IMG/VR virus record: IMGVR_UViG_3300030110_004856
Span: 1-64,000 of that record
DNA length: 64,000 nt
Direction: 5' to 3' (one strand)
Source: a virus
How positions within the stretch are numbered: the stretch's first letter is position 1; every line of letters starts with the position of its first letter. This document shows, in pieces, positions 1 through 64,000 of the stretch. The notes beneath the pieces were generated by a model. It ran no database searches and was not told the origin of the DNA. It saw nothing but the letters and a program-made list of their open reading frames with translations. The position numbers and the translations under genes were made by a program.

Positions 1-39
1 AAAGAGATTTCATATACTTTAGAGAGTATTGATGCTTCT

Positions 40-297
40 TTGCAAAGTATCTCTCAGACTGACAAACAGGAAACCACAGCGTTTGTTAGTAAACGAACTA
101 TCTGCAACAGACTTAATGTCCCTTCAGTGACTCTAGATAAACTCATTCATCAAGGTGTTGCGTCAGGAGGGGACAGTGGATTAGTTGAAGGTATACACTT
201 CTGCAGAACAGACCCAACTGAAAGAAACAGTTCCAAGTTCCTCTATGATTCTCGACGTATCCTGAACTCAGCTTGGAAGAGTTTTAAAAATGTTTGA
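40..297 (+). CDS. hypothetical protein, possible HTH DNA-binding
   Basis: 85-aa ORF coupled to the next gene; 'SKRTICNRLNVPSVTLDKLI' is HTH-like; start uncertain. Confidence 0.5.
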   Translation: MQSISQTDKQETTAFVSKRTICNRLNVPSVTLDKLIHQGVASGGDSGLVEGIHFCRTDPTERNSSKFLYDSRRILNSAWKSFKNV

Positions 298-706
298 CGA
301 GAAGAGAGTAAACGATCTACGCAAAATGCTGTTCAGTGGAAACGAATCTGAACGGATGATCTCGGCAGGTGTGCTTAGAACAATCTTTTCTGATATCACA
401 AGACTCTTTTTTGAGAACAAACAAGCGATGGGCTTGGGTCTACTTGTTTTTAATCCTGAAGCACCAGATAAAAGCAAGTACATGACTAAAGCAGATTTAG
501 AAAACGATCTCTCCCTTGCTCAAGAGGACTGTAACGATGTCTTTGCTGACGGATTTCAAAAGATGATTAACGTCATTGAAAAAGAAAAAGACTCTGACTT
601 AGCGATTGTTGCAATGGCTTATGAGGACGGCATAGCAGTCAATCTCATTGATCCAGATCAAATTAACGAGACAATCGATCAACTTAGTAACGGACTTGTT
701 TACTGA
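290..706 (+). CDS. hypothetical protein
   Basis: 138-aa acidic ORF overlapping both neighbours. Confidence 0.7.
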   Translation: MFDEKRVNDLRKMLFSGNESERMISAGVLRTIFSDITRLFFENKQAMGLGLLVFNPEAPDKSKYMTKADLENDLSLAQEDCNDVFADGFQKMINVIEKEKDSDLAIVAMAYEDGIAVNLIDPDQINETIDQLSNGLVY

Positions 707-987
707 TGACCAGCAGGAAGAGAAACAAACGAGAGGCCAAACCCAAGTTTTCAGTGGGTGATACTGTACAAGAAAACAAACACAACATACTCATAAACAC
801 ACCAGGAGCAAAATTAGCTAAATCTAAGTTTGGTGGTCTACGAGTAGGCGAAGTAAAGAACGTCGTAACTAAAACAAATAAAGGAGGATCAAAGTGCTTC
901 TATTACGATGTCCTCTGGACAAATATGCAAAGCACTCAAATTGTCGCTCAGATGAGGTTGATACCAGTAAATGGTACTTGCCAGTAA
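706..987 (+). CDS. hypothetical protein (SH3/KOW-like barrel)
   Basis: 'KFSVGDTV...GEVKNV...YYDVLW' pattern; TGATG coupling. Confidence 0.6.
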   Translation: MTSRKRNKREAKPKFSVGDTVQENKHNILINTPGAKLAKSKFGGLRVGEVKNVVTKTNKGGSKCFYYDVLWTNMQSTQIVAQMRLIPVNGTCQ

Positions 988-1549
988 GGATTTTGTTTCT
1001 CCCATAGACCTTATCGCTACTACCACGGCGTTCTTTGACGGCCAAATTGATCTAGATCCAGCCTCTAGCGAACACGCCAACAGTGTTGTTCAAGCAAAAA
1101 GATACTTTACGTGGAAAAACAACGGGTTATTACAGGACTGGACCTGTAAAAATTTATATTTATTTCCACCTCGTGATCTACTCCTTAAGAGAGAACAACC
1201 CAAACCTACTGCTTTGTTTACAAAAAACTTGCAATATAAAAAGTCTGCTCAGAGAGTATGGCTAGAGCTGTGTTATCAGAAGTGGCTTAAACAAGAGTTT
1301 CACCAGGCAATTACTCTAATAACATCTACTGAAGTAGCACTACTAGTCACACAAAAAATAGGATTGGACTTTCCTATGTGTATTTTGAAGAGAAAACCTA
1401 AGCTCTTAAATGATGACGAAAACCTTAAGCCATTGAGGTCTACAAAGGTACTTGGCTTTATATTTTATTTCCCTCCTCCAGATAACTTAGAGGAAAGTAT
1501 AGAGAAGTTCAGTACTTTCTATAGTACGTTGGGTCGAGTGTACTGTTGA
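971..1549 (+). CDS. phage DNA N6-adenine methyltransferase homologue, catalytic motif degenerate
   Basis: IDLDPAS..AN..V.A..YFT...NGL.Q.W is typical of phage Dam-like MTases; NPPY position reads FPPR. Confidence 0.7.
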   Translation: MVLASKDFVSPIDLIATTTAFFDGQIDLDPASSEHANSVVQAKRYFTWKNNGLLQDWTCKNLYLFPPRDLLLKREQPKPTALFTKNLQYKKSAQRVWLELCYQKWLKQEFHQAITLITSTEVALLVTQKIGLDFPMCILKRKPKLLNDDENLKPLRSTKVLGFIFYFPPPDNLEESIEKFSTFYSTLGRVYC

Positions 1550-1769
1550 GAGGATCCTTTGTATCCCAGTTCTCGTCAGGACCAAACTTATCTTTATCAG
1601 CAAAACCTAGCCCACGGGGGTTACCGCTTGGTCGGTCTTCTCTGTTTTTCTTTTCGATGCCAAAAATCTCTCCCGCAAAGCGCATTGACTTAGTTTCTTT
1701 TTCGACGTGATGAGATCGCCGAAAAACTTTACTGTCAGCTCTCCTTTCTACGGAAGTCCGCCTGAGCAT
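1509..1769 (-). CDS. small basic hypothetical protein (RFAG motif)
   Basis: coupled to upstream gene; 'MRFAGEIFG' resembles 'IRLAGEVFK' in 3527..3778. Confidence 0.65.
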   Translation of the reverse strand: MLRRTSVERRADSKVFRRSHHVEKETKSMRFAGEIFGIEKKNREDRPSGNPRGLGFADKDKFGPDENWDTKDPLNSTLDPTYYRKY

Positions 1770-2449
1770 CAGACTCCGTAATTCATGAGTGATTGACCAG
1801 GGCCAGCACCGTCAGTCATTGCACGAGTGTAGTCATTGACTTGTGATCTGCCGAAATTCATCATTGCCACAGCGTCTGGATCATCCATGTAGGTGATCAA
1901 AGGATTGGCTTGGTTGTAGCCAACCTCTGCGCTGAAATCGAGAGCGTTAGGGAAGATCTTACGAGGATCAGTGCTGATAACGTCCTCATACGTTGTGAAA
2001 GCATCTGATTCACCTAACCTGTAGCGATCACGTGCAGTAGCAATGGTGTCTGCCACCCCGCTTGTGGAGTCACTCAAATCAGGCCGGAAGTTACGCAGCA
2101 TGTCTGAGTATTGCGATGTCAGTCCAGTGGCAACATCCTCGAAGTACTTCTTGTAATCAGCAACAGCGTCCGAAGTTGTTTTGCCTGTAAACCTATCGTT
2201 TAGTTCTTGCAGACCAAGAATCTTGTTCTCGTACTCTGTCGCTCTGCGGTCTAGCTCATCCGTAGATCTTCGGATGCGCTCCTCAAGTTCTTCTAGTTGG
2301 TCTCGGTAACTAGAGGCGCCACTGCCCTTATTGAAAGCTCCGATAACGCTACCGATACCACCAAGGGCACCACCAATATCGCTATACACAGAGGAAGAAC
2401 TGGAGCCACCACCAGAACCGCTTCCACTAGCAGGCTTGTCGACAGGCAT
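1769..2449 (-). CDS. putative internal virion/ejection protein
   Basis: Gly/Ser-rich N-terminus, 'GGALGGIGSVIGAF' glycine-zipper helix, then coiled coil. Confidence 0.55.
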   Translation of the reverse strand: MPVDKPASGSGSGGGSSSSSVYSDIGGALGGIGSVIGAFNKGSGASSYRDQLEELEERIRRSTDELDRRATEYENKILGLQELNDRFTGKTTSDAVADYKKYFEDVATGLTSQYSDMLRNFRPDLSDSTSGVADTIATARDRYRLGESDAFTTYEDVISTDPRKIFPNALDFSAEVGYNQANPLITYMDDPDAVAMMNFGRSQVNDYTRAMTDGAGPGQSLMNYGV

Positions 2450-2470
2450 GGATAACAGCTAAATCTATAT

Positions 2471-3250
2471 CTAGATTACACTCTTTCCGGCTGTGAATGC
2501 ATCGTAAGCATCGCTAATACTTTGTTGAAGCGCATTTCTAGTAGCTACTTCTTCAGAGTAACCTTTTTTCTGTTTTAACAGCTTTAAGATTGCCTCTTGA
2601 GTTCGTTGTAGTTCTTTTATCTTTGTGTCGTTATTTGGAGCTTGTGTAGTTAGCTCTGGATCAGGTGCCAAGGCAGCTGATATTAATTCAGGGTCAGCGT
2701 CGATGTTTGATGACGATTGATCGGAAGCAGGGGTAGGGGTGCGGTAAGGACTCAGAATCCCCTCCATCACCTTAATTAATGTAGGCACTTGTTCTTGAGT
2801 AACCTGCTGTGTTTTTTCCTGTACTCGACCAGTGTTTGCAAACTGACTAAGTTCTTCCAGACTTTTGACAGGCTGACCGTAGTAGCTCTTTCCTTCAAGG
2901 GTTGGGAGAGAAGCCCACTCGGGAGCTAGGAGAGCCACGTTTTCAGCAGTAATCGGGGCGGTATCAAAATCCACACCGCGACCTAGACCCAGCTGGTATG
3001 CATACTGATCTTGACGTTGTGGTGTCATCGCACCACCACCTAGACCCTTCCAGGTGTCAGGCATGAATTGATACGCACCTGCAGCAGAACTAGGGATTGA
3101 ATTCTGCGTAGGCTGCAGTACTCTGCCTGGATGACCTTGCGTGTTGTCGAAAGTGCCTCCGCCGTAGTAGACGTTGTAACCCCTACCTCCATCTCGACGA
3201 GTGCCCTCAGCGTAAGAAATGAGGTCTAACCAGGCGTTTCTGTTGCTCAT
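2471..3250 (-). CDS. lambda-R-like lysozyme/lytic transglycosylase (GH104) with C-terminal helical domain
   Basis: AWLDLISYAEGT, GYNVYYGG, HP, SSAAGAYQF..TW, QD, EWASLP, YGQP motifs. Confidence 0.9.
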   Translation of the reverse strand: MSNRNAWLDLISYAEGTRRDGGRGYNVYYGGGTFDNTQGHPGRVLQPTQNSIPSSAAGAYQFMPDTWKGLGGGAMTPQRQDQYAYQLGLGRGVDFDTAPITAENVALLAPEWASLPTLEGKSYYGQPVKSLEELSQFANTGRVQEKTQQVTQEQVPTLIKVMEGILSPYRTPTPASDQSSSNIDADPELISAALAPDPELTTQAPNNDTKIKELQRTQEAILKLLKQKKGYSEEVATRNALQQSISDAYDAFTAGKSVI

Positions 3251-3486
3251 TTGACGTGGTTCTCTTCGTTGTTGTCGTCGAAAACATCGACTGAGGGATC
3301 GACCATGATGCCTAGCTCTTCGATCACTGCTTTATAAGCTCGCTCTCTACAGACCATTCGGAAGATGCGTTGCCAGAGATACTTATCTCTGTCGCGACCT
3401 TTCAGTTGCTTAGCACCGTTTCGAATTCGAGTAAGAGTGAACTCGTCTTCAAGCGTGAGACCTACAGAGATTTGCTCATGTTCCAC
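3247..3486 (-). CDS. nblA: NblA-like phycobilisome degradation protein (copy 1)
   Basis: LTLEDEF...MVCRERAYKAVI matches NblA pattern LSLEQQF...MxxRExxYxxL; 79 aa. Confidence 0.65.
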   Translation of the reverse strand: MEHEQISVGLTLEDEFTLTRIRNGAKQLKGRDRDKYLWQRIFRMVCRERAYKAVIEELGIMVDPSVDVFDDNNEENHVK

Positions 3487-3526
3487 GGGATTGCTCCGCT
3501 GTTTCTAACTTTAGCTGAGTTCTAGC

Positions 3527-3778
3527 TCACCAAGCTTTGCAGCTCCAGTAACCCGCAGTGAGCTTAGATTTGGGCTCATCGCATTTATGACGTGCTCTGA
3601 AGCTCTTCCTTCGTTCTGGATTGTCTTTTTTGATACTCATATTCGGGTCTCCAAACCGCACTAACCGCACGGTGTCTCCTTCTTTAGCAGCTACAGCATG
3701 TGACTTACCCCCTTGCACATCCTTCTTTGGTTTGTTATAGCCTTTAAACACTTCTCCAGCGAGTCTTATTTGTGCCAC
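3527..3778 (-). CDS. small basic conserved phage protein (RRKSFRARHxC family)
   Basis: VRFGDPNMSIKKDNPERRKSFRARHKC...AGYWSC, widespread in aquatic phages; GTG start at 3778 after a TAGAAT -10-like box. Confidence 0.8.
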   Translation of the reverse strand: MAQIRLAGEVFKGYNKPKKDVQGGKSHAVAAKEGDTVRLVRFGDPNMSIKKDNPERRKSFRARHKCDEPKSKLTAGYWSCKAW

Positions 3779-3866
3779 GGTGAACATCACTACTGAAATA
3801 ATTCTACCCAATCGAATACGAAAGAAAATATGAATTCCAGACTTTATGGTTAACAACCCAATGGTT

Positions 3867-3896
3867 TTGACCTATTCTCGTGCTGTTGAGAATACT
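3867..3896 (+). promoter_or_regulatory. sigma70-like promoter with palindromic operator
   Basis: TTGACC-N18-AATACT; spacer overlaps inverted repeat TATTCTC-N8-GAGAATA (3873-3894). Confidence 0.5.
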
Positions 3897-3912
3897 GAGC
3901 TTTCAGTTTTAA

Positions 3913-4182
3913 ATGGACTCTGCGAAACTCCTGACTATTGCCCAGACTGCTGAGCTACTCAATTGCTCACAGGGTTTTGTTCGTAAGCGTATTGCACTTA
4001 CTGAAGCCAACCAAGATGGTGGTTGGCCCAAGAGCATCTTCGTTAACCTTCAGCCCAACGGTATCAAGTCTCTTTACCGCATCAAACAAGAAGCCTTGGT
4101 TGATTACCTGACTGAGCAGAGTGAGGCTAAACTGGACGAAACTCCTGAGGCAGCGCTTGCTGCACCTGAGTGCACAATCTGA
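3913..4182 (+). CDS. excisionase/MerR-like HTH DNA-binding protein
   Basis: LLTIAQTAELLNCSQGFVRKRI...YRI....L..YL. Confidence 0.8.
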   Translation: MDSAKLLTIAQTAELLNCSQGFVRKRIALTEANQDGGWPKSIFVNLQPNGIKSLYRIKQEALVDYLTEQSEAKLDETPEAALAAPECTI

Positions 4183-4194
4183 GTCTGGTTTTAG

Positions 4195-4731
4195 ATGACT
4201 ACTTCAAACCTTGAGGAAATTCTTCAGGCTGTAGCGGCTCCCACGGAGGAGGTTGTCACTGAAGAAGTTGTCATCGTAAAGGAAGCAAGCATCGACAACT
4301 TTATTTTTAAGCTTGTCGAGTTTGCTTCCTACAACTACCAGCTCAATATTCAAGCGCACATGCTGCACTTGAATCTGGAATCACCAAACTTTTTGGCACT
4401 GCATAGGTTTCTGAGGAAACAGTACCATCAGCACCTTGAAGATTTTGACACCATCGCTGAGCTTGTGCGCTCCATGGACTACCTCATGCCTATGTGTGGC
4501 AAAGGTCTCCTAGGTGCATGCAAAGATTTCAAACATGTAAAGAGCTATGACGCCACGGAGAGTTTGGTTCGATATACCAAAAATCTAGAGAACGGTGGCT
4601 ACATGGCTAAAGACTTGTACGTCATGGCCAGAGAATGTGAGTGCCCTGATGGAGAAAACGAAATCTCTCAGATCGTCAATCACATGTTCAAGTCCGCGTG
4701 GAAGATGAAATCGACTCTAAGAACCAATTAG
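4195..4731 (+). CDS. dps: Dps/ferritin-like protein
   Basis: H-x11-H-x14-D-x3-E ferroxidase signature (HLNLESPNFLALH...DTIAE); C-terminal 'KSAWKM'. Confidence 0.85.
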   Translation: MTTSNLEEILQAVAAPTEEVVTEEVVIVKEASIDNFIFKLVEFASYNYQLNIQAHMLHLNLESPNFLALHRFLRKQYHQHLEDFDTIAELVRSMDYLMPMCGKGLLGACKDFKHVKSYDATESLVRYTKNLENGGYMAKDLYVMARECECPDGENEISQIVNHMFKSAWKMKSTLRTN

Positions 4732-5360
4732 ACCAGTACTTTGTTCCAGGCCGTTCCGTCTGAAACGTAAAGGAATTGGGTCACAGTCTCGAAGGCTAGT
4801 GATCCAGAGTCGCCCACTGCAGGTAGTGAGCCACTAACTACCGTACTGACTTGTCCTGTACAGCTACCCGCTGTGGTCGCAAAGTTGGCTGTTGTAGCAG
4901 TAGTCGCATTAGTGGCATTAACCGCATTAGTGGCATTAGTAGCTGTACCAGCAGTTGTTGCAAAGTTTGCGGTTGTAGCAGTAGTAGCTGTGCCAGCCGT
5001 TGTTGCAAAGTTTGCGGTTGTAGCAGTAGTAGCGGTAGTAGCCAGAGTGGCAAAACCAGCTCCAATTTCTACCCACGCGGAGCCGTTCCACACCCGCATG
5101 TTGTAGGTAGCTGTGTCATCAACCCACAGTTCTCCTACAGAGTTTCCGGGTTGTCCGTTTGGTGTTGAGTTAGGAGCATTTGTTCCGTATTGTGCGCCTC
5201 CAATTTTTCGAATATCACTAGCGGAATCCAAGAAGTAAAGCCCTGGATCTGTGGCACCAAAGGACAGGGCTAACTGACCAGTAGTAAGGGACGCAGGAAA
5301 AGGTCTATCCGCAGATTGACCAGTTCGGAACGAAAGAATTGTTACGGGGGTAGAAGTCAT
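4728..5360 (-). CDS. fibre/spike protein with Thr/Ala repeats
   Basis: N-terminal 'RP....L..GQLAL.....PGLYF' fibre module, GELWVD/WNGSAW and YVSDGTAW beta modules, central ATTA repeats. Confidence 0.75.
   Translation of the reverse strand: MTSTPVTILSFRTGQSADRPFPASLTTGQLALSFGATDPGLYFLDSASDIRKIGGAQYGTNAPNSTPNGQPGNSVGELWVDDTATYNMRVWNGSAWVEIGAGFATLATTATTATTANFATTAGTATTATTANFATTAGTATNATNAVNATNATTATTANFATTAGSCTGQVSTVVSGSLPAVGDSGSLAFETVTQFLYVSDGTAWNKVLV
4868..5047 (-). repeat. coding tandem repeat (NFATTAG/ATTATT, ATN units)
   Basis: three NFATTAG units (two 45 nt apart) plus 9-nt ATN/ATT units. Confidence 0.85.
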
Positions 5361-6929
5361 TTAGTAAGTACCACCGTTGATAAGAGAACGATAAATCGGA
5401 GGACCCACAATGGCACCATTGAGATACTCGCCACAATCGTAGATTAGGAGGGCTCCGCTTCCCACAGGGATACCGTTTTCGTATTGACCTCCGTCAACAA
5501 TAGGGATGTTCTCAGGAGGGACCGGGATTAGTGGGTTGAAATCATCCAGAAAGAACATTGTGAACCCACTGGCTTGGATAGCAGGTACATTTCCTGATGC
5601 CAGCGTGTCAAAGTTTAAAACTTTTGAAGTCGTGGGAAATCCATCCGAATACAGCATGTGTGTCGGAGTGTCGTCTTTTGAAGGAGAAAATCTTTCCCAG
5701 TACTCCAAGTTTCTGGATCGAGTTTTGAAATCAGTTGCTTTTGCAAGGTTTTTATAAAAATACTCTCGGTAAGCCGGGTCCATTGGTTCGTCGTTGGGTT
5801 CAGCCAAGTAAGGAGCCACAAAAGCCTGTGTTTGAAAGCGGTTCTGCATGTCCCACCACGAGGCGTACAAGTGCTTACAAAACCTCGGTTGAAAAAAGAA
5901 CATATTGGGATCTGAGTAAGACGATCCTGCATTGTCCTGATATTCCGGAGGATCGAGCAGCTTGTTGGTGTAGATAAAGCCAAAATCTCTTGTAAATCCT
6001 GGTAAATCACGTGTGGCAGCAGGTCTGTCACCCGTATATGTTTCTGTACCAGCGTCGTAAAAACCCGGTTTTAAGTCTTGAGGTTTGGTGTAGGGGTAAC
6101 TCCTCATAGAAGAGTATTTGTAGAGATTAAAGTCATCTCTGCCCAGGTAGTCAGGACAGTTACACCCAAACCTCATTGCTGTTGTAAAAAAATCTCCAGG
6201 AACGGGGTCGAGTGCAGCAGGACTCGCAAGCACATCGTTACCAAAGACTGTCCAACTAGTGTCTGCAGTTACCGATAGAAAAAGAGAATCAAAAACTGGA
6301 AGAGGTGTGGGTTCTTGTGGACCTCCAGCTAAGGTGCCGACACCAACCACGGTGTAGTTGTTGTATATGCTTTTTTCGTTGCCGTTTGAATCAAACCGAT
6401 CTGATACCACCTCACCGGTCATAAAAGATATCGGAGCACCAAAATTAGATGACAGCTCTACAGCCAATATGTTGTTTTCTGCGTCGTAAGTAGTGACACT
6501 CTTAATTGAAATACCGTAGTCAAGAAGATTAATGGTGTCTCTAGGTCGGATGAGAGTCATCCTCATTGCCATATCCTGCGTTGTTGCGGGATACATGTAA
6601 CAGATACCAGGGATTTCGAGACTTCCTGAACCTGCCTGTCCGTTTACGGCATAGCGAAAGCTGTAGTTAAGACCAACGAACCGCTGGTTCGCGTACATGA
6701 AAAGTTCATATCCACGTCTCCATCGGGTCCACAGAGAAGCGTAGTTATAGTTGTCTAAAACGCTTAAGTCTTTGAGGTTAAACTCAGGTCTAAATTTTTC
6801 TTTAAAAGGAAGAGGTCGGTTTAGTTGACTTGTTGAACTAGCACCTTTAACCCCTCCAAAATCAAAAGACTCTTTAGGGGGTTTAAAGTCCTTAAACGAA
6901 AAACCGTCAGAACCTTTTCTTCGTGCCAT
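5361..6929 (-). CDS. SWIM-type Zn-finger-containing protein, virion cluster
   Basis: GCNCPDY ... FCKHLY (CxC...CxH) with long insert; C-terminal DGGxY repeats. Confidence 0.7.
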   Translation of the reverse strand: MARRKGSDGFSFKDFKPPKESFDFGGVKGASSTSQLNRPLPFKEKFRPEFNLKDLSVLDNYNYASLWTRWRRGYELFMYANQRFVGLNYSFRYAVNGQAGSGSLEIPGICYMYPATTQDMAMRMTLIRPRDTINLLDYGISIKSVTTYDAENNILAVELSSNFGAPISFMTGEVVSDRFDSNGNEKSIYNNYTVVGVGTLAGGPQEPTPLPVFDSLFLSVTADTSWTVFGNDVLASPAALDPVPGDFFTTAMRFGCNCPDYLGRDDFNLYKYSSMRSYPYTKPQDLKPGFYDAGTETYTGDRPAATRDLPGFTRDFGFIYTNKLLDPPEYQDNAGSSYSDPNMFFFQPRFCKHLYASWWDMQNRFQTQAFVAPYLAEPNDEPMDPAYREYFYKNLAKATDFKTRSRNLEYWERFSPSKDDTPTHMLYSDGFPTTSKVLNFDTLASGNVPAIQASGFTMFFLDDFNPLIPVPPENIPIVDGGQYENGIPVGSGALLIYDCGEYLNGAIVGPPIYRSLINGGTY

Positions 6930-6932
6930 GTA

Positions 6933-7499
6933 TCAATAGAACCCACCTTGTGCAAACCAAGTTACACCAGAAGCACTCAAAGAACCTGAAGGAGTAAACG
7001 TTGTAGGACTACCTCCAGCTCCTAAATAACCCACGCAAAGAATGTACCCCTTCTCCAGATACAGACCTTCCATTTTGCCAATCATGATTGGCCTCAGGAG
7101 GTTAGTGTTGCCTGTTTGAGGAGTAGGAGCATTAGTCGAGGGAAGAATAACAGGCTGCGGTAATCCATCCTTACCACCAGACAAACCAATTTCATACTTA
7201 CCAATCATCATGGGAAATGATGTGGCAGGAGCAGACTGGTTGGGAGCGTAGACGTATAGACCAAACTCAGCCGTATACATACCCGCATTATCAGGGTACG
7301 CTTCATTACTGACACACCAGATATCTTCAACTAGTGCTGCGTCCTCAGAAGGAATGTCGCCCACACGGACTAGTTGAGTCAGCGTGGAAAAATCAGGCGT
7401 AGCAGGGTTGATTACAGCAGAACCCTCAGTAAACCTCGCACCCCTCAAAAAAGGGCGATCTACCATAAGCGGCTGTTTATTGGTGGAGGTACTTGCCAC
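6933..7499 (-). CDS. putative virion structural protein
   Basis: beta-rich 188 aa, ends GGFY; structural cluster. Confidence 0.6.
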   Translation of the reverse strand: MASTSTNKQPLMVDRPFLRGARFTEGSAVINPATPDFSTLTQLVRVGDIPSEDAALVEDIWCVSNEAYPDNAGMYTAEFGLYVYAPNQSAPATSFPMMIGKYEIGLSGGKDGLPQPVILPSTNAPTPQTGNTNLLRPIMIGKMEGLYLEKGYILCVGYLGAGGSPTTFTPSGSLSASGVTWFAQGGFY

Positions 7500-7566
7500 T
7501 GCCTACTACGTCTGAGAGTAATCTAATGTTAACACCGGAGAATTAGAGATTACATACCTGAATTAC

Positions 7567-8250
7567 TTAGTTCGCCTGATTCAAACCTTGAGAACTAAGA
7601 GCGGTGCTTAGTTGTCTCATTGCTTCAGGTCCAAACTCGTAACCACGCTGCCGACCCATTTCAACAAACTCTCTCGGAGAAATTCCGTATTCGTTTGCGC
7701 CTCTTAAAACAGCAGACAGTCCAAGTGTCTTGCCATCTTGAGCAGCTCCTTCTTCAGGTGTGCCTCTGAACTGAGTCAAATCTTCGACGGGAGGTACGGA
7801 AGGCTTGATCACAGATCCCCCTTGTTCACCTGGCTTGGGTGGCTTGACTCCAGTCTTACCACTTTCAATCAACTCTCGACCGTCGTTGTAACCGAGCGAA
7901 CGAGCGAGCATGTCAAGCTGTACGCCTTGGTTAAAACCAGCAAAGCGACTTTGGTTGCTAGGTACTCCCCTAATCCCTTCGATAATACTTCCAGCACCGT
8001 AGAGAAGAGGAGTGATGTCTCTCGCAAAACTCCCCAAACGATCTAAAAAGTTACCTTCGCTCTGTGCAGATGAGGCATTTCCAAAAGTTTGTCCTACAGA
8101 GGATTGTGGAATCCCGAAAGAAGTGTCTAGAGCTGGATTAGGTGCTCCGTAGCTCCCAAAGTCTCCGCCGCCAGTGCTAAACGTAGGCATTGAAGTTCCT
8201 GCAGGAAGAGAGTAAGGAACGTTGTAGTCGAAACCGAAATCGAAATTCAT
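7567..8250 (-). CDS. putative internal virion protein with C-terminal IGL/FGP domain
   Basis: low complexity; C-terminus homologous to repeats in 51084..52397 and 52545..52742. Confidence 0.65.
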   Translation of the reverse strand: MNFDFGFDYNVPYSLPAGTSMPTFSTGGGDFGSYGAPNPALDTSFGIPQSSVGQTFGNASSAQSEGNFLDRLGSFARDITPLLYGAGSIIEGIRGVPSNQSRFAGFNQGVQLDMLARSLGYNDGRELIESGKTGVKPPKPGEQGGSVIKPSVPPVEDLTQFRGTPEEGAAQDGKTLGLSAVLRGANEYGISPREFVEMGRQRGYEFGPEAMRQLSTALSSQGLNQAN

Positions 8251-9977
8251 CGCAGGTACCCTTGGTTGGAGAGACGGCGTTGGATGGACTCAGGAAGGTT
8301 GGTCAAAGTTGGCTGTTGACGCGGTCGTGTAACAACCTCTAGATCAGAATTTCCGATGCCATTAGCACCGGTATAAGCCGCTTCTACCGCATTACTACCA
8401 AGATCAGAAACCGCTTCAACACCAGCAAAAGAAGATGGAGTCTGTTGATTCATCTGCGGTGCACTGAGTGCTTGTCGTTGCAGTTCATAAGCTAGACCTG
8501 GGTTACTCATAGCCCACTGAGTGTTTGCCTCTTCCTGAAGACCACTCAACTCAGAAACAGCTGCAGCAATAAGAGCCTTTCTAGCCGTTTGATTAGCGTA
8601 GTTGTCTCGATCACGGTAGTAGTCTCCAATGTTTGAGTACTTTTCAGGAGACATCGGCTCTGTGTATTTGTCGATCACTCCATCAATTCCACCGTACTGC
8701 TGATTGGTTTGCCTGCGTCTTTCGTCTGCTCCGTTATTACTGATAACTGAGCCCCCTGGAGAGAATGGGCGGACGTTGGAAGGTGTCTCCATTTCCTGCT
8801 GTACGGAAGAAGTAATAGCAGTTTCACCTGTGGTGATCCCCTTGCCTGCTTGCTCTAAAAGCAGAAGATCAGCAGCAGTCAAGCCTCCCTGAGAAGTATC
8901 AACTGCAGGAGTCTGAGAAAGAGTGTTTGGAGAAGGTGCCACAGCCGTGACAGAGTCCGCTGCTCCACTCATCGGCATTTCGCCTTGTACTCGATCGGCT
9001 TGTCCCTGGCTGAGTCCGTAAAGTCCTGCGCCTAGACCTGCAGCCCCTGACACACCAAGTGCTGCAAGAACACGTGGATCGGAGAGGTCAGTTAGAAAAG
9101 AGCCTTCAGCAGTAGGGCGAACATTACGAAGCGCAGCAGGAACTTGAAAGGTCTCGTCAACTAACCCCGCTAATGGATTGGAAGTGTCAATACCCCTTCC
9201 AAACAAGTTTCCTTGACCATCAGGAATACGGTTGAGATAACTAGGAGAATCAACACGATCCACCAAGCGACCACCGTCTTGTGCCATGCTGCGAATTTGG
9301 CGAGTCGCATTAGGACTTGCGGCAGCTTGAGGGTTGTACATCTGACCCCCAGTGCTTCCGCCTGCAGGTCTTTGTACACCTCTAGAAGTTGTGTACGGTT
9401 GCTGAGCAGTAGATCCTGCAGGGTTGCGAAGATCGAGTCTTCCCTGAGCAGCGTCTGTCGTAGTCCCTGTAGGACGCATGACTGGCCGCGCTTGTGGAGG
9501 TAGCGAACTTCTCAACGCCACCTCAGATTGAGGAGGAGTAACTGTGTTAGGAAACTCAGGACGAGGAGCAACGTTCCCAGGAACACGACCATTTGGTGCA
9601 ACTGCTACAGGTCTTACTCCACCGGGATTTCCTACAAGTTCACTCGGAGAAGTGCCTCTAAAGCCACGGGTGGGAGCACCTGGACCTACTGCAAACTCAG
9701 GTACTGGTGCTTGCCGTGCAACAGGAGCAATATTTGTAGTCCCAATCAAACCACCACGGGCAGTTCCTGATCCACCGTAAGTGTCCCTAGCGATTCGACT
9801 CTGCGCAGGTCCAAGTTGTAACCCACGAGCTACATCGTCAGTGATTTCAGGAACATTAGACATAGCTTGTCTGGCAATTGCCAGAGACGCAGCTACGTCA
9901 GGAGTTAAATTCTTTCCTCCTCCTCTTACTAAATCAAAAAGAGACCCAACTAGACCTCTCGTGAGTTTGCCTGTCAT
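8247..9977 (-). CDS. large low-complexity putative internal virion/ejection protein
   Basis: 576 aa, Pro/Gly/Ala-rich, one glycine-rich hydrophobic helix (LAALGVSGAAGLGAGLYGL). Confidence 0.65.
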   Translation of the reverse strand: MTGKLTRGLVGSLFDLVRGGGKNLTPDVAASLAIARQAMSNVPEITDDVARGLQLGPAQSRIARDTYGGSGTARGGLIGTTNIAPVARQAPVPEFAVGPGAPTRGFRGTSPSELVGNPGGVRPVAVAPNGRVPGNVAPRPEFPNTVTPPQSEVALRSSLPPQARPVMRPTGTTTDAAQGRLDLRNPAGSTAQQPYTTSRGVQRPAGGSTGGQMYNPQAAASPNATRQIRSMAQDGGRLVDRVDSPSYLNRIPDGQGNLFGRGIDTSNPLAGLVDETFQVPAALRNVRPTAEGSFLTDLSDPRVLAALGVSGAAGLGAGLYGLSQGQADRVQGEMPMSGAADSVTAVAPSPNTLSQTPAVDTSQGGLTAADLLLLEQAGKGITTGETAITSSVQQEMETPSNVRPFSPGGSVISNNGADERRRQTNQQYGGIDGVIDKYTEPMSPEKYSNIGDYYRDRDNYANQTARKALIAAAVSELSGLQEEANTQWAMSNPGLAYELQRQALSAPQMNQQTPSSFAGVEAVSDLGSNAVEAAYTGANGIGNSDLEVVTRPRQQPTLTNLPESIQRRLSNQGYLR

Positions 9978-10009
9978 TAGACCTAGCTGGGCTACTACTT
10001 CGTTCTATA

Positions 10010-10630
10010 TTAACGCCAATTGGCAAAGAAATATAATCTGTCAGCACGTGATACGTCAGGAGGTCCAGGAAGGGCCTGAATAAACTCTCCTCCACTTCGT
10101 TCGAATCTATAGCGAGCTGCTACAGGGTCTTTGTAGTTGGCGACATACAGCATTTCTGCAAGACGATTGGTTTCGTACAAGTAGTTTTCACGCCAAACAC
10201 GGGCTACCTGTTGCTTGTCTTGAACGGTGATTGAACGTTGAACGTCACCCAAGATTGTTTCTTGTCTACTTGAAGCATCACCTGTGGCAAGTTCCGTGAA
10301 CCTTTCAGCTTCCTCACATCGCTCAATTTGAGCAACAATTTTGTCGTAGTAGTACTCAGAAGGAATAGATGATGTAGCTTCTATTAGTCGTGCGTAGTCA
10401 CCAGCAGGAACTGTAGCAATATTGTAACCCAGATGATAAGCTACACGACTAAAGTTAAAATCGTCAAGTCTGTAGCCAAAGGTTTGGGCTGGATTGCGCG
10501 TTAGCTGATTAACAGCAGCGTATACAACCTCACGCTTAGTTGCATCTGTGCTAGTAGCGTCGAAAGTGACACCCTGCTGAGCCAGATACGATTGAATTTG
10601 TTCTAACTCAAATTGCGAAAGCTGAGCCAC
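10010..10630 (-). CDS. putative head-tail adaptor/head completion protein
   Basis: helical 206 aa downstream of capsid genes; function inferred from position. Confidence 0.5.
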   Translation of the reverse strand: MAQLSQFELEQIQSYLAQQGVTFDATSTDATKREVVYAAVNQLTRNPAQTFGYRLDDFNFSRVAYHLGYNIATVPAGDYARLIEATSSIPSEYYYDKIVAQIERCEEAERFTELATGDASSRQETILGDVQRSITVQDKQQVARVWRENYLYETNRLAEMLYVANYKDPVAARYRFERSGGEFIQALPGPPDVSRADRLYFFANWR

Positions 10631-10663
10631 TTACCACAACCACGAATTAGTTTTATTCTACTT

Positions 10664-11110
10664 CTACTCTACGAATACCAGTCCAGTCTCAAAAACAGCG
10701 TCCCAGTCAACACGTTTAATTGAAGCAAGTTGATCAAGCTTGGTGAATCGCTCTCCTGGAAGAGTTTGTTTGAGTTCGACAATCTCCTTAGCTGTTTTAA
10801 GACCTACTCCTGGAAGCACTTGGGTGAGACCCTCTGCAGTCAGCGTGTTTAGGTTGACACGGTTGTCTGTAGGGACTTGGGGTTTGACCACAGCTGCTGC
10901 AGGCGGAGCGGAAATTTTTCTTTTACCGCGCCGATTTCTTGACAGTGTGTCGTTGTTTGGAGATGGTGTATCTTGCTGCTCTACCTGATCTCTGTGGGCA
11001 AAGAAGACCTTGCTTGAGGTCAGAGACCTTACCATGTGATATTCGCCATCGTCATGAGTAGAGAGGATAACGACCTTAATTCCACTGGGTTTGTAGATCG
11101 TGTCGGACAT
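10664..11110 (-). CDS. helix-hairpin-helix (ComEA-like) DNA-binding protein
   Basis: RVNLNTLTAEGLTQVLPGVGLKTAKEIV...RFTKLDQL. Confidence 0.85.
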   Translation of the reverse strand: MSDTIYKPSGIKVVILSTHDDGEYHMVRSLTSSKVFFAHRDQVEQQDTPSPNNDTLSRNRRGKRKISAPPAAAVVKPQVPTDNRVNLNTLTAEGLTQVLPGVGLKTAKEIVELKQTLPGERFTKLDQLASIKRVDWDAVFETGLVFVE

Positions 11111-11135
11111 AAACAAACAGTATGTAGGCAGTACT

Positions 11136-11411
11136 TTAATCTAAACCATGAAAATCGGCACCCCAAGAAGTGTGTGCTTCACTTCCAACTCCTTCGAGAA
11201 ACTCTTTTCGCTTTTCCCAAGTGTCTCCTCCTTCTTTACCTTTCATAGCATTAATACACATACTACTTTGCGCAACGTTACACACAAGACCAGCTAAATC
11301 AAGCTCGTTACCTCGATTTCCAGTAGCCCAGTAGTGAACTCCGTTAAGCCATAAAGCACCGCATTTAGGACACTCCTTACGATTGATGCTGAGCTGTGAA
11401 GTGTCTGTCAC
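11136..11411 (-). CDS. small Zn-binding hypothetical protein
   Basis: CPKC...C...C, GGDTWEKR. Confidence 0.7.
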   Translation of the reverse strand: MTDTSQLSINRKECPKCGALWLNGVHYWATGNRGNELDLAGLVCNVAQSSMCINAMKGKEGGDTWEKRKEFLEGVGSEAHTSWGADFHGLD

Positions 11412-11460
11412 GATACTAACGGTACAGATAATATATATATTCTACTCAGTTTGTGTAGAC

Positions 11461-11488
11461 AAAAAAAAGACCCCTCCGAAGAGGGGTC
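11461..11488 (-). terminator. rho-independent terminator after capsid operon
   Basis: GACCCCTC-TTCG-GAGGGGTC-T8 on minus strand. Confidence 0.95.
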
Positions 11489-11510
11489 GTCCGTGTTCCA
11501 GCTAATCTTA

Positions 11511-12389
11511 TCAGCTGGGGGACGTAGACGTGTAAACAGAAGATTCTGTAAGACCGTCGGGCTGAAGAGCCACATCCTGACGCTCCGGGGGAGAGTCGGG
11601 GAGGATCCAGCAGACTTCGCAGATTGCGAGAGCCTTTTCGTCGCCAGACAAGAAGTTGTTGGCGGCGCGAGGATCGTAGACACCAGAACCTGCAACCACG
11701 GGGGAGGCATTGGTTGTTGCGAAGAGCTTCCACTGAGTTTCCGCAGTAGTAGCTTCCAGCTGACTGGAGTCGATGATGTTGGTGGAAGCAACCGACCCAT
11801 TAGGGATGCGGCGGTCAGCACCAATGGCAGAGACTGCAAAACCACCCGATACAACAGTGTTGTCAGTCGGATAGCCTTCGCCCACGGCGGGAGCCAGGGA
11901 CAAAGTAGGTGCAGTTTCTGAGCCAGGGATGCCAGAGCTGACCACGTCTCCTCCGGTGATCCGCAGAGAAGCGCGGTAGCAGTAGACGCCTGAAGGCACC
12001 TGAATACCGTCAGCAATATCCTGACGAACGTCCTTATGGAAGTCCGGTGAAGGAATGATGACGGCAGCGTCACTAAAAGCAACGTTGGATTTGCCGTTGG
12101 GGGAGCTGTTAACACCAGAGCCATAGGCTTGGGTGTAGTACTCCAGCTGGTTAACGGAACCCAGAGCCTGGTAGCTCAGGTCAACGTAACCAATTGCTTG
12201 TTGAGCAATCCAACCGGGACGGAAGATGACGCCGACAGGACCACCAACAGGCTGGTTGGTGTAGCTCGTAGAAACGCCATTGGCGTTCTCGAACTGCATG
12301 GTTTTTTCTTCGTGCCAGTAACGAAGAACGTTCGCGTAGTTGCCAGGATAAATCTTGGCGACTGAGATCTGGTTCGGATTAATTGCCAT
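11511..12389 (-). CDS. putative minor capsid/decoration protein
   Basis: directly after major capsid gene, before strong terminator; beta-rich. Confidence 0.6.
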   Translation of the reverse strand: MAINPNQISVAKIYPGNYANVLRYWHEEKTMQFENANGVSTSYTNQPVGGPVGVIFRPGWIAQQAIGYVDLSYQALGSVNQLEYYTQAYGSGVNSSPNGKSNVAFSDAAVIIPSPDFHKDVRQDIADGIQVPSGVYCYRASLRITGGDVVSSGIPGSETAPTLSLAPAVGEGYPTDNTVVSGGFAVSAIGADRRIPNGSVASTNIIDSSQLEATTAETQWKLFATTNASPVVAGSGVYDPRAANNFLSGDEKALAICEVCWILPDSPPERQDVALQPDGLTESSVYTSTSPS

Positions 12390-12400
12390 AGTTAGTTACC

Positions 12401-13516
12401 TCAAGCCTCGAAGGAGTAACCAACGGTCACGAAGTCTGCATTCAGCAGTTCGAAACCAGCATACAGGCTCCAGATCATCATGATGAATCGTGAGAAGTCA
12501 TCATTGTTGTTCAGGAGAACCTGAGCGTTGTTGCCGCCGATGCCGACGCCAACAGACTGAGGACCGAAGAACATACCGATCGCAGCATTGTAATCAGCGG
12601 CTGCACCGGCAATAGTTGCGTTCTGGCTTTGTGAAGGCATGTTAGTGGATTCGAAGAATCGCACACCTTCAAAGACAAAGCCCGTGGGCATGATCGGCTC
12701 GCCAGCCACGAAGGTAGCCTGACCGAAGCCCTGACCCATATACAGCGCAGCGTTAGGCTGCATTGCTGACATAAGGGGATTGATCTGACCGTTACCGGGG
12801 TAGCGAGCCACCTCACGGAAGTCAGAATTCTGACGCAAGTGCATCAAGAATGTAGGGTCGCAAACGCAGCGGTAGAACCCGTCCTGGTAGGTAGGGGTGT
12901 TGCGCTTACGGAGCGACTTGACCACGCGGAGGAGGTCATCTTTAACGTCGAACTTGGCCTGCTCGGCGTTGGTGTAGGTGAGTGCTCCCGTGGCAAGATC
13001 GCCAGGGAAGTAGTAACCACCTTGCTTATCAGATGATTGGCCTTTAGAAACAGCTTTCAGAAGCTCGTTAATAAAGACGCGATCACGCCAACGACGGTAG
13101 TCATCCAGCAGCGTAAGGCTACCGATTGACTGGTGGAAGGTGGTGAGATTACCAGTATCAAGAAGCAGACGTTGCGCTGTAATCAGCGTCTCACGTGCAA
13201 TCTTGAAGGTTGAAGGTTGAGTCGGATCAGAAGGATCCGCAGGTCCGGTGTACTCACGAAGAGTTACAAGGACTTTGTCCTTGACAATGTTGCGTGAGTT
13301 AGCTGTACCGATGGTCTGCTCAGCTGTACGCTCGCGAGACTCCTTCGATCCAGGATTGCCGAAGAACTTGTAGCGGTCAAGCTGAACAGTCTGACCCGGC
13401 TGCTTTGAGAAATCATGGACGATTACAGGCTCTGCAGCCATTTCCACGATGTAAGCCGGGTGGGGACGATACAGTTCCGCACCAAGAATCTTCGGAAAAT
13501 CATTATCGATGAACAT
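12401..13516 (-). CDS. major capsid protein (HK97 fold, probably N4-gp56-like)
   Basis: 371 aa; 'DFSKQPGQTVQL', 'VTLREY', 'FEGVRFFES', 'DDFSR...W..YAG' patterns; biased codon use; position after portal and scaffold. Confidence 0.85.
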   Translation of the reverse strand: MFIDNDFPKILGAELYRPHPAYIVEMAAEPVIVHDFSKQPGQTVQLDRYKFFGNPGSKESRERTAEQTIGTANSRNIVKDKVLVTLREYTGPADPSDPTQPSTFKIARETLITAQRLLLDTGNLTTFHQSIGSLTLLDDYRRWRDRVFINELLKAVSKGQSSDKQGGYYFPGDLATGALTYTNAEQAKFDVKDDLLRVVKSLRKRNTPTYQDGFYRCVCDPTFLMHLRQNSDFREVARYPGNGQINPLMSAMQPNAALYMGQGFGQATFVAGEPIMPTGFVFEGVRFFESTNMPSQSQNATIAGAAADYNAAIGMFFGPQSVGVGIGGNNAQVLLNNNDDFSRFIMMIWSLYAGFELLNADFVTVGYSFEA

Positions 13517-13597
13517 CGATAAGTTCCGTAGAAACTACCTGCTAAGTCTACGTTGTAGTGACACTAAAACACTACGTGAATGTCGCATTCTTAGCGT

Positions 13598-14809
13598 CTA
13601 CTTTACGATGACACCAGCGGAGTTGACACTAGCGCTAAAGGTTCGCTGTACGTTTCTTGCAGCTTCACCGATTACGCCATAGACACCGCCATAGTTTGTG
13701 ACATATATAGAGGACTTGCCTCTATACATACGACGAATGTTGCTGTCCAAAGTTCCAGGGAGCTTAGGTCGCACGATCTCGCTAAAAGTTTCGCAGTAAA
13801 CAGGAGGGTTGTACTTCCACGCAGCTCTAGATCCTGATGTATCTGCTGTTGGATTAGTCAGTGTCGGGTACTGAGTACGGGGGTAGGAGACACCACCCCC
13901 TGTACTTCCGTTCTGTTGTCCGTCTGCTTGAGGGGTTTGGAACGGAGCGTAGGCTTGGTTATTAGGTGCATTAGCACCCCACCACGTATAAGCTCCCTTA
14001 CTTCTCAGACCAGGCTGCCCCCCAAGAGCGGTTTGAGGTGTTGAGGCAGTGTTGCTTTTGTAGAGATTCTGGTACCTAAAACCGTCCTGGAGGGTGAGCT
14101 GACCAGAAACTGCTGGATACTCAAAAAAGTTATAGTTGCTCCAGTAACCAGGGACTGCCGGAGGAACAGTTCTCCAGTTTGTGGTTTGGTAGAGACGATT
14201 ATTAGTAGGTATACCTCCGTAGGGGAAGTTTGTATTACCACCCATATTTGGGTGTATCTGACAGTAGGGGTAAATAACTTCCGTTGGAAGTAGCTGACCT
14301 ACTACTCTTACAAACGCACCAGGAGTTCCCGCTGATCCTGAATACGTAACTCCGTCAGTTAAAAGGGTTCCTCCTGCATGTGTTCCGTCTGCAGTGAGAC
14401 TGAGTTTAAAAGGATGAGGTATAAGTGAAACGTCTGAAATATCGAAAGTGTATGTGCTCCCCTCAAAAATAAAAAAGTTGGTGTTTTCGACCCCGTCAAA
14501 GTAGAAGCGATTACCAGCAGAAGTATTGACCACCGTTACTGTGATGGTTTTGTTTTCTGGGTACGTGGGTTGGTTAATTTCCGACGCAAAAGTCATCGGA
14601 GGACCAGGGGTAATAATCCCGAAATCTGGTCCGTCGTTAAGAACGGTGTAATAACTTTGCTGTTTGCCGTTAGGCATTCGGTATCCACTTGATACCAATT
14701 TGTACGTATCTGTTAAATCGAGAGTATCCTCTGTGCGCTGTGGGCCTGACTGTATATTGTGATAAAGGTTCTTATCGTACTTCCAGTTAGTCTGAGATGC
14801 GTAAGTCAT
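13598..14809 (-). CDS. virion-cluster protein with inserted cupredoxin-like domain
   Basis: TYTFD...HPF...YPYCQIHPNMGG. Confidence 0.7.
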   Translation of the reverse strand: MTYASQTNWKYDKNLYHNIQSGPQRTEDTLDLTDTYKLVSSGYRMPNGKQQSYYTVLNDGPDFGIITPGPPMTFASEINQPTYPENKTITVTVVNTSAGNRFYFDGVENTNFFIFEGSTYTFDISDVSLIPHPFKLSLTADGTHAGGTLLTDGVTYSGSAGTPGAFVRVVGQLLPTEVIYPYCQIHPNMGGNTNFPYGGIPTNNRLYQTTNWRTVPPAVPGYWSNYNFFEYPAVSGQLTLQDGFRYQNLYKSNTASTPQTALGGQPGLRSKGAYTWWGANAPNNQAYAPFQTPQADGQQNGSTGGGVSYPRTQYPTLTNPTADTSGSRAAWKYNPPVYCETFSEIVRPKLPGTLDSNIRRMYRGKSSIYVTNYGGVYGVIGEAARNVQRTFSASVNSAGVIVK

Positions 14810-14870
14810 ACTCTTCTCCCTGCTTTTTGAATCCTAGATCATTTAAAGTATTTATAGTTTCCGGGAGCCG

Positions 14871-15242
14871 ATGAACTACCTCGCCGAGAAAGCTCTCGAT
14901 GTCTTGACAGATGACCCGGAACAATTTATGGCTGCGATGTCAGGGTCGATCACAGATTCTATTTTGCACCCAAAAAAACTAATACCGTGTTTGCTAAAAA
15001 CAGCGGTAGTTGGTTTCTTCTTGGCTGAGTTCGTTAGTCCTGCTATTGCAGAAAGATTAGAACTCAGTCCCAAAGAAGCTGTAGCCCTTTCATTCATCTG
15101 CGGATATGCAGGAATAAGAGGACTAAGGATTGCAGAAGATATGGTGTTGAAAAAGGTTCAACCGATGGGAGGGGCAAGCGAGATGTCCACGCCTTCGTCA
15201 AAACCGTCAGAAGAAGCACCTTCTACAACTTCTGCTGACTGA
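14871..15242 (+). CDS. putative holin/membrane protein
   Basis: 2-3 hydrophobic helices, 'ALSFICGYAG' holin-like motif. Confidence 0.6.
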   Translation: MNYLAEKALDVLTDDPEQFMAAMSGSITDSILHPKKLIPCLLKTAVVGFFLAEFVSPAIAERLELSPKEAVALSFICGYAGIRGLRIAEDMVLKKVQPMGGASEMSTPSSKPSEEAPSTTSAD

Positions 15243-15343
15243 GTGACTTCAGTTGTTTTTTTGTTGGGTTGCGCTTTTGCTTCAACAGGAGCTACTTGCA
15301 GAGGAACCATGCGAGTGCCAGCAGCATCAGGAGACAGAGCCAT
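15158..15343 (-). CDS. small hypothetical protein
   Basis: ATG with upstream TAGTAT box; overlaps convergent holin 3' end. Confidence 0.5.
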   Translation of the reverse strand: MALSPDAAGTRMVPLQVAPVEAKAQPNKKTTEVTQSAEVVEGASSDGFDEGVDISLAPPIG

Positions 15344-15376
15344 TTCTTAAACCTGTAAGTGAGCTAATACTAAGTC

Positions 15377-15410
15377 AAAAAAATACCCCCGCAGTCGTCA
15401 TGCGAGGGTA
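15377..15410 (-). terminator. rho-independent terminator after scaffold gene
   Basis: TACCCTCGCA-loop-TGCGGGGGTA followed by T run. Confidence 0.85.
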
Positions 15411-15458
15411 AAGAGTCCACAAAGTCCGGTCTTGTTAGAAGACCGATTTAAGCCTAGA

Positions 15459-16391
15459 TCAGGCTCCTTCCATAAACAAGAGCTTGTTGCGCATTGCGTC
15501 TTGGCCCATGCTCTGCAGATAACGCCAAGCGTTCTCAGGGTTGCGGTTCATAACTTCAGAGAAGCCTTCCCACTGCTGCTGAGGAGCTGCAGATCCTTGC
15601 TGGCCACCGGCACCAGCGGGAACAGCAGGCATGTCGAACTGCTGCTGATACTGCTGCTGGGGCTGCTGATAACCAACTTGCTGTCCAGCGCCGTCGCCGA
15701 TATCCACGGGGTAAACCTCAGTAAAATAGCGGTCGGTGTAATCAGCCAGGTGATCAGGGTTAGTCAGAATCTGATGCATCGCACCAGCCTGCTGGTTCAA
15801 AGCGTCGTAACGCTGAGACTGATCAATCAGCATGTCCTCAAGAGCACATGAGTACTGATTGAGGATTCCAGGAGCCTCGATACCGAAGTGCCTAACGACT
15901 TCTTCGCTTACGTTGCTTAGGCTGATTTGGCTGGGTGCCGTAGAAGCCTGCGAGGAAGTTTGGGTCGGTGAGGCGCTGGTAGGCAATGTCTGCGCTGCCT
16001 GCGGTTCCTGGTAAGCCCAAGGCTGGGCCTGTGAAGGCTGACTGAGCGTTGCTGTATCCGCCTGTGGCGCTTGATTGAGCGACCACTGAGTCGGGCTGGG
16101 GGATGGGGAGTTGACCTGGGTCAGCACCCGCTCCAGCGAACCCATCGCTGCTTCCCAAGGATTGCTCGGGGAGGACTGCGACGGAGACTGGCTGTACTGG
16201 TTGCTGGTAATAGGGGCCGTAGCCTGTGTTACCTGCTGTGGCGAGGGGGCTGTAGGTACCGAAGCTGCCACCGGGGTAGCTGCTTGGGGCACCCACTGGG
16301 GATAAGCGGTTGAACCCTGGTCGCTGGTTACCGTCGGGGCTACCGCCGGGGAGACCGGGCTCGGGGTCGAAGCTTGGATCTGCTGGCTCAT
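15459..16391 (-). CDS. putative capsid scaffolding protein
   Basis: Gln/Pro-rich with coiled coil, between portal and capsid, followed by terminator. Confidence 0.7.
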   Translation of the reverse strand: MSQQIQASTPSPVSPAVAPTVTSDQGSTAYPQWVPQAATPVAASVPTAPSPQQVTQATAPITSNQYSQSPSQSSPSNPWEAAMGSLERVLTQVNSPSPSPTQWSLNQAPQADTATLSQPSQAQPWAYQEPQAAQTLPTSASPTQTSSQASTAPSQISLSNVSEEVVRHFGIEAPGILNQYSCALEDMLIDQSQRYDALNQQAGAMHQILTNPDHLADYTDRYFTEVYPVDIGDGAGQQVGYQQPQQQYQQQFDMPAVPAGAGGQQGSAAPQQQWEGFSEVMNRNPENAWRYLQSMGQDAMRNKLLFMEGA

Positions 16392-18117
16392 AGCTACCCG
16401 AATAAGTTAGTTCTTCAGCGAGATGGTCAAACGTCCTGTAAAGGAGCGGTGTGATGTTCAGTCTAGGATCAGCCGCAAGTGGTTGATCTGGCGCAAGTGG
16501 GTGCGGTGATTGCAACATCTGGCTTAATAATACCAGGAATTGTTGCATTGCTGCTTGAGTTTGTTGAACCATACGGAATGGGAAACCCTGCAGCATTTCC
16601 GCTCTTTCGTTGTCAGTTTTCTCAGGGAAAAGGAATTTCAGTGCTTCCACACTGTCTACTCCTAGTTCCTGCAGGTTTCTGACAACAATCGACTTCTGGT
16701 TGATGTCGTAAGCGGTATCTTCGTATACGTCACCTTGGTAACGATACGTCACCTCACGCTCACCGTCCTCAGGAAGACCAACTACACCAGAAGGAACTTT
16801 GCCCTTCTCGATAGCGGTCTTAATCTCCTGATCCACCTTGATATCAAAGCGGCGAAGAGAAGTTTGATACTTCTCATTCGACTCAGGAGTTTGCTCCTTT
16901 GGAGGTGAGGGAACTTTCATTCCCGAAGCAACAATAAAGGACTCTCGGAAAATTTGTTCCTGGTGGTAGATAATCATTTCCAACAAACGGCAGAATCCGT
17001 AGGTCAGAAACGACTTATTTTTCCGCAGAGCAGTTGCTTGCGCTCTACCTGTGAGACCTTTGATCTCTGTGGCAGTTGCACCAGCTGAAATCGAGATCTC
17101 GTCGACTCCGCCAAGCGCTGTACGAATTTCTTCGCGTAGTAACAGCGCATAACGGTTCATATCCCCAGACACAGGGTCTGGAGTCATGTAACCGACTCGA
17201 TCTGAAGGCTCAATGTTCGCAATAATTCGCGGAACACGGAGCCCACCACCCATAGCGGTGCCAAAAGGCTCGCTAACCCTTGTTGAGGGGGTGGTTTGAC
17301 CCGCAAATCCGCTCTGACTGCTGATTGTCGGGCGGAAAGTGTTCTGAGCGTCGTTAGCTTCGACCAGATCACTACGGGGCCGAGAACTAATCAGCGTAGG
17401 GTTACCAAAGAACTCAATATTCTTGGCAACATTGCGAATAATTTGATCATGGAGCACGATTTGCTCCATAAATGGGTCAAATTCGCCCTCACCTTCGGTT
17501 CCTGATGCGTTGGGCTTGTTTAGAACCTCTACAGCAGGCACAAAACCCAGAGTATTCTTTCTTGTGTTGGATGGAGTCAGGACACTTCCAGGTTCCAGCT
17601 CAAAACTAAGCTCAGAATCACTCTCGTTTTCTGTTATTTCGTCTGCTGTAATAGCCAAACGAACGTATCTTTTGTTCTGCCCGTATGTTGTTGAAGGCAG
17701 ACCTAAGTTGCTATTCTTAACTCTATAGCTATAGAGAATGACAACTTCCTCGACAGAGCCGTTGAGGTCGTGGTAGACCCGATATTGGTTTTTGTTGAAG
17801 AAATAGATCTGATACTTCAGTTTTTCATCAGGACGGAAGTAAAACAAACCACAACCGTCGATCAGGAAGTTCCTGATAATCGAAGGAAATCGAATATCAA
17901 GCCTGTTGAGGGCAATAACGTCTTCTAAGAACCTAGAACGACTCTTATAGGTGTCTTGTTCACAGTAGAAGGTGATACCCTTCTTGATCATGTACAGGAC
18001 CATCTGCTGGATGTGACTAAGCACAACCATCGTCGCTGATTGATTTGAGCGATCCTGAGTCCTTGCGGCTTCTAGGATCTCCTCAAACCGGTTTCTGATT
18101 TCAGTTGAGGATGACAT
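15892..18117 (-). CDS. portal protein with long C-terminal extension
   Basis: 'NTLGFVPAVEV', 'GEGEF', 'ATATEI' portal-type motifs; size and position. Confidence 0.8.
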   Translation of the reverse strand: MSSSTEIRNRFEEILEAARTQDRSNQSATMVVLSHIQQMVLYMIKKGITFYCEQDTYKSRSRFLEDVIALNRLDIRFPSIIRNFLIDGCGLFYFRPDEKLKYQIYFFNKNQYRVYHDLNGSVEEVVILYSYRVKNSNLGLPSTTYGQNKRYVRLAITADEITENESDSELSFELEPGSVLTPSNTRKNTLGFVPAVEVLNKPNASGTEGEGEFDPFMEQIVLHDQIIRNVAKNIEFFGNPTLISSRPRSDLVEANDAQNTFRPTISSQSGFAGQTTPSTRVSEPFGTAMGGGLRVPRIIANIEPSDRVGYMTPDPVSGDMNRYALLLREEIRTALGGVDEISISAGATATEIKGLTGRAQATALRKNKSFLTYGFCRLLEMIIYHQEQIFRESFIVASGMKVPSPPKEQTPESNEKYQTSLRRFDIKVDQEIKTAIEKGKVPSGVVGLPEDGEREVTYRYQGDVYEDTAYDINQKSIVVRNLQELGVDSVEALKFLFPEKTDNERAEMLQGFPFRMVQQTQAAMQQFLVLLSQMLQSPHPLAPDQPLAADPRLNITPLLYRTFDHLAEELTYSGSYEPADPSFDPEPGLPGGSPDGNQRPGFNRLSPVGAPSSYPGGSFGTYSPLATAGNTGYGPYYQQPVQPVSVAVLPEQSLGSSDGFAGAGADPGQLPIPQPDSVVAQSSATGGYSNAQSAFTGPALGLPGTAGSADIAYQRLTDPNFLAGFYGTQPNQPKQRKRRSR

Positions 18118-18123
18118 TCAGAG

Positions 18124-18279
18124 TCACTTGTCCTTTTTACGCATTTCCTTGGCCTTACGAGCCTTCTCAAGAGCAGACTTACGCTTCTCCTGATTGCCTC
18201 CCTCTTCTTTTTTCTCGTCATCTTCTCCTTGCTTTTTCTTGAACCTCTCTAGGAGTTCAGGCGGCATCTTGTTCGTCAT
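18124..18279 (-). CDS. small highly charged protein (not in ORF track)
   Basis: MTNKMPPELLERFKKKQGEDDEKKEEGGNQEKRKSALEKARKAKEMRKKDK, 51 aa, fills the gap before the portal. Confidence 0.7.
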   Translation of the reverse strand: MTNKMPPELLERFKKKQGEDDEKKEEGGNQEKRKSALEKARKAKEMRKKDK

Positions 18280-19084
18280 CGGGAAGAAGATACTTTCTAA
18301 CTCTTTCTAGTTTAACCACCTCTTCGGGCAAATCCTCAACCGGATACTCAGTTAGTAAATGGTCTTGGCGTCCGAGCATATCGGTATTGCCGGGTTCCGC
18401 AACAAAATCATCGCACAGCTGTTGAACCTCTGGCTTGTCCCAGATGTAGTATTCGGCGATGTTGCGGAGTTTGGTTTTTCTTCGGTCTGCATCTCCCATC
18501 CAAGAGAAATGCCAGCCAGCATTCCGAACACCAACATAATAATTGTCAGTCGACGCCCGCATCGCCGATAGAGTTCCGAATTCTTTGAGCTTTCCGACTG
18601 TGCTAGCCACACCGCAACGCCAATCAAAGAGTTCACCCTCCGGAGAAACGAGTTGACGATCTGCACGTCCGTAGTGCATGCTCATACTCATTCTAATAAT
18701 CTTATTTTCCTCCATATCGACAGAACGCTTGATTGCTTCGATTGCAGAAGGGTTAGTGATCTCGTCGCAATCAGAACAAATAAAGTAATCGTCATCATCA
18801 AGCATAGAAAGGCCAATGCTGAGAGCATCGCGCTGACCTCTTTCACGAATCCACGGATCTGGAGCTTCCGTAGCGCTTGGAAGCTCAACATGAAGGACTT
18901 GAATCTTTTCTTCTGGTAAACCCAACTCGCGAATAGTCTCCACACAGGAGAACGCTTTTTTGTCTCCACGGTGGGTGCGGTTTGCGTCAGTAATCAGAAA
19001 ACCATCAACGTGGTTCTCCAACGTGCGGACGCGCAGCTCTAGGAGTTCTTTTTCGTTGAAATACGTAAAGCAGTCAACAATCAC
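18257..19084 (-). CDS. GT17-family glycosyltransferase (beta-1,4-GlcNAc transferase-like)
   Basis: IVDCFTYFNEKELLELR, TH.G..K, ERGQR, SDCDEI, GWHFSW. Confidence 0.9.
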   Translation of the reverse strand: MIVDCFTYFNEKELLELRVRTLENHVDGFLITDANRTHRGDKKAFSCVETIRELGLPEEKIQVLHVELPSATEAPDPWIRERGQRDALSIGLSMLDDDDYFICSDCDEITNPSAIEAIKRSVDMEENKIIRMSMSMHYGRADRQLVSPEGELFDWRCGVASTVGKLKEFGTLSAMRASTDNYYVGVRNAGWHFSWMGDADRRKTKLRNIAEYYIWDKPEVQQLCDDFVAEPGNTDMLGRQDHLLTEYPVEDLPEEVVKLERVRKYLLPDDEQDAA

Positions 19085-19108
19085 AAAACGCTTGCTAGTA
19101 GCAACATG

Positions 19109-19330
19109 CTACCTGCGATCCTTCGCTGATGCCAAAAGCTGTCTCTTCATGACTTCTACATCAGCTCTCTCGTCCATGTTGGGATCAAAAGCTTCATTAG
19201 AATCCGCATTCGGCGGAGGAGGTGGGGGTGGTGCACCTGCTTCTTGATCGAGTCCCTGACGGACAAAGTCTCCATAGCGGTTTTCACCACGCATGGAGTT
19301 TTGCATTTGAGAAAGTTGGTTGTAGTTCAT
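19109..19330 (-). CDS. hypothetical protein (poly-Pro)
   Basis: coupled to upstream gene; Pro7 tract. Confidence 0.65.
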   Translation of the reverse strand: MNYNQLSQMQNSMRGENRYGDFVRQGLDQEAGAPPPPPPPNADSNEAFDPNMDERADVEVMKRQLLASAKDRR

Positions 19331-19608
19331 CAGAAAAGAACAACAGCAGAAGTAATGTCACCACCAGAGATGGTTGTGGCACCAACAGGGAGCAGAGGGT
19401 TATTAACAAACCCACCCATAGGAATGAGTTGTCCTTGTCCGTCGTTCAGTTCGATATAAACAACATCGCTATTGTTGCTAGTGATGACGCTGACGCCACG
19501 GCACGTGGAAAAAGTTTTAGGACCGTCAGAGGGAGTCCACCTAAAACCACTTGCATAAGGCAAGGACGCAACCTGCCCGTATACAGTTCCAAAGGCTGGG
19601 ATATCCAT
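19330..19608 (-). CDS. small beta-sandwich protein, possible capsid vertex/spike base
   Basis: 92 aa all-beta pattern 'CRGVSV...VYIEL..G...LLPV'. Confidence 0.45.
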   Translation of the reverse strand: MDIPAFGTVYGQVASLPYASGFRWTPSDGPKTFSTCRGVSVITSNNSDVVYIELNDGQGQLIPMGGFVNNPLLPVGATTISGGDITSAVVLF

Positions 19609-19625
19609 AGCTCAGGAAATAATCA

Positions 19626-19850
19626 TCATTCTACCTCTTTCTCCTTAATCAACAGGTTTAAGTACCACTGAGCTTTTTTTAAGGACTCAACTCCTTGCTT
19701 GTGGTTCTCTCTCCAGATGTACTTTATGCAGTTGGCTTTGCAGTAACCAAAAAACTCTTCATCAGTTAGTGCAGACTTAATCGCATCAATACACTCGATA
19801 CCACCAGCGGTGTAGTGCGATGGGTGGTTGACGTTGTCGACTACGCTCAT
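19626..19850 (-). CDS. DUF3310 protein (T7 gp1.7-like)
   Basis: DNVNHPSHY..GGIECIDAI...N.IKYIWR..HK.G.E.L.KA.WYL. Confidence 0.92.
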   Translation of the reverse strand: MSVVDNVNHPSHYTAGGIECIDAIKSALTDEEFFGYCKANCIKYIWRENHKQGVESLKKAQWYLNLLIKEKEVE

Positions 19851-20719
19851 ACAAACATGTTCTCGGTGGTTATGCAGTCTGCCTGCTTTAGGAGGTTATC
19901 AGAGTATTTTGTATCCAAGTGACGTATCAAACCTTCGTCAGCGATGGTTACCCAATCACCTTTTCGCACCAGAGGCACCACGCGTCTGTGGTCTTGTCCT
20001 TCTTCTAGGTTTTCAAAGGCAATACCCATAGATGAACGATCGGCAATAGGCCAGTTGCGGTGACCAACCATTCGATGGCTGAGTTCAGGGTGAGAACTGA
20101 CCGAAGCAATGTACTCTTCAGCCATTTCTTGATCAAGAATCATCATCCCTGAATAAGGGTTGCCTAGCAGGATGAAACCAAGATACTTCTCGTGCGTAGG
20201 AGTCAAATAAACCTTTGCTTGATGCGGAATGTCGTGCCAAACATTTTCCGTAAGCTCAGTCAAGTTGTACCTTTTGTAGTTGTCAAAAGGAATCTTGAGG
20301 TCCCCGTTTAGTTCGTATCTACAGAACGAGGGTTCTAGGTTTAGTTCTTTCAACATATCTTTGTTCTCCAACCAGTAGTTCAGGTGGTCGGGAGTAAACA
20401 ACATATCGTTTTCAGAGTACATGTAGTAATCGTATGTGCTCTGAGTTACAGCTAACCGTAGAAGATTTTTGTGTGCCCAGCACAAGTGGTAACCGGTATA
20501 GCTAGAAGGAGCGGCAACAATCTCTACGTTCAGTTTTTCGCAGATGTTTGCTTCGATCAAATCACGGAGATCCTCTTGATCTCGCATGTGTTCGTAATCG
20601 ATATAGATAACTACCGTTGTCTGAAAAGGAAATTTCGCATACTCCTTCAGACACTTGAGAAGTGGATCAAAGCGAGACAGAGGGTCGTGGGCAGTAACCA
20701 GAATGAGAAATTTTTTCAT
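19847..20719 (-). CDS. GT-A-fold glycosyltransferase-like protein
   Basis: N-terminal ILVTAH strand; 'YDYYMYSENDML' ExD motif. Confidence 0.65.
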   Translation of the reverse strand: MKKFLILVTAHDPLSRFDPLLKCLKEYAKFPFQTTVVIYIDYEHMRDQEDLRDLIEANICEKLNVEIVAAPSSYTGYHLCWAHKNLLRLAVTQSTYDYYMYSENDMLFTPDHLNYWLENKDMLKELNLEPSFCRYELNGDLKIPFDNYKRYNLTELTENVWHDIPHQAKVYLTPTHEKYLGFILLGNPYSGMMILDQEMAEEYIASVSSHPELSHRMVGHRNWPIADRSSMGIAFENLEEGQDHRRVVPLVRKGDWVTIADEGLIRHLDTKYSDNLLKQADCITTENMFV

Positions 20720-22245
20720 CAGTACTCAACGGAGAATTGACCTCGTTTTTGGAGGAAAGTCATTAACCAAACGTAAGCATCCAACAAGTCATCGTGGCTA
20801 GTTGCACCAATATTGATTAACTGGTCGATAAGCGCCTCAAACTTTCGGTACTTGTTGAAAGTCACCTTTTTGTTCTCCAGAAGACCTAAGGTCCCCCGGA
20901 ACCTAGCAATTTTGTCTCCCCTAAACCCTTTGACTTCGTGGATGTGCAGGTTGTAAAGGCCACGCTCGTTCAAGAGAACTCTTCGTATATCAGCAGCAAG
21001 ACTAGCTTGATACGCTACAGCCTCAACGACGAGGGTTACAGTTGAATATGTAGGCATGTACACACCGTCCTGGAGCACCAGGATGCCCCACTCCACCAAC
21101 ATGTCGCAGAGAAGATCGATTTTTTCTAAATTTCCAATTGAACGGACCTGATGAGCGTCCACGATGTAGTAGTCATCTTTCAATCTTCCCCCTAAAACAA
21201 ATGCGGTGTAGTCAGACGTTTCGTTTTTACTTGCCGAAAGGTCAATGCCCACAGCCAGAGAATCAAACTCTGTGGCAACTTCTCCTTTGACAATGAGATC
21301 AGGAGACAGCACCAAGTCAGAAGACATCACTGCCTGCTGTTGATACTGGTAAGCAAACGCCACAGGATCTAGTTCTTTCTGTTGCAGCAGGTATGTTGCC
21401 GACCACTGACTAGGCCAGTAACTAACAGGCTCACCATCGTTGTCGTAAGTAATAGCTTCTTGGGAAACCTGCTTCCAACCTTTTTGTGGGATGAACATAG
21501 TTTTATGAATATCCAGCGGATGGAATCGGGTGCCGAGACATATCGACCTGCCACCTTCAAACACAATCGGTGCGATAACACTCGACCAGTTATTATTCAT
21601 CTCCTCCCTAATCGAAGGGTTTTTGATATCAGCGCTGGATTTAATAGGGTCATCCACAATGACAAGGTGAGCACGTTTAGACGTAATCGACCCTCTCAGC
21701 CCCGCAGCACGAAGAGTAAATTCTTCATCACCCACTCGACTGATACCTGCATAGTCAAAATCAATTGACCAGCCCACATCACTCTGCATACCCTGGCGGA
21801 GCTGCACTCGCGGAAAAATTTTTCTGAAGGTCGCTGAGTCAATGATCTGCTTGATAATCCGACTCTTCGGAATAGCAGTATTGATGTTGTACGAGCAGTA
21901 GATAATCTGAAGCGGTCTTTTCTGTGTGGTGTGGCGTCCAATAACCCACGCGGTAAATAAGTTCAGAACCGTGCTTTTTGCCGATCCACGGGGAGCCAAA
22001 ATATCTAAGTTGGGTCCGGCTATGTCAAGCAGATATTTATTTGATTCACCAGTAACAAGATGTTTATGCCACTCCAGCATATGTTGTGCTGGTGGTTTAT
22101 CTAGAACAGTACAGAAGGTAAGGAAATCATCCTGTGCTCTAGCAAATACGTTATCTACACCGAAGTTGTCTTCATCGGCATCCACAGCGCGTTGAGCCTT
22201 TAGTCGTAAAGCTCTCCGGTACGCAAAAGTTTCTCTACTCGGCAT
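20719..22245 (-). CDS. terL: terminase large subunit
   Basis: Walker A APRGSAKS, Walker B IVDD, GTRFH, RNase H-like GIDLS..SDYTA and HDDLLDA; probable ATG at 22245. Confidence 0.95.
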   Translation of the reverse strand: MPSRETFAYRRALRLKAQRAVDADEDNFGVDNVFARAQDDFLTFCTVLDKPPAQHMLEWHKHLVTGESNKYLLDIAGPNLDILAPRGSAKSTVLNLFTAWVIGRHTTQKRPLQIIYCSYNINTAIPKSRIIKQIIDSATFRKIFPRVQLRQGMQSDVGWSIDFDYAGISRVGDEEFTLRAAGLRGSITSKRAHLVIVDDPIKSSADIKNPSIREEMNNNWSSVIAPIVFEGGRSICLGTRFHPLDIHKTMFIPQKGWKQVSQEAITYDNDGEPVSYWPSQWSATYLLQQKELDPVAFAYQYQQQAVMSSDLVLSPDLIVKGEVATEFDSLAVGIDLSASKNETSDYTAFVLGGRLKDDYYIVDAHQVRSIGNLEKIDLLCDMLVEWGILVLQDGVYMPTYSTVTLVVEAVAYQASLAADIRRVLLNERGLYNLHIHEVKGFRGDKIARFRGTLGLLENKKVTFNKYRKFEALIDQLINIGATSHDDLLDAYVWLMTFLQKRGQFSVEY

Positions 22246-22289
22246 ATCTAAAAACTGTCTGTATAGTGTTAGGAAGATTCTACTTCTGT

Positions 22290-23462
22290 ATGGCCAAAAT
22301 TCTCTGGTATGGAGATGCAGTTTCTCATACGGGTTTTGCACGTGTAACCCATAGTCTCCTAGAGCACCTCAGCAAAAACCATGAAGTTGTAGTGTTCGGT
22401 ATTAACTATAACGGAGATCCGCACCAATACGATTTTAAAATCTACCCTGCAGCCGGGGTTCATCCTGGTGATCGTTTTGGTTTGGCTCGTTTACCTTCAG
22501 TGGTTGAGGAAGAGAAGCCTGACTTCATTATCGCTGTAAACGATATCTGGATGATCAATCAGGTGTGGGAAAAGATTCATTTCCTGCAACCAACTCTGGG
22601 TTTTAAATTCATACCTTACTTCCCCATTGACTCTGAGCGGTACGTAGATTCTATGCTCAGGTATGTGCAGGACTGGGATTTTTCAGTCACCTTTACAGTC
22701 CAACAAGCACAGCGCATCCAAAATCACAATGTCCAACCGAAGATGTTGGGTGTTCTTCCTCATGGTATTGACGCAGAGAAGTTCTTCCCCATGGATCAGG
22801 AAGAAGCTCGTAGAAAGTTGAGTCTTCCTGCAGGTAAATTCATTGTCCTCAACGCTAATAGAAACCAACCTCGCAAACGAATTGACCTGACAATCCAAGC
22901 ATTTGCTGAGTTTGCTAAGGACAAACCCGACACCATGCTCTATCTGCATATGGGTGAGAAAGATTTGGGATGGAGCGTTCGTGAAATCTTTAACTCAGAA
23001 ATGCAACGACGCGATCTAGACCCAACGAACCGGTTGATTATGACCGCACGGAATATCAACTATATGGCTCCGCCTACCGACGAAACACTAAACTTAATCT
23101 ATAACTCCTGTGACGTTGGTATAAATACAGCAGATGGAGAAGGTTGGGGACTCGTTCCATTCGAGCATGCGTCGTGTAAAAAAGCACAAGTGGTTCCTGA
23201 CCACACGTCTTGTCGAGATATTTGGCGTGGAAGTGGATGTCTAATCGATGTCGCGGCTTGGGTTCGAGATAAAGATCTCAGCGTTGAAAGAGGAATTATC
23301 GACGTTTCTTCTGCCGTCGACCATCTCAACAAGCTTTACAACGACAAGGCATTTAGAGACGAAGTAGCTCAAGAGTGCTACGAAGTTACGCAGAATCCCA
23401 GTTACCGCTGGGATCAGATTGCACTCGGATTTGAAAAAGCAATGGAGGATCTGTCCAAATGA
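22290..23462 (+). CDS. GT-B (GT4-like) glycosyltransferase
   Basis: TGFARV, PHGID, NRNQPRKR, GEGWGLVPFE. Confidence 0.92.
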   Translation: MAKILWYGDAVSHTGFARVTHSLLEHLSKNHEVVVFGINYNGDPHQYDFKIYPAAGVHPGDRFGLARLPSVVEEEKPDFIIAVNDIWMINQVWEKIHFLQPTLGFKFIPYFPIDSERYVDSMLRYVQDWDFSVTFTVQQAQRIQNHNVQPKMLGVLPHGIDAEKFFPMDQEEARRKLSLPAGKFIVLNANRNQPRKRIDLTIQAFAEFAKDKPDTMLYLHMGEKDLGWSVREIFNSEMQRRDLDPTNRLIMTARNINYMAPPTDETLNLIYNSCDVGINTADGEGWGLVPFEHASCKKAQVVPDHTSCRDIWRGSGCLIDVAAWVRDKDLSVERGIIDVSSAVDHLNKLYNDKAFRDEVAQECYEVTQNPSYRWDQIALGFEKAMEDLSK

Positions 23463-24547
23463 GTACTCAACACATTCGATACCACGCCTCGATGAGCAGC
23501 GTGTGCTATCCGTCTAGGGTGCGCATGTATCAACACGGAGGCCCCTGTGTTTACCAGCAAGCTGAGGACCTGGGTGGTGTGTTCACCAGAATTAATCGAG
23601 GACTTCCTTTTCGTTCGGTAGCTAACTTTAGTCCTTGCTTGTTCGAACACGAAGGTCACCAACTAATTGCGTGGCGATCTCAGCCTGAACCATTTGTGTT
23701 CCGGCACGACATGAAGTACTTCTACTACAACAGTGTTCCTACAGATGTCTATGTAGGTGAACTTATTGGTGACGACACAATTGTCGGAGCTAAGAAAGTA
23801 AGAAACAAACCTCACAAATTAAGTTATGAGGACCCAAGACTGTTTCATGACTTTCAGGGAAACCTGATGTGTCAATTCATCACGAGCACTTACGCTTCGC
23901 GTTGGGATAACACCAATCACAAAATGGCAAAAACTCCCAAAGTTTGCGTGGGAGAAATCAATCGTTTTGGTCAGTGTGTAGATGCTTTCTACCCTGAGAT
24001 CGGATTAAACCATACAGATGGTGGCTCAGAGAAAAACTGGTGCTTCTTCCAAGACGACGACAAAACTCGTCTTCTTTATTCGACCGTACCGATTGTCATC
24101 AAGACACCGGGAGAAAAGGAAAAAAGGATCGACTCTTCAGTACTTCAACAGGTGACTGGAGATTTTCCGACTTTCAACTCCACAGCGCCAATCAAAATTG
24201 GAGATGAGTGGCTTGTCTTTTACCACTTTAAGTTCATGGGTAGGGTGCCAGACCAAGAACGACCAATTTTGTTCTACGGATTGAGCTGCTACACGTTAGA
24301 CGAAAAACTTACCAAAATCGTGCGTCACATGCCTGAAGTGATGTTTGAAGGGTCTATGGAAGATGAGCTAATTACGTGGACTGACGTTCAAGGTAATCCA
24401 GTCTCCAAACAACCAGCTTGCATTCTTCCTTTCGGGGCCACGGTAAAAGAAGACGTTCTCAGTCTTTCTCTTGGGGTCAATGATTGCTTTATGGGTATCT
24501 TCCGAATGGAATTAAACAATCTACTTAGTTTGATGGAGAAGGTTTAG
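23459..24547 (+). CDS. five-bladed beta-propeller glycosidase/phosphorylase-like protein (GH130/GH43 clan)
   Basis: NFSP, EDPRLF, EKNW, SLGVND motifs. Confidence 0.7.
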   Translation: MSTQHIRYHASMSSVCYPSRVRMYQHGGPCVYQQAEDLGGVFTRINRGLPFRSVANFSPCLFEHEGHQLIAWRSQPEPFVFRHDMKYFYYNSVPTDVYVGELIGDDTIVGAKKVRNKPHKLSYEDPRLFHDFQGNLMCQFITSTYASRWDNTNHKMAKTPKVCVGEINRFGQCVDAFYPEIGLNHTDGGSEKNWCFFQDDDKTRLLYSTVPIVIKTPGEKEKRIDSSVLQQVTGDFPTFNSTAPIKIGDEWLVFYHFKFMGRVPDQERPILFYGLSCYTLDEKLTKIVRHMPEVMFEGSMEDELITWTDVQGNPVSKQPACILPFGATVKEDVLSLSLGVNDCFMGIFRMELNNLLSLMEKV

Positions 24548-25077
24548 CTCTTCTCCTCTCGTTCGATGGTGCTCCAGATGACGAGTGATGCTTCTTCAAG
24601 CAGAGCCATCATCGCGGGCACATCTTCGAAAGTATTGTTTAGTTCACGAAGACAACGATCAGCGCCAGCCAGTAAGAGACCACGGCGATCAACACCATCA
24701 GTGAGGCTTCTGACCGCTTGGATGTGCGATCTGAGTTCTTTTTGAAGAACGGAAATCTTGGTGGCAGCTGTGGCATGATCAAGCATCCCAGTCAAAGTCA
24801 TTTGACGGACATTCTCGATGTCTACTTTTAATGAGTCAATCTCGATCAGCAGGATCTTTCGCAGATCTTCTTTAGGGTACTTCTCCTGCACGTATGCAGT
24901 CAGATCAGAGATCGATCCTGAGTACCCAGGCTGAAGAAAACGAGCGTAGAGAAATGCCTCGATATCGCTGACGCAATTCTTGCAGTAGAACTTGAATGCG
25001 TCTTTTTGAGTTTTATCGAGAGTATCTAACCACGCGCCAACGGTAGTCGAGTCACCAATAACACTAGTGCTGATCAT
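24544..25077 (-). CDS. hypothetical helical protein (terminase small subunit candidate)
   Basis: 177 aa helical/coiled coil, same strand upstream of TerL; function is a guess. Confidence 0.4.
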   Translation of the reverse strand: MISTSVIGDSTTVGAWLDTLDKTQKDAFKFYCKNCVSDIEAFLYARFLQPGYSGSISDLTAYVQEKYPKEDLRKILLIEIDSLKVDIENVRQMTLTGMLDHATAATKISVLQKELRSHIQAVRSLTDGVDRRGLLLAGADRCLRELNNTFEDVPAMMALLEEASLVIWSTIEREEKS

Positions 25078-25811
25078 GCAAATCTGCTGGTTCCTGCTAG
25101 TGCCAGGTTAACTCCTTGACGACGCAGTGCCATCTGTCGTTTACCTTCAGCTTGGATTCGTGCGAGTGAGCCTAAATCCCTGACTTCCTGTAGTTTGATG
25201 TCGTTGTTTAGCTGCTGAGATTTAAGAGCCATATTCCCTTTCGCGTCAGCTCGGGTGTCAAAAACATCACCGATAGTATATGCCTGATCAAGGGCAGCGT
25301 TAAGCTTGCCCATTTCTTCATTCTTCCTCAAACCAATATTCGTTTCAGCTGCTTCCTTATACAGGTCCATTTCATTAGCTAGGGCTGCACTGCCTGCTTC
25401 GTACTCAAACTTTGGCTTGAGTTTTTCAACTTGCAAACGTGCATCAGCAGTATCTCCCAGAAGCTGGATGCCACGCTGTGTCAAACCTCCAGCTTCTTGT
25501 CCCAGCAGACCCGTGGCACTCTGCGACCGATTAGCAGCTTCAGCCAACTGTGTGAGCTGACCGCTGCTAATCAGATTGCCTCGTTGCCCTAAAGCTCCGC
25601 TATAGGCACCGGTCAAGGAAGCTAAACCTTGTGCAGCAGCAGTTAGAGGAGCATTAGCAGCCGCTGCAGCAGAAGCATATTGCTGCAAATAGAGTGCAGT
25701 ATTTGGGTCCATTCCCCCAGAACTCCCACCGGAGGATCTACTTCCACCGCCAAAAAGACTGCCGACAAGAGGAGCAGCAACGGATAATGCGGGACCGAGC
25801 CAAGCAGCCAT
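25074..25811 (-). CDS. putative ejection/DNA pilot protein
   Basis: N-terminal 'WLGPALSVAAPLVGSLFGGG' then Ala/Gln-rich coiled coil. Confidence 0.6.
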   Translation of the reverse strand: MAAWLGPALSVAAPLVGSLFGGGSRSSGGSSGGMDPNTALYLQQYASAAAAANAPLTAAAQGLASLTGAYSGALGQRGNLISSGQLTQLAEAANRSQSATGLLGQEAGGLTQRGIQLLGDTADARLQVEKLKPKFEYEAGSAALANEMDLYKEAAETNIGLRKNEEMGKLNAALDQAYTIGDVFDTRADAKGNMALKSQQLNNDIKLQEVRDLGSLARIQAEGKRQMALRRQGVNLALAGTSRFA

Positions 25812-25817
25812 GACTAA

Positions 25818-26624
25818 TTAGCGAATAGGGGGAAGAACAGAAGCGCCAGGTTTAAACGCACCAGCACCAGCCTGAACAACTGGAGAAAGAGCACTCAAAG
25901 TGCCTGCATTAGGCACACTGGACGTGTAAGCAATCTGTGCAAGGCTTTGAGCGATAGCCGTGTTAGCTCTAATCGTTTCTTGCTCGATTGCTTTCCACGC
26001 ATTAATGCGAGAAATACTTTCTTGCCGTCTGCTGTTTTCCCTAGTTCTTTCTTCGATGCTTTCTAGCACCTGCTGATTGACTGCCAGCTTGGCGTCTCTT
26101 TGTCGTGCTGTAGCAGCGTCTAGGTACGCTGGGGAGTTAACAGTATCAAACTGGTCACGTCGATCTCTCGCCAGTCCAACAAGGGTCTCAAGATAACCAT
26201 CAAGGTTAGTAGGGTCACTTACTTGGCCACTCTGAAACGCAGTAGTTCCAGTGTTGGAGTTGGTGGTGTTTACGTTGGGGTTTGAAGGAGGGTCGTTTTG
26301 ACTTGAGTTGTCGCTTACAGGAGGAGTTGTGTCGCCACCACCGTCGTTATTTGAACCACCACCCAGTGCATTCATTGCTGCATAAGTTCCTCCTACACCA
26401 ACTCCCAACGGAAGAGCGGTTGTAGCAAGTCCCTTTAGTGCTTGAAGTGTTCTGTTTTGCGCAGGTTGAATTGTTCTAGTTGCTTGATCCAGCAACGCTC
26501 CCATAAGTTCATCAACCTTCTCTGGTCCTACGGCATTACGAAATCCTTTGGCAACTTGAGCAGCACCGTCAGGATTCTTAATTGCTGCCCTTGTTAAATC
26601 GCCAATTATTCTTCTGACAGTCAT
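25818..26624 (-). CDS. putative internal virion/ejection protein
   Basis: glycine-rich hydrophobic helix, coiled coil, ends AFKPGASVL. Confidence 0.6.
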   Translation of the reverse strand: MTVRRIIGDLTRAAIKNPDGAAQVAKGFRNAVGPEKVDELMGALLDQATRTIQPAQNRTLQALKGLATTALPLGVGVGGTYAAMNALGGGSNNDGGGDTTPPVSDNSSQNDPPSNPNVNTTNSNTGTTAFQSGQVSDPTNLDGYLETLVGLARDRRDQFDTVNSPAYLDAATARQRDAKLAVNQQVLESIEERTRENSRRQESISRINAWKAIEQETIRANTAIAQSLAQIAYTSSVPNAGTLSALSPVVQAGAGAFKPGASVLPPIR

Positions 26625-27145
26625 TAGATTACTTGCCCCACAGCTGAATCTGCATTAACTCTAGCGTTACTGAGGATATCCCCAATAACTTGACCTAGAA
26701 GCTCATCACCAGACTTAACGACTGTGGCCGTACCTTGAGCAATAGCAGGGTTAGTAGCCTGCATAACGCCCAGTTCACCCAGAGCGATTTCGCCAGTACG
26801 AGTTTCTCTTAGTGCTTCTAGGTTTTTTTGAAATCGATTATCGATCAATTCGCGTGGATCAATTTCAGTACCACCCTCGCTGAGTCCTATTTTTTGCAGA
26901 ATTTTATTTAAAGCATTCGAAAGAAGTGCTTGTTGATAAATAGCTGCTTCCTGTGAAGGCGAAACAGTGTACTTACCAGCTGTAGTGTTCCCTGCTTGAA
27001 GTGCTTGATTAGGAGAAGCAACAGCAGATTGGACTCCGCCCAAAACGGGACCAAGCAATTTTTCCAGCAGAGCGAACGTCGCAGCTGTTTTAAAACCTGT
27101 ATTGATGGCACCACCGGCCATCGGTAGTAATCCAGGAGCAGCCAT
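26624..27145 (-). CDS. putative internal virion protein
   Basis: Ala/Gly-rich amphipathic helices; coupled operon. Confidence 0.55.
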   Translation of the reverse strand: MAAPGLLPMAGGAINTGFKTAATFALLEKLLGPVLGGVQSAVASPNQALQAGNTTAGKYTVSPSQEAAIYQQALLSNALNKILQKIGLSEGGTEIDPRELIDNRFQKNLEALRETRTGEIALGELGVMQATNPAIAQGTATVVKSGDELLGQVIGDILSNARVNADSAVGQVI

Positions 27146-27378
27146 TAGAAACCTCCAGGGTTGTCGTAGGTGGTGCCTTGGCGAGGCTTCTTCATGTATT
27201 TTAGACTATTCTCTTTGTCTTGAGTAGGAGGTGTCAAAGCCTCCTTTTGTTGTTTAGAAGGATGAGATCCGGTCTCTACAAAGTTAGACAACAGATAACG
27301 ACGAAGAAACTCACCCGGATTTACCTCAGGTGCCCCTCTTCTTACATCTCTCTCACGCAGTTGCTTAGCTCGATCCAT
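27145..27378 (-). CDS. hypothetical protein
   Basis: coupled ORF, 77 aa. Confidence 0.65.
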   Translation of the reverse strand: MDRAKQLRERDVRRGAPEVNPGEFLRRYLLSNFVETGSHPSKQQKEALTPPTQDKENSLKYMKKPRQGTTYDNPGGF

Positions 27379-27379
27379 T

Positions 27380-27901
27380 TCAACTCAGTTGTTGGAATTG
27401 AACAGAAGGAGGAATCATGTTGCTGCCGGGGGCATTCAACATGGAGTAGTTGTCACCAAGGTTGGGATAATCACATTCAGCCGGTCTCTGTGAAGAGAGC
27501 TGATCCATGTGCTGATTCTGGTTTTGCTGGATGTAAGAAAGCAGATGCATAATTGCATCGACCGCCCCAGGTTGGTCTCCAACCATTTCCAAAAGTTGCA
27601 GAATTTCTGGGTCCAGCTCAGGGGTTGCGTCAGTACGCATCCGTGAAGCCAGATACTGGCGCTCCATCGGATGGTTGTTGTCGGGATACCCATTCAAAGA
27701 GTGGGTGGCACCAGTGTTTTGCATACCCTGGTTATCCATCCCTGGCGGAGGAGGAGTGCCACCACGGCCAAATTCCCGCAACACCATAGCGACCATGGGT
27801 GCAGCAGCCGCTCTTTCCGCATCGTTCTGGGGAATTGGTGCGCCTAAGGCACGTGCTGCTAGTTCGTATTCAGCAGGAGAAAACACCAGACCCCATTGCA
27901 A
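27380..27901 (-). CDS. hypothetical protein
   Basis: coupled ORF; start may be GTG at 27886. Confidence 0.65.
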   Translation of the reverse strand: MQWGLVFSPAEYELAARALGAPIPQNDAERAAAAPMVAMVLREFGRGGTPPPPGMDNQGMQNTGATHSLNGYPDNNHPMERQYLASRMRTDATPELDPEILQLLEMVGDQPGAVDAIMHLLSYIQQNQNQHMDQLSSQRPAECDYPNLGDNYSMLNAPGSNMIPPSVQFQQLS

Positions 27902-28148
27902 CTTCTCCTTCCATCATACCTTTAATAAACAAAAGGTCGCCAGGTTGACATTCAAGATACAAACAGATCTTCTCTAGAACGTCAGGAGAAGGAATGTACT
28001 TTTCGTCAGTGTATATTTTGCGTGTGGTCGTCGGAGACAAGTCCGCCGCTTTACTCAACGCAAAAGATGAAAGCCCTTTACCCTCCAACAGACTCTTGAG
28101 GTTGTTGAACAGTCTGCCTTGGGTGGGGTAAGAAGAGTAGAAAGGCAT
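27870..28148 (-). CDS. XRE/Cro-C1 HTH regulator
   Basis: LKSLLEGKGLSSFALSKAADLSPTT...LEKICLYLECQPGDLL. Confidence 0.9.
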   Translation of the reverse strand: MPFYSSYPTQGRLFNNLKSLLEGKGLSSFALSKAADLSPTTTRKIYTDEKYIPSPDVLEKICLYLECQPGDLLFIKGMMEGEVAMGSGVFSC

Positions 28149-28153
28149 TAACC

Positions 28154-28837
28154 TTAGTGCAAGAACTTGAAGCCTTCAGAGATATCCACTAGGCCGGTAC
28201 CAGTAAAGTGACCAAAACTAGTGAGATCAATTTTTGGGCTTTCGATACGACGCCAGTTGACGAGTTCACTGGTAAAGCGAATGTCATCAAGAAGCATGTA
28301 CCTAGTTTTGTTCTCCATACTAAGCGTGGAAAGCAAAGAGTAAAACTTTTCCTCAAATACTCCATCCTTACAAGCATCGACCATGATGAAGTCTGCTTGC
28401 TGTAGCAAAGCAGAGAACTTCTGGAAGTTGTCGGGATCCGTGAGATCAGCCAGATGCTGGGTTAAGCGACCGCCATTTTCTACGAAATCTCCTTCATTCA
28501 GAAATGTTGGTTCGAACTCGTGCCACGGCGTTAAATCAAAAGTATGGATTTTTGCCCTGGAAGCAAAGTCGTACATCACACGAGTACCTGTACCCATGTG
28601 CGTACCAATATCTACAATGCAGGTTGGACGAAGGGAAGTGAGAAGACCAGCCAACAGGCGGTAATGATCACCAGGGAAAGCGTTAGCAAAAGGATTATTA
28701 ATATGCGACAGATCCGTACCAGCAGCAATTGTCAGGGCTTGGCAGATCAAACCATAGTCGTCAAAAGTCTGAGCTGCAGGATCGTCATCAACGGAAAGCA
28801 GCTTGCTATTAACGACGTGTCGAACGGTGTATGACAT
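28154..28837 (-). CDS. class I SAM-dependent (sugar O-)methyltransferase, Methyltransf_24-like
   Basis: IVDIGTHMG, TFD, FIMVD, LDDI. Confidence 0.85.
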   Translation of the reverse strand: MSYTVRHVVNSKLLSVDDDPAAQTFDDYGLICQALTIAAGTDLSHINNPFANAFPGDHYRLLAGLLTSLRPTCIVDIGTHMGTGTRVMYDFASRAKIHTFDLTPWHEFEPTFLNEGDFVENGGRLTQHLADLTDPDNFQKFSALLQQADFIMVDACKDGVFEEKFYSLLSTLSMENKTRYMLLDDIRFTSELVNWRRIESPKIDLTSFGHFTGTGLVDISEGFKFLH

Positions 28838-29607
28838 CAGAAACCCAGGTGCTTGCGACGGACGAACTCTAGGTCATAGGTGGTGAAATCAACTGGCATT
28901 TCAGGGATGTCAAAAGGAGTCTTGTACGTCTCTCCTTCTACGTGCCCTTGCCACGCCTCGTTCCACTTCATGTGTAGATACTTCTTATTCATCTCATGCG
29001 CCATGTGAATTGCATTGGCGATCTCAGGTTCCGAACGCCAAGTCTGACTGCCGTCGCTGTAATCGTTCTTTTTAGTACCGTGGTAGTAGCCCTTACTGAG
29101 TTGCATGACACGTTTCATGCCATCGTGAATGAACCTCATGCCATAGTCCATATCCTCGCAATAACCGGGATACAAGTTTTCATCAAACAGACCGTACTTT
29201 TCAACTACCCAATCCTTCAGAGCAAAAATATCCCAGCCTCCTCCAGAGCCGTGGACGATACCAACCATCTCGTTTTGAGCAGCGATATGCATTTCTTCCA
29301 GGAACCCTGGTTCAAACATCACATCATGGTTAGAGATAATCCAATAAGGCTCCTTCATGAAAGTCTTGATAATCAAGTTCCATGCACCTGAGCACCCAAC
29401 GTTGGCAGGTAGATGACACACATGTACCTTTTTAACAAAAGGATTGCTCATGTCATGTAGAGCATCTACCTCTTTAGTTATCTGTCCCCTACCGTTATTA
29501 TTAAATACTACAAAGTTATCTACAGGGAAATCGATTGACATGTACAACCGATGAAGCCAATACGGAGCATTGACAATCGCAGTCCCAAGGACCGGAATCG
29601 AATCCAT
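28837..29607 (-). CDS. GT2-like glycosyltransferase
   Basis: N.G.SGAWN, SNHDV, GLFDENLYPGYCEDMDY. Confidence 0.88.
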   Translation of the reverse strand: MDSIPVLGTAIVNAPYWLHRLYMSIDFPVDNFVVFNNNGRGQITKEVDALHDMSNPFVKKVHVCHLPANVGCSGAWNLIIKTFMKEPYWIISNHDVMFEPGFLEEMHIAAQNEMVGIVHGSGGGWDIFALKDWVVEKYGLFDENLYPGYCEDMDYGMRFIHDGMKRVMQLSKGYYHGTKKNDYSDGSQTWRSEPEIANAIHMAHEMNKKYLHMKWNEAWQGHVEGETYKTPFDIPEMPVDFTTYDLEFVRRKHLGF

Positions 29608-29631
29608 AAAAACTGAAGCAGTATCAGTATA

Positions 29632-30006
29632 TTACTGCTTAGTTTCGTAATTGAAACAACCTTCTGCGTCAGCGGACCCAGCTTCTGGGTAACCAAACCC
29701 ACAGCCTTTCACATCAAAATGATCGCACGAGTAGCAGATCACGTGTCTCGTTGATTCTTGGAGTTCACTAGGAGCTGAGGGAGAAATAAGGTTTCTCACG
29801 TCGCGCATAGTTCTACGAAGCTCCACTAACTCATCGTAGGAAGAGCCAGGTATTTCGTAGGTAGTTTCGCGATAATCGCAATGTTTGCAACGGTATCGCC
29901 GCCGTTTTCCTTCCACGGTGTCTCTTGATTCAATGGTCTTGAATCCAGATTCCCCGCATTTCGGACAGCAACGACTTCTAGTCGCAGGGAAGTTTGAGAT
30001 TGTCAT
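29632..30006 (-). CDS. NrdR N-terminal-like Zn-ribbon protein
   Basis: CPKCG...ESR...RRRYRCKHC.YR.TTYE, plus a second Cys cluster. Confidence 0.75.
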   Translation of the reverse strand: MTISNFPATRSRCCPKCGESGFKTIESRDTVEGKRRRYRCKHCDYRETTYEIPGSSYDELVELRRTMRDVRNLISPSAPSELQESTRHVICYSCDHFDVKGCGFGYPEAGSADAEGCFNYETKQ

Positions 30007-30050
30007 CAGTAGTTTTTTTATAGCTCCGCCACTGAGGGCGGAATCAAAGC

Positions 30051-30293
30051 TTACTTAAACGAGACTGCTAGTAATCGGGTTTGCCTTTTTCTGTCATCAT
30101 TCCAATGGCCGGAACAATCGTGACCACAAAAAGGTCCATTCATCTCTGGTTTACGACTTTTACGTCGGTTCCACTCCCTTAGCCTTGCTCCTTTAAGTTT
30201 GAACTCTTTTCCGCACTTCGGACAAACGAAGCTCTTAGGCAGAGCCTCTGCAAACACTGATGTTTTCAAGCTTTTCAAAAATCGAATGACCAC
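30051..30293 (-). CDS. small Zn-finger protein
   Basis: CPKCGKEF...FCGHDC. Confidence 0.6.
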   Translation of the reverse strand: MVIRFLKSLKTSVFAEALPKSFVCPKCGKEFKLKGARLREWNRRKSRKPEMNGPFCGHDCSGHWNDDRKRQTRLLAVSFK

Positions 30294-30309
30294 CCTAACC
30301 CATGTAAGT

Positions 30310-30681
30310 TCACCGAGACCCTTTTAGTAATTGACTTTTAGCTTTTAAAAAGCAATACCGAGAATCAGTCTTTCCTTGCGACTGAAGCAGCTGAAAGTTG
30401 CACTCGTTTTTTAAATCACGTAATTTGTTGTTTCGCTCAGTGTTCTCACTAACCCAAAAGAACGCAGGAACCAATAAAGCAAGAAAAAACAATCCAACAA
30501 GGTTTCCAACGACCGCATTGAGGATTTCAGGGGAACGCCAGATACCAACTGAGTGAAAGATGTCTCTGGAGTCAAAACGAAAGCTATGTCCTCGACTAGA
30601 AACGACGGGAGGACGATATCCGCGTCTTTTTTGCTTGCTCATGGTGTTTTTGTTGTTATACAAAAAGCATACACCACTCAA
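30310..30681 (-). CDS. single-pass membrane protein
   Basis: one TM helix; start likely at MSKQKRR. Confidence 0.55.
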   Translation of the reverse strand: MSGVCFLYNNKNTMSKQKRRGYRPPVVSSRGHSFRFDSRDIFHSVGIWRSPEILNAVVGNLVGLFFLALLVPAFFWVSENTERNNKLRDLKNECNFQLLQSQGKTDSRYCFLKAKSQLLKGSR

Positions 30682-30736
30682 AAGCTACTGGCAAGCCTTG
30701 TTATGAGTGCTAACATGCTGAAAATGCGGATTTTTA

Positions 30737-31459
30737 GTGACAAGCAAGTTCAAAGAGCTGATGGCACAGCTGAATGACGAAGAAGTGGCTGTCCCAGCCC
30801 CTACTGGGTCTCCTTTAACTAAGCAAGTGACTCTCAAAGACAAAAAGAAGCTTAGTGATCGCTATAACTTCAATCAAGGGTGGTATGACGCTCTGTTGAA
30901 CACAGATGCAGTACTAAATGAGGCTCCAGAGGGTGAAATCTTCCGTTTGGACCCAAAAGAGAAGCGTCAGATCGTCGAAATTGGCGTTTACGAAGGTGCA
31001 TCAACCTGTTTTTGGTCTGATTTCTACCTTGATCACCCAGAATCAAGGTTGATCTCCATTGATCCGTTCACTGGAAGCATCGAACACCACGAAAACCCTG
31101 AAAATTACCCTGAACTAGGCTGTATTGAGTACACAGCACGGGGAAATGTCGCCAAATCTGATAACGCTGCGAAAGTCGAAATCATCAAAGGCTTTTCCTG
31201 GTTCGTATTTCAGGAACTGGTACTCAGGAACGAAACGGACAGATGGATTGATGTCCTATACATCGATGGAGCACATGACTCTGCCTCTGTTTCGCGTGAT
31301 GTTGCTCTTTACTGTCCTATGGTTAAGCCTGGTGGCGTAGTGATCTTTGACGATTACGCACATCCAGATGTACAACGTGCTGTGGACATGACACTCAATG
31401 CATTTGCTACAGCTCAAAAAGCTATGTTTACCGGTTGGCAACTAGCAGTAAAGTTCTAG
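30737..31459 (+). CDS. Methyltransf_24-family SAM methyltransferase
   Basis: VEIGVYEGAS, SIDP, YIDGAH, VKPGGVVIFDDY. Confidence 0.92.
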   Translation: MTSKFKELMAQLNDEEVAVPAPTGSPLTKQVTLKDKKKLSDRYNFNQGWYDALLNTDAVLNEAPEGEIFRLDPKEKRQIVEIGVYEGASTCFWSDFYLDHPESRLISIDPFTGSIEHHENPENYPELGCIEYTARGNVAKSDNAAKVEIIKGFSWFVFQELVLRNETDRWIDVLYIDGAHDSASVSRDVALYCPMVKPGGVVIFDDYAHPDVQRAVDMTLNAFATAQKAMFTGWQLAVKF

Positions 31460-31467
31460 TCTCAAGT

Positions 31468-31623
31468 GTGATCATTTATGATCATCAGCCTCGGAACTCG
31501 CGCTCCCCACAGTTCTAACAGCTTGCGGTAGTCACGGGCGTCGTTTCCCTCAATGACCCCACCCTCCTTCCATTACTACGACGGTTTACGTCATGGCCTC
31601 GTTTTTTACCACGGGGCTTTTTT
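31468..31623 (+). ncRNA. candidate structured sRNA/3'UTR ending in intrinsic terminator
   Basis: consecutive hairpins with G-U pairs; terminator GGCCTCGT/ACGGGGCT-T6 at 31595-31623. Confidence 0.4.
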
Positions 31624-31810
31624 ATGCACACAAAAAACTTCTCTCAAACCTTCTGGTTCTTGACAATAACGTCGCGCTTTATAAACCATATACAAAGCTC
31701 TATGCACATTACGCATTCTCTAAGTTGTCCGGTCCCCACCTAAACCGCAGCCCTCAACTCACACAACGCATACAACACTTACACTACTTAGTGCACACAA
31801 CCCACATACA

Positions 31811-31888
31811 TCATCCAATGACTCCTTGCGCATGCATCCACCAATACCAGACAGCACCAAAACCCACGGTGAAGTAAACCAAATCCAT
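31811..31888 (-). CDS. 25-aa hydrophobic peptide (not in ORF track)
   Basis: MDLVYFTVGFGAVWYWWMHAQGVIG, follows 31910..32497. Confidence 0.4.
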   Translation of the reverse strand: MDLVYFTVGFGAVWYWWMHAQGVIG

Positions 31889-31909
31889 CAGATCACTATA
31901 TGCTCGGAA

Positions 31910-32497
31910 TCAGACTCTCCTCAAAACAGGAGGCACCTGTCTCATCCCACCAGCTAGTACTGGTTGTGCCGAACCGGGAACTGGAACTGAGTACTCAAAG
32001 TAACTACCATCGGGCTGAGTTACAGGACCACCTGGGTTGCGTGGGTCTCTCAGAGTATCGGGACGATCGAACGGTCTTGTGTAGTCATCATAAAATTTAG
32101 GTGCATACTGATCTCCTCCATAACCACGCTGGTCATAAGGAGTCAGTCCTTCAATCTCGTTACCTTGGTATCTTCTCTCTTGCTTTCTGTAAGGCAAGTT
32201 GTTCAAAAACTCACCCAAGTTAAAAGCAATACCACCTTGTGGTGAAAGCATAAAGTCCTTCTTGCCGTCCTCAATAAAAGTAGGCCGACCGTCATCTCCA
32301 TAGATTCTTCTGAAATTAGGATCTTGCTCCTGTGGATACTGAATGTCACTTGGCTGGACTTCTATAGCTGGCTCCATTTCCTGAATGTACTGCTGCAAAA
32401 ACTCAAGAGCCTGGGCCTCCTCATCGATACCAGGAATGAACACACCACCCTCAACCATCGATGGAGAGAATCCCATAGGGGCCATACCGTAGCTCAT
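31910..32497 (-). CDS. low-complexity hypothetical protein
   Basis: 195 aa Pro/Gly/Gln-rich. Confidence 0.7.
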   Translation of the reverse strand: MSYGMAPMGFSPSMVEGGVFIPGIDEEAQALEFLQQYIQEMEPAIEVQPSDIQYPQEQDPNFRRIYGDDGRPTFIEDGKKDFMLSPQGGIAFNLGEFLNNLPYRKQERRYQGNEIEGLTPYDQRGYGGDQYAPKFYDDYTRPFDRPDTLRDPRNPGGPVTQPDGSYFEYSVPVPGSAQPVLAGGMRQVPPVLRRV

Positions 32498-32521
32498 GTG
32501 ATTAACCCAGTGAGTTGATAC

Positions 32522-32773
32522 TTACAGTTTAGATTCGGGCTCTTTTAGACCCATAAGACTAAGCGTAGTTGCAATTGCCACGCCGAACAAAGTTTCTGCG
32601 CGACCTCCCAAATCTGGACAAATTTGCTGCACCGAGGAATTCTCAGAGTTGCCAATCTTTTCAGCACACTTATAAAAACTGAACCCGATTACCGCAAACT
32701 CAAAAACAAAAATTCCGACAAGAGTCCTCAATAAAAAGACATCTCGCCGGAATGGGGATCGCGGAGCAGTCAT
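32522..32773 (-). CDS. two-TM membrane protein
   Basis: TM-C...C-TM layout. Confidence 0.7.
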   Translation of the reverse strand: MTAPRSPFRRDVFLLRTLVGIFVFEFAVIGFSFYKCAEKIGNSENSSVQQICPDLGGRAETLFGVAIATTLSLMGLKEPESKL

Positions 32774-32776
32774 GCT

Positions 32777-33052
32777 TTAGCGCATGCCAAACCTAGGATC
32801 GCCACCTGATTCGATCATCATGTTTTGGAATCCATCGTTTGGAGCAACCTTCATTGCACCACGGCCATACTGCTGTTCGTTACTACGAGGATCCGTGTAC
32901 AGTGCCATGCCAGGTCCACCCTGGTTCATGCGACCTTGGGCAGCACGTCCGATTTCGTTAAGACGGGCACCAGCCATACGCATGCCAGGCATTTGCTCTC
33001 CACCGCTGCCGGGAGCCAAACCCATGCCAGGACCGCCTTGGTAAACGCCCAT
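32777..33052 (-). CDS. Gly/Met-rich small protein (RMAG motif)
   Basis: QGGPGM repeated twice; EQMPGMRMAG shared with 61278..61436. Confidence 0.7.
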   Translation of the reverse strand: MGVYQGGPGMGLAPGSGGEQMPGMRMAGARLNEIGRAAQGRMNQGGPGMALYTDPRSNEQQYGRGAMKVAPNDGFQNMMIESGGDPRFGMR

Positions 33053-33092
33053 CGTATTTGCCTGTGAAAAACTGACTTAAATAAAGTCTAAC

Positions 33093-33872
33093 TCAAGAGT
33101 ACCCAAACAGAACGTTGTTTACGTCCTTGCCGAACTTAACTGCTTTTTCGGGATCTTGCTTCCTCAGCTGATCGTAGTAATCGTTTATCTCTTGCTTAGT
33201 GAAATCTTGGTAATTACTTGCACCATCACTCAGTAGCATCTTCTTAACTTCTTCCACAGCGCTTTCGTTAGCAGAACTCTCAGGAGCACTAGGTGGTTGT
33301 TGTGAAGGTTGAATACTTTCTTCCTCAGAGGTGAGTGGAGCAAACGGATCTGTGCGACCCATCTCAACTGTAGGTTCCTCTTTTGTAGAAGCAGGCACTA
33401 CAAACTCATTATCGTAGGGACCCACGCGCATCCTGCCGTCAGGGTCAAAGTTTGGATACGGATCTTTTTCACCACGCGCAATACGAATTTCACGCTCACT
33501 CATCGACATAGGAGTCAAAGCTCCTGTTTTTTCATCAAAAACTGTCCCAGCTTCAAAAGGATTGTTGACATCATGAGCGACTCCAGCAGCCACAACTGAA
33601 ACCGGACTCAACGGCAGCGTCAGTAAAATTTCAGCAGCAAGTAAATCCTTGTCAGGAATGTTTCTTCCAGTGGCTTCGTTTAGCGCATCAAGACCAAGTG
33701 CCGCAAGTATTCCACCACGCATGCCCGTGGGGTTGACTATACGCTTAGGATCCATGTAAATCCTACGTGGATCTAGAAAGCGAGGTACACGAACACTAGT
33801 ACCCGGAATAGTAGGTTTCCTTCCAGCTGAGTTCAGAAAAGACTTATTTCCAAGAATATCTAACAGATTCAT
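33093..33872 (-). CDS. hypothetical, putative internal virion protein
   Basis: 259 aa; upstream TAAACT box. Confidence 0.65.
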   Translation of the reverse strand: MNLLDILGNKSFLNSAGRKPTIPGTSVRVPRFLDPRRIYMDPKRIVNPTGMRGGILAALGLDALNEATGRNIPDKDLLAAEILLTLPLSPVSVVAAGVAHDVNNPFEAGTVFDEKTGALTPMSMSEREIRIARGEKDPYPNFDPDGRMRVGPYDNEFVVPASTKEEPTVEMGRTDPFAPLTSEEESIQPSQQPPSAPESSANESAVEEVKKMLLSDGASNYQDFTKQEINDYYDQLRKQDPEKAVKFGKDVNNVLFGYS

Positions 33873-33928
33873 TGTGACCTCTTTATCCTTCTAGTTTACC
33901 GCCCGAACAGCATCTCGGTAACTTGCGC

Positions 33929-34135
33929 TTATTTGGTTGCGTCTTCGCCAAAGTGATACGAAATCTCCATAAGAGCTGCTCTAAACATATAACGCAAGCG
34001 TCTAATTCGAACCTGCTCCTCTACATCGTCCCTGGAGCCTGCCCAGTTGGTGCAATGGTACTCAATAGTCTTAGATAGCTGTCGAACATCGTCCACGGAG
34101 AGCGAAAAATCGACTGACGGGCTCTTTTCTTTCAT
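33929..34135 (-). CDS. small hypothetical cyanophage-type protein
   Basis: 'LSVDDVR.L...W.G...EQ..I' pattern. Confidence 0.65.
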   Translation of the reverse strand: MKEKSPSVDFSLSVDDVRQLSKTIEYHCTNWAGSRDDVEEQVRIRRLRYMFRAALMEISYHFGEDATK

Positions 34136-34153
34136 AGTGAGGGTAAAAAAGTC

Positions 34154-34969
34154 CTAAATTACACTTTTACCGCCTTGAAAAGCCTCTGCAGCTTGTTGAG
34201 CAGCTTTGTCTAGAGCCAATCTAGTCCTTTGTTCTTCAGTTTGATCCTCTCGGAGCGCTCCAAGTACTTGATTTAAGCTTCGTTGCAAGTCTTGTACCTC
34301 TTTACTGTTTATTTCTTGCTTACGAAGTAGTAAAGCGTTTTTTACGTCTTCCACAGAGGAAGGCTCCAGCTGAAGTTTTATAAATTTGTCAAGTTCTCTT
34401 TCCTCAGCAGAACGATAGTCATCGAACGGACCCATCTTGCCTACAGGCTTATCAAACCCGCTCCTATTTATGGGCATTCCATCTGAAGAAACCCTAGGAT
34501 CTGGAGCAATCCCTTGTGGCTGACTAGCTACCTGTGTCGACGTAGCTTGCACAAACTGTCCAGGATCAGTATGGAACAACTCGATCTCATACGGGCGACC
34601 TTGAGCATCGGTAATCTTGGCCACGCCAACGCCATTTTGTGAGTAGTACTCAGTGGCACCCTGTATAAACAGGGGAGTTCCCATAGGGATCGCGTAATCC
34701 TGTCCCTTGTGGAAAGTAGAAGCTCCAGGAACTGGTGCCTGCCTAGGACCAAACCCCGAAGTCATGGGGTACGAAGTAATTGGTCGTCTGTTATCTCCTT
34801 CTCCAGCAAAGATACGACCTAGTAAGTCAGGGCGCGTGGCAGGGTCAATGTGCTGACCACGATTATCCCCAGACATAGGGATAATCCTGAAGTCTCCGTG
34901 AGCACCTGTGGACGCAAAGGGATCTCTTGCAGGATCGATAACTTTTCCAGCCCGCAAGAAATCAGTCAC
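34154..34969 (-). CDS. circularly permuted M23 peptidase with C-terminal helical domain
   Basis: TSGFGPR..P..GASTFHKGQDY..GTP (HxxxD); STGAHGDF...IDP lies N-terminal to it. Confidence 0.8.
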   Translation of the reverse strand: MTDFLRAGKVIDPARDPFASTGAHGDFRIIPMSGDNRGQHIDPATRPDLLGRIFAGEGDNRRPITSYPMTSGFGPRQAPVPGASTFHKGQDYAIPMGTPLFIQGATEYYSQNGVGVAKITDAQGRPYEIELFHTDPGQFVQATSTQVASQPQGIAPDPRVSSDGMPINRSGFDKPVGKMGPFDDYRSAEERELDKFIKLQLEPSSVEDVKNALLLRKQEINSKEVQDLQRSLNQVLGALREDQTEEQRTRLALDKAAQQAAEAFQGGKSVI

Positions 34970-35116
34970 TTGAGCCCACGCGCCTTTTAGTCCCTTAAGT
35001 CTAAGCCAGAAATTTTTCTAGGATCGTGTTACCATATTGCTATTCCAACCTTTGAGGGTCGATTTACCTGGAAGATTCTGACCATGTTCTCGCCGCCGTC
35101 GTGGGTCAGTCTAAAT

Positions 35117-35270
35117 AATTAAAAAAAAGGGGCAGGTTGCGGGAGCCCAGAAAGTTATACATTGCGCCCTACTATATATTATTATATATAATTAATCACT
35201 ATGTATTACTAACACACAAGGATTGCTATGTATTATTAACACATAGGGGGTGTACTTTCTTTTTTTAATT
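35117..35270. repeat. AT-rich iteron-like direct repeats within inverted repeat (origin or packaging site candidate)
   Basis: CTATRTATTAYTA at 35172, 35199, 35226 (27-bp period); flanks AATT-A8-G / C-T7-AATT. Confidence 0.65.
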
Positions 35271-35531
35271 GTTCCTATCACGTACCGCACTAAGTAACAC
35301 TAACTTTATGTGTAGTTAGTAACACTTAGACCGTGTAATATCTCGAGGTTAGGTATACCTATCACATGTTAAGTTTTGTTACAATAACATTTATCCTGCT
35401 CATTATATGATACTGCGTAACATCAACCGCATAGTCTTTAAGGTCCGTACCATTAATCACCGTGGTTGTCAAGCAATACAATCAGTTCCATCACTGGCAC
35501 AATTGCGGTATCTCTAGCATCCCTTAGCGAT

Positions 35532-35564
35532 TACATTATGGGGGCGGAGCGAACCACGCTTCCG
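35532..35564 (+). promoter_or_regulatory. possible early promoter -10 box followed by 5' hairpin
   Basis: TACATT (35532-37), then CGGAGCG/CGCTTCCG hairpin; layout like the promoter at 42102; no clear -35. Confidence 0.4.
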
Positions 35565-35615
35565 ACACCACTACAAAGGAGACAGAACAACCGACCAGCC
35601 AACAGACAAACCACG

Positions 35616-36160
35616 CGATCCGAAACGATCGAACCGAGCCAGAACCGTGAACCCTAAGGGTTGAGTCCGGTGTCTCTCGCTAGCTTTCGTTTCCTGAATG
35701 AGACTCGTGTGAGATTGTGACACCCCCAGTGCGTTGTAGCCAGAGGGAGACGAGAGAGAATCCGTCCCCCGTGCAGATGTCCGGTGCGAGTTAATAACTC
35801 TGAACCACCCTGACTAATCTGCATCACCGCGTAAGGCCCTTGCTATCTGTCCCGTTTGTCTACGTAAGTCATGCACGCCGGGGTAATCAGCGAACCGGTC
35901 CCATGAAACTGCGGAAGCTAATCGGTTCCCTTCCTATCCCGCAGGCTTAGTGTGCCCAGTGTGCTCTATGCCTGGTTCACCTTTCGGTCCGTTCATAACC
36001 TCACAAGGTTGTATCGGTCGCACGTAGAGACTAGCGAGTCAACTGTTAGTTTTTGCACCATTTTGGTCGTGATCATTCATGATCATGGCATGATTCCACC
36101 TTGCAGGGCAGTTATGAGCTGCCTTGCCTGATGGATTCTCTCCATCAATTGCCAACTAAT
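35616..36160 (+). ncRNA. candidate large structured non-coding RNA
   Basis: no credible ORF; more than 12 helices including long-range 35676-83/36031-38 and 35859-65/36022-28; G-U pairs favour the + strand. Confidence 0.6.
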
Positions 36161-36173
36161 TTAGGAGTCTTTT

Positions 36174-36494
36174 ATGACCATCCGATTCATTCAACATCAG
36201 TTCGATCTCCCAGCAGACTGGGCAAGCTATTTATTCAACGGTGACGCAACATCGTTCGATCTTTATGAAGATGGAGACGAGCAGATTGCGGGCATTGACA
36301 AGTTCATTGCAGATACAGGATTAGGTGATCCAAGTGAAGTCAGCCAAGAAACATTCTTCTTGAAGTATCACGATGCTCAGAACTATGGTGTTCTTCCTTG
36401 TACTTGTGCAACTTACACGTTTCTTGAGCAGGTTGATGATCTACAGCCTGATCCTTCTTTAAGTGCAGCGGAACGCAATCCGTCCATGCGTTGA
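36174..36494 (+). CDS. early hypothetical protein
   Basis: AGGAG SD; LPADWASYLFNGD motif seen in phage early genes. Confidence 0.8.
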   Translation: MTIRFIQHQFDLPADWASYLFNGDATSFDLYEDGDEQIAGIDKFIADTGLGDPSEVSQETFFLKYHDAQNYGVLPCTCATYTFLEQVDDLQPDPSLSAAERNPSMR

Positions 36495-36538
36495 TACAAA
36501 CTGCACAAACTATTTAACACAACAACAGGATTCTGATC

Positions 36539-36847
36539 ATGTCTTTTGATTCCCACGCGCTGACTGAACTTGAACTCATTGCAGAGAATGACTGCGGCGA
36601 ACGTGTTAACACCGTTTACAAAGTACTGAGCAAGAAGCACAAACAAGGTATCTACGATATGGAACGCGCCATAGGCTACATAGAGCGCCAGTTAGTATTA
36701 CCTGCTGCCAAAACTTATCTAATGGAGAACTGTTCAATGACTCAAGGACTGCGCAATACATTCCCTAAGTCCATGAGATTGCAAGTTGCTGAGAACATTG
36801 AGGCTAAGCAACGCGCTGAATTTAATCTAGGTAACTATTGGGAATGA
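36539..36847 (+). CDS. early hypothetical protein
   Basis: ELELIAEND motif; CA-rich leader. Confidence 0.75.
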   Translation: MSFDSHALTELELIAENDCGERVNTVYKVLSKKHKQGIYDMERAIGYIERQLVLPAAKTYLMENCSMTQGLRNTFPKSMRLQVAENIEAKQRAEFNLGNYWE

Positions 36848-37137
36848 GTCCCACAACTAACAACAACACCAACAACAACACCAACACCATGACAACGGCA
36901 ACACGAACCGCTAACCGCAAGATGACTAGGTGCATGTTATGCGTTGATATGTCACAGCGAGCAGTCTGGATTCGCATCACTGGCACACTAGGTGACTGCA
37001 TCGGCAGAATCGAAGATGTAGGCCTTGAAGTAGTAGAAGAACAGACGAAAGACTATGAAGGCGATCCACCATCAGAGTGGACCGGGACAATTCTTCTACG
37101 GGAATTGAAAGAAACTGATTACCTTCCCTGGATCTGA
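36838..37137 (+). CDS. early hypothetical protein
   Basis: true start probably ATG 36889 after CAA repeats. Confidence 0.6.
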   Translation: MGMSPTTNNNTNNNTNTMTTATRTANRKMTRCMLCVDMSQRAVWIRITGTLGDCIGRIEDVGLEVVEEQTKDYEGDPPSEWTGTILLRELKETDYLPWI

Positions 37138-37177
37138 ACCAAACACCAACACCAACCACACCGACATCAACAAGACC

Positions 37178-37924
37178 ATGCAAACTCCTTCGATCGATCA
37201 GATTAAGCAGAAGATTGCCAAGCTTCTGCGACTCGCTACATCAACCAATGCAAACGAAGCAGCGAACGCTGCTGATATGGTGCACAAACTATGTGCAGAG
37301 CATGGTTTAACGCAGGACGCTATTGATCCTGACTGTGATAATCCTGACAACAAGGCAATAAACTGGGAAACTTTATACCAAGGCAATCGCAGAAACTTCG
37401 CTGAGATTAACTTGCTCACCGCAGTTGTTGAGCACTTTAACGGTGATCTATTGCTCTCTTGGAGTACTGAAAAGCAAGCCAATTGCTGTGAGATATTTGC
37501 ATCACAAGGCAGGAAAATTGAGATCGAACTGTATTTTGAATATCTGCTAGAGACTATGAAGAAAGCCAGCAAGAGAGCGAAGCTTGAGAGTGATCCTTAC
37601 AAATTAGATAGAGGCTATGAACGAAACTTTCAGAAAGCCTATGCTCAATCAGTTTGGAGTCGTATCAGACGGATGAAACGAGAGAAACAAGAACTAGCAA
37701 GGAGAACACAACACGAGCCTGCATTAGTTGCTGTCTCTCGTGGTAATAAGGAGCAAGCAAACAACACTGCATTAATGCATAAGTTAAATCCACGTATCAG
37801 CAAAGGTACTAGTCAAGCTAGAGCCCATGGCTCAGGTGCAATGTCTGGCAGAGATGCAGGCAGTTCAGTCTCACTCTCTAGACAGATGAACAATTCAAGC
37901 ATGCGAGCACTACCTGGCTCTTAA
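37178..37924 (+). CDS. DUF2786-domain protein
   Basis: KIAKLLRLATSTNANEAANAADM...L..EHGL. Confidence 0.85.
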   Translation: MQTPSIDQIKQKIAKLLRLATSTNANEAANAADMVHKLCAEHGLTQDAIDPDCDNPDNKAINWETLYQGNRRNFAEINLLTAVVEHFNGDLLLSWSTEKQANCCEIFASQGRKIEIELYFEYLLETMKKASKRAKLESDPYKLDRGYERNFQKAYAQSVWSRIRRMKREKQELARRTQHEPALVAVSRGNKEQANNTALMHKLNPRISKGTSQARAHGSGAMSGRDAGSSVSLSRQMNNSSMRALPGS

Positions 37925-37954
37925 TTCTCACTCACAAACAACACTACTAAGACT

Positions 37955-38815
37955 ATGAAACGCGTCACACTTCCCGCTCACATTCGTACCTTCAAGCAAC
38001 AACACGATGTGCGCAGTCTGCTCACAGAAACTAACCCTAAGGTTCTCAAGAACGACAAAGTTCTAGACATTCCCACAGCGGTGTTGCACCTGCTTCCGAA
38101 GTATCGCGGGACATGTCCATACGCTGCTAGCTGTGCATCCCTTTGTCTACATAGTGCAGGGAATCCTGCTTACATGCGAGGCAAGCAAGCGTCACGCAAA
38201 CGTAAGACTGATGCATTCATGAACGACCGAGAATTCTTCATGGAGTTGTTGCTGATCGAGCTAGTTAAGTTCGCCAGCAAGCACAAAGACTCAGTGCAAC
38301 TAGGTGCACGACTGAACGGAACTAGCGATATCCGCTGGGAACGTGAGTCAATCAACGTGCAGCCTGAGACTTCAGAGTATCTTGATCGGCGGTTCGGTTT
38401 CTATATCGCTCCAGGTAGATACAGAAACATTATGTTCTGCCTCAATGTTCACCGTGGTGTAAATATGCAGGGCTCACTGTTCCAGTTCTATGACTACACA
38501 AAGCGACCGGATCGCTACTGGGATGTTTGCAAAGCAGACAATTATCACCTGACGATGAGCGAAGGATCGTCTGCTGATACCTTCCGAGTCGCATTAGATA
38601 ACGGTCTGAACTTAGCTGCAGCTTTTAACATCAAGCGCAGCGAGTCTCTACCTGAGACTGTTACTCTCCACGGCATTGAATTCATAGTGCTAGATGGCGA
38701 TGTCACAGACTTCAGACCATACGATGCATCACATGGAACGCACATCGTCGGTCTCAGACTCAAGCGTGTTCCAGGCATGACTCAAGACCAGATCAATTCA
38801 TTCTGCATTGCTTAA
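37955..38815 (+). CDS. GP88-family (radical-SAM-like) protein
   Basis: CPYAASCASLCL..AG, RLNGTSDIRWE, FYDYTK, YHLT.S, DGD..D.R..D, VGLR.K. Confidence 0.88.
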   Translation: MKRVTLPAHIRTFKQQHDVRSLLTETNPKVLKNDKVLDIPTAVLHLLPKYRGTCPYAASCASLCLHSAGNPAYMRGKQASRKRKTDAFMNDREFFMELLLIELVKFASKHKDSVQLGARLNGTSDIRWERESINVQPETSEYLDRRFGFYIAPGRYRNIMFCLNVHRGVNMQGSLFQFYDYTKRPDRYWDVCKADNYHLTMSEGSSADTFRVALDNGLNLAAAFNIKRSESLPETVTLHGIEFIVLDGDVTDFRPYDASHGTHIVGLRLKRVPGMTQDQINSFCIA

Positions 38816-38817
38816 TC

Positions 38818-39003
38818 ATGACCAAACTCAAGCGTTTCGACTTTCACTACACTCAAACAATTGAAGGTGTTGAATCTCAACAGACTCAGACTATCTACGC
38901 TTTTGATCGACCTTGTGCTTGTGAGAAATGGTGTCGTATGAAACACACCATCCCATCTGCTACGCAAACACTGAATGAAATTCGGGAATTTATTAGATCA
39001 TGA
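38818..39003 (+). CDS. small early protein
   Basis: coupled ORF. Confidence 0.55.
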   Translation: MTKLKRFDFHYTQTIEGVESQQTQTIYAFDRPCACEKWCRMKHTIPSATQTLNEIREFIRS

Positions 39004-39137
39004 CACTCACAGAAATCACCGACTACATCAACACAAACTGGCCTGAGATCACTGATGCCAACCACGCTGCACAAATGGTCTTAGGAATGCAGGATAAGCA
39101 CTGCATTGACACTATTCTAGGTTTTTATGTGCGCTAA
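39000..39137 (+). CDS. 45-aa early protein (not in ORF track)
   Basis: ATGA overlap with previous stop; MTLTEITDYINTNWPEI... Confidence 0.55.
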   Translation: MTLTEITDYINTNWPEITDANHAAQMVLGMQDKHCIDTILGFYVR

Positions 39138-39139
39138 AT

Positions 39140-39298
39140 ATGAAAACCTTTGAGATTAGCTTCCGCAAACCAGTTCGGAAAGACTGGTCACAACAGGCTC
39201 ACGTTGTGATCAGGGCTGAGACTCGATCCGATGCATTGAAAGCATTCCAAAAGGATTATGAGTTCTCATTCATCTACAATGTCACTGAGCTACACTAG
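39140..39298 (+). CDS. 52-aa early protein (not in ORF track)
   Basis: MKTFEISFRKP...VIRAETRSDALKAF, starts 2 nt after previous stop. Confidence 0.6.
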   Translation: MKTFEISFRKPVRKDWSQQAHVVIRAETRSDALKAFQKDYEFSFIYNVTELH

Positions 39299-39331
39299 AC
39301 AACACAGAACACCTATTCTTCTTTTCTGATC

Positions 39332-39589
39332 ATGAACATCATCAAGAACACAATCGCAGCAGCATCAGTCCTCGTCTGCTGTATGGGCAATGAGATGCCC
39401 GCCAAGGCTTACAACTTGCACTGCATGAACATTGGTAGCACGATGCGAACCTGCAATGACAGCAACGGAAACAGCGGAACTTATCAACGCTTCGGAAACT
39501 TCGAGAACATCAACATCAACGGTGGTGGACGAAATGTTTCCTGCTACAGGCAATACATCGGCAATCAAGTTTACATTAACTGCAACTAA
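39332..39589 (+). CDS. small secreted/periplasmic Cys-containing protein
   Basis: signal peptide ending PAKA; three 'C/Y..IG/FG....C' beta repeats. Confidence 0.7.
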   Translation: MNIIKNTIAAASVLVCCMGNEMPAKAYNLHCMNIGSTMRTCNDSNGNSGTYQRFGNFENININGGGRNVSCYRQYIGNQVYINCN

Positions 39590-40056
39590 TCAATCTCTAC
39601 ATGCTTCCATTTCTTTCTGTTCAACACATCACTTATGTTTTGGTGAGAAACACCATACACTTCAGCAATCTCACGCAGCCGTAATCCTTTCTGTCTCAGC
39701 TCAAAGATTGGTTTGATGTCAGACTCTTTGAGCTTTGCATTCTTGTGTCTTTCACCTCTGTTCGCATTACTTCTATTCTCACTCTTTAACTTCCACTCAC
39801 AGTTTCCATCTTCATAGTTACCCTGGTCATCTTTCCTAGAAATCCGCCAATCCTTTCCTGGTCTCTCACCCATGTCTTCTAAGAACCCTTCGAACTTCAT
39901 CCACTTCTCGCAGACTCCCACGCCGCTGCCACCGTAGAGATGGAAACCACTTGAATTAGGGTTCAAACATCTCTGTTTCATGCCGAACCAACTGACATAT
40001 GTAAGGGACCACTTTCCCCCAAGTACGTGACCATGCTTTACTGTACCTTTCATCAC
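39586..40056 (-). mobile_element. free-standing HNH-like homing endonuclease with C-terminal HTH, antisense to early operon
   Basis: YVSW.GMKQRC.NP...YGG.G..VC..W..F..F..DMG.RP...GNY..GNC.W; HTH LREIAEVYGVS. Confidence 0.8.
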
Positions 40057-40105
40057 AACTAGCTCAAGAGGCTACACTCTAATCACAACTAACAAGACTG
40101 CAACT

Positions 40106-40330
40106 ATGGCTTACAGAATCCCTACAGACACACAGCTCAGACTGTATGCGCTTCTAATCATGGAAGCAAACCAACCAGACAGAGATAAACAGAACTGGAC
40201 ATCAAAGGCCATTGAGTACAGCAACATTCTCAAGAGCGAGGGAACTAGTCCAGAGTTCCTCGACGGATTTAAACGTGCCGTTACCTTGCTCGAAGTCCTG
40301 GAACCAGAAACACCTATCACGCAGAATTGA
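40106..40330 (+). CDS. early hypothetical protein
   Basis: CA-rich leader, 74 aa. Confidence 0.65.
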   Translation: MAYRIPTDTQLRLYALLIMEANQPDRDKQNWTSKAIEYSNILKSEGTSPEFLDGFKRAVTLLEVLEPETPITQN

Positions 40331-40333
40331 CCG

Positions 40334-40558
40334 ATGCCATTCAACAAAGAAGCCCAAATCTGCATCACACTCAGTGAGTCTGACTACCTTGAAGTTCGTG
40401 ACGCGATCTCAAGCTCCAGCTCAAAATGTTTGATTCGTTCTCTCAAAGATGACTATGAACATGCCAACGGAGCACGACTCAGGCACCAACAACTCGATCG
40501 CATCAAAGGTCATTTTGACGATCACTACAAGAACTTTATCCAAGCAAAGATGAAATGA
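40334..40558 (+). CDS. early hypothetical protein
   Basis: coupled ORF. Confidence 0.6.
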   Translation: MPFNKEAQICITLSESDYLEVRDAISSSSSKCLIRSLKDDYEHANGARLRHQQLDRIKGHFDDHYKNFIQAKMK

Positions 40559-40797
40559 AGAAAGAACTTACCAGAGATCAGTTAATAGCTGTGGTTGACT
40601 TCGTGCTCAACGGCATGGATTCCACGCAGTTACTGCAACTCTCTCAAGACATCTCCCACAAACGAACTTCGCTCCAAAACTCACAATCAACCAACAACTT
40701 CCAAACCAACAACGACACAAACCTCTGTAACGGTCTGGAATTTCTAGACGTTATGACCAAAGCAACACTGGACATTCGTTTTTCTGAAGCGGAATGA
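40555..40797 (+). CDS. early hypothetical protein
   Basis: ATGA coupling. Confidence 0.6.
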   Translation: MKKELTRDQLIAVVDFVLNGMDSTQLLQLSQDISHKRTSLQNSQSTNNFQTNNDTNLCNGLEFLDVMTKATLDIRFSEAE

Positions 40798-41015
40798 AAC
40801 ATCACAAGGACCTCACAACAGAAGAACAGATCTCTTACCGCCAATGGGCACGAGACAACTACGTACCATTCACACCAATCGATGGGACTTGGCATCCTGA
40901 AGTTCAGTTTGAGTGTGCCTTCATCAACAAAATCACCCCGCTTAAAAATCTCAGTGAAGTTTCCTCACAACAAACAAGTAAGTCTCCTAAACCTGGAAAT
41001 GTTTCAAGCAGCTGA
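40794..41015 (+). CDS. early hypothetical protein
   Basis: YRQWARDNY.P...I...WHP.V..EC motif; ATGA coupling. Confidence 0.7.
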   Translation: MKHHKDLTTEEQISYRQWARDNYVPFTPIDGTWHPEVQFECAFINKITPLKNLSEVSSQQTSKSPKPGNVSSS

Positions 41016-41253
41016 TGTAAATGCCACACTAAACCAACTCAAGTATTTCCTGTTCATCTGCAACTGCAACGGATCAGACGTTAGTAGTAAGGATGTGGCT
41101 GCTTACTTTCAAATAGAGCGTCACACTCACAACAAAATTCTTCAACGACTGGTCAACATGGAGTTCATCACACTGGAAGTTATCAACAACCAACGCAAGA
41201 AGATTCACATGGCTCAGAAAGGTTGGGAGTTCTACTTAAAGCTTCCCGATTAA
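40882..41253 (+). CDS. MarR-like winged-HTH protein
   Basis: TLNQL..L...VSSKDVA....I......LQRLV...FI......R.K.I....KG; true start probably 40953-40999. Confidence 0.7.
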   Translation: MGLGILKFSLSVPSSTKSPRLKISVKFPHNKQVSLLNLEMFQAADVNATLNQLKYFLFICNCNGSDVSSKDVAAYFQIERHTHNKILQRLVNMEFITLEVINNQRKKIHMAQKGWEFYLKLPD

Positions 41254-41257
41254 CCCT

Positions 41258-41833
41258 GTGGATCTATGTAACCCACGCCGCTATAGTGACAGCGACTTAA
41301 TCACCTCTTCTGTGTCTATTCTTCCTGATCATCAGATTCAAATTCTGTGTAATGCAGGAATGATCAGTCCATACGATCCAGAGTTAGTTAATCCAGCATC
41401 ACTCGATGTCAGATTGGGTAACGAGTTGATGGTTGAACAGGAAGAACATGAGCAGATGAGGAAGCTGTCGATTGAGAAATTCGATCGAGATTCACCTTTC
41501 TATTTGTACCCAGGGGAGTTTGTACTCGCTCATACGATGGAAACATTCAAAGTTCCATCGAACGTAACAGGACAGTTTGCACTCAAGTCATCGACAGCAC
41601 GTTCAGGCTTTGAGCATCTGATGGCTGGCTACATAGATCCAGGCTTTTGGAATTCTGTCCTGACTCTGGAACTTAAGAACGCTCGTCAGATGGCACCGAT
41701 TCCAATGTGGCCTGGTATGAGGATTGGGCAAATTGTATGGACTCGCATGCAAGCACCGCCCACCAAAACCTACCGAGAGACAGGCAGGTACAACAACGAC
41801 CCCACCGTTACTACCACCAAAGGCTGGTTGTAG
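41258..41833 (+). CDS. dcd: dCTP deaminase
   Basis: VNPASLDVRLG, PGEFVLAHT.E, KSSTARSG, AGYIDPGF, LTLE, GMRIGQ. Confidence 0.95.
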   Translation: MDLCNPRRYSDSDLITSSVSILPDHQIQILCNAGMISPYDPELVNPASLDVRLGNELMVEQEEHEQMRKLSIEKFDRDSPFYLYPGEFVLAHTMETFKVPSNVTGQFALKSSTARSGFEHLMAGYIDPGFWNSVLTLELKNARQMAPIPMWPGMRIGQIVWTRMQAPPTKTYRETGRYNNDPTVTTTKGWL

Positions 41834-42101
41834 TGATCACATAGTGATACCGAAATCCAACTGGGTATTTCCCTAACTCTTTTCAACGCGAGATTTCTTG
41901 ACAGAATGGCGCAGCCTTTGTGCTGTGTAAAGTGTTCAGCAGTTTATTAACTATTTGAGCTTTATACAAAGTTTAGATTGCGCGACAATTTGTCAAGTTT
42001 CTCTTTGTTATAGAAGTTTTTAAGAATACCCTTCTGGACTTCGGGACGCACTGTTGTTTCCAGTGAGACCCATGAGTCAGGAGTTTTATCTTGACCAACC
42101 C

Positions 42102-42152
42102 TTGACGCCATGCTCCTATGGCTCTAGGATTTATACACGCCTCAACTGAGGC
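42102..42152 (+). promoter_or_regulatory. sigma70 promoter plus 5' hairpin for the DUF3150-AAA-VWA operon
   Basis: TTGACG-N17-TAGGAT, then GCCTCA/TGAGGC hairpin and GGAG SD. Confidence 0.75.
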
Positions 42153-42173
42153 ACACATCATTTCGGAGATCAA

Positions 42174-42641
42174 ATGACTAGACACACCCAGATCAGACGG
42201 CGAGGGCAGGCAGTAGCTGACTGCTTCTGTGAGCTACAGGAGATCATCGACTCGTCCGAGCCTTTCGCGAACGCTTTGGATGAAGCGAAGCAAGAGCTGC
42301 TCGAAGTCTTGAACGACGAGTCAGTGATCGAAGGCGAAGTGAGTCTCGACGATTACAAAGGAGATGACTCCGCGTTTAAGTACCCTGAGCAAGGGCTGAA
42401 CATTGTCCTTCAGCCGAAGTATGTTCTGGTGCTCAACTCTGATGTTCTTGAGCCAAAGGCAATGACCTTGGCTAAAGAACGCATCGCTCGACATGAGTCT
42501 GCACTCAAGAAAGCGAAGCTTGATCTGAAGAACGAAGAGGAGAAGCTCGTGGTCACAGGCAAAGCCACGCGCTGCGTCAAGTCGTTTGGACTGGCGCTCC
42601 GCAAGATTGCCAAGCTCGTCACACCCATGGAGATCGACTGA
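42174..42641 (+). CDS. hypothetical coiled-coil protein, first gene of operon
   Basis: GGAG SD; TGATG coupling to next gene. Confidence 0.75.
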   Translation: MTRHTQIRRRGQAVADCFCELQEIIDSSEPFANALDEAKQELLEVLNDESVIEGEVSLDDYKGDDSAFKYPEQGLNIVLQPKYVLVLNSDVLEPKAMTLAKERIARHESALKKAKLDLKNEEEKLVVTGKATRCVKSFGLALRKIAKLVTPMEID

Positions 42642-43852
42642 TGACCAACGATGTGTTTCTGCTGAACGTCACAGTGTCCAGCAAGGTGCGCCAGACCATT
42701 CAATTCAAGATGAAGGATCTGCAACTACCGCACCAAACTATTGAAACTCTCGAAGAGCATGGTGCGGTCAGTATCAGACCAAACCTATCGAACCTGCTCA
42801 AAGAGTTTCTGAGCGAGCTGCGCCTGGAGCAGAGCAAGATCTATTTAGATCATTGCATCAGCCACGGCGAAAGCCACTTCTTGATGGCTCACCACTTCAC
42901 TGATGCCATGGCTCAGATCAGAGCAATGCGCAGCCGTCTCAACGCTATGAACGAAGCACTAGCAGTTGAGTGGTACTCAGAAATGCGACGGTGGGAAAAG
43001 ATGGTGAACAAAACCATCGAACCTTTGTTCGCTGATCCTGAATCACAGGAGCTAGTTAAGGCTGCCTACATGAATGTCTTCCCTGAGAAGGAAGCATTCG
43101 CCAAAGCAATCGAGATCGATGTTGTTGGTCCTCTTCCTGTGTCTTTAGATGTGGCTTCGTCTCCTGGTGACACCCTTCAGGAGCAGATGGCATACGAAGC
43201 AGCTTGCAACACCCAAGCTGTCTATACCGCTGCCCAAAAGAATGCAAAAGACAAAGCTCTCAAACGATTTGCAGTCTTCATTGACGATCTAGACATTCGC
43301 ATCAGCACCAATGTCGGCGATCGTCAGACTGGTGGCAACTCCGATCGACGTGGGTCATGGGAGGTAGCAGCAGAAGAACTGGCAGTTATTGCTGACCACG
43401 TGCCTGGCTTGGATCTTGTAAAAGAAATCACTCACAACATCCTGAACCAAGGACGCAGGATGAAGAACAGCAAACTGAGTGCTCGCGAACGTAGCGAAGC
43501 ATTTACAGCCTTCAATCGTTTACGAGAAGAGTTGAGAACAGAGCTAACAACAATCGTTGGAAGATCTGAATCCACTGAGGGAATGCAAGCTCTGCAAACT
43601 TCACTCTCTGTCACCAGTGAGTATCAAAACATTTTGTCTGGCATGAAACATTGCGAGACAAACCAACAACTAGAAGAAATTCTCTTGCAAGCTGAGACTT
43701 TCACTCTTTGTAGTAATCAAAGAGTCAAGGCAATTAACCAAGCAGCTCAAAGACAAAGGGAATTCATTGCGGCAAAGCATGTTAGTGTAGACCAGGAGCT
43801 AGAGACTATTGAAGAAATTAAAAACCAATCAGAGGAAGACATTGACTTCTAA
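42641..43852 (+). CDS. DUF3150-like helical protein
   Basis: N-terminal strand, 'DLQLP', long helices with W at expected position; adjacent to AAA-VWA as is usual for this family. Confidence 0.55.
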   Translation: MTNDVFLLNVTVSSKVRQTIQFKMKDLQLPHQTIETLEEHGAVSIRPNLSNLLKEFLSELRLEQSKIYLDHCISHGESHFLMAHHFTDAMAQIRAMRSRLNAMNEALAVEWYSEMRRWEKMVNKTIEPLFADPESQELVKAAYMNVFPEKEAFAKAIEIDVVGPLPVSLDVASSPGDTLQEQMAYEAACNTQAVYTAAQKNAKDKALKRFAVFIDDLDIRISTNVGDRQTGGNSDRRGSWEVAAEELAVIADHVPGLDLVKEITHNILNQGRRMKNSKLSARERSEAFTAFNRLREELRTELTTIVGRSESTEGMQALQTSLSVTSEYQNILSGMKHCETNQQLEEILLQAETFTLCSNQRVKAINQAAQRQREFIAAKHVSVDQELETIEEIKNQSEEDIDF

Positions 43853-43949
43853 CACTTACCCCTGGTTACGAGCAGCAAAGACCATTGACGGACCTTACCG
43901 TCGCCCACGCTTCTCTTTCATTAAACGACTTCTCGCTTTATTCACATGA
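43842..43949 (+). CDS. 35-aa peptide with amphipathic C-terminus (not in ORF track)
   Basis: TTG start; MTSNTYPWLRAAKTIDGPYRRPRFSFIKRLLALFT; stop overlaps AAA start (ATGA). Confidence 0.45.
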   Translation: MTSNTYPWLRAAKTIDGPYRRPRFSFIKRLLALFT

Positions 43950-45139
43950 ACACGCAACTTTTCAAAAAGTTCCAAAACTTCCGCTCTCAGCTCAACAGCA
44001 GATTCCTAGAGCGAGAGACAGTCATCGATGGACTTCTTGCTTCGTTAATCACAAAGCAAAATGCTTTCTTGTTCGGTGTCCCTGGTACAGGTAAGTCAGA
44101 ACTCGTCAGAGCAATCAGCAGTGGCTTCAAAGGAACTGAATACTTTGGCTATCTACTGAGCCCTACTACTGATCCGTCAGAGTTGTTTGGCCCTGTGGCT
44201 GTGAGCAAACTCCTGAAGGACGAGTACACAAGAGACACTGAGGGTTACTTGCCTTCAGCGAACATCGCGTTTCTTGATGAGCTGTTCAGAGGATCATCTG
44301 CTGTGCTCAACAGCCTGCTGACAATCCTCAACGAGCGCACATTCAACAACGGCAAAGAGGTTGTTAAGACACCAATCAACAGCATCGTTGCAGCTACTAA
44401 CTCATTCCCAACTGAAGAAAGTCTGCAAGCTTTCCTGGATCGTTTCTTGTTCAGACCTACGGTTGATCTACTTCAGAAACCAGTCAGCAAAAGGAAGCTA
44501 GACATGTGGTCGCTGGGTATTGAACCGCGCCCAGAGATTTTCTCAGCTCTGACTCAGGAAGATCTTGTAGAACTACAGGAACAAGCAGCCTGCATCAAAC
44601 CAACATCCAAGTTTGCTGGATTGTTTGGTGATGTCATGGAACGATTAGAGGTCAGTGGCATCTACATCTCTGACCGTCGTCGCGTACAGATCATTCAGTT
44701 CTTGCGTGGTTATGCGGTTGTCAAAGGTGAGAGCGAACTACATCCTCACATCCTGCTAGAGACTCTTCCGCACATCCTTTACCAAAGCGACGACGACAAA
44801 GAGATTATTCGCGAGCAGTTGGATGCAGCCATTGTCACTGGCAGTCGTTTCGTTAAAGAGAATCAGCATGCTGCAAACAGCATCATGCATGAGTTCTATA
44901 GCTGGGACGCTAAAGCCAGGACGATCAGCGATACGAAAATGCACATGGACGTGGCTCGCAACATGAGCAAGTGTCTGAGTGATCTGACAACCATTCAAAA
45001 ACGTCTTACTGAAGCAATGGACGATGACGAACTAAAAATCACTGAAGAAGTGCGACTCAAAATGATGAAGCAACACACTCAGAACGACAGCGACATGAAG
45101 ACCATTGCCAAATCACTGACTCGTTTCACAACTAATTGA
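43946..45139 (+). CDS. MoxR-family AAA+ ATPase (RavA-like)
   Basis: GVPGTGKS, TTDPSELFGP, GYLP, FLDELF, LNSLLTILNER.F.NG, A.LDRF, SDRR. Confidence 0.93.
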   Translation: MNTQLFKKFQNFRSQLNSRFLERETVIDGLLASLITKQNAFLFGVPGTGKSELVRAISSGFKGTEYFGYLLSPTTDPSELFGPVAVSKLLKDEYTRDTEGYLPSANIAFLDELFRGSSAVLNSLLTILNERTFNNGKEVVKTPINSIVAATNSFPTEESLQAFLDRFLFRPTVDLLQKPVSKRKLDMWSLGIEPRPEIFSALTQEDLVELQEQAACIKPTSKFAGLFGDVMERLEVSGIYISDRRRVQIIQFLRGYAVVKGESELHPHILLETLPHILYQSDDDKEIIREQLDAAIVTGSRFVKENQHAANSIMHEFYSWDAKARTISDTKMHMDVARNMSKCLSDLTTIQKRLTEAMDDDELKITEEVRLKMMKQHTQNDSDMKTIAKSLTRFTTN

Positions 45140-45140
45140 C

Positions 45141-46685
45141 ATGACTAATTCTTTTAAATCTGAGTTCATTCACCTCAGTGACAACGAGCCAATGGTGCTC
45201 AAAGTCTCTGCTCTGACTGACTTTCTTTGGTCAGACTACGTAAGGGATTCAGCTCCTCGCGTTAAGTACCTGACTTCTCACTACGACATCCGCAAGCTCA
45301 GTCGGTTTGGAAAGGAGTTGTTCGAAGCTTTGTACCAAGCAGAAAATCTCAGCCCAGTTATCTCACTGCAAGATGCTGAAGATTACTTTCGAGCTACTCA
45401 AAACGGAGAAGAACTTGAAGCTCCTGCTAATTACAAACCAGAGAATGCCTTCTGGATTGGTCTCTTGCAGGACGTGATGAACTCTCCTGGGTGGGGAATG
45501 ATTGCACCCATTTGCTACGGCAACCAGTTCAACTCTGGCAACAACGCCATCAGTATTCTCAACAAGCTTTCTGAATTGATCGATGAGTCAATCAACAACA
45601 GAGAGCTAGATCCCACAGCGTTGGGTGAAGCAGTAGATGAACTCAACGAATTGCGTAGACAGTTCGTGGAGGCGAAGAAGCAAGGAGACTTCCAGAAAGC
45701 GAAGGAACTCAGAGAGAAAGGCAAACAACTCGGTAAGAATATCGAGGAGTACCACAATAAGATGAGAGAGCAGATGCGTCCTGAGATTCAGGAAGCTGTC
45801 GACAAGGCTGCAGATGAAGCTCAACAAATCAACAAGGCGATGAGCCAGCTAGCTGGCGATCAAGCAGGGAACCACCAGCGTCAGAGTGTCGAGGAGAAGC
45901 AGCAACTCGCGAATCGTTTACGCAACAACAAAAAGCTTCTCGCCCTTGCCAATCGCCTTGGTGCCCTTCGTCGTACATGGAACCAGCGCAAGCGAGCAAG
46001 GAAAGGTAAAGCTAACTATTCGGACATCGTTGGAGTGAAGTTCGCTGACTCAGTGCCTCAAGCATTCCCTACCGAACTAGCACTGGCTGCCACGCCTGAG
46101 GGGAGGGCACTCTTTGCGATGAAGTACAACCAAAAGACAATCCTTTGCAAAGACTACGAAGCTCAAGTCAAGAACCTGGACAAGGGACCGATCATGATGT
46201 TCGTCGACATCTCTGGTTCGATGCAGGGTGATTCGGAGCTTTGGAGCAAAGCCATGGCTCTTGTCGTTGCAGAGGAAGCAGTCAAACAGAAACGTCCAGT
46301 ACACCTCGCTCTCTTTGACACACGCATAAAGAAGCACTTCATCTTTGATCCAGCATCGACAGACAAGGACAACCTCCTTAACTTCTGTCTCTCCTGGTCA
46401 TGTGACGGAGGAACCTCATTTAGCTCTGTGTTGAGTTACGCGATGGAAAACTTGGACCACTCTTCACGCGCTGACATCCTGCTAATCACAGACGGTCACG
46501 ACAATGTGAGCGAAGACTTACTGCAAGATTTTCACGAATGGAAGCAACTGTCAGGTGTGGAAATGAATTGTTTTTGTATCGGAGATATGAGTATCAACTT
46601 ACGATTGTTTGCAGACGATATCCGGGAAGTCGATGTCCACAACGATGCCGAGTCGTCTGATCTATTCCAAGACGTTCTTCTGTAA
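45141..46685 (+). CDS. VWA-domain protein (ViaA-like)
   Basis: KGPIMMFVDISGSMQG (MIDAS DxSxS), GGT.F, ADILLITDG. Confidence 0.92.
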   Translation: MTNSFKSEFIHLSDNEPMVLKVSALTDFLWSDYVRDSAPRVKYLTSHYDIRKLSRFGKELFEALYQAENLSPVISLQDAEDYFRATQNGEELEAPANYKPENAFWIGLLQDVMNSPGWGMIAPICYGNQFNSGNNAISILNKLSELIDESINNRELDPTALGEAVDELNELRRQFVEAKKQGDFQKAKELREKGKQLGKNIEEYHNKMREQMRPEIQEAVDKAADEAQQINKAMSQLAGDQAGNHQRQSVEEKQQLANRLRNNKKLLALANRLGALRRTWNQRKRARKGKANYSDIVGVKFADSVPQAFPTELALAATPEGRALFAMKYNQKTILCKDYEAQVKNLDKGPIMMFVDISGSMQGDSELWSKAMALVVAEEAVKQKRPVHLALFDTRIKKHFIFDPASTDKDNLLNFCLSWSCDGGTSFSSVLSYAMENLDHSSRADILLITDGHDNVSEDLLQDFHEWKQLSGVEMNCFCIGDMSINLRLFADDIREVDVHNDAESSDLFQDVLL

Positions 46686-47114
46686 ATGACTGCCCCCACG
46701 GCTGAAGCACTAAAAGACGTGCTGACGATTGCAGCTAAATACAAAACACTTCAGGAAGTTCCCATGACCCTCCTTGAATGGATTTCTGACATCATCATTG
46801 CTGAGCTGTTTGATCCAGACCGTCATCCAAACGTCGCTGTCTTCGAAGCAAAAGATGCAAAGCTCTCTTACTTCCCACACCTCCACACCTTTAACATCCT
46901 TATCTATACAACCGACAAAGGGAACGCAAGAGAAGTGTCTCTACCCCTCAGCGTGGCTCTTGAAGAGACGATTGGTTGTAGCGACGTACTAGAAGCAAAG
47001 AAGAATCTTAAATTTATGAAGTCTGATTGCGGTTCAATAGCTCAAGAGATGCAGACTAGGATAAACAATGCGCTGTATATCCATTCACGCACTTGGAAAA
47101 TATTTGATTGTTAG
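46686..47114 (+). CDS. hypothetical protein, last gene of operon
   Basis: abuts VWA stop. Confidence 0.7.
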   Translation: MTAPTAEALKDVLTIAAKYKTLQEVPMTLLEWISDIIIAELFDPDRHPNVAVFEAKDAKLSYFPHLHTFNILIYTTDKGNAREVSLPLSVALEETIGCSDVLEAKKNLKFMKSDCGSIAQEMQTRINNALYIHSRTWKIFDC

Positions 47115-47124
47115 TTCTGCCCTG

Positions 47125-47153
47125 TTGCATCAATGAATTTGTTTCACTATAAA
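47125..47153 (+). promoter_or_regulatory. sigma70-like promoter
   Basis: TTGCAT-N17-TATAAA. Confidence 0.55.
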
Positions 47154-47173
47154 GGTGCAGCTCTTTCATTCAA

Positions 47174-47956
47174 ATGCAGATCCTTTACAAGCTAGGGAGT
47201 CTCGACCTAGACAAGCATGAAGTGAAGACTCTTTTGTCTCACGCAACAGATGAGATCTCAATCACAGTTGATCTCAAAAAGCATCTCCGAGGACTGGACT
47301 CCAAAGCTCTCTTCGCTGAGGCAGTAGAAGCAAAGGACACTCGTCTAGCCACGCTGGCAGCCAAGCTGGCAATGGAAGGTGGCCGGAAGTTCAACCCTGC
47401 TAGGAAACGTAGTTATAGGAAGACGGGTGAAAAATCTGTCCTTCACGCCAAGATCATTGACCAGGACCCTTTTGAGTCACTGGAGGAGATTCTGAGCAAA
47501 AACTCTCTGAAGAACGTTGGTGCTGCAATGATCCTCAACTCTCTGGAGGATGGAGACCGTCGATCACTTCGCGAGATTGCAGAAGATGTCGTCAACCATA
47601 TGGAGAAGTTCAGTCACAACTCACCTGATGATTCTCCTCGTCTCTTCCGTGGTTTCGAGAAGACGCGCCATGGGTTCATCGCTCTCATGAAGCCACAAAA
47701 GAAAGGTCAGTGCCAGTACCACCACGCTCCTGTCTACACCGCACTGCGTGACGGTCTCAAATACTTGGCCACTGTTGGTTTGGTAGACATCAAGAGCGAG
47801 AAGACATACGGTGCTCTAGACAAGAAGAAGAACAATAACGCAGGCCATCTCCATCGCAATGTGTATACCATCGCGCTTAGCAAAGGTGGTATGACTCTGA
47901 TGCGTAACTGGAACGACAGTGACGATTACATCAGCGGCTTCTGGAAACAGCGGTAG
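47174..47956 (+). CDS. hypothetical protein, possible winged helix
   Basis: 260 aa; 'RSLREIA...LRDGLKYL...GLV...YTIALSKGG'. Confidence 0.7.
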   Translation: MQILYKLGSLDLDKHEVKTLLSHATDEISITVDLKKHLRGLDSKALFAEAVEAKDTRLATLAAKLAMEGGRKFNPARKRSYRKTGEKSVLHAKIIDQDPFESLEEILSKNSLKNVGAAMILNSLEDGDRRSLREIAEDVVNHMEKFSHNSPDDSPRLFRGFEKTRHGFIALMKPQKKGQCQYHHAPVYTALRDGLKYLATVGLVDIKSEKTYGALDKKKNNNAGHLHRNVYTIALSKGGMTLMRNWNDSDDYISGFWKQR

Positions 47957-47977
47957 ACTGAAAGCGGAGTATGCTTC

Positions 47978-48008
47978 GAGCGGTTCTGGAGGGGGCCGCT
48001 CTTTTTTT
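47978..48008 (+). terminator. intrinsic terminator hairpin abutting HNH start
   Basis: GAGCGGTTCT-loop-GGGGCCGCTC-T7, then ATG at 48009. Confidence 0.8.
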
Positions 48009-48530
48009 ATGGCAAAGCATCTACCTATTCCCACTGACATCGGTGACTACCTGGAGGTCGATCGCAGCATCCCTTCTGGTCTGCGGTGGAAAGTCTCACG
48101 AGGAAGGGTAAGAGCAGGACAACCGGCTTGCTTCCTTTACTATTGGAAACCTGTTTTATATGCGGTCAGGTTCAGAAAAAAGACATATCTTTCTCATCGA
48201 GTAATTTTCTTTCTTGAGACTGGGCAAGACCCAGGAGACCTAGAAATAGACCATCAGAACCACGGCGATAACAGGGATGAATTACGCCTAGTCACTAGGC
48301 GTCAGAACAGTATGAACATCCGCATACCAAAAAGAAACCAGTCAGGTTTCAAAGGAGTGTCTTGGGCAAGAAAAGAATCAAAGTGGAGAGCCCGGATCGT
48401 CGTTAGCTACAGGAAGAAACATCTGGGTTATTTCGACAGTCGCCTCGATGCCGCGTGGGCGTACAACCAAGCAGCTATTGAATACTACGGCGAGTTCGCT
48501 AAGCTCAACGTGCTACTAGTCCAGCTCTGA
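48009..48530 (+). mobile_element. HNH-AP2 homing endonuclease
   Basis: HRVIF, IDH.N..DN...LR.VT..QN, SGFKGV.W...KWRARI...LGYF...AA.AYN.AA (AP2). Confidence 0.9.
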
Positions 48531-48540
48531 TTCTTATCAA

Positions 48541-50451
48541 ATGGCACACACTGTCTCGTACATCGTCGCTGACGATGCAGCTCTTGCAGCACTTACAGAG
48601 CTAGAGAACTTTCCTAAGGTCTGTTTAGATCTTGAGACGACAGGTCTAGATGCAAGGATTGCTCGCCCACGCCTGGTGCAGCTGTGTGACTCATCCCCAC
48701 AGGCTGAGAGTCGTGTCGTCTATGTTTTCGACTTGTTCAAAGTTTCCGAGGATGTAACCAGCAAACTGCTCGCCCTCATCGAGAGCAGGGAAATGTTGAT
48801 TGGGCACAACCTCTACTTTGATTTGCAGTTCCTGCTGGCTATGGGACTGGACTACAAAGGCAAGATTTTCTGCACGATGATCGCAGAAAGATGCCTTCGA
48901 GCCGGATTTAAAGAAAAGAAATTCAGCCCCAAAATCCAGAAGGCTTATTTTGCAGACATATCCAACAGCCTCAAGGCAGTAGCAGAAAGACGACTTGACC
49001 TTGAGCTAGATAAAAGTCAGCAGGTAAGTGACTGGTCGAAGGAAGAACTCGACACTGAACAGGTGGAATACGCAGCTGGTGACGTAGCAATTCTTCCACA
49101 GATTGCATCGCTTCAACTCGCCGAACTTACAGAAGAGAACCTTCTCCCCGTCTTTGGTTTGGAGAGTAAAATCATCAGCACTGTCGCTAAGATGTCATAT
49201 ACAGGCTTTAATGTAGATGTCACTAAGCTGAAAGCATTAGAAGCTAGGATCAAACAGGAACTTGACGAACTCACTACACTATTTTGTGAAGACCTTGATC
49301 GCAGGTTGCCAGATGAATCCAAACTCTCGCGAGACATATCTGGAGCTATTTCAGTCTCAAAGAATGCGCGAAAAGGGTTTAACCCTGGATCCGGTGCCCA
49401 AGTCCTCAAGTGCTTCGACGCAATCGGAATTGAGACGCCTCGAAGTATTACATCTGGAAAACCAACGCTGTCTCAGGTAGAGCTAGCAGAATTTAATAGT
49501 CAAGATGAAACACTCCTCCTCTACAGAAAAAGAACGAAAGTCGAAACGAAGCTTGGGCACGTTCAAAAGCTTCTTGATAACATTCATCCTCTCAGTGGAC
49601 GTATACATTCTGGCTATCGTCAGTACGGGAGTAATAGCGGGCGTTTCACTAGTTCAGGCAGTAAACGAGTCGCTGCCTCAAAAGTCAAAAGTGAATTTGC
49701 AATAAACTGTCAGCAGGTTCCACGAGAGAAAGCATTCAGAGAGTGCTTCGTTGCCACGCCTGGATTCAAACTTGTCGTCTGTGATTTCAGCCAAATCGAA
49801 CTGCGTCTAGGTGCAGAACTCATTCCTATCCCGCAAATGCTGAACGCATTCCTTGACGGGAAAGACTTACACACGGTTACTGCAAGTCTGATTTACCAAT
49901 GCGACTTCAATGAAGTCACAAAAGAACAGAGACAGAGTGGAAAAACTATGAACTTTGCCTTGTTATACGGAATGGGTTATAAAAAATATAGAACATACAG
50001 TGCACAGAGCGGTACAGTTCTCTCCTACTCGGAAGCTAAACTTGAACACGCTGCTTTCCATAGAGCTTATCCAGCGTTGAAGAGCTGGCACAAGAATATG
50101 GCTGATTTAGTCTCCGATGGCTGGACATATAGCAGAACAGCTACAGGAAGAAGGAGATTGCTGAGTTACGACGACGCCTCGATGATGGTTGCCTGTAACA
50201 ACATCATTCAAGGAGCTGGAGCTGACATTTTAAAAATCGCTTTGTCTTACCTCGTCGAGCACTTAAACGATGAGTGCAGGCTTATTGCCTGTGTTCATGA
50301 TGAAATTGTAATCGAGGCTAAAGAACACAAAGTTGATCATTACAGAGCAATTCTGGAAGACTGCATGAAGCGAGGTGGCGAAAAAATCTTGAAAGAAGTA
50401 CCAGTATTGGCTGACGCTGCTACAGGAAACAACTGGGCAGAAGCAAAATAA
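48541..50451 (+). CDS. polA: family A DNA polymerase with 3'-5' exonuclease
   Basis: DLETTG, HNLYFD, YAAGD; DFSQIELR, RQSGKTMNFALLYG (Phe at the 762-equivalent), VHDE. Confidence 0.97.
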   Translation: MAHTVSYIVADDAALAALTELENFPKVCLDLETTGLDARIARPRLVQLCDSSPQAESRVVYVFDLFKVSEDVTSKLLALIESREMLIGHNLYFDLQFLLAMGLDYKGKIFCTMIAERCLRAGFKEKKFSPKIQKAYFADISNSLKAVAERRLDLELDKSQQVSDWSKEELDTEQVEYAAGDVAILPQIASLQLAELTEENLLPVFGLESKIISTVAKMSYTGFNVDVTKLKALEARIKQELDELTTLFCEDLDRRLPDESKLSRDISGAISVSKNARKGFNPGSGAQVLKCFDAIGIETPRSITSGKPTLSQVELAEFNSQDETLLLYRKRTKVETKLGHVQKLLDNIHPLSGRIHSGYRQYGSNSGRFTSSGSKRVAASKVKSEFAINCQQVPREKAFRECFVATPGFKLVVCDFSQIELRLGAELIPIPQMLNAFLDGKDLHTVTASLIYQCDFNEVTKEQRQSGKTMNFALLYGMGYKKYRTYSAQSGTVLSYSEAKLEHAAFHRAYPALKSWHKNMADLVSDGWTYSRTATGRRRLLSYDDASMMVACNNIIQGAGADILKIALSYLVEHLNDECRLIACVHDEIVIEAKEHKVDHYRAILEDCMKRGGEKILKEVPVLADAATGNNWAEAK

Positions 50452-50482
50452 TCTGTATAATCATATCAGCATATAACCACAC

Positions 50483-51046
50483 GTGGAAATCACCAATATC
50501 CCTTTCGAAAAAGAGATCTTTACCGCTAAAACAGAGCTTGGTTTTGTAGGTTGCTGCAGGATTGATCAAGGAATTGCTTTTACATCAGAGTCGTTCCCTA
50601 AAGCTCTGGTAGCTGCCAACGCCGCAAGAAGACTCAAAAAGGAGCTAGGGAATAACACTAAACAAACACTACCTGCGTCACCTTCAGTCAAGAAACAACC
50701 CACGGCTCCTAAAAAACCTGCTGCAACTGTTACCTCTCCTAAACATAAAAAGAAGAAAGCAACACAAAAAAGCAGGAAATCCTATGTTGGGACCTTATAC
50801 ACGAGCGAAGAAGTAGAGTCAATGCCCCTCCTTCGCTTCCAAGAAGTCTGGGTGATAACCAGATACGAAGACTACGTATCAGATGCGTTAAATCATGAAA
50901 AGAAACGCTTAGTAGCGTACTGTCAAGGTAAGGAACAAGCTAAACCTTTTGGGTGTCACGACGAGGCTAAGAGAGTTATGCGTGTACTAAAAGGATGTGT
51001 GGGACCAGGATTCAACCTGCAAAGGTTTTTCGTCAGGACAGATTAA
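50483..51046 (+). CDS. hypothetical basic protein
   Basis: two small domains joined by Lys/Pro linker. Confidence 0.7.
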   Translation: MEITNIPFEKEIFTAKTELGFVGCCRIDQGIAFTSESFPKALVAANAARRLKKELGNNTKQTLPASPSVKKQPTAPKKPAATVTSPKHKKKKATQKSRKSYVGTLYTSEEVESMPLLRFQEVWVITRYEDYVSDALNHEKKRLVAYCQGKEQAKPFGCHDEAKRVMRVLKGCVGPGFNLQRFFVRTD

Positions 51047-51083
51047 GACTGTTAAAGTGGAGAACAAAGGCGACACTTAGGGA

Positions 51084-52397
51084 ATGACTTCCTCCAGCGC
51101 TACTCGGCCTAGATCTCCTAGAACTCTGCAGGAACTGCTAGCAGGAGAAGACCGGGAATCGATTGATTCAAATGCATTTAATCAGGTAGCTTCTAGTCCA
51201 ACTAGTAGTGCTCCATCACCTGGCAGCAGCAATCTGAGCACGATTGCGGATCAACTGAACAGTCAGAGAGAACAAGAAAATGCATCCAGATTAGAGGGTG
51301 CTACTGACGAGCAGATTCGTCAAGACATCGATCGTTTTGCTGGCGATCGTTATCAAGACGTAAAAACTGCCACAAGTGGTGCTACTCCACAAGCTGCATC
51401 GAGTACAACCACACCTGCTGGTCAGGTGGCTGCTGAAGAAGGCTCAAATACAAAATTAGGACTAGAAACGGTAGATCCTGGTCCTTTTCAGTCGGGACGA
51501 ACAGGTAGTGCTGTAACTTCCACAGGTACAGATGAGTACTTCTCTGCTCTATACCCCCGGTATGTCAGAGAGGATACTGTAATGGGTTACGGAGCTAACT
51601 TCCCTGGTGCACAGGTTGGTGGAAGCAATCCTTATAAAGAAACCACTACTGAGTATCTGGGCACACCACTTCCTCCCGTCAACACTACCCCAGTTGATCC
51701 TGGTCCTGGTCCTGGCCCCGGCCCTGGTCCCGGTCCTACTCCTGGAGTAACACCTCCTAAAAAAGCGGACCAATTTTTAGAAAGAACTCTTCGCTCGTTT
51801 ATCGGGGATCAAGCTGGTGAAGTGGATACCATTGGTGCTCGCGGCATCGGTGAGTATATGGGTTATTACGGCGACAAGTTCGGCGGTAACGAAGAAATTC
51901 TCGCGAAGGCACGTCAAGAAGGAATCAAGTTTGGTCCCACCGCCGCTACAACGCTTGGAATCAATGTTGATACTGATTCTGCTCGTGGTCCTGAGGGTCC
52001 TGGAGGTTCCACTCCAGGTGCGATTGGTCTTTCCGCAGTCAATCGATTGCGCGATCGTGGTCTGAGCGACACTGCTATTAGACAGTTTGCTCAGGAGCAG
52101 GGTATGCAATACGGACCTGAAGCTTTGAAATCTCTCAACGCTGACGCAAGCTTTGCTTATCAACCCCCAGCTCCGGCAGCTCCTGCAGCACCAGCACCTT
52201 CACAAGGTGCTATGGACATCTACAACGCTTTTCAGGCAGGCCAGCAAAATGTACCTGACTCCTCGAAAGGTGGACAAGGTATTGGTGAAGCTGGACTGGA
52301 ACGGATGGCAGCCGGTCAGAATATCTCCTTCTCAGAAGCAAGAAGGAGAGCCGAAGCAGCAGGAATGGTTATTGGAGAACGCGCTCGGAATCGATGA
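51084..52397 (+). CDS. low-complexity protein with (PG)n linker and three IGL/FGP repeats
   Basis: PGPGPGPGPGPGP; three ~42-aa repeats. Confidence 0.8.
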   Translation: MTSSSATRPRSPRTLQELLAGEDRESIDSNAFNQVASSPTSSAPSPGSSNLSTIADQLNSQREQENASRLEGATDEQIRQDIDRFAGDRYQDVKTATSGATPQAASSTTTPAGQVAAEEGSNTKLGLETVDPGPFQSGRTGSAVTSTGTDEYFSALYPRYVREDTVMGYGANFPGAQVGGSNPYKETTTEYLGTPLPPVNTTPVDPGPGPGPGPGPGPTPGVTPPKKADQFLERTLRSFIGDQAGEVDTIGARGIGEYMGYYGDKFGGNEEILAKARQEGIKFGPTAATTLGINVDTDSARGPEGPGGSTPGAIGLSAVNRLRDRGLSDTAIRQFAQEQGMQYGPEALKSLNADASFAYQPPAPAAPAAPAPSQGAMDIYNAFQAGQQNVPDSSKGGQGIGEAGLERMAAGQNISFSEARRRAEAAGMVIGERARNR

Positions 52398-52507
52398 CAA
52401 TATTGTTAGCGGCGATGGTGACCACGTGGGTCACAGTGTTTGCTGCAATGTTATGGAATAGTAGACCTGCGTCTGCTAAACATAAACATAGTGTTGACGT
52501 GAACTAA
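52394..52507 (+). CDS. 37-aa membrane peptide (not in ORF track)
   Basis: ATGA overlap; MTILLAAMVTTWVTVFAAMLWNSR... Confidence 0.5.
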   Translation: MTILLAAMVTTWVTVFAAMLWNSRPASAKHKHSVDVN

Positions 52508-52544
52508 GCCCTAGTTAGATTAATCCGAAGCTCTGAGAGTACTC

Positions 52545-52742
52545 ATGACCGTAGGTGCATCTGTTTTACTGTCGTCATTTATTGGCGAGAAAGGCACACC
52601 GGGTATGATTGGCCTGGAGGCACTCAATCGTGCTCGTACTTGGGGATACACCGAGGATATGATCAAATCCATGCTTGCTGAAGAGAAGCTTGGTCTTGGC
52701 TGGAAAGCAGCAGCGAGCCTGAACGGAATCGAAGTTGAATGA
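52545..52742 (+). CDS. stand-alone IGL/FGP-domain protein
   Basis: homologous to repeats of 51084..52397. Confidence 0.75.
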   Translation: MTVGASVLLSSFIGEKGTPGMIGLEALNRARTWGYTEDMIKSMLAEEKLGLGWKAAASLNGIEVE

Positions 52743-53283
52743 GAATTACACACTGATCGGATTTAGAAACAAGAAGACTAGATCCATCGGTGTTGTAGCT
52801 AACGACAGCAACCACGCTCAAGCTCAGGCTCTAGACATCAGTCGCGCACTTGGGCTGGAGCGTTTCACACTGGATTACAAACAGAAAAGTGTGGAAGATC
52901 CAGTCAGCAAGCTTTTCTGCGACCTCGCATACAATAACTTCAGTCACTCAGTTTGTTACGAGTGGGAAGGGTCTTACACAAACAGCTCTCCAGTGCTGTA
53001 TGCGTTTGGTTCTCGCTTGTACCTTAGGAACCTCATACTCGATTACATGGATATCAGAAAGGACAGTGTTGTCAAGACTGAGTGCAATAATAAAGAATGT
53101 GTTAACCCATACCACTTCTCATATAAGACAGACAAAGCATCGAAATTAACTGGCGGGGACAAGAGAATGCTGTTAGCTTTCCATAGCCAAGGCGCTTCTG
53201 TCTCGCAGATTGCCAAGGCACTAAACGTACACCGATCTACCGTCTACCGAAATCTCAATGAACATCTTCATGCTGGGCCTTAG
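52735..53283 (+). CDS. degenerate His-Cys-box/HNH-like domain plus C-terminal HTH
   Basis: CYEWEG...CNNKECVNPYH; VSQIAKALNVHRSTVYR. Confidence 0.75.
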   Translation: MNENYTLIGFRNKKTRSIGVVANDSNHAQAQALDISRALGLERFTLDYKQKSVEDPVSKLFCDLAYNNFSHSVCYEWEGSYTNSSPVLYAFGSRLYLRNLILDYMDIRKDSVVKTECNNKECVNPYHFSYKTDKASKLTGGDKRMLLAFHSQGASVSQIAKALNVHRSTVYRNLNEHLHAGP

Positions 53284-53905
53284 GGTCACAGACACTGCCC
53301 AAGAGCAGGAAGGTCTAGTCGATCTTATTACTGAAGCGCTACCTTCAAGCGACAAAAAAATCCCCACAAAAGTCCAACTCCTGGACAAACCGGGTAGCTA
53401 CGTAGCTAACCAGCTGAAAAAATTTCAGGAGGGCGACCACATCCTTGCTATCGGGCCAACCAAACCCATTGCAGATGGTGAAGGTCTCAAAATGAAACCC
53501 ATGATGGTTGTCACTAGAGAAACCTTCGACGACATCCTTGCCATGAACATGTTTATGGCCACAGGTGGTTTGGGTCCGAAAGCTGATGAAGTCCAGCTTG
53601 GAGACAACACTGTCACTAATCGCTCGATCGCTTGGCAGGATGAGGACCAAGAAACTCAGTGGTTCAAACTCACAGCCTGGGGTGAAAAAAGCAAACAACT
53701 CTCGGAGTTGCCCCCTGGAACCCCGACTGTCGCAGTAGGCAAGGTCTCCTGTTCCTCAAAGGAGGACAAGCAATTCCTTAACTATTCAGTGGATAAAGTG
53801 CTTTATCTGCCACGTGGCTCGAAGCCAACCCCTAAGAAAGCTGCTGACCCTGACAAGGGAAAAGTAGCTGCCGCTGCTCTCGGAACTGTTGACTTTAAGT
53901 TCTGA
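53258..53905 (+). CDS. ssb: single-stranded DNA-binding protein (tandem OB folds)
   Basis: ETQWFKLTAWG...L..G..V..G motif, duplicated fold, ends DFKF. Confidence 0.75.
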   Translation: MNIFMLGLRVTDTAQEQEGLVDLITEALPSSDKKIPTKVQLLDKPGSYVANQLKKFQEGDHILAIGPTKPIADGEGLKMKPMMVVTRETFDDILAMNMFMATGGLGPKADEVQLGDNTVTNRSIAWQDEDQETQWFKLTAWGEKSKQLSELPPGTPTVAVGKVSCSSKEDKQFLNYSVDKVLYLPRGSKPTPKKAADPDKGKVAAAALGTVDFKF

Positions 53906-53941
53906 TCCCGATCCTTTCTTTTACCTTCCTACAACCAACTC

Positions 53942-54763
53942 ATGCCGTACATCGCTGGAAAATTCGACGCTGACGAAATCCTTTGTCAAGTACCGCCCCA
54001 CACCTTACGAGTCGATCTTCAGGCTCGTCGTTGGAAATCCGATAACGATCCTGACCAGGCCATCATCGACTCGAACGATAATGGTATCCCGATTGAGTTC
54101 ATCCTTCTCGGGTTTACTCCGTTCTTTGGGAACCTGGGGATGCGTTCTCACGAGGAGTTCATTCGTATTGCTTACATTGGTGTTAGCCCTACCCATCGCT
54201 TGCTCCCTAAGCGTTGTGTATCTACTAGCATCATTAGTGGTAAGTCTTCTCAGAAGAACTTTATCTCTTATTTCCACACGCTCTACAACAACAGGATCAA
54301 CGTCGCGGAAGTAGTTACTTCTACTAGGTTCTTGCAAAAGAGCTTTAACGAGACCGATCCCACCACGGGTGAAGACAAAGGTAAGATCAACTACAACGTG
54401 TTGGAGTTCAAAGATCGCCCTGTCTCCGGTAAAGAAGAAGAGCAACTTGTCAAAGACATTGAGAAGTGGCTCGAAGGCGATGGTGGAAACTTGGTGGGAG
54501 CTGCACTTAAGAGTAATATCTCCGGCAGCAATCTCATTGAGCTTCCTATTGGAGCAGACATCGCTGCGCTTAAGGAAGCTTTCATCGAAGCAAACCCGAA
54601 GCGTGTAGATGGAATGCAGATGGGCGGTCTGACTTCCTTGCCTGCTGGAGCTGGTGTAGCCGGTAAAGCACTGAACCCAGTGCCTGAGGCTAAGGTCGAG
54701 AAACCTAAAGAACTTACGGAAGAACAGAAAGCAGCGATCAAAGCTGCTGGTTTGGAGGTATGA
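53942..54763 (+). CDS. conserved replication-module protein of unknown function
   Basis: 273 aa, biased codons, downstream of ssb. Confidence 0.75.
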   Translation: MPYIAGKFDADEILCQVPPHTLRVDLQARRWKSDNDPDQAIIDSNDNGIPIEFILLGFTPFFGNLGMRSHEEFIRIAYIGVSPTHRLLPKRCVSTSIISGKSSQKNFISYFHTLYNNRINVAEVVTSTRFLQKSFNETDPTTGEDKGKINYNVLEFKDRPVSGKEEEQLVKDIEKWLEGDGGNLVGAALKSNISGSNLIELPIGADIAALKEAFIEANPKRVDGMQMGGLTSLPAGAGVAGKALNPVPEAKVEKPKELTEEQKAAIKAAGLEV

Positions 54764-54769
54764 TTCGCA

Positions 54770-54841
54770 AGCGCCAGGGGTTTCATGAACGGCCCCATTC
54801 AACACCCTTCCTCTAAGGATGGCGCTGTAAAAAGTAGAGGA
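54770..54841 (+). ncRNA. candidate pseudoknotted three-way-junction RNA element
   Basis: AGCGCCA/TGGCGCT, GGGGTT/GGCCCC, CCTT/AAGG; loop TCCTCTA complementary to TAGAGGA. Confidence 0.45.
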
Positions 54842-54847
54842 TGAACT

Positions 54848-54880
54848 AAGGCTCTGTTTAGTTGACGCAGAGCCTTTTTT
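54848..54880 (+). terminator. intrinsic terminator between convergent genes
   Basis: AAGGCTCTG-N11-CAGAGCCTT-TTTT. Confidence 0.85.
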
Positions 54881-55125
54881 CATGTCTCGCGTTTTTCGAA
54901 GAGCGACGACATGGGAGGCAGGTCATAACCACGGGAGATGCAGTAAGCCACGAGCTTTTTAAACATCTCAGTTTTCACTAGGTAGTTTGTATGTACAATT
55001 CCAAGTATCTCCGTCAACTCCTTCTTGTCGAGACTCTTACAGCTGTGTAATACCCTACGGTGATGGAATTCCTGCTCCATTGTTAAGTAACCTTGAATCC
55101 TTCCGAGTATTTCGTTTTCGTTCAT
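54880..55125 (-). CDS. nblA: NblA-like phycobilisome degradation protein (copy 2)
   Basis: LTMEQEF...SLDKKEL.EIL......LVK.EMFKKLV matches NblA pattern. Confidence 0.7.
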   Translation of the reverse strand: MNENEILGRIQGYLTMEQEFHHRRVLHSCKSLDKKELTEILGIVHTNYLVKTEMFKKLVAYCISRGYDLPPMSSLFEKRET

Positions 55126-55648
55126 GTTTTACAAGATCCCTGAATTAGTTTTCTCTCCTCTAGCTGCCAAGAACATTGTCCTTGGCCGAGTGCTGGTGAT
55201 CAACGACCAGGAGCAGCTACTAGAGAAGCAGGTAAGCAGAGAAGGTTGCGAAGTTTACTCCTGCACATTAGACGATTTGGCAGATAGCGATAGCTGGAAA
55301 ACCCTACCTAGAATCGACTGGATGATTTGTGTGACACAAGGGCTAGGTAAAAAAGCAGAGTGGGTAATGGATGCAGCCATGAGTATGCCCGAAAAAGGCT
55401 TCTGTTTACTAGATCGCATCAGCTTTCTTGAGCCCACACGCTCGCGAGAGGTGTTACTAAAGTCTCATTCCCTAAGAAATTTGATTGTTCTTTCGCCACG
55501 TCCTGCGTTCCGTGCTGATAACAAACAAGCAAAAGACTCAGTGACATCAGCGTGGTTTGTATTCTCCACTGACTCAACGCACAAAAAGAACACAGAAATA
55601 GATTTTGCACTAAACTGGCAGCGACCTCAGGCTGTATGTAGTGGCTAG
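55124..55648 (+). CDS. DNA methyltransferase homologue, motifs I and IV degenerate
   Basis: LL.RISFLEPT..R, PRP.F, DSVT.AWFV of small phage MTases; DW.ITNPP replaced by DWMICVTQ. Confidence 0.65.
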   Translation: MFYKIPELVFSPLAAKNIVLGRVLVINDQEQLLEKQVSREGCEVYSCTLDDLADSDSWKTLPRIDWMICVTQGLGKKAEWVMDAAMSMPEKGFCLLDRISFLEPTRSREVLLKSHSLRNLIVLSPRPAFRADNKQAKDSVTSAWFVFSTDSTHKKNTEIDFALNWQRPQAVCSG

Positions 55649-55949
55649 TGATATCAAAGAGCTTTTATCTAAACTCATCGACATACAAATCGAGCAAAGC
55701 AGCAAACTCGACAAAATTGCTGCACTTCTTTTAAGCGATCAGCTACTAACTGAGTGCATTGATCAAAACGGTAAAGGTAGAGACGCAGATACTGCAGGAG
55801 AAATAGTTGCTGAGTCTTTCTCCGCAGGACTCTGTCTGCTAGGTGAGCTAGAAAACAGAAACAAGCAGTATCTTTACCAAATGCAGGAATTTTTTCTGGA
55901 CAACGACAGCAGTTCAGTAGGCAACGACGACCTAGCTAATCCTTTCTGA
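55641..55949 (+). CDS. hypothetical acidic protein
   Basis: coupled ORF. Confidence 0.7.
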   Translation: MASDIKELLSKLIDIQIEQSSKLDKIAALLLSDQLLTECIDQNGKGRDADTAGEIVAESFSAGLCLLGELENRNKQYLYQMQEFFLDNDSSSVGNDDLANPF

Positions 55950-55957
55950 GCACCCCT

Positions 55958-56740
55958 GTGAGTGATACAAGAGTAACTATTAATGGCCTTAGGCACTACG
56001 TTTGCGGTGGTGTTCCTAAACCTCTACCTAGCGTCACTTCAATTCTGTCAGCTACACAATCAGAAGAACAGCAGAGAAAGCTAGCTTACTGGAACAAAAT
56101 GAATCCAGGAGTAGCCGACTCTGCCGCCACAAGGGGGACCTGGATACACAATGCAGTAGAAAACCACATCACTGGTTTAAAGGTAGTTCCTCCTAATGAC
56201 TACTTCCCTTACTGGCAAGGCATGCCAGAAAGAATCGACTCTTTGCTCGAAGGGGGAAAAGTCTTGTGGTCTGAGCGTCCCTACCAACAACCACGGTGGA
56301 ACAAATACGTTGGTGATGACGGAGTAGGGCGTATCTTTTATTACGACACCAAGCGTCAGCAAGGTTACGCAGGCTGCTGCGATCTCATCTACGAAGACGC
56401 AAACGGTGAAATTATCCTCGCGGACTTTAAAACATCCAACGGACCCTACGCTGCCAAGTTCCCACCAAAGGACGCAGACATAGATATGAAAACCAGAAAA
56501 GCTTTAATTTCAGGTGCGTTCAAGGCTAAGAAGACACGTCTGCAACTAGCTGCGTACAAACTCGCAGCAGAGGAGTGCCTTGACATCAAGATCTCTAAAA
56601 CGCAAATAATTGTTACCACTGCTGTAGAGCAGTTCAGTACTCAAGTATTCACTTTTGGTGAAAAAATGGTGGAAAAAGACGAAAAGAAGTGGATGGAATT
56701 AGTTGGGCAATATTATGATATGCAGGCAGCGAGCGCTTAA
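55958..56740 (+). CDS. PD-(D/E)XK exonuclease
   Basis: LPSVTSIL, RGT..H..VE, SE, YAG.CD, DFKTS, QLAAY. Confidence 0.92.
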   Translation: MSDTRVTINGLRHYVCGGVPKPLPSVTSILSATQSEEQQRKLAYWNKMNPGVADSAATRGTWIHNAVENHITGLKVVPPNDYFPYWQGMPERIDSLLEGGKVLWSERPYQQPRWNKYVGDDGVGRIFYYDTKRQQGYAGCCDLIYEDANGEIILADFKTSNGPYAAKFPPKDADIDMKTRKALISGAFKAKKTRLQLAAYKLAAEECLDIKISKTQIIVTTAVEQFSTQVFTFGEKMVEKDEKKWMELVGQYYDMQAASA

Positions 56741-56774
56741 GCTAGCGAAAAGCTACAGCTCACCGTTGCACCCC

Positions 56775-56803
56775 TTGCGTACATTCCGCACAGGAATCAT
56801 AAT
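56775..56803 (+). promoter_or_regulatory. sigma70-like promoter of primase-helicase
   Basis: TTGCGT-N17-CATAAT. Confidence 0.55.
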
Positions 56804-56824
56804 AGCAGACCAAGCTGACATCAA

Positions 56825-59563
56825 ATGAAATTCTCATGCTCCGTCAACACTGTAGTCGCAAACTATGTCGACAATGAGACAGGTAAGATTCTACAGGGAG
56901 GCAACTTCCAGGCGTTCAATGAGAACTGGGAAGCTGTAGAAGTCGACTCTTTTGAGATTTCAGAATACGTTGCTCTAAAAGCTGGTCTTTGTGCGTGGCA
57001 ATTACAAGATGGTAAGAGAGAGTCAAAGAACACAGGGCTAATACAAGCCGGTCTTATTATCGTTGACATCGATAATCAGGCAGACAAAAAAGGACCTAAT
57101 GGAGAGAAAATTCAGCAGCAAGAACTTACATATGCTGAAGCTCTCGATTTACCTGTATGCCAGAAGTATCTCAGCTTTGCTTATGACTCACCTTCTGGGA
57201 CAGAGAACTGGCCAAGATTCAGACTCGTCTTCGGTTTAGAAAAACAAATCCGAGACCCCAAGTTCTACCAGTGGTTCTCAAAAACAATTGGTAAGCAAAT
57301 TCCTGGATCAGACTTCAGAGCTTTTTCAGTTCCTCACCTGTTCTACGGAGCCCACGGGGTTGAAGGGATCCTAACAGTCACAGACAAATTCATACCTTCT
57401 GCTGTCATCGACGAGGCTTATAAAAAATACGCTGCTATAGCACAAGAAGAGGAGCAGGAAGACGATAGTGACGGTCACACAATTCTTTCTAGAAACAACA
57501 CCAGCCCTGACGGTCTCGATCTAACGAAGCTCTGCTCTCAGTTAGTGAGAAACGTCCTTGAAGGAAACGAGGTCGACGACCGTAGCGCCACCATGGCCAA
57601 CGTGTTCAAGGAACTCATAGGTTGGTGCAACTGGCTTGATAAGCATAGTTTGTCAAGCAGTGTATCTGGGTTGACAGTTGCGCAAGAAGCGTTTTACAAT
57701 ATCTACAGCTACCCACACGACCTCGACGGTAAGTTTCGTCGGATCCTCGATTCGATTCGAAACGCACCTGACCTTCTACCAGCGATCTCCTTGGCTTCCG
57801 AGTTGGGAGTCGTAGCTTGCTGGAAAAAGGTAGCTCTCCTCGACCACGCTCTGTTCGAGAAGCTTGCTCCTAAAGAAGACCAGCAAAAACTCGCCGAAAG
57901 GCGACCTGGGCCTTCTAACAACATCCTCTCTCTAGACGACTACGTCCTAGAGAACACATCAAAACCTATGACAAGCATCAAAGAACCCACTCAGAAGATC
58001 GACCTGCCGGACGCAGGTGGCGACAAAGCAGCATTTGCTGAGAACGATGTAGCCAATGCAATCAGCAACACCTTTGGTCATAACTTTGTGTATGACAGTG
58101 TCCAAGACCGCTTCTACACCTATGACGAAGAGATGGGTGTGTGGTACTCCATGGACGAGCAGCACATCAAACAGAAAATCTGTTCTGCTCTGGATACCTT
58201 TGTTAAAGCGACTCTGATTGCCAAATACACTGCTACCACTATTGACTCGATTTTTAAAATCCTTAAAGGCAAGTTCTTGAAGTCTCTAGACAACGGACGC
58301 AAGTCCATCTGGAGCACAGCTCAAGGTTATATCCCTTTCAAGAACGGTGTCTATGACACCAAAGCAATGAAGTTCCAGGAAGGACTTCATAAAGACTTGT
58401 TTATCCGAGCAAAACTAGGGTTTGATTATGACGCTCAGGCTACTTGCCCTCAGTTTCTTAACTGGCTTGAGACATCTCTTCGGAAAAAGCAGTCTGTATT
58501 GATTCAAGCTTACGCTCGTGCCCTGCTGACTGGGTACACTTCCGGCGAACGTTTCCTGCACTTAGTTGGTCCTGGTGGTACTGGTAAGTCAACGATGCAG
58601 CAATTGATGATTGCTCTTGCTGGCTTTACTTCCACCCACACGTCGTCCTTGGAGATTATCGAAACCAACAAGTTCGAAACGTACAACTTGATGGGAAAGA
58701 AACTGCTCCTGCTCACTGACGAGTCCAACTACAACAAACGTATGGACGTTCTAAAGAAACTTACTTCGGCGTCTGACACCCTTCGTGCTGAGCGCAAGTA
58801 CGGCAAAGAAACCATCAGCTTTAAACCTGAACTGTTGGTGTGTATTGCATCTAATGAGCACATCTCTTCTAACGACTCCAGCTCTGGTCTTGAACGTCGT
58901 CGCTTGACCATCGTTATGGACAAAGTAGTCCCTGCGAGCAGCAGACGCCAGCTTCTAGATGTCTACGAAGATCGTATTGAGGGTGCTTTTGTGCCTGAGA
59001 TGAGCGGCATCGTGGCGTGGGCATTGTCGATGAGTTTTGACAAAATGCGCGATGTGCTTTCGAATCCCGTTAAGCATGTGCCTTCGCTCGCTGTCAGTAA
59101 CCTCGAAGCACTGAAGATCAACAACCCTTACGTGTCGTGGCTTGATGAGTGTTGTCTCTACTCCCCCAATACAACCACTCCGATTGGTAAAGGTGCTTTC
59201 AAAGCTTCAGCAGACGAGCAGGAGAGAGGACTAATCGTCAAAGATGCATACAGTGAACTATATGCAAGCTACGTGCAGTACTCACGTGCATGTCAATACA
59301 GACCTTGCAATAAGCCAAACTTTACGGGACGTATAAAGGAGACTTTGCAAAATATCCTTAAACTCCCAGCTTGTGGCAATATAGTGCAGAAGAATGGAGG
59401 CTTTGCCGTCCAAGGTTTACGACTCAAAAAGTATGACGTAACATCCGATCGAGCTTCTGTAGGTGACACAAGGCTTCCCACGCCTGTCGAGTTTGCGGAA
59501 GACCCTGATTTCAACAAGTGGGACAAAGCATTTAAAAAGCATGATTCAGTTCAAAGCAGTTGA
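56825..59563 (+). CDS. primase-helicase (AEP-like primase, D5_N, SF3 helicase)
   Basis: IVDID, SPS...PRFRLVF; IPFKNG; GPGGTGKST; DE; ASN; RR. Confidence 0.93.
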   Translation: MKFSCSVNTVVANYVDNETGKILQGGNFQAFNENWEAVEVDSFEISEYVALKAGLCAWQLQDGKRESKNTGLIQAGLIIVDIDNQADKKGPNGEKIQQQELTYAEALDLPVCQKYLSFAYDSPSGTENWPRFRLVFGLEKQIRDPKFYQWFSKTIGKQIPGSDFRAFSVPHLFYGAHGVEGILTVTDKFIPSAVIDEAYKKYAAIAQEEEQEDDSDGHTILSRNNTSPDGLDLTKLCSQLVRNVLEGNEVDDRSATMANVFKELIGWCNWLDKHSLSSSVSGLTVAQEAFYNIYSYPHDLDGKFRRILDSIRNAPDLLPAISLASELGVVACWKKVALLDHALFEKLAPKEDQQKLAERRPGPSNNILSLDDYVLENTSKPMTSIKEPTQKIDLPDAGGDKAAFAENDVANAISNTFGHNFVYDSVQDRFYTYDEEMGVWYSMDEQHIKQKICSALDTFVKATLIAKYTATTIDSIFKILKGKFLKSLDNGRKSIWSTAQGYIPFKNGVYDTKAMKFQEGLHKDLFIRAKLGFDYDAQATCPQFLNWLETSLRKKQSVLIQAYARALLTGYTSGERFLHLVGPGGTGKSTMQQLMIALAGFTSTHTSSLEIIETNKFETYNLMGKKLLLLTDESNYNKRMDVLKKLTSASDTLRAERKYGKETISFKPELLVCIASNEHISSNDSSSGLERRRLTIVMDKVVPASSRRQLLDVYEDRIEGAFVPEMSGIVAWALSMSFDKMRDVLSNPVKHVPSLAVSNLEALKINNPYVSWLDECCLYSPNTTTPIGKGAFKASADEQERGLIVKDAYSELYASYVQYSRACQYRPCNKPNFTGRIKETLQNILKLPACGNIVQKNGGFAVQGLRLKKYDVTSDRASVGDTRLPTPVEFAEDPDFNKWDKAFKKHDSVQSS

Positions 59564-60113
59564 CGTAGCTCTAATCATCGGAGGTGCAATCGGAGTTGCC
59601 ACCACCATGGTTAATCCTGTTTATACCGGAGCCTCTCTCGCGTTTATGGGAGGACTACTTGGGGGTGCTTCTCTCCAAGAGCAACGATCTGTCAAGAAGG
59701 AAAAAACGGATAAGGAAGCTGAGAGAGTAGGAGTAACCTTCGCCACTCTCTACGACAAAAACCGAGGGCTAGTAGATCCGGTTGAGCTTTCCTTCTTGGC
59801 TAACTGTCCTCTTAACCATGCTCACGATTTTTTAAACGTCATTGCTGAAGAGTCAAATGGACAAAAAATCGCTACTAAACAGGGAGTTGGAGTGGTGTTC
59901 AACTTTCCCCACGCTCAAAATGCCTTAGACGATCTTTCTAAAAACGCATCAAACTGGGCTCAAGCACAGACCAAACAACTGCAGCAAGACTTGGATCAGC
60001 ACAAAAGAGCGATCCAAATGATTCAGGCTCAGCAAGCAGCGGCTGCAATGCAACCAAAACCGACAGAACTCGAAAAGCCCGACCCTTGGAACGGAGTAGC
60101 ACCTGGGCTCTAA
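59541..60113 (+). CDS. membrane protein with coiled coil
   Basis: two N-terminal TM helices from ATG 59541. Confidence 0.7.
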   Translation: MIQFKAVDVALIIGGAIGVATTMVNPVYTGASLAFMGGLLGGASLQEQRSVKKEKTDKEAERVGVTFATLYDKNRGLVDPVELSFLANCPLNHAHDFLNVIAEESNGQKIATKQGVGVVFNFPHAQNALDDLSKNASNWAQAQTKQLQQDLDQHKRAIQMIQAQQAAAAMQPKPTELEKPDPWNGVAPGL

Positions 60114-60404
60114 TCAGTAACGAAACTCGTAGCTGTAAGGTCCAGTTTTTTCTCTCTCGACAATCTGGTCTACACCCATATCATATCCAGGGTACATCTG
60201 TAACCCACCACGGTCGTATTCCATGTTTCTGCGCAGCTCTAGAGTCCTAGCTCGCTGAGGTGACAGTGAGTATGGGTCTCCCATAAAGTCAACTACTGCC
60301 TCTCCATACCTTGGGTCACCAACTGGATAGGTTGGGTTAACGTATCCCTCTTTGACTAGGTTTTTCTCAGCAATAAAATTCTCTAGAAAATCGAGAATGT
60401 TCAC
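60114..60404 (-). CDS. hypothetical protein
   Basis: upstream TAGAAT box; N-terminus MNILDFLENFIAE. Confidence 0.65.
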   Translation of the reverse strand: MNILDFLENFIAEKNLVKEGYVNPTYPVGDPRYGEAVVDFMGDPYSLSPQRARTLELRRNMEYDRGGLQMYPGYDMGVDQIVEREKTGPYSYEFRY

Positions 60405-60458
60405 AACGTCAGAGCATTTATTTAATTCTATAGTAACTACACACGACTAGATATTCTG

Positions 60459-60626
60459 ATGCTGCGAATCAGAATGGCAGGTGGAGTTAGGCTCCCCGAC
60501 AAGATGGATCCTCGGTTACTCAAAGCAGCCGAGGAAGCTATACCTAGTAGTCCCAACGTCACAATGTACGAAGGGATTTCCAACCTCGTAGGCTTGACTC
60601 CTCGACTTCCATCAACGCTTCAGTAA
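60459..60626 (+). CDS. 55-aa protein with RMAG motif (not in ORF track)
   Basis: MLRIRMAGGVRLPDKMDPRLLKAAEE...; TATAGT box at 60429; overlaps thyX 3' end. Confidence 0.45.
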   Translation: MLRIRMAGGVRLPDKMDPRLLKAAEEAIPSSPNVTMYEGISNLVGLTPRLPSTLQ

Positions 60627-61248
60627 TTGTCGGCAGGAGCTTTTGTAGCTGTCTCCCAATAGAAAGAGCAATTTTTCTATGTTCCAGCTGAGTATCACCC
60701 TGGCCACGCAAGCCAACGTAATGCACAAAAGTGCGAATGGGGGCAGCCATGTGGAGTCTGCTCGGCGTGTACAACGGGAGGATATTTCGAGCACACTCAC
60801 GGGCAACACCTGCATCGAGCATATCTTCGTACAGGTTTCGCGCAGTTTTATCTAGCAGTTGGATCTGTTTACGAAACTGAGTTTGAATCTCGTATGGGAT
60901 TTCTACTGAACTGCTTTGACGATTGGAGGTTGCTTGCTGACGAATAGAAAAGTCAGTCGCATCGATCTCTAGCTCCTCTAATACTTCCCACGGGTTCGAG
61001 TACCGCTGAGAAAGTTCCTGAAAATTAGCTGTCTTATGACGAAGGATCTGTGGGGAGATCGCCCTGGTGGTCAGGATCTCGAAGCTGGCACTGGCTTGCT
61101 CGAACACCGACCAATGACCGTGCTTGATGCAAAAACTAATTAGCTTTTTAAACTCAGCTCGATCAGGGTTTTTCGTCGACACCCTTGCATGACGAGCAAT
61201 AACTTCCTCAGCACGAGGAGTAATCCAATCGAGTTCAGCAGTATGCAC
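60559..61248 (-). CDS. thyX: flavin-dependent thymidylate synthase
   Basis: GHWSVFE, QILRHKTANFQELSQRY, ECAR.ILP, TQ.EH. Confidence 0.96.
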   Translation of the reverse strand: MHTAELDWITPRAEEVIARHARVSTKNPDRAEFKKLISFCIKHGHWSVFEQASASFEILTTRAISPQILRHKTANFQELSQRYSNPWEVLEELEIDATDFSIRQQATSNRQSSSVEIPYEIQTQFRKQIQLLDKTARNLYEDMLDAGVARECARNILPLYTPSRLHMAAPIRTFVHYVGLRGQGDTQLEHRKIALSIGRQLQKLLPTITEALMEVEESSLRGWKSLRTL

Positions 61249-61277
61249 TTAGCGCCAAGATAATGGCACTCAGCATA

Positions 61278-61436
61278 CTAGGTCCGTGGAAAAGCTTCCT
61301 GATACCGGAGTCTTTTTGTGATCTCACTTGGGTTGGAGACCATACGAATCACTTCGGAAGGTCCCAGCCCGATCTGCATTCCTGCCATGCGAACGCCAGA
61401 ACCTGGCATTTGCTCACTGCGGAGACGACTATTCAC
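61278..61436 (-). CDS. 52-aa protein with EQMPG..RMAG motif (not in ORF track)
   Basis: GAGGAG SD, GTG start; MNSRLRSEQMPGSGVRMAGMQIGLGPSEVIRMVSNPSEITKRLRYQEAFPRT. Confidence 0.7.
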   Translation of the reverse strand: MNSRLRSEQMPGSGVRMAGMQIGLGPSEVIRMVSNPSEITKRLRYQEAFPRT

Positions 61437-61950
61437 CTTTTTTCTCCTCAGGAACCGCGCCTGGCATGTAGAGATTGTCAGGCATGTTGTAGTTAATCAA
61501 TGGATATGTAGAAGGATTCTGATCGTTAAAGAAGTTCTGCTGAGGTACAGAAGTAGCCATAGCAACCTCTTGACGCAGAGCAGGATTCAAATTATTAGCT
61601 TCTGCAATCAGATACTGTTGGTGACTCAAGTCAGCCGCTTTTCCAGGCATAATCATCTTGCCTGCTTGGTTGTACCCTGCAACGCCCACGGGCTCTTGAC
61701 TTGGCATAATGTTGCCCAGCTGGTAGTTAGTAGTCCCTACTGCTGGGCGCTGGTACTTTCCCGTGTCTACCTCGTACTGAGTAATAACACGATTAATGTT
61801 GTCCAAACCTCGCAAGCCTGTGACGGCTGTATTAGAGGAGTGGTACATGGCAGGCGGAGGAGGTAACTGTGTAGTTACAGCTGCCATCCCTCCTAAAGGA
61901 GTCATCTTTGGCAGTGGTCCGTTCCCGCCTGGGCGTTGTAGATAAGCCAT
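61429..61950 (-). CDS. low-complexity hypothetical protein
   Basis: 173 aa Pro/Gln/Asn-rich. Confidence 0.7.
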   Translation of the reverse strand: MAYLQRPGGNGPLPKMTPLGGMAAVTTQLPPPPAMYHSSNTAVTGLRGLDNINRVITQYEVDTGKYQRPAVGTTNYQLGNIMPSQEPVGVAGYNQAGKMIMPGKAADLSHQQYLIAEANNLNPALRQEVAMATSVPQQNFFNDQNPSTYPLINYNMPDNLYMPGAVPEEKKGE

Positions 61951-61958
61951 GACTTACT

Positions 61959-62201
61959 TTAACTCCTTTTAGGTTGTTTTTTAAGGTTGGTTTTAGCGGC
62001 GACTACCCGAAGATTTTTAGAGCTGTTGTTCTCCGCGTTGTAGTCCTTGTGATCAACGTGCTTTCCGTCGTGTTTACGTACTCGACCACTCTTCTCAAGA
62101 TGTCGACGTGCCTTATTACGAGCTGCACGACGCTTTCTTTGCTCTGGAGTGCCATGGTACGAATCGTATTCTTTTCTATAATCGCGGTCAGATCTACTCA
62201 A
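61959..62201 (-). CDS. small basic HNH protein
   Basis: RDYRKEY...RAARNKARR...VDHKD.N..NN...NLRV. Confidence 0.85.
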   Translation of the reverse strand: MSRSDRDYRKEYDSYHGTPEQRKRRAARNKARRHLEKSGRVRKHDGKHVDHKDYNAENNSSKNLRVVAAKTNLKKQPKRS

Positions 62202-62225
62202 CGTGCGATTATTAACGCTACCTAA

Positions 62226-62414
62226 TTATACTCGGTCCGCAAAGAATGCCTCACGTGCTTCTCTCCCAAAGCCCTCATTTTCTTTGTCCCATTCTGCCCA
62301 CAGCCCGGTCAACAGACCGTTAGTGCGACCACTGCGCTCATAGAGAAACTGCATGAACTCAGCTTTCTGGTTTTCCAGAGGACAATCCCAGTCCTTGAGG
62401 TAGTCGGTATTCAT
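62226..62414 (-). CDS. small hypothetical protein
   Basis: FM..LY.RSGR.NG..TGLW motif. Confidence 0.65.
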   Translation of the reverse strand: MNTDYLKDWDCPLENQKAEFMQFLYERSGRTNGLLTGLWAEWDKENEGFGREAREAFFADRV

Positions 62415-62438
62415 GGCATCAAAGTGAAGGGACTCACT

Positions 62439-63674
62439 CTAGGGGTGTTCTGCCACAATGCCCCATCCGTCATGGGCAGATGAAATAGTCCATCTCTTTC
62501 CGAGTTTTTCTTTGTTGTACAGCTGGTTGGCACCATTCGCAGAAAGGTAAACCCCTGTGTCCAGATCGAGGGATCCGAATGGGTCGTGGCAGATAATATT
62601 CTTTCCGTCCGGGCTAATTCCTTTTGCAAGGATCCAGTGCCCTCCTCCACTGGGGGAATCCAACAAGCCTCTATGCAGAATCCCAAGGGGGCAAGGAATA
62701 GAGTTGCGCAGCAAGTTCTCGACATCCTCCCAACCCATGTCCTGCCTGAACTCGGCTTCAACTCCATAAGAAGAGAGTGCTTTAACTTGCACCCACGCTT
62801 CTGTAGTGTCTCCAATCGAGAAAACAGTTTTGATGTAATCATCGTCATTACTAATTATTCCTGGTTTTAAGTAGTTCAATAACATCGCACAAGAAGAAGA
62901 ATAACAGGTGCGATCAGAGTCCCTGTAATTATCTCGCTGTGAATAGTATTTAACATCCAGATCTATACCAGATCCCTTGTTCTGTGTGACTGCACCGGGT
63001 GGAACATCATTAATTACCTTCCAATGTTCGCCCCAGATATACCAATTCTTTTGGTCAGCAGTTAGACGCACTCGTTGGTGAGTTTTACCAGCAAACATCG
63101 TCAACTCATTCCACTCCCACGCAGATCCTTTAGGTACGAAGACTTTCTCTTCGGGCAGCAAAGAGGAAGAGTCAGCCATTCTCTTCTTTAGATACGTATC
63201 TTGCTTGGCATAAATGGACTGCCCCAACTTCGGATGTTTAATCTTTTCAAGAAAAAGATCTTTCTCAGCTTGACGACGTGTCACTAAACCAGGGAGTGGT
63301 TGCCCGTCGGCTCCCTTCACCCATCGACCGAACTGCTCAGCAACTACTTTCTTATCCTGCCCTTCGTTCAACAAACGACGAAGAGTGGAGTCTTTATATG
63401 CACCACAGCCTACGTTAAAAGCAAAGGATACGAGTGCATCAAACTCGTTTTGATTAACTTTTACGTTTGTGTATGTCGAAACACATTGCTCAAAACTTTC
63501 TACATCGTGCTTAAGGAACTCATCTGCTTGCTCCTCAGTAATAGTCATCCCTAGTTTGACACCATGAGTATGCCCATACCCCACAGTGGCGACTGAACTG
63601 GGGCACATATAGCTCTCAAGTCTTAACCCTTCAAACTTCTTAATTACGGCTAGTCCGTTGTCAGAGATTTTCAC
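62439..63674 (-). CDS. endolysin: GH24 lysozyme plus C39-like cysteine peptidase
   Basis: IKKFEGLRL..Y......TVGYGHT, FDALVSFAFNVG, GLV.RR..E; YYSQRDN...C..SSCAM, GGGHW, HDP. Confidence 0.93.
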   Translation of the reverse strand: MKISDNGLAVIKKFEGLRLESYMCPSSVATVGYGHTHGVKLGMTITEEQADEFLKHDVESFEQCVSTYTNVKVNQNEFDALVSFAFNVGCGAYKDSTLRRLLNEGQDKKVVAEQFGRWVKGADGQPLPGLVTRRQAEKDLFLEKIKHPKLGQSIYAKQDTYLKKRMADSSSLLPEEKVFVPKGSAWEWNELTMFAGKTHQRVRLTADQKNWYIWGEHWKVINDVPPGAVTQNKGSGIDLDVKYYSQRDNYRDSDRTCYSSSCAMLLNYLKPGIISNDDDYIKTVFSIGDTTEAWVQVKALSSYGVEAEFRQDMGWEDVENLLRNSIPCPLGILHRGLLDSPSGGGHWILAKGISPDGKNIICHDPFGSLDLDTGVYLSANGANQLYNKEKLGKRWTISSAHDGWGIVAEHP

Positions 63675-63683
63675 AACACTGCA

Positions 63684-63968
63684 TCAGCGTGATCTTATTT
63701 TGACAATCAGTGAATCAAAAAGCAACGCAAATGCAGACGCTGCAATACCCATGAGTAACGACTGAGCAGGGTAAACAGAGTCCTGCAGAGCAAGACTAAC
63801 AAGACCAGAGCAGGTCGTAAGAACGAACAGCAAAAATAACGAAGTCAGTAATGTCATCCTGCTAATCAGGAGACAAGTTAAAGAAAAAGCAATTGCTGCG
63901 GGTGCAGCAACCATATAAGCAATTTTCACCACAGGTGATGAAAGTTTGGTTATGGTCCCCTCGGACAA
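63684..63968 (-). CDS. three-TM membrane protein (holin candidate)
   Basis: hydrophobic, directly upstream of endolysin. Confidence 0.55.
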   Translation of the reverse strand: MSEGTITKLSSPVVKIAYMVAAPAAIAFSLTCLLISRMTLLTSLFLLFVLTTCSGLVSLALQDSVYPAQSLLMGIAASAFALLFDSLIVKIRSR

Positions 63969-64000
63969 AACGAGCAGAGAACCTAACCAAATTTCGAAAA

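Follow-up and report, generated by a model that had tools for sequence, protein, structure and literature searches.

How much of the long non-coding stretch at the head of a marine phage's early transcription arm is a folded RNA, and does such a fold act as RNA or as DNA? The question arises at positions 35616-36160 of the window, by which we mean the whole stretch of DNA analysed, 64 kb from the start of an IMG/VR virus record of 81,584 bp, where the original prediction had proposed one large, structured non-coding RNA of about 550 nt. Here, we describe how the flagged 545 nt are two different things and not one large folded RNA, namely the greater part of a type-specific cassette that is swapped between relatives and, behind it, a chain of hairpins of about 230 nt that runs up to the first gene of the arm, and we weigh what that chain is likely to be.

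Briefly, the two ends of the record overlap by 104 nt at 99% identity, so that it was assembled as a circle, and its source is an uncultured marine phage of about 81.5 kb. Along 95% of its length the large terminase matches that of Synechococcus phage S-EIVl at 51.7% identity, the DNA polymerase reaches at most 28.5% identity to that of any cultured phage, none of them close, and BLASTN against cultured phages returned no match. The flagged stretch lies in a 1.2-kb gap between divergent genes at 34154-34969 (minus strand) and 36174-36494 (plus strand); the minus arm, to its left, holds portal-like, large terminase and major head genes, and the plus arm, to its right, holds dCTP deaminase, DNA polymerase A and primase. 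The first plus-strand gene encodes 106 aa, its relatives carry DUF6926, and no homologue of it is listed for S-EIVl. An iteron-like AT-rich tract adjoins this control region.

Relatives were drawn from 147 loci gathered by protein-anchored searches (a set without the contigs of protein hits P0002-P0012, at 44-87% protein identity), few of which share DNA with the gap, namely L002, L012 and L007, the last two being 98% alike, together with L008, L003 and L009; when viral contigs were scanned with three conserved strings, only contigs already known matched. By its similarity to these relatives the gap splits into four blocks. Blocks A and B together (34970-35522) are 79-91% conserved, block D (35941-36173) is 88% identical in L002 and is reduced to an island of about 40-68 nt in the L012 and L008 types, and from the end of block B to the D island there is a spacer of 423-504 nt in all types. 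Block B (35361-35522, plus strand), conserved and non-coding, lies upstream of the flagged stretch with 79-91% identity in L002, L012 and L003; it has no special folding in 200-nt windows and carries two sigma-70-like promoter candidates that both point into the flagged region, ATAACA-16-TATGAT at 35384-35411 (plus strand), found by a promoter scanner, and TTAATC-18-TACAAT at 35453-35482 (plus strand), read by eye and not flagged by the scanner, whose -10 is TACAAT or TATAAT in all four types. The L002 and L012 contigs both begin at the base homologous to 35361; a genome end, DTR or pac site at that position was considered and rejected, L003 reading through it and contig depths having no consistent doubling. 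In G001, a relative of 78 kb, the far end does not resemble the region.

Much of what had been described at this locus is present. All seven of the helix pairs checked are exact in sequence and position, and the flagged stretch, with a GC content of 55% against 47% for the window, was rightly called ORF-free, holding no ATG-start ORF of 30 aa or more; in L002, the closest relative, a stop breaks the 59-aa GTG frame at 35952-36131. Nor does it match a known RNA family, since with membership set at the Rfam 15 covariance-model gathering score the whole window gave no hits, and at E<=10 the matches within 34900-36300, to SNORD99 (19.7 bits, cutoff 60) and DapZ (18, cutoff 56), both on the minus strand, are at chance level. 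What fails is the ornate whole. The stretch had been thought almost fully accounted for by helices; its perfect complementary 8-mers number four against 1.79±1.74 in shuffles (45 of 300 reach four) and its 7-mers sixteen against 8.1±3.6 (15 of 300 reach sixteen), counts near those expected for its composition, and its helix coverage is therefore close to chance. The long-range stems proposed to close the structure keep both 3' arms in L002, with no 5' partner in the variable part of that relative even when wobble pairs are included, and the TTAGTT/AACTAA helix assigned to the 3' domain is absent from the predicted fold of 35941-36173. Taken whole, the stretch is indeed more stable than its shuffles on the plus strand (z -3.92, 0 of 100 as good; minus strand z -1.74, 4 of 100), but the excess is limited to the 3' ~230 nt. 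Across three types the 5' two-thirds show no excess stability, they lack significant covariation, and they are exchanged wholesale among close relatives, which leaves a single ~550-nt RNA with closing stems and a pseudoknot unsupported. Neither the full-length stability nor the covarying helices, closing stems included, of a large structured ncRNA (>400 nt) such as GOLLD or ROOL were found.

What lies in the 5' part is segment C (35523-35940, plus strand), a strain-type-specific, non-coding spacer cassette that is exchanged as a block and is not specially folded. It has no alignable relatives: BLAST against the 147 loci gave no match except the window's own, and relatives carry in its place unrelated sequence of similar length, in three or more types that do not align with one another, the versions in L012 and L008 being 79% alike. 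Its plus-strand folding z is -0.78 in the window (23 of 100 shuffles as good), -0.94 in the L002 equivalent (163-560; 16 of 100) and -0.84 in that of L012 (163-500; 20 of 100), and in a scan of the whole record, which covered both strands of 401 windows with 20 shuffles apiece, the windows at 35401-35801 have z between -0.5 and -1.0, the mean for the genome being -0.6. When the cassettes of L012, L007 and L008 are aligned, the plus strand has a consensus energy of -62.7 against -55.1±4.7 in shuffles (5 of 100 as low) and five compensatory pairs against 2.9±1.6 (17 of 100 reach five), and the minus strand has -76.0 against -71.5±5.1 (16 of 100 as low) and six pairs against 3.4±1.5 (7 of 100 reach six); covariation is significant on neither strand, and the minus strand behaves like the plus. 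The cassette is judged non-coding because the indels between its L012 and L008 versions, of 1, 2 and 8 nt, are not multiples of three and because tblastx of 35500-35960 against all loci found nothing below E 0.83. A coding or decayed gene was rejected on this empty tblastx and on the frame in D, which is not conserved.

Cassettes have a GC content of 54-58% against 47% for the genome, and the nearly T-free linker noted earlier was confirmed as a T-poor, A/C-rich tract (35541-35660, plus strand, 6% T) that opens the cassette. Over their first ~115 nt the four types contain 6, 8, 15 and 12% T against 26% in the window, a composition common to cassettes whose sequences cannot be aligned. At the border with D lies a conserved island, CCCTTCCTATCC (35928-35939, plus strand), kept in relatives as CCTATC(A/C)C at the same relative place in L002, L012, L007 and L008, and present in two more copies, at 35274 and 35358. 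Sister clades have small ORFs or other unrelated sequence at the cassette position, and L069 and L071, whose gene is 97% identical, are mostly unrelated over the ~1 kb upstream; these differences mark the head of the early arm as a general exchange hotspot in this phage group.

The behaviour of the cassette in nature can be followed in environmental assemblies, the stretch being present in sequencing runs of seven studies. Logan contigs from four runs of four studies (2014-2025) were aligned to 34700-36700, and in these no variant letter is listed for 35492-36148, with 29 variant positions in the flanks. In one run a contig departs from the window sequence at 35505 into a different cassette, and in another the contigs break at 35944-35968; the window's cassette is found joined to differing flanks, and a different cassette in the same sample. 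On this pattern the cassette comes in discrete alleles whose flanks vary, which in turn accounts for the many contigs of the group that end a few hundred bases upstream of the first gene. No RNA run was listed as carrying 35300-36500, and three metatranscriptomes from samples that do carry the stretch contain next to none of its sequence, a result that speaks neither for nor against expression.

Since the stability signal vanishes once the 3' 230 nt are removed, the fold is localised to D, which comprises the formerly proposed 3' multibranch domain and the three hairpins before it. In the window D has z -5.00 on the plus strand (0 of 200 shuffles as good) and -2.21 on the minus strand (6 of 200), and its L012 equivalent (500-692) has -3.87 (1 of 200) and -0.60 (51 of 200); with DNA energy parameters the window's D has z -4.05. 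When 33.4-38.5 kb is scanned in 200-nt windows, 35900-36299 alone stands out on the plus strand (z -3.2 to -4.3), and 36001-36200 on that strand ranks fifth of the 802 window-strands genome-wide, so that D is exceptional but not unique in the genome, four other window-strands scoring equal or lower.

The predicted plus-strand fold of D opens with H-a (35942-35974), H-b (35985-36020) and H-c (36024-36056, 13 bp), on which MFE and centroid agree, followed by H-d (36066-36089), whose twin TGATCA motif is invariant. A last domain (36092-36169), for which the MFE equals the centroid and which makes up 31% of the ensemble, is closed by GATTCC (36092-36097) pairing with GGAGTC (36164-36169), which covers the Shine-Dalgarno, and encloses H-e (36103-36127) and H-f (36129-36147). 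Of the 72 pairs in D, 14 are G-U. The element is non-coding and immediately precedes a gene of its own strand, at whose Shine-Dalgarno (36163-36167) and ATG (36174) it ends. Between the CCTATC island and a TTGCAY island, three consecutive hairpins are found in all four sequence types, and the excess stability is strand-specific and repeated in diverged homologues with the exception of this interval in L008: its plus- and minus-strand z values are -2.54 and +0.38 in the window (35925-36060), -4.27 and +0.11 in L002, -2.85 and -0.53 in L012, and -5.18 and -3.48 in L008. The last domain (36090-36173) has z -3.95 on the plus strand (1 of 200) and -3.31 on the minus strand.

Compared with L002, positions 36021-36173 are 93-100% identical, and 36101-36140 fully so, against 85.8% (nucleotide) for the gene behind. 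With the leading gap excluded, differences fall in 10 of the 144 paired columns and in 19 of the 89 unpaired ones; five of the ten changed pairs stay paired, all by one-sided changes, and five break, and no two-sided compensatory change is seen between these two sequences. Three of the five pair-keeping changes are C to U opposite G, a substitution that leaves a pair on the plus strand but not on the minus. The weakest link of the leader reading is the helix over the Shine-Dalgarno: L002 has one pair fewer in it, and the L012 type, devoid of a Shine-Dalgarno, has nothing equivalent.

Covariation was assessed on a small sample of three sequences, L012, L007 and L008, effectively two lineages. 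Run on the whole leader alignment of the L012 type, RNAalifold gave nine compensatory pairs against 4.35±1.56 in 40 column shuffles, and splitting the alignment into cassette and leader parts is decisive. The leader part has a plus-strand consensus energy of -50.8 against -28.0±3.9 (0 of 100 column shuffles as low), with four compensatory pairs against 0.95±0.8 (0 of 100) and two broken pairs against 4.6 expected, and on the minus strand an energy of -34.1 against -30.6±4.4 (20 of 100 as low) and two compensatory pairs against 0.96±0.95 (21 of 100 reach two). Four compensatory pairs fall in the third hairpin between L012 and L008. A slid-partner control gave ten compensatory pairs against 0-2, a comparison biased in favour of the structure, which was predicted on the same alignment. 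A covariance model of the L012-type leader matches the window at 35924-36097 (E 5.8e-4) and L002 (E 7.7e-5); its use to carry the structure across types was abandoned, the matches resting mainly on the two conserved islands and not running hairpin for hairpin, as was an RNAalifold analysis of five clades downstream of the TGATCA motif, which had a positive (unfavourable) covariation term and a poor alignment.

D is a conserved and covarying chain of hairpins, specific to the plus strand, whose 3' end is the ribosome-binding site of the opening early gene. The idea of a structured non-coding RNA heading the early arm therefore survives as to a folded, non-coding plus-strand element that ends at the Shine-Dalgarno, and is cut back to ~230 nt as to its extent: the real feature, in partial support of the prediction, is an unclassified structured leader, putative and of a known kind, that we infer to be transcribed. 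A cis-acting leader fits better than the stand-alone decoy, sponge or ribozyme previously suggested.

The most constrained site within D is H-d, with its twin motif TGATCA-N4-TGATCA (hexamers at 36070-36075 and 36080-36085), preceded by a conserved TTGCAC (36053-36058). H-d is identical but for one loop base in L002, L007, L008, L009 and L012, and the twin motif recurs ahead of the opening plus-strand ORF of L069, L071 and L096, which are more distantly related. The 81,584-base genome has two copies, G001 and G002 have one each, and S-EIVl has no exact copy and one site with a single mismatch. The other copy in the genome (31469-31484, plus strand) follows the stop of a Methyltransf_24 gene (30737-31459) at a distance of 9 nt, and a plus-strand terminator (31595-31618) lies beyond it. 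As the H-d stem never varies, it is uninformative for or against RNA pairing; its flanking extension pairs are kept in three of six versions, judged by eye. An invariant palindrome with a nearly invariant loop would suit a protein site on duplex DNA no less well than a hairpin in RNA, and the two readings are compatible with each other.

Several other roles were considered for this site. A promoter-like TTGCAC-19-CATGAT/TATGAT can be read around H-d, with a long spacing, no call from the scanner and no -10 in L069 and L071. A methylation switch was rejected, the neighbour of the second copy being Methyltransf_24/TylF-like and not Dam-type, with no PDB relative; GATC is not depleted in the genome (387 against 315 expected). 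The hexamers resemble those of the P1 pac site, and a P1-like pac site is unsupported, two hexamers being far fewer than in P1. Sigma-54, CRP, Fur, a Bacteroidetes -7 box and boxA/nut, compared by eye, were dismissed for wrong spacing or half-sites.

How, then, would D act? The reading we prefer, and to which we give an even chance, is that 35941-36173 forms the 5' leader of the early operon, folded and acting in cis, with a swappable non-coding cassette ahead of it. Host RNA polymerase would start at the block B promoters, 35384-35411 and/or 35453-35482, and transcribe through the cassette, after which the leader would fold; the fold might then act in cis by protecting or processing the 5' part of the early mRNA and could govern how readily ribosomes reach the first gene. 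Its most constrained site, the twin TGATCA hairpin, would probably be bound by a protein, as RNA or equally as duplex DNA in the manner of an operator. Some observations sit against a leader: the TTGCAC...CATGAT inside D could be a promoter, which would put H-a to H-d outside the mRNA; the second TGATCA copy lies behind a gene and not before one; the last domain and the L008 three-hairpin interval are nearly as stable on the minus strand; and the TGATCA stem, invariant and with a nearly invariant loop, fits a DNA site better.

These points lead to the main rival, a control region working at the level of DNA, in which the hairpins would be palindromic or near-palindromic protein sites, a promoter-operator made of TTGCAC and the twin TGATCA, or single-stranded structure for replication or packaging, and the conserved blocks recombination points. 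We consider this rather unlikely. It would accommodate the invariance of the twin motif, loop included, across types and its recurrence in three distant relatives and once more in the genome, the stability of D under DNA parameters too and of the minus strand of 36090-36173, the joining of one cassette to differing flanks with another cassette in the same sample, the start of two independent contigs at the base homologous to 35361, and the iteron-like tract next door. It is at odds, however, with the strand asymmetry of the stability, seen for the three-hairpin interval in three of four types and for D as a whole, with G-U pairs that become C-A on the other strand, with compensatory changes that are significant on the plus strand only, and with a twin motif present in just two copies and in no dispersed repeat family. 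That the region serves for spacing and nothing more strikes us as improbable; on this view it would be intergenic DNA that decays and evolves fast, and its 3' stability would follow incidentally from the promoter, operator and Shine-Dalgarno sequences. Sister clades do have small ORFs or unrelated sequence at the same place, and four other window-strands of the genome are equally stable, but conservation is higher in the leader than in the coding sequence that follows, the leader's covariation is strand-specific, and its hairpin layout is kept across unalignable sequence types.

The lowest standing of all, that of a highly improbable reading, goes to the stand-alone structured ncRNA of ~550 nt (35616-36160) joined by long-range stems. 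It draws on the plus-strand excess of the whole stretch, on a similar pattern in L002 (z -4.44 plus, -1.40 minus) and L012 (-2.65 and -1.14), on the nine compensatory pairs of the whole L012-type alignment, on the raised GC content and on a cassette with no variant letter listed in four studies; it founders on the loss of the signal without the 3' 230 nt (z -0.78, -0.94 and -0.84), on cassette covariation that the minus strand matches, on long-range stems not conserved in L002, on the lack of an Rfam match and on a 3' end that, with no terminator inside the stretch, runs straight into a Shine-Dalgarno and start codon. A bolder variant of the leader, in which cassette and leader would form one early RNA of ~680 nt whose 5' part is a functional specificity determinant at the RNA level, is a long shot. 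Within the window's type no variant letter is listed for the cassette over 11 years and four studies; the cassette is unalignable between types, and it always opens with a U-poor, A/C-rich tract; were this variant true, the cassette might be a decoy for host defences or a superinfection or immunity RNA, without a thermodynamically marked fold.

Several known systems can be set beside the element. The early leader of coliphage T7 has the host-type promoters A1-A3 and then the RNase III hairpin R0.3 before gene 0.3, and there, as here, several hundred non-coding bases with promoters and hairpins head the early arm in front of a small first gene. The present region, however, has no sequence or Rfam relation to it and belongs to an unrelated phage lineage, its spacer is strain-specific and unalignable between close relatives, and RNase III cutting in the leader is only conjectural. 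Large, ornate, phage-associated RNAs in Rfam include GOLLD, ROOL, HEARO and OLE; the stretch resembles them in being ORF-free, richer in GC than its surroundings and located in a phage, and differs in having no hit to them at E<=10 and in two-thirds of its length being without excess stability or covariation. The lambdoid nut sites and HK022 put are cis-acting leader RNAs of early operons and in that respect alike; a boxA-like CGCT(C/T)(T/C)C can be seen by eye in three of four types, and a deletion in L008 removes the hairpin that stands behind it in L012, but no N/Q-type gene was identified and kinship is not supported.

A further parallel concerns the exchange itself. The PeSLs of T4-type phages are conserved promoter/stem-loop motifs, many per genome, that flank ORFs and segments differing between relatives and are proposed as exchange points (PMC4122927). 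Here block B and the TTGCAC/TGATCA block likewise border a swapped cassette, whereas the motif here has two copies, the swapped segment is non-coding and the sigma-70 promoter within the motif is only a candidate; segments that differ between close relatives are indeed flanked, and many dispersed copies near indels are not found.

The claim of an ornate RNA of 550 nt is accordingly removed as unsupported. The swappable non-coding cassette shows modular exchange at regulatory blocks and explains the tendency of assemblies of these phages to break at this place. Should the 230-nt leader prove real, it would be a cis-regulatory RNA uncatalogued in Rfam, positioned where the infection programme begins in a widespread lineage of uncultured marine phages, within which its known distribution is narrow (four sequence types), and its twin TGATCA hairpin and Shine-Dalgarno-covering helix would offer a handle on how such phages time their first gene.

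The first early gene (36174-36494, plus strand, 106 aa), which follows the proposed folded plus-strand leader (35941-36173), belongs to a small protein family (relatives of the gene carry DUF6926) that has further members in Synechococcus phages S-N03 and P60 as well as in Rhodobacter phages. In P60 and in most of the Rhodobacter phage records among those listed, the family match lies within about 1.5 kb of a record end.

Stable folding was surveyed along the whole 81,584-bp record in 200-nt windows with 20 shuffles each, where z compares folding energy with shuffled sequences and negative values are more stable. Four window-strands match or exceed the leader's drop below shuffles (z -5.1 to -5.9), namely 4201-4400 and 11401-11600 on the plus strand and 15001-15200 and 25401-25600 on the minus strand. 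The minus strand of 37200-37399 also lies far below its shuffles in two scans (z -3.7 and -4.1); this strand is antisense to gene 37178-37924, and the sense strand shows no such stability there.

A second non-coding stretch, 31460-31910, folds ordinarily (z -0.8 to -1.2) and holds, at 31469, the only twin TGATCA motif (TGATCA-N4-TGATCA) other than that inside leader hairpin H-d. It also contains a plus-strand terminator (31595-31618), overlapped by a 94-aa ORF (31593-31877) that is unlikely to be a gene, as well as a tract at 31690-31900 that is A/C-rich and has 11% G.

In all four types of the non-coding cassette (35523-35940), otherwise unalignable in sequence, the first ~115 nt are T-poor (6-15% T) and A/C-rich; this tract (35541-35660, and the homologous places in the related loci L002, L012 and L008) carries recurring ACAGAC-like strings.

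The first and last 104 nt of the nominally linear record (1-104 and 81481-81584) are mutual repeats with 99% identity, which shows that the assembly was circular and was cut open at an arbitrary position. Elsewhere, 69750-72822 is internally repetitive DNA common to two adjoining minus-strand genes of ~615 aa (69519-71366 and 71401-73242), with 65-78% identity; the two genes resemble tandem paralogues that contain repeat arrays.

Two contigs from separate metagenomes, L002 and L012, have their first base at exactly the same place, homologous to 35361, which lies directly past a 12-bp palindrome, TAGGTATACCTA, and within a CCTATCAC motif. The related locus L003 runs continuously across this point. 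Possible explanations of the shared start are a physical end of the genome, a mosaic junction and an effect of the assembler. The nearby AT-rich tract (35117-35330), strongly conserved in L003, has 27-bp-spaced repeats (CTATGTATTAYTAACAC) and imperfect inverted repeats containing TAACAC units, and may be an origin or promoter cluster.
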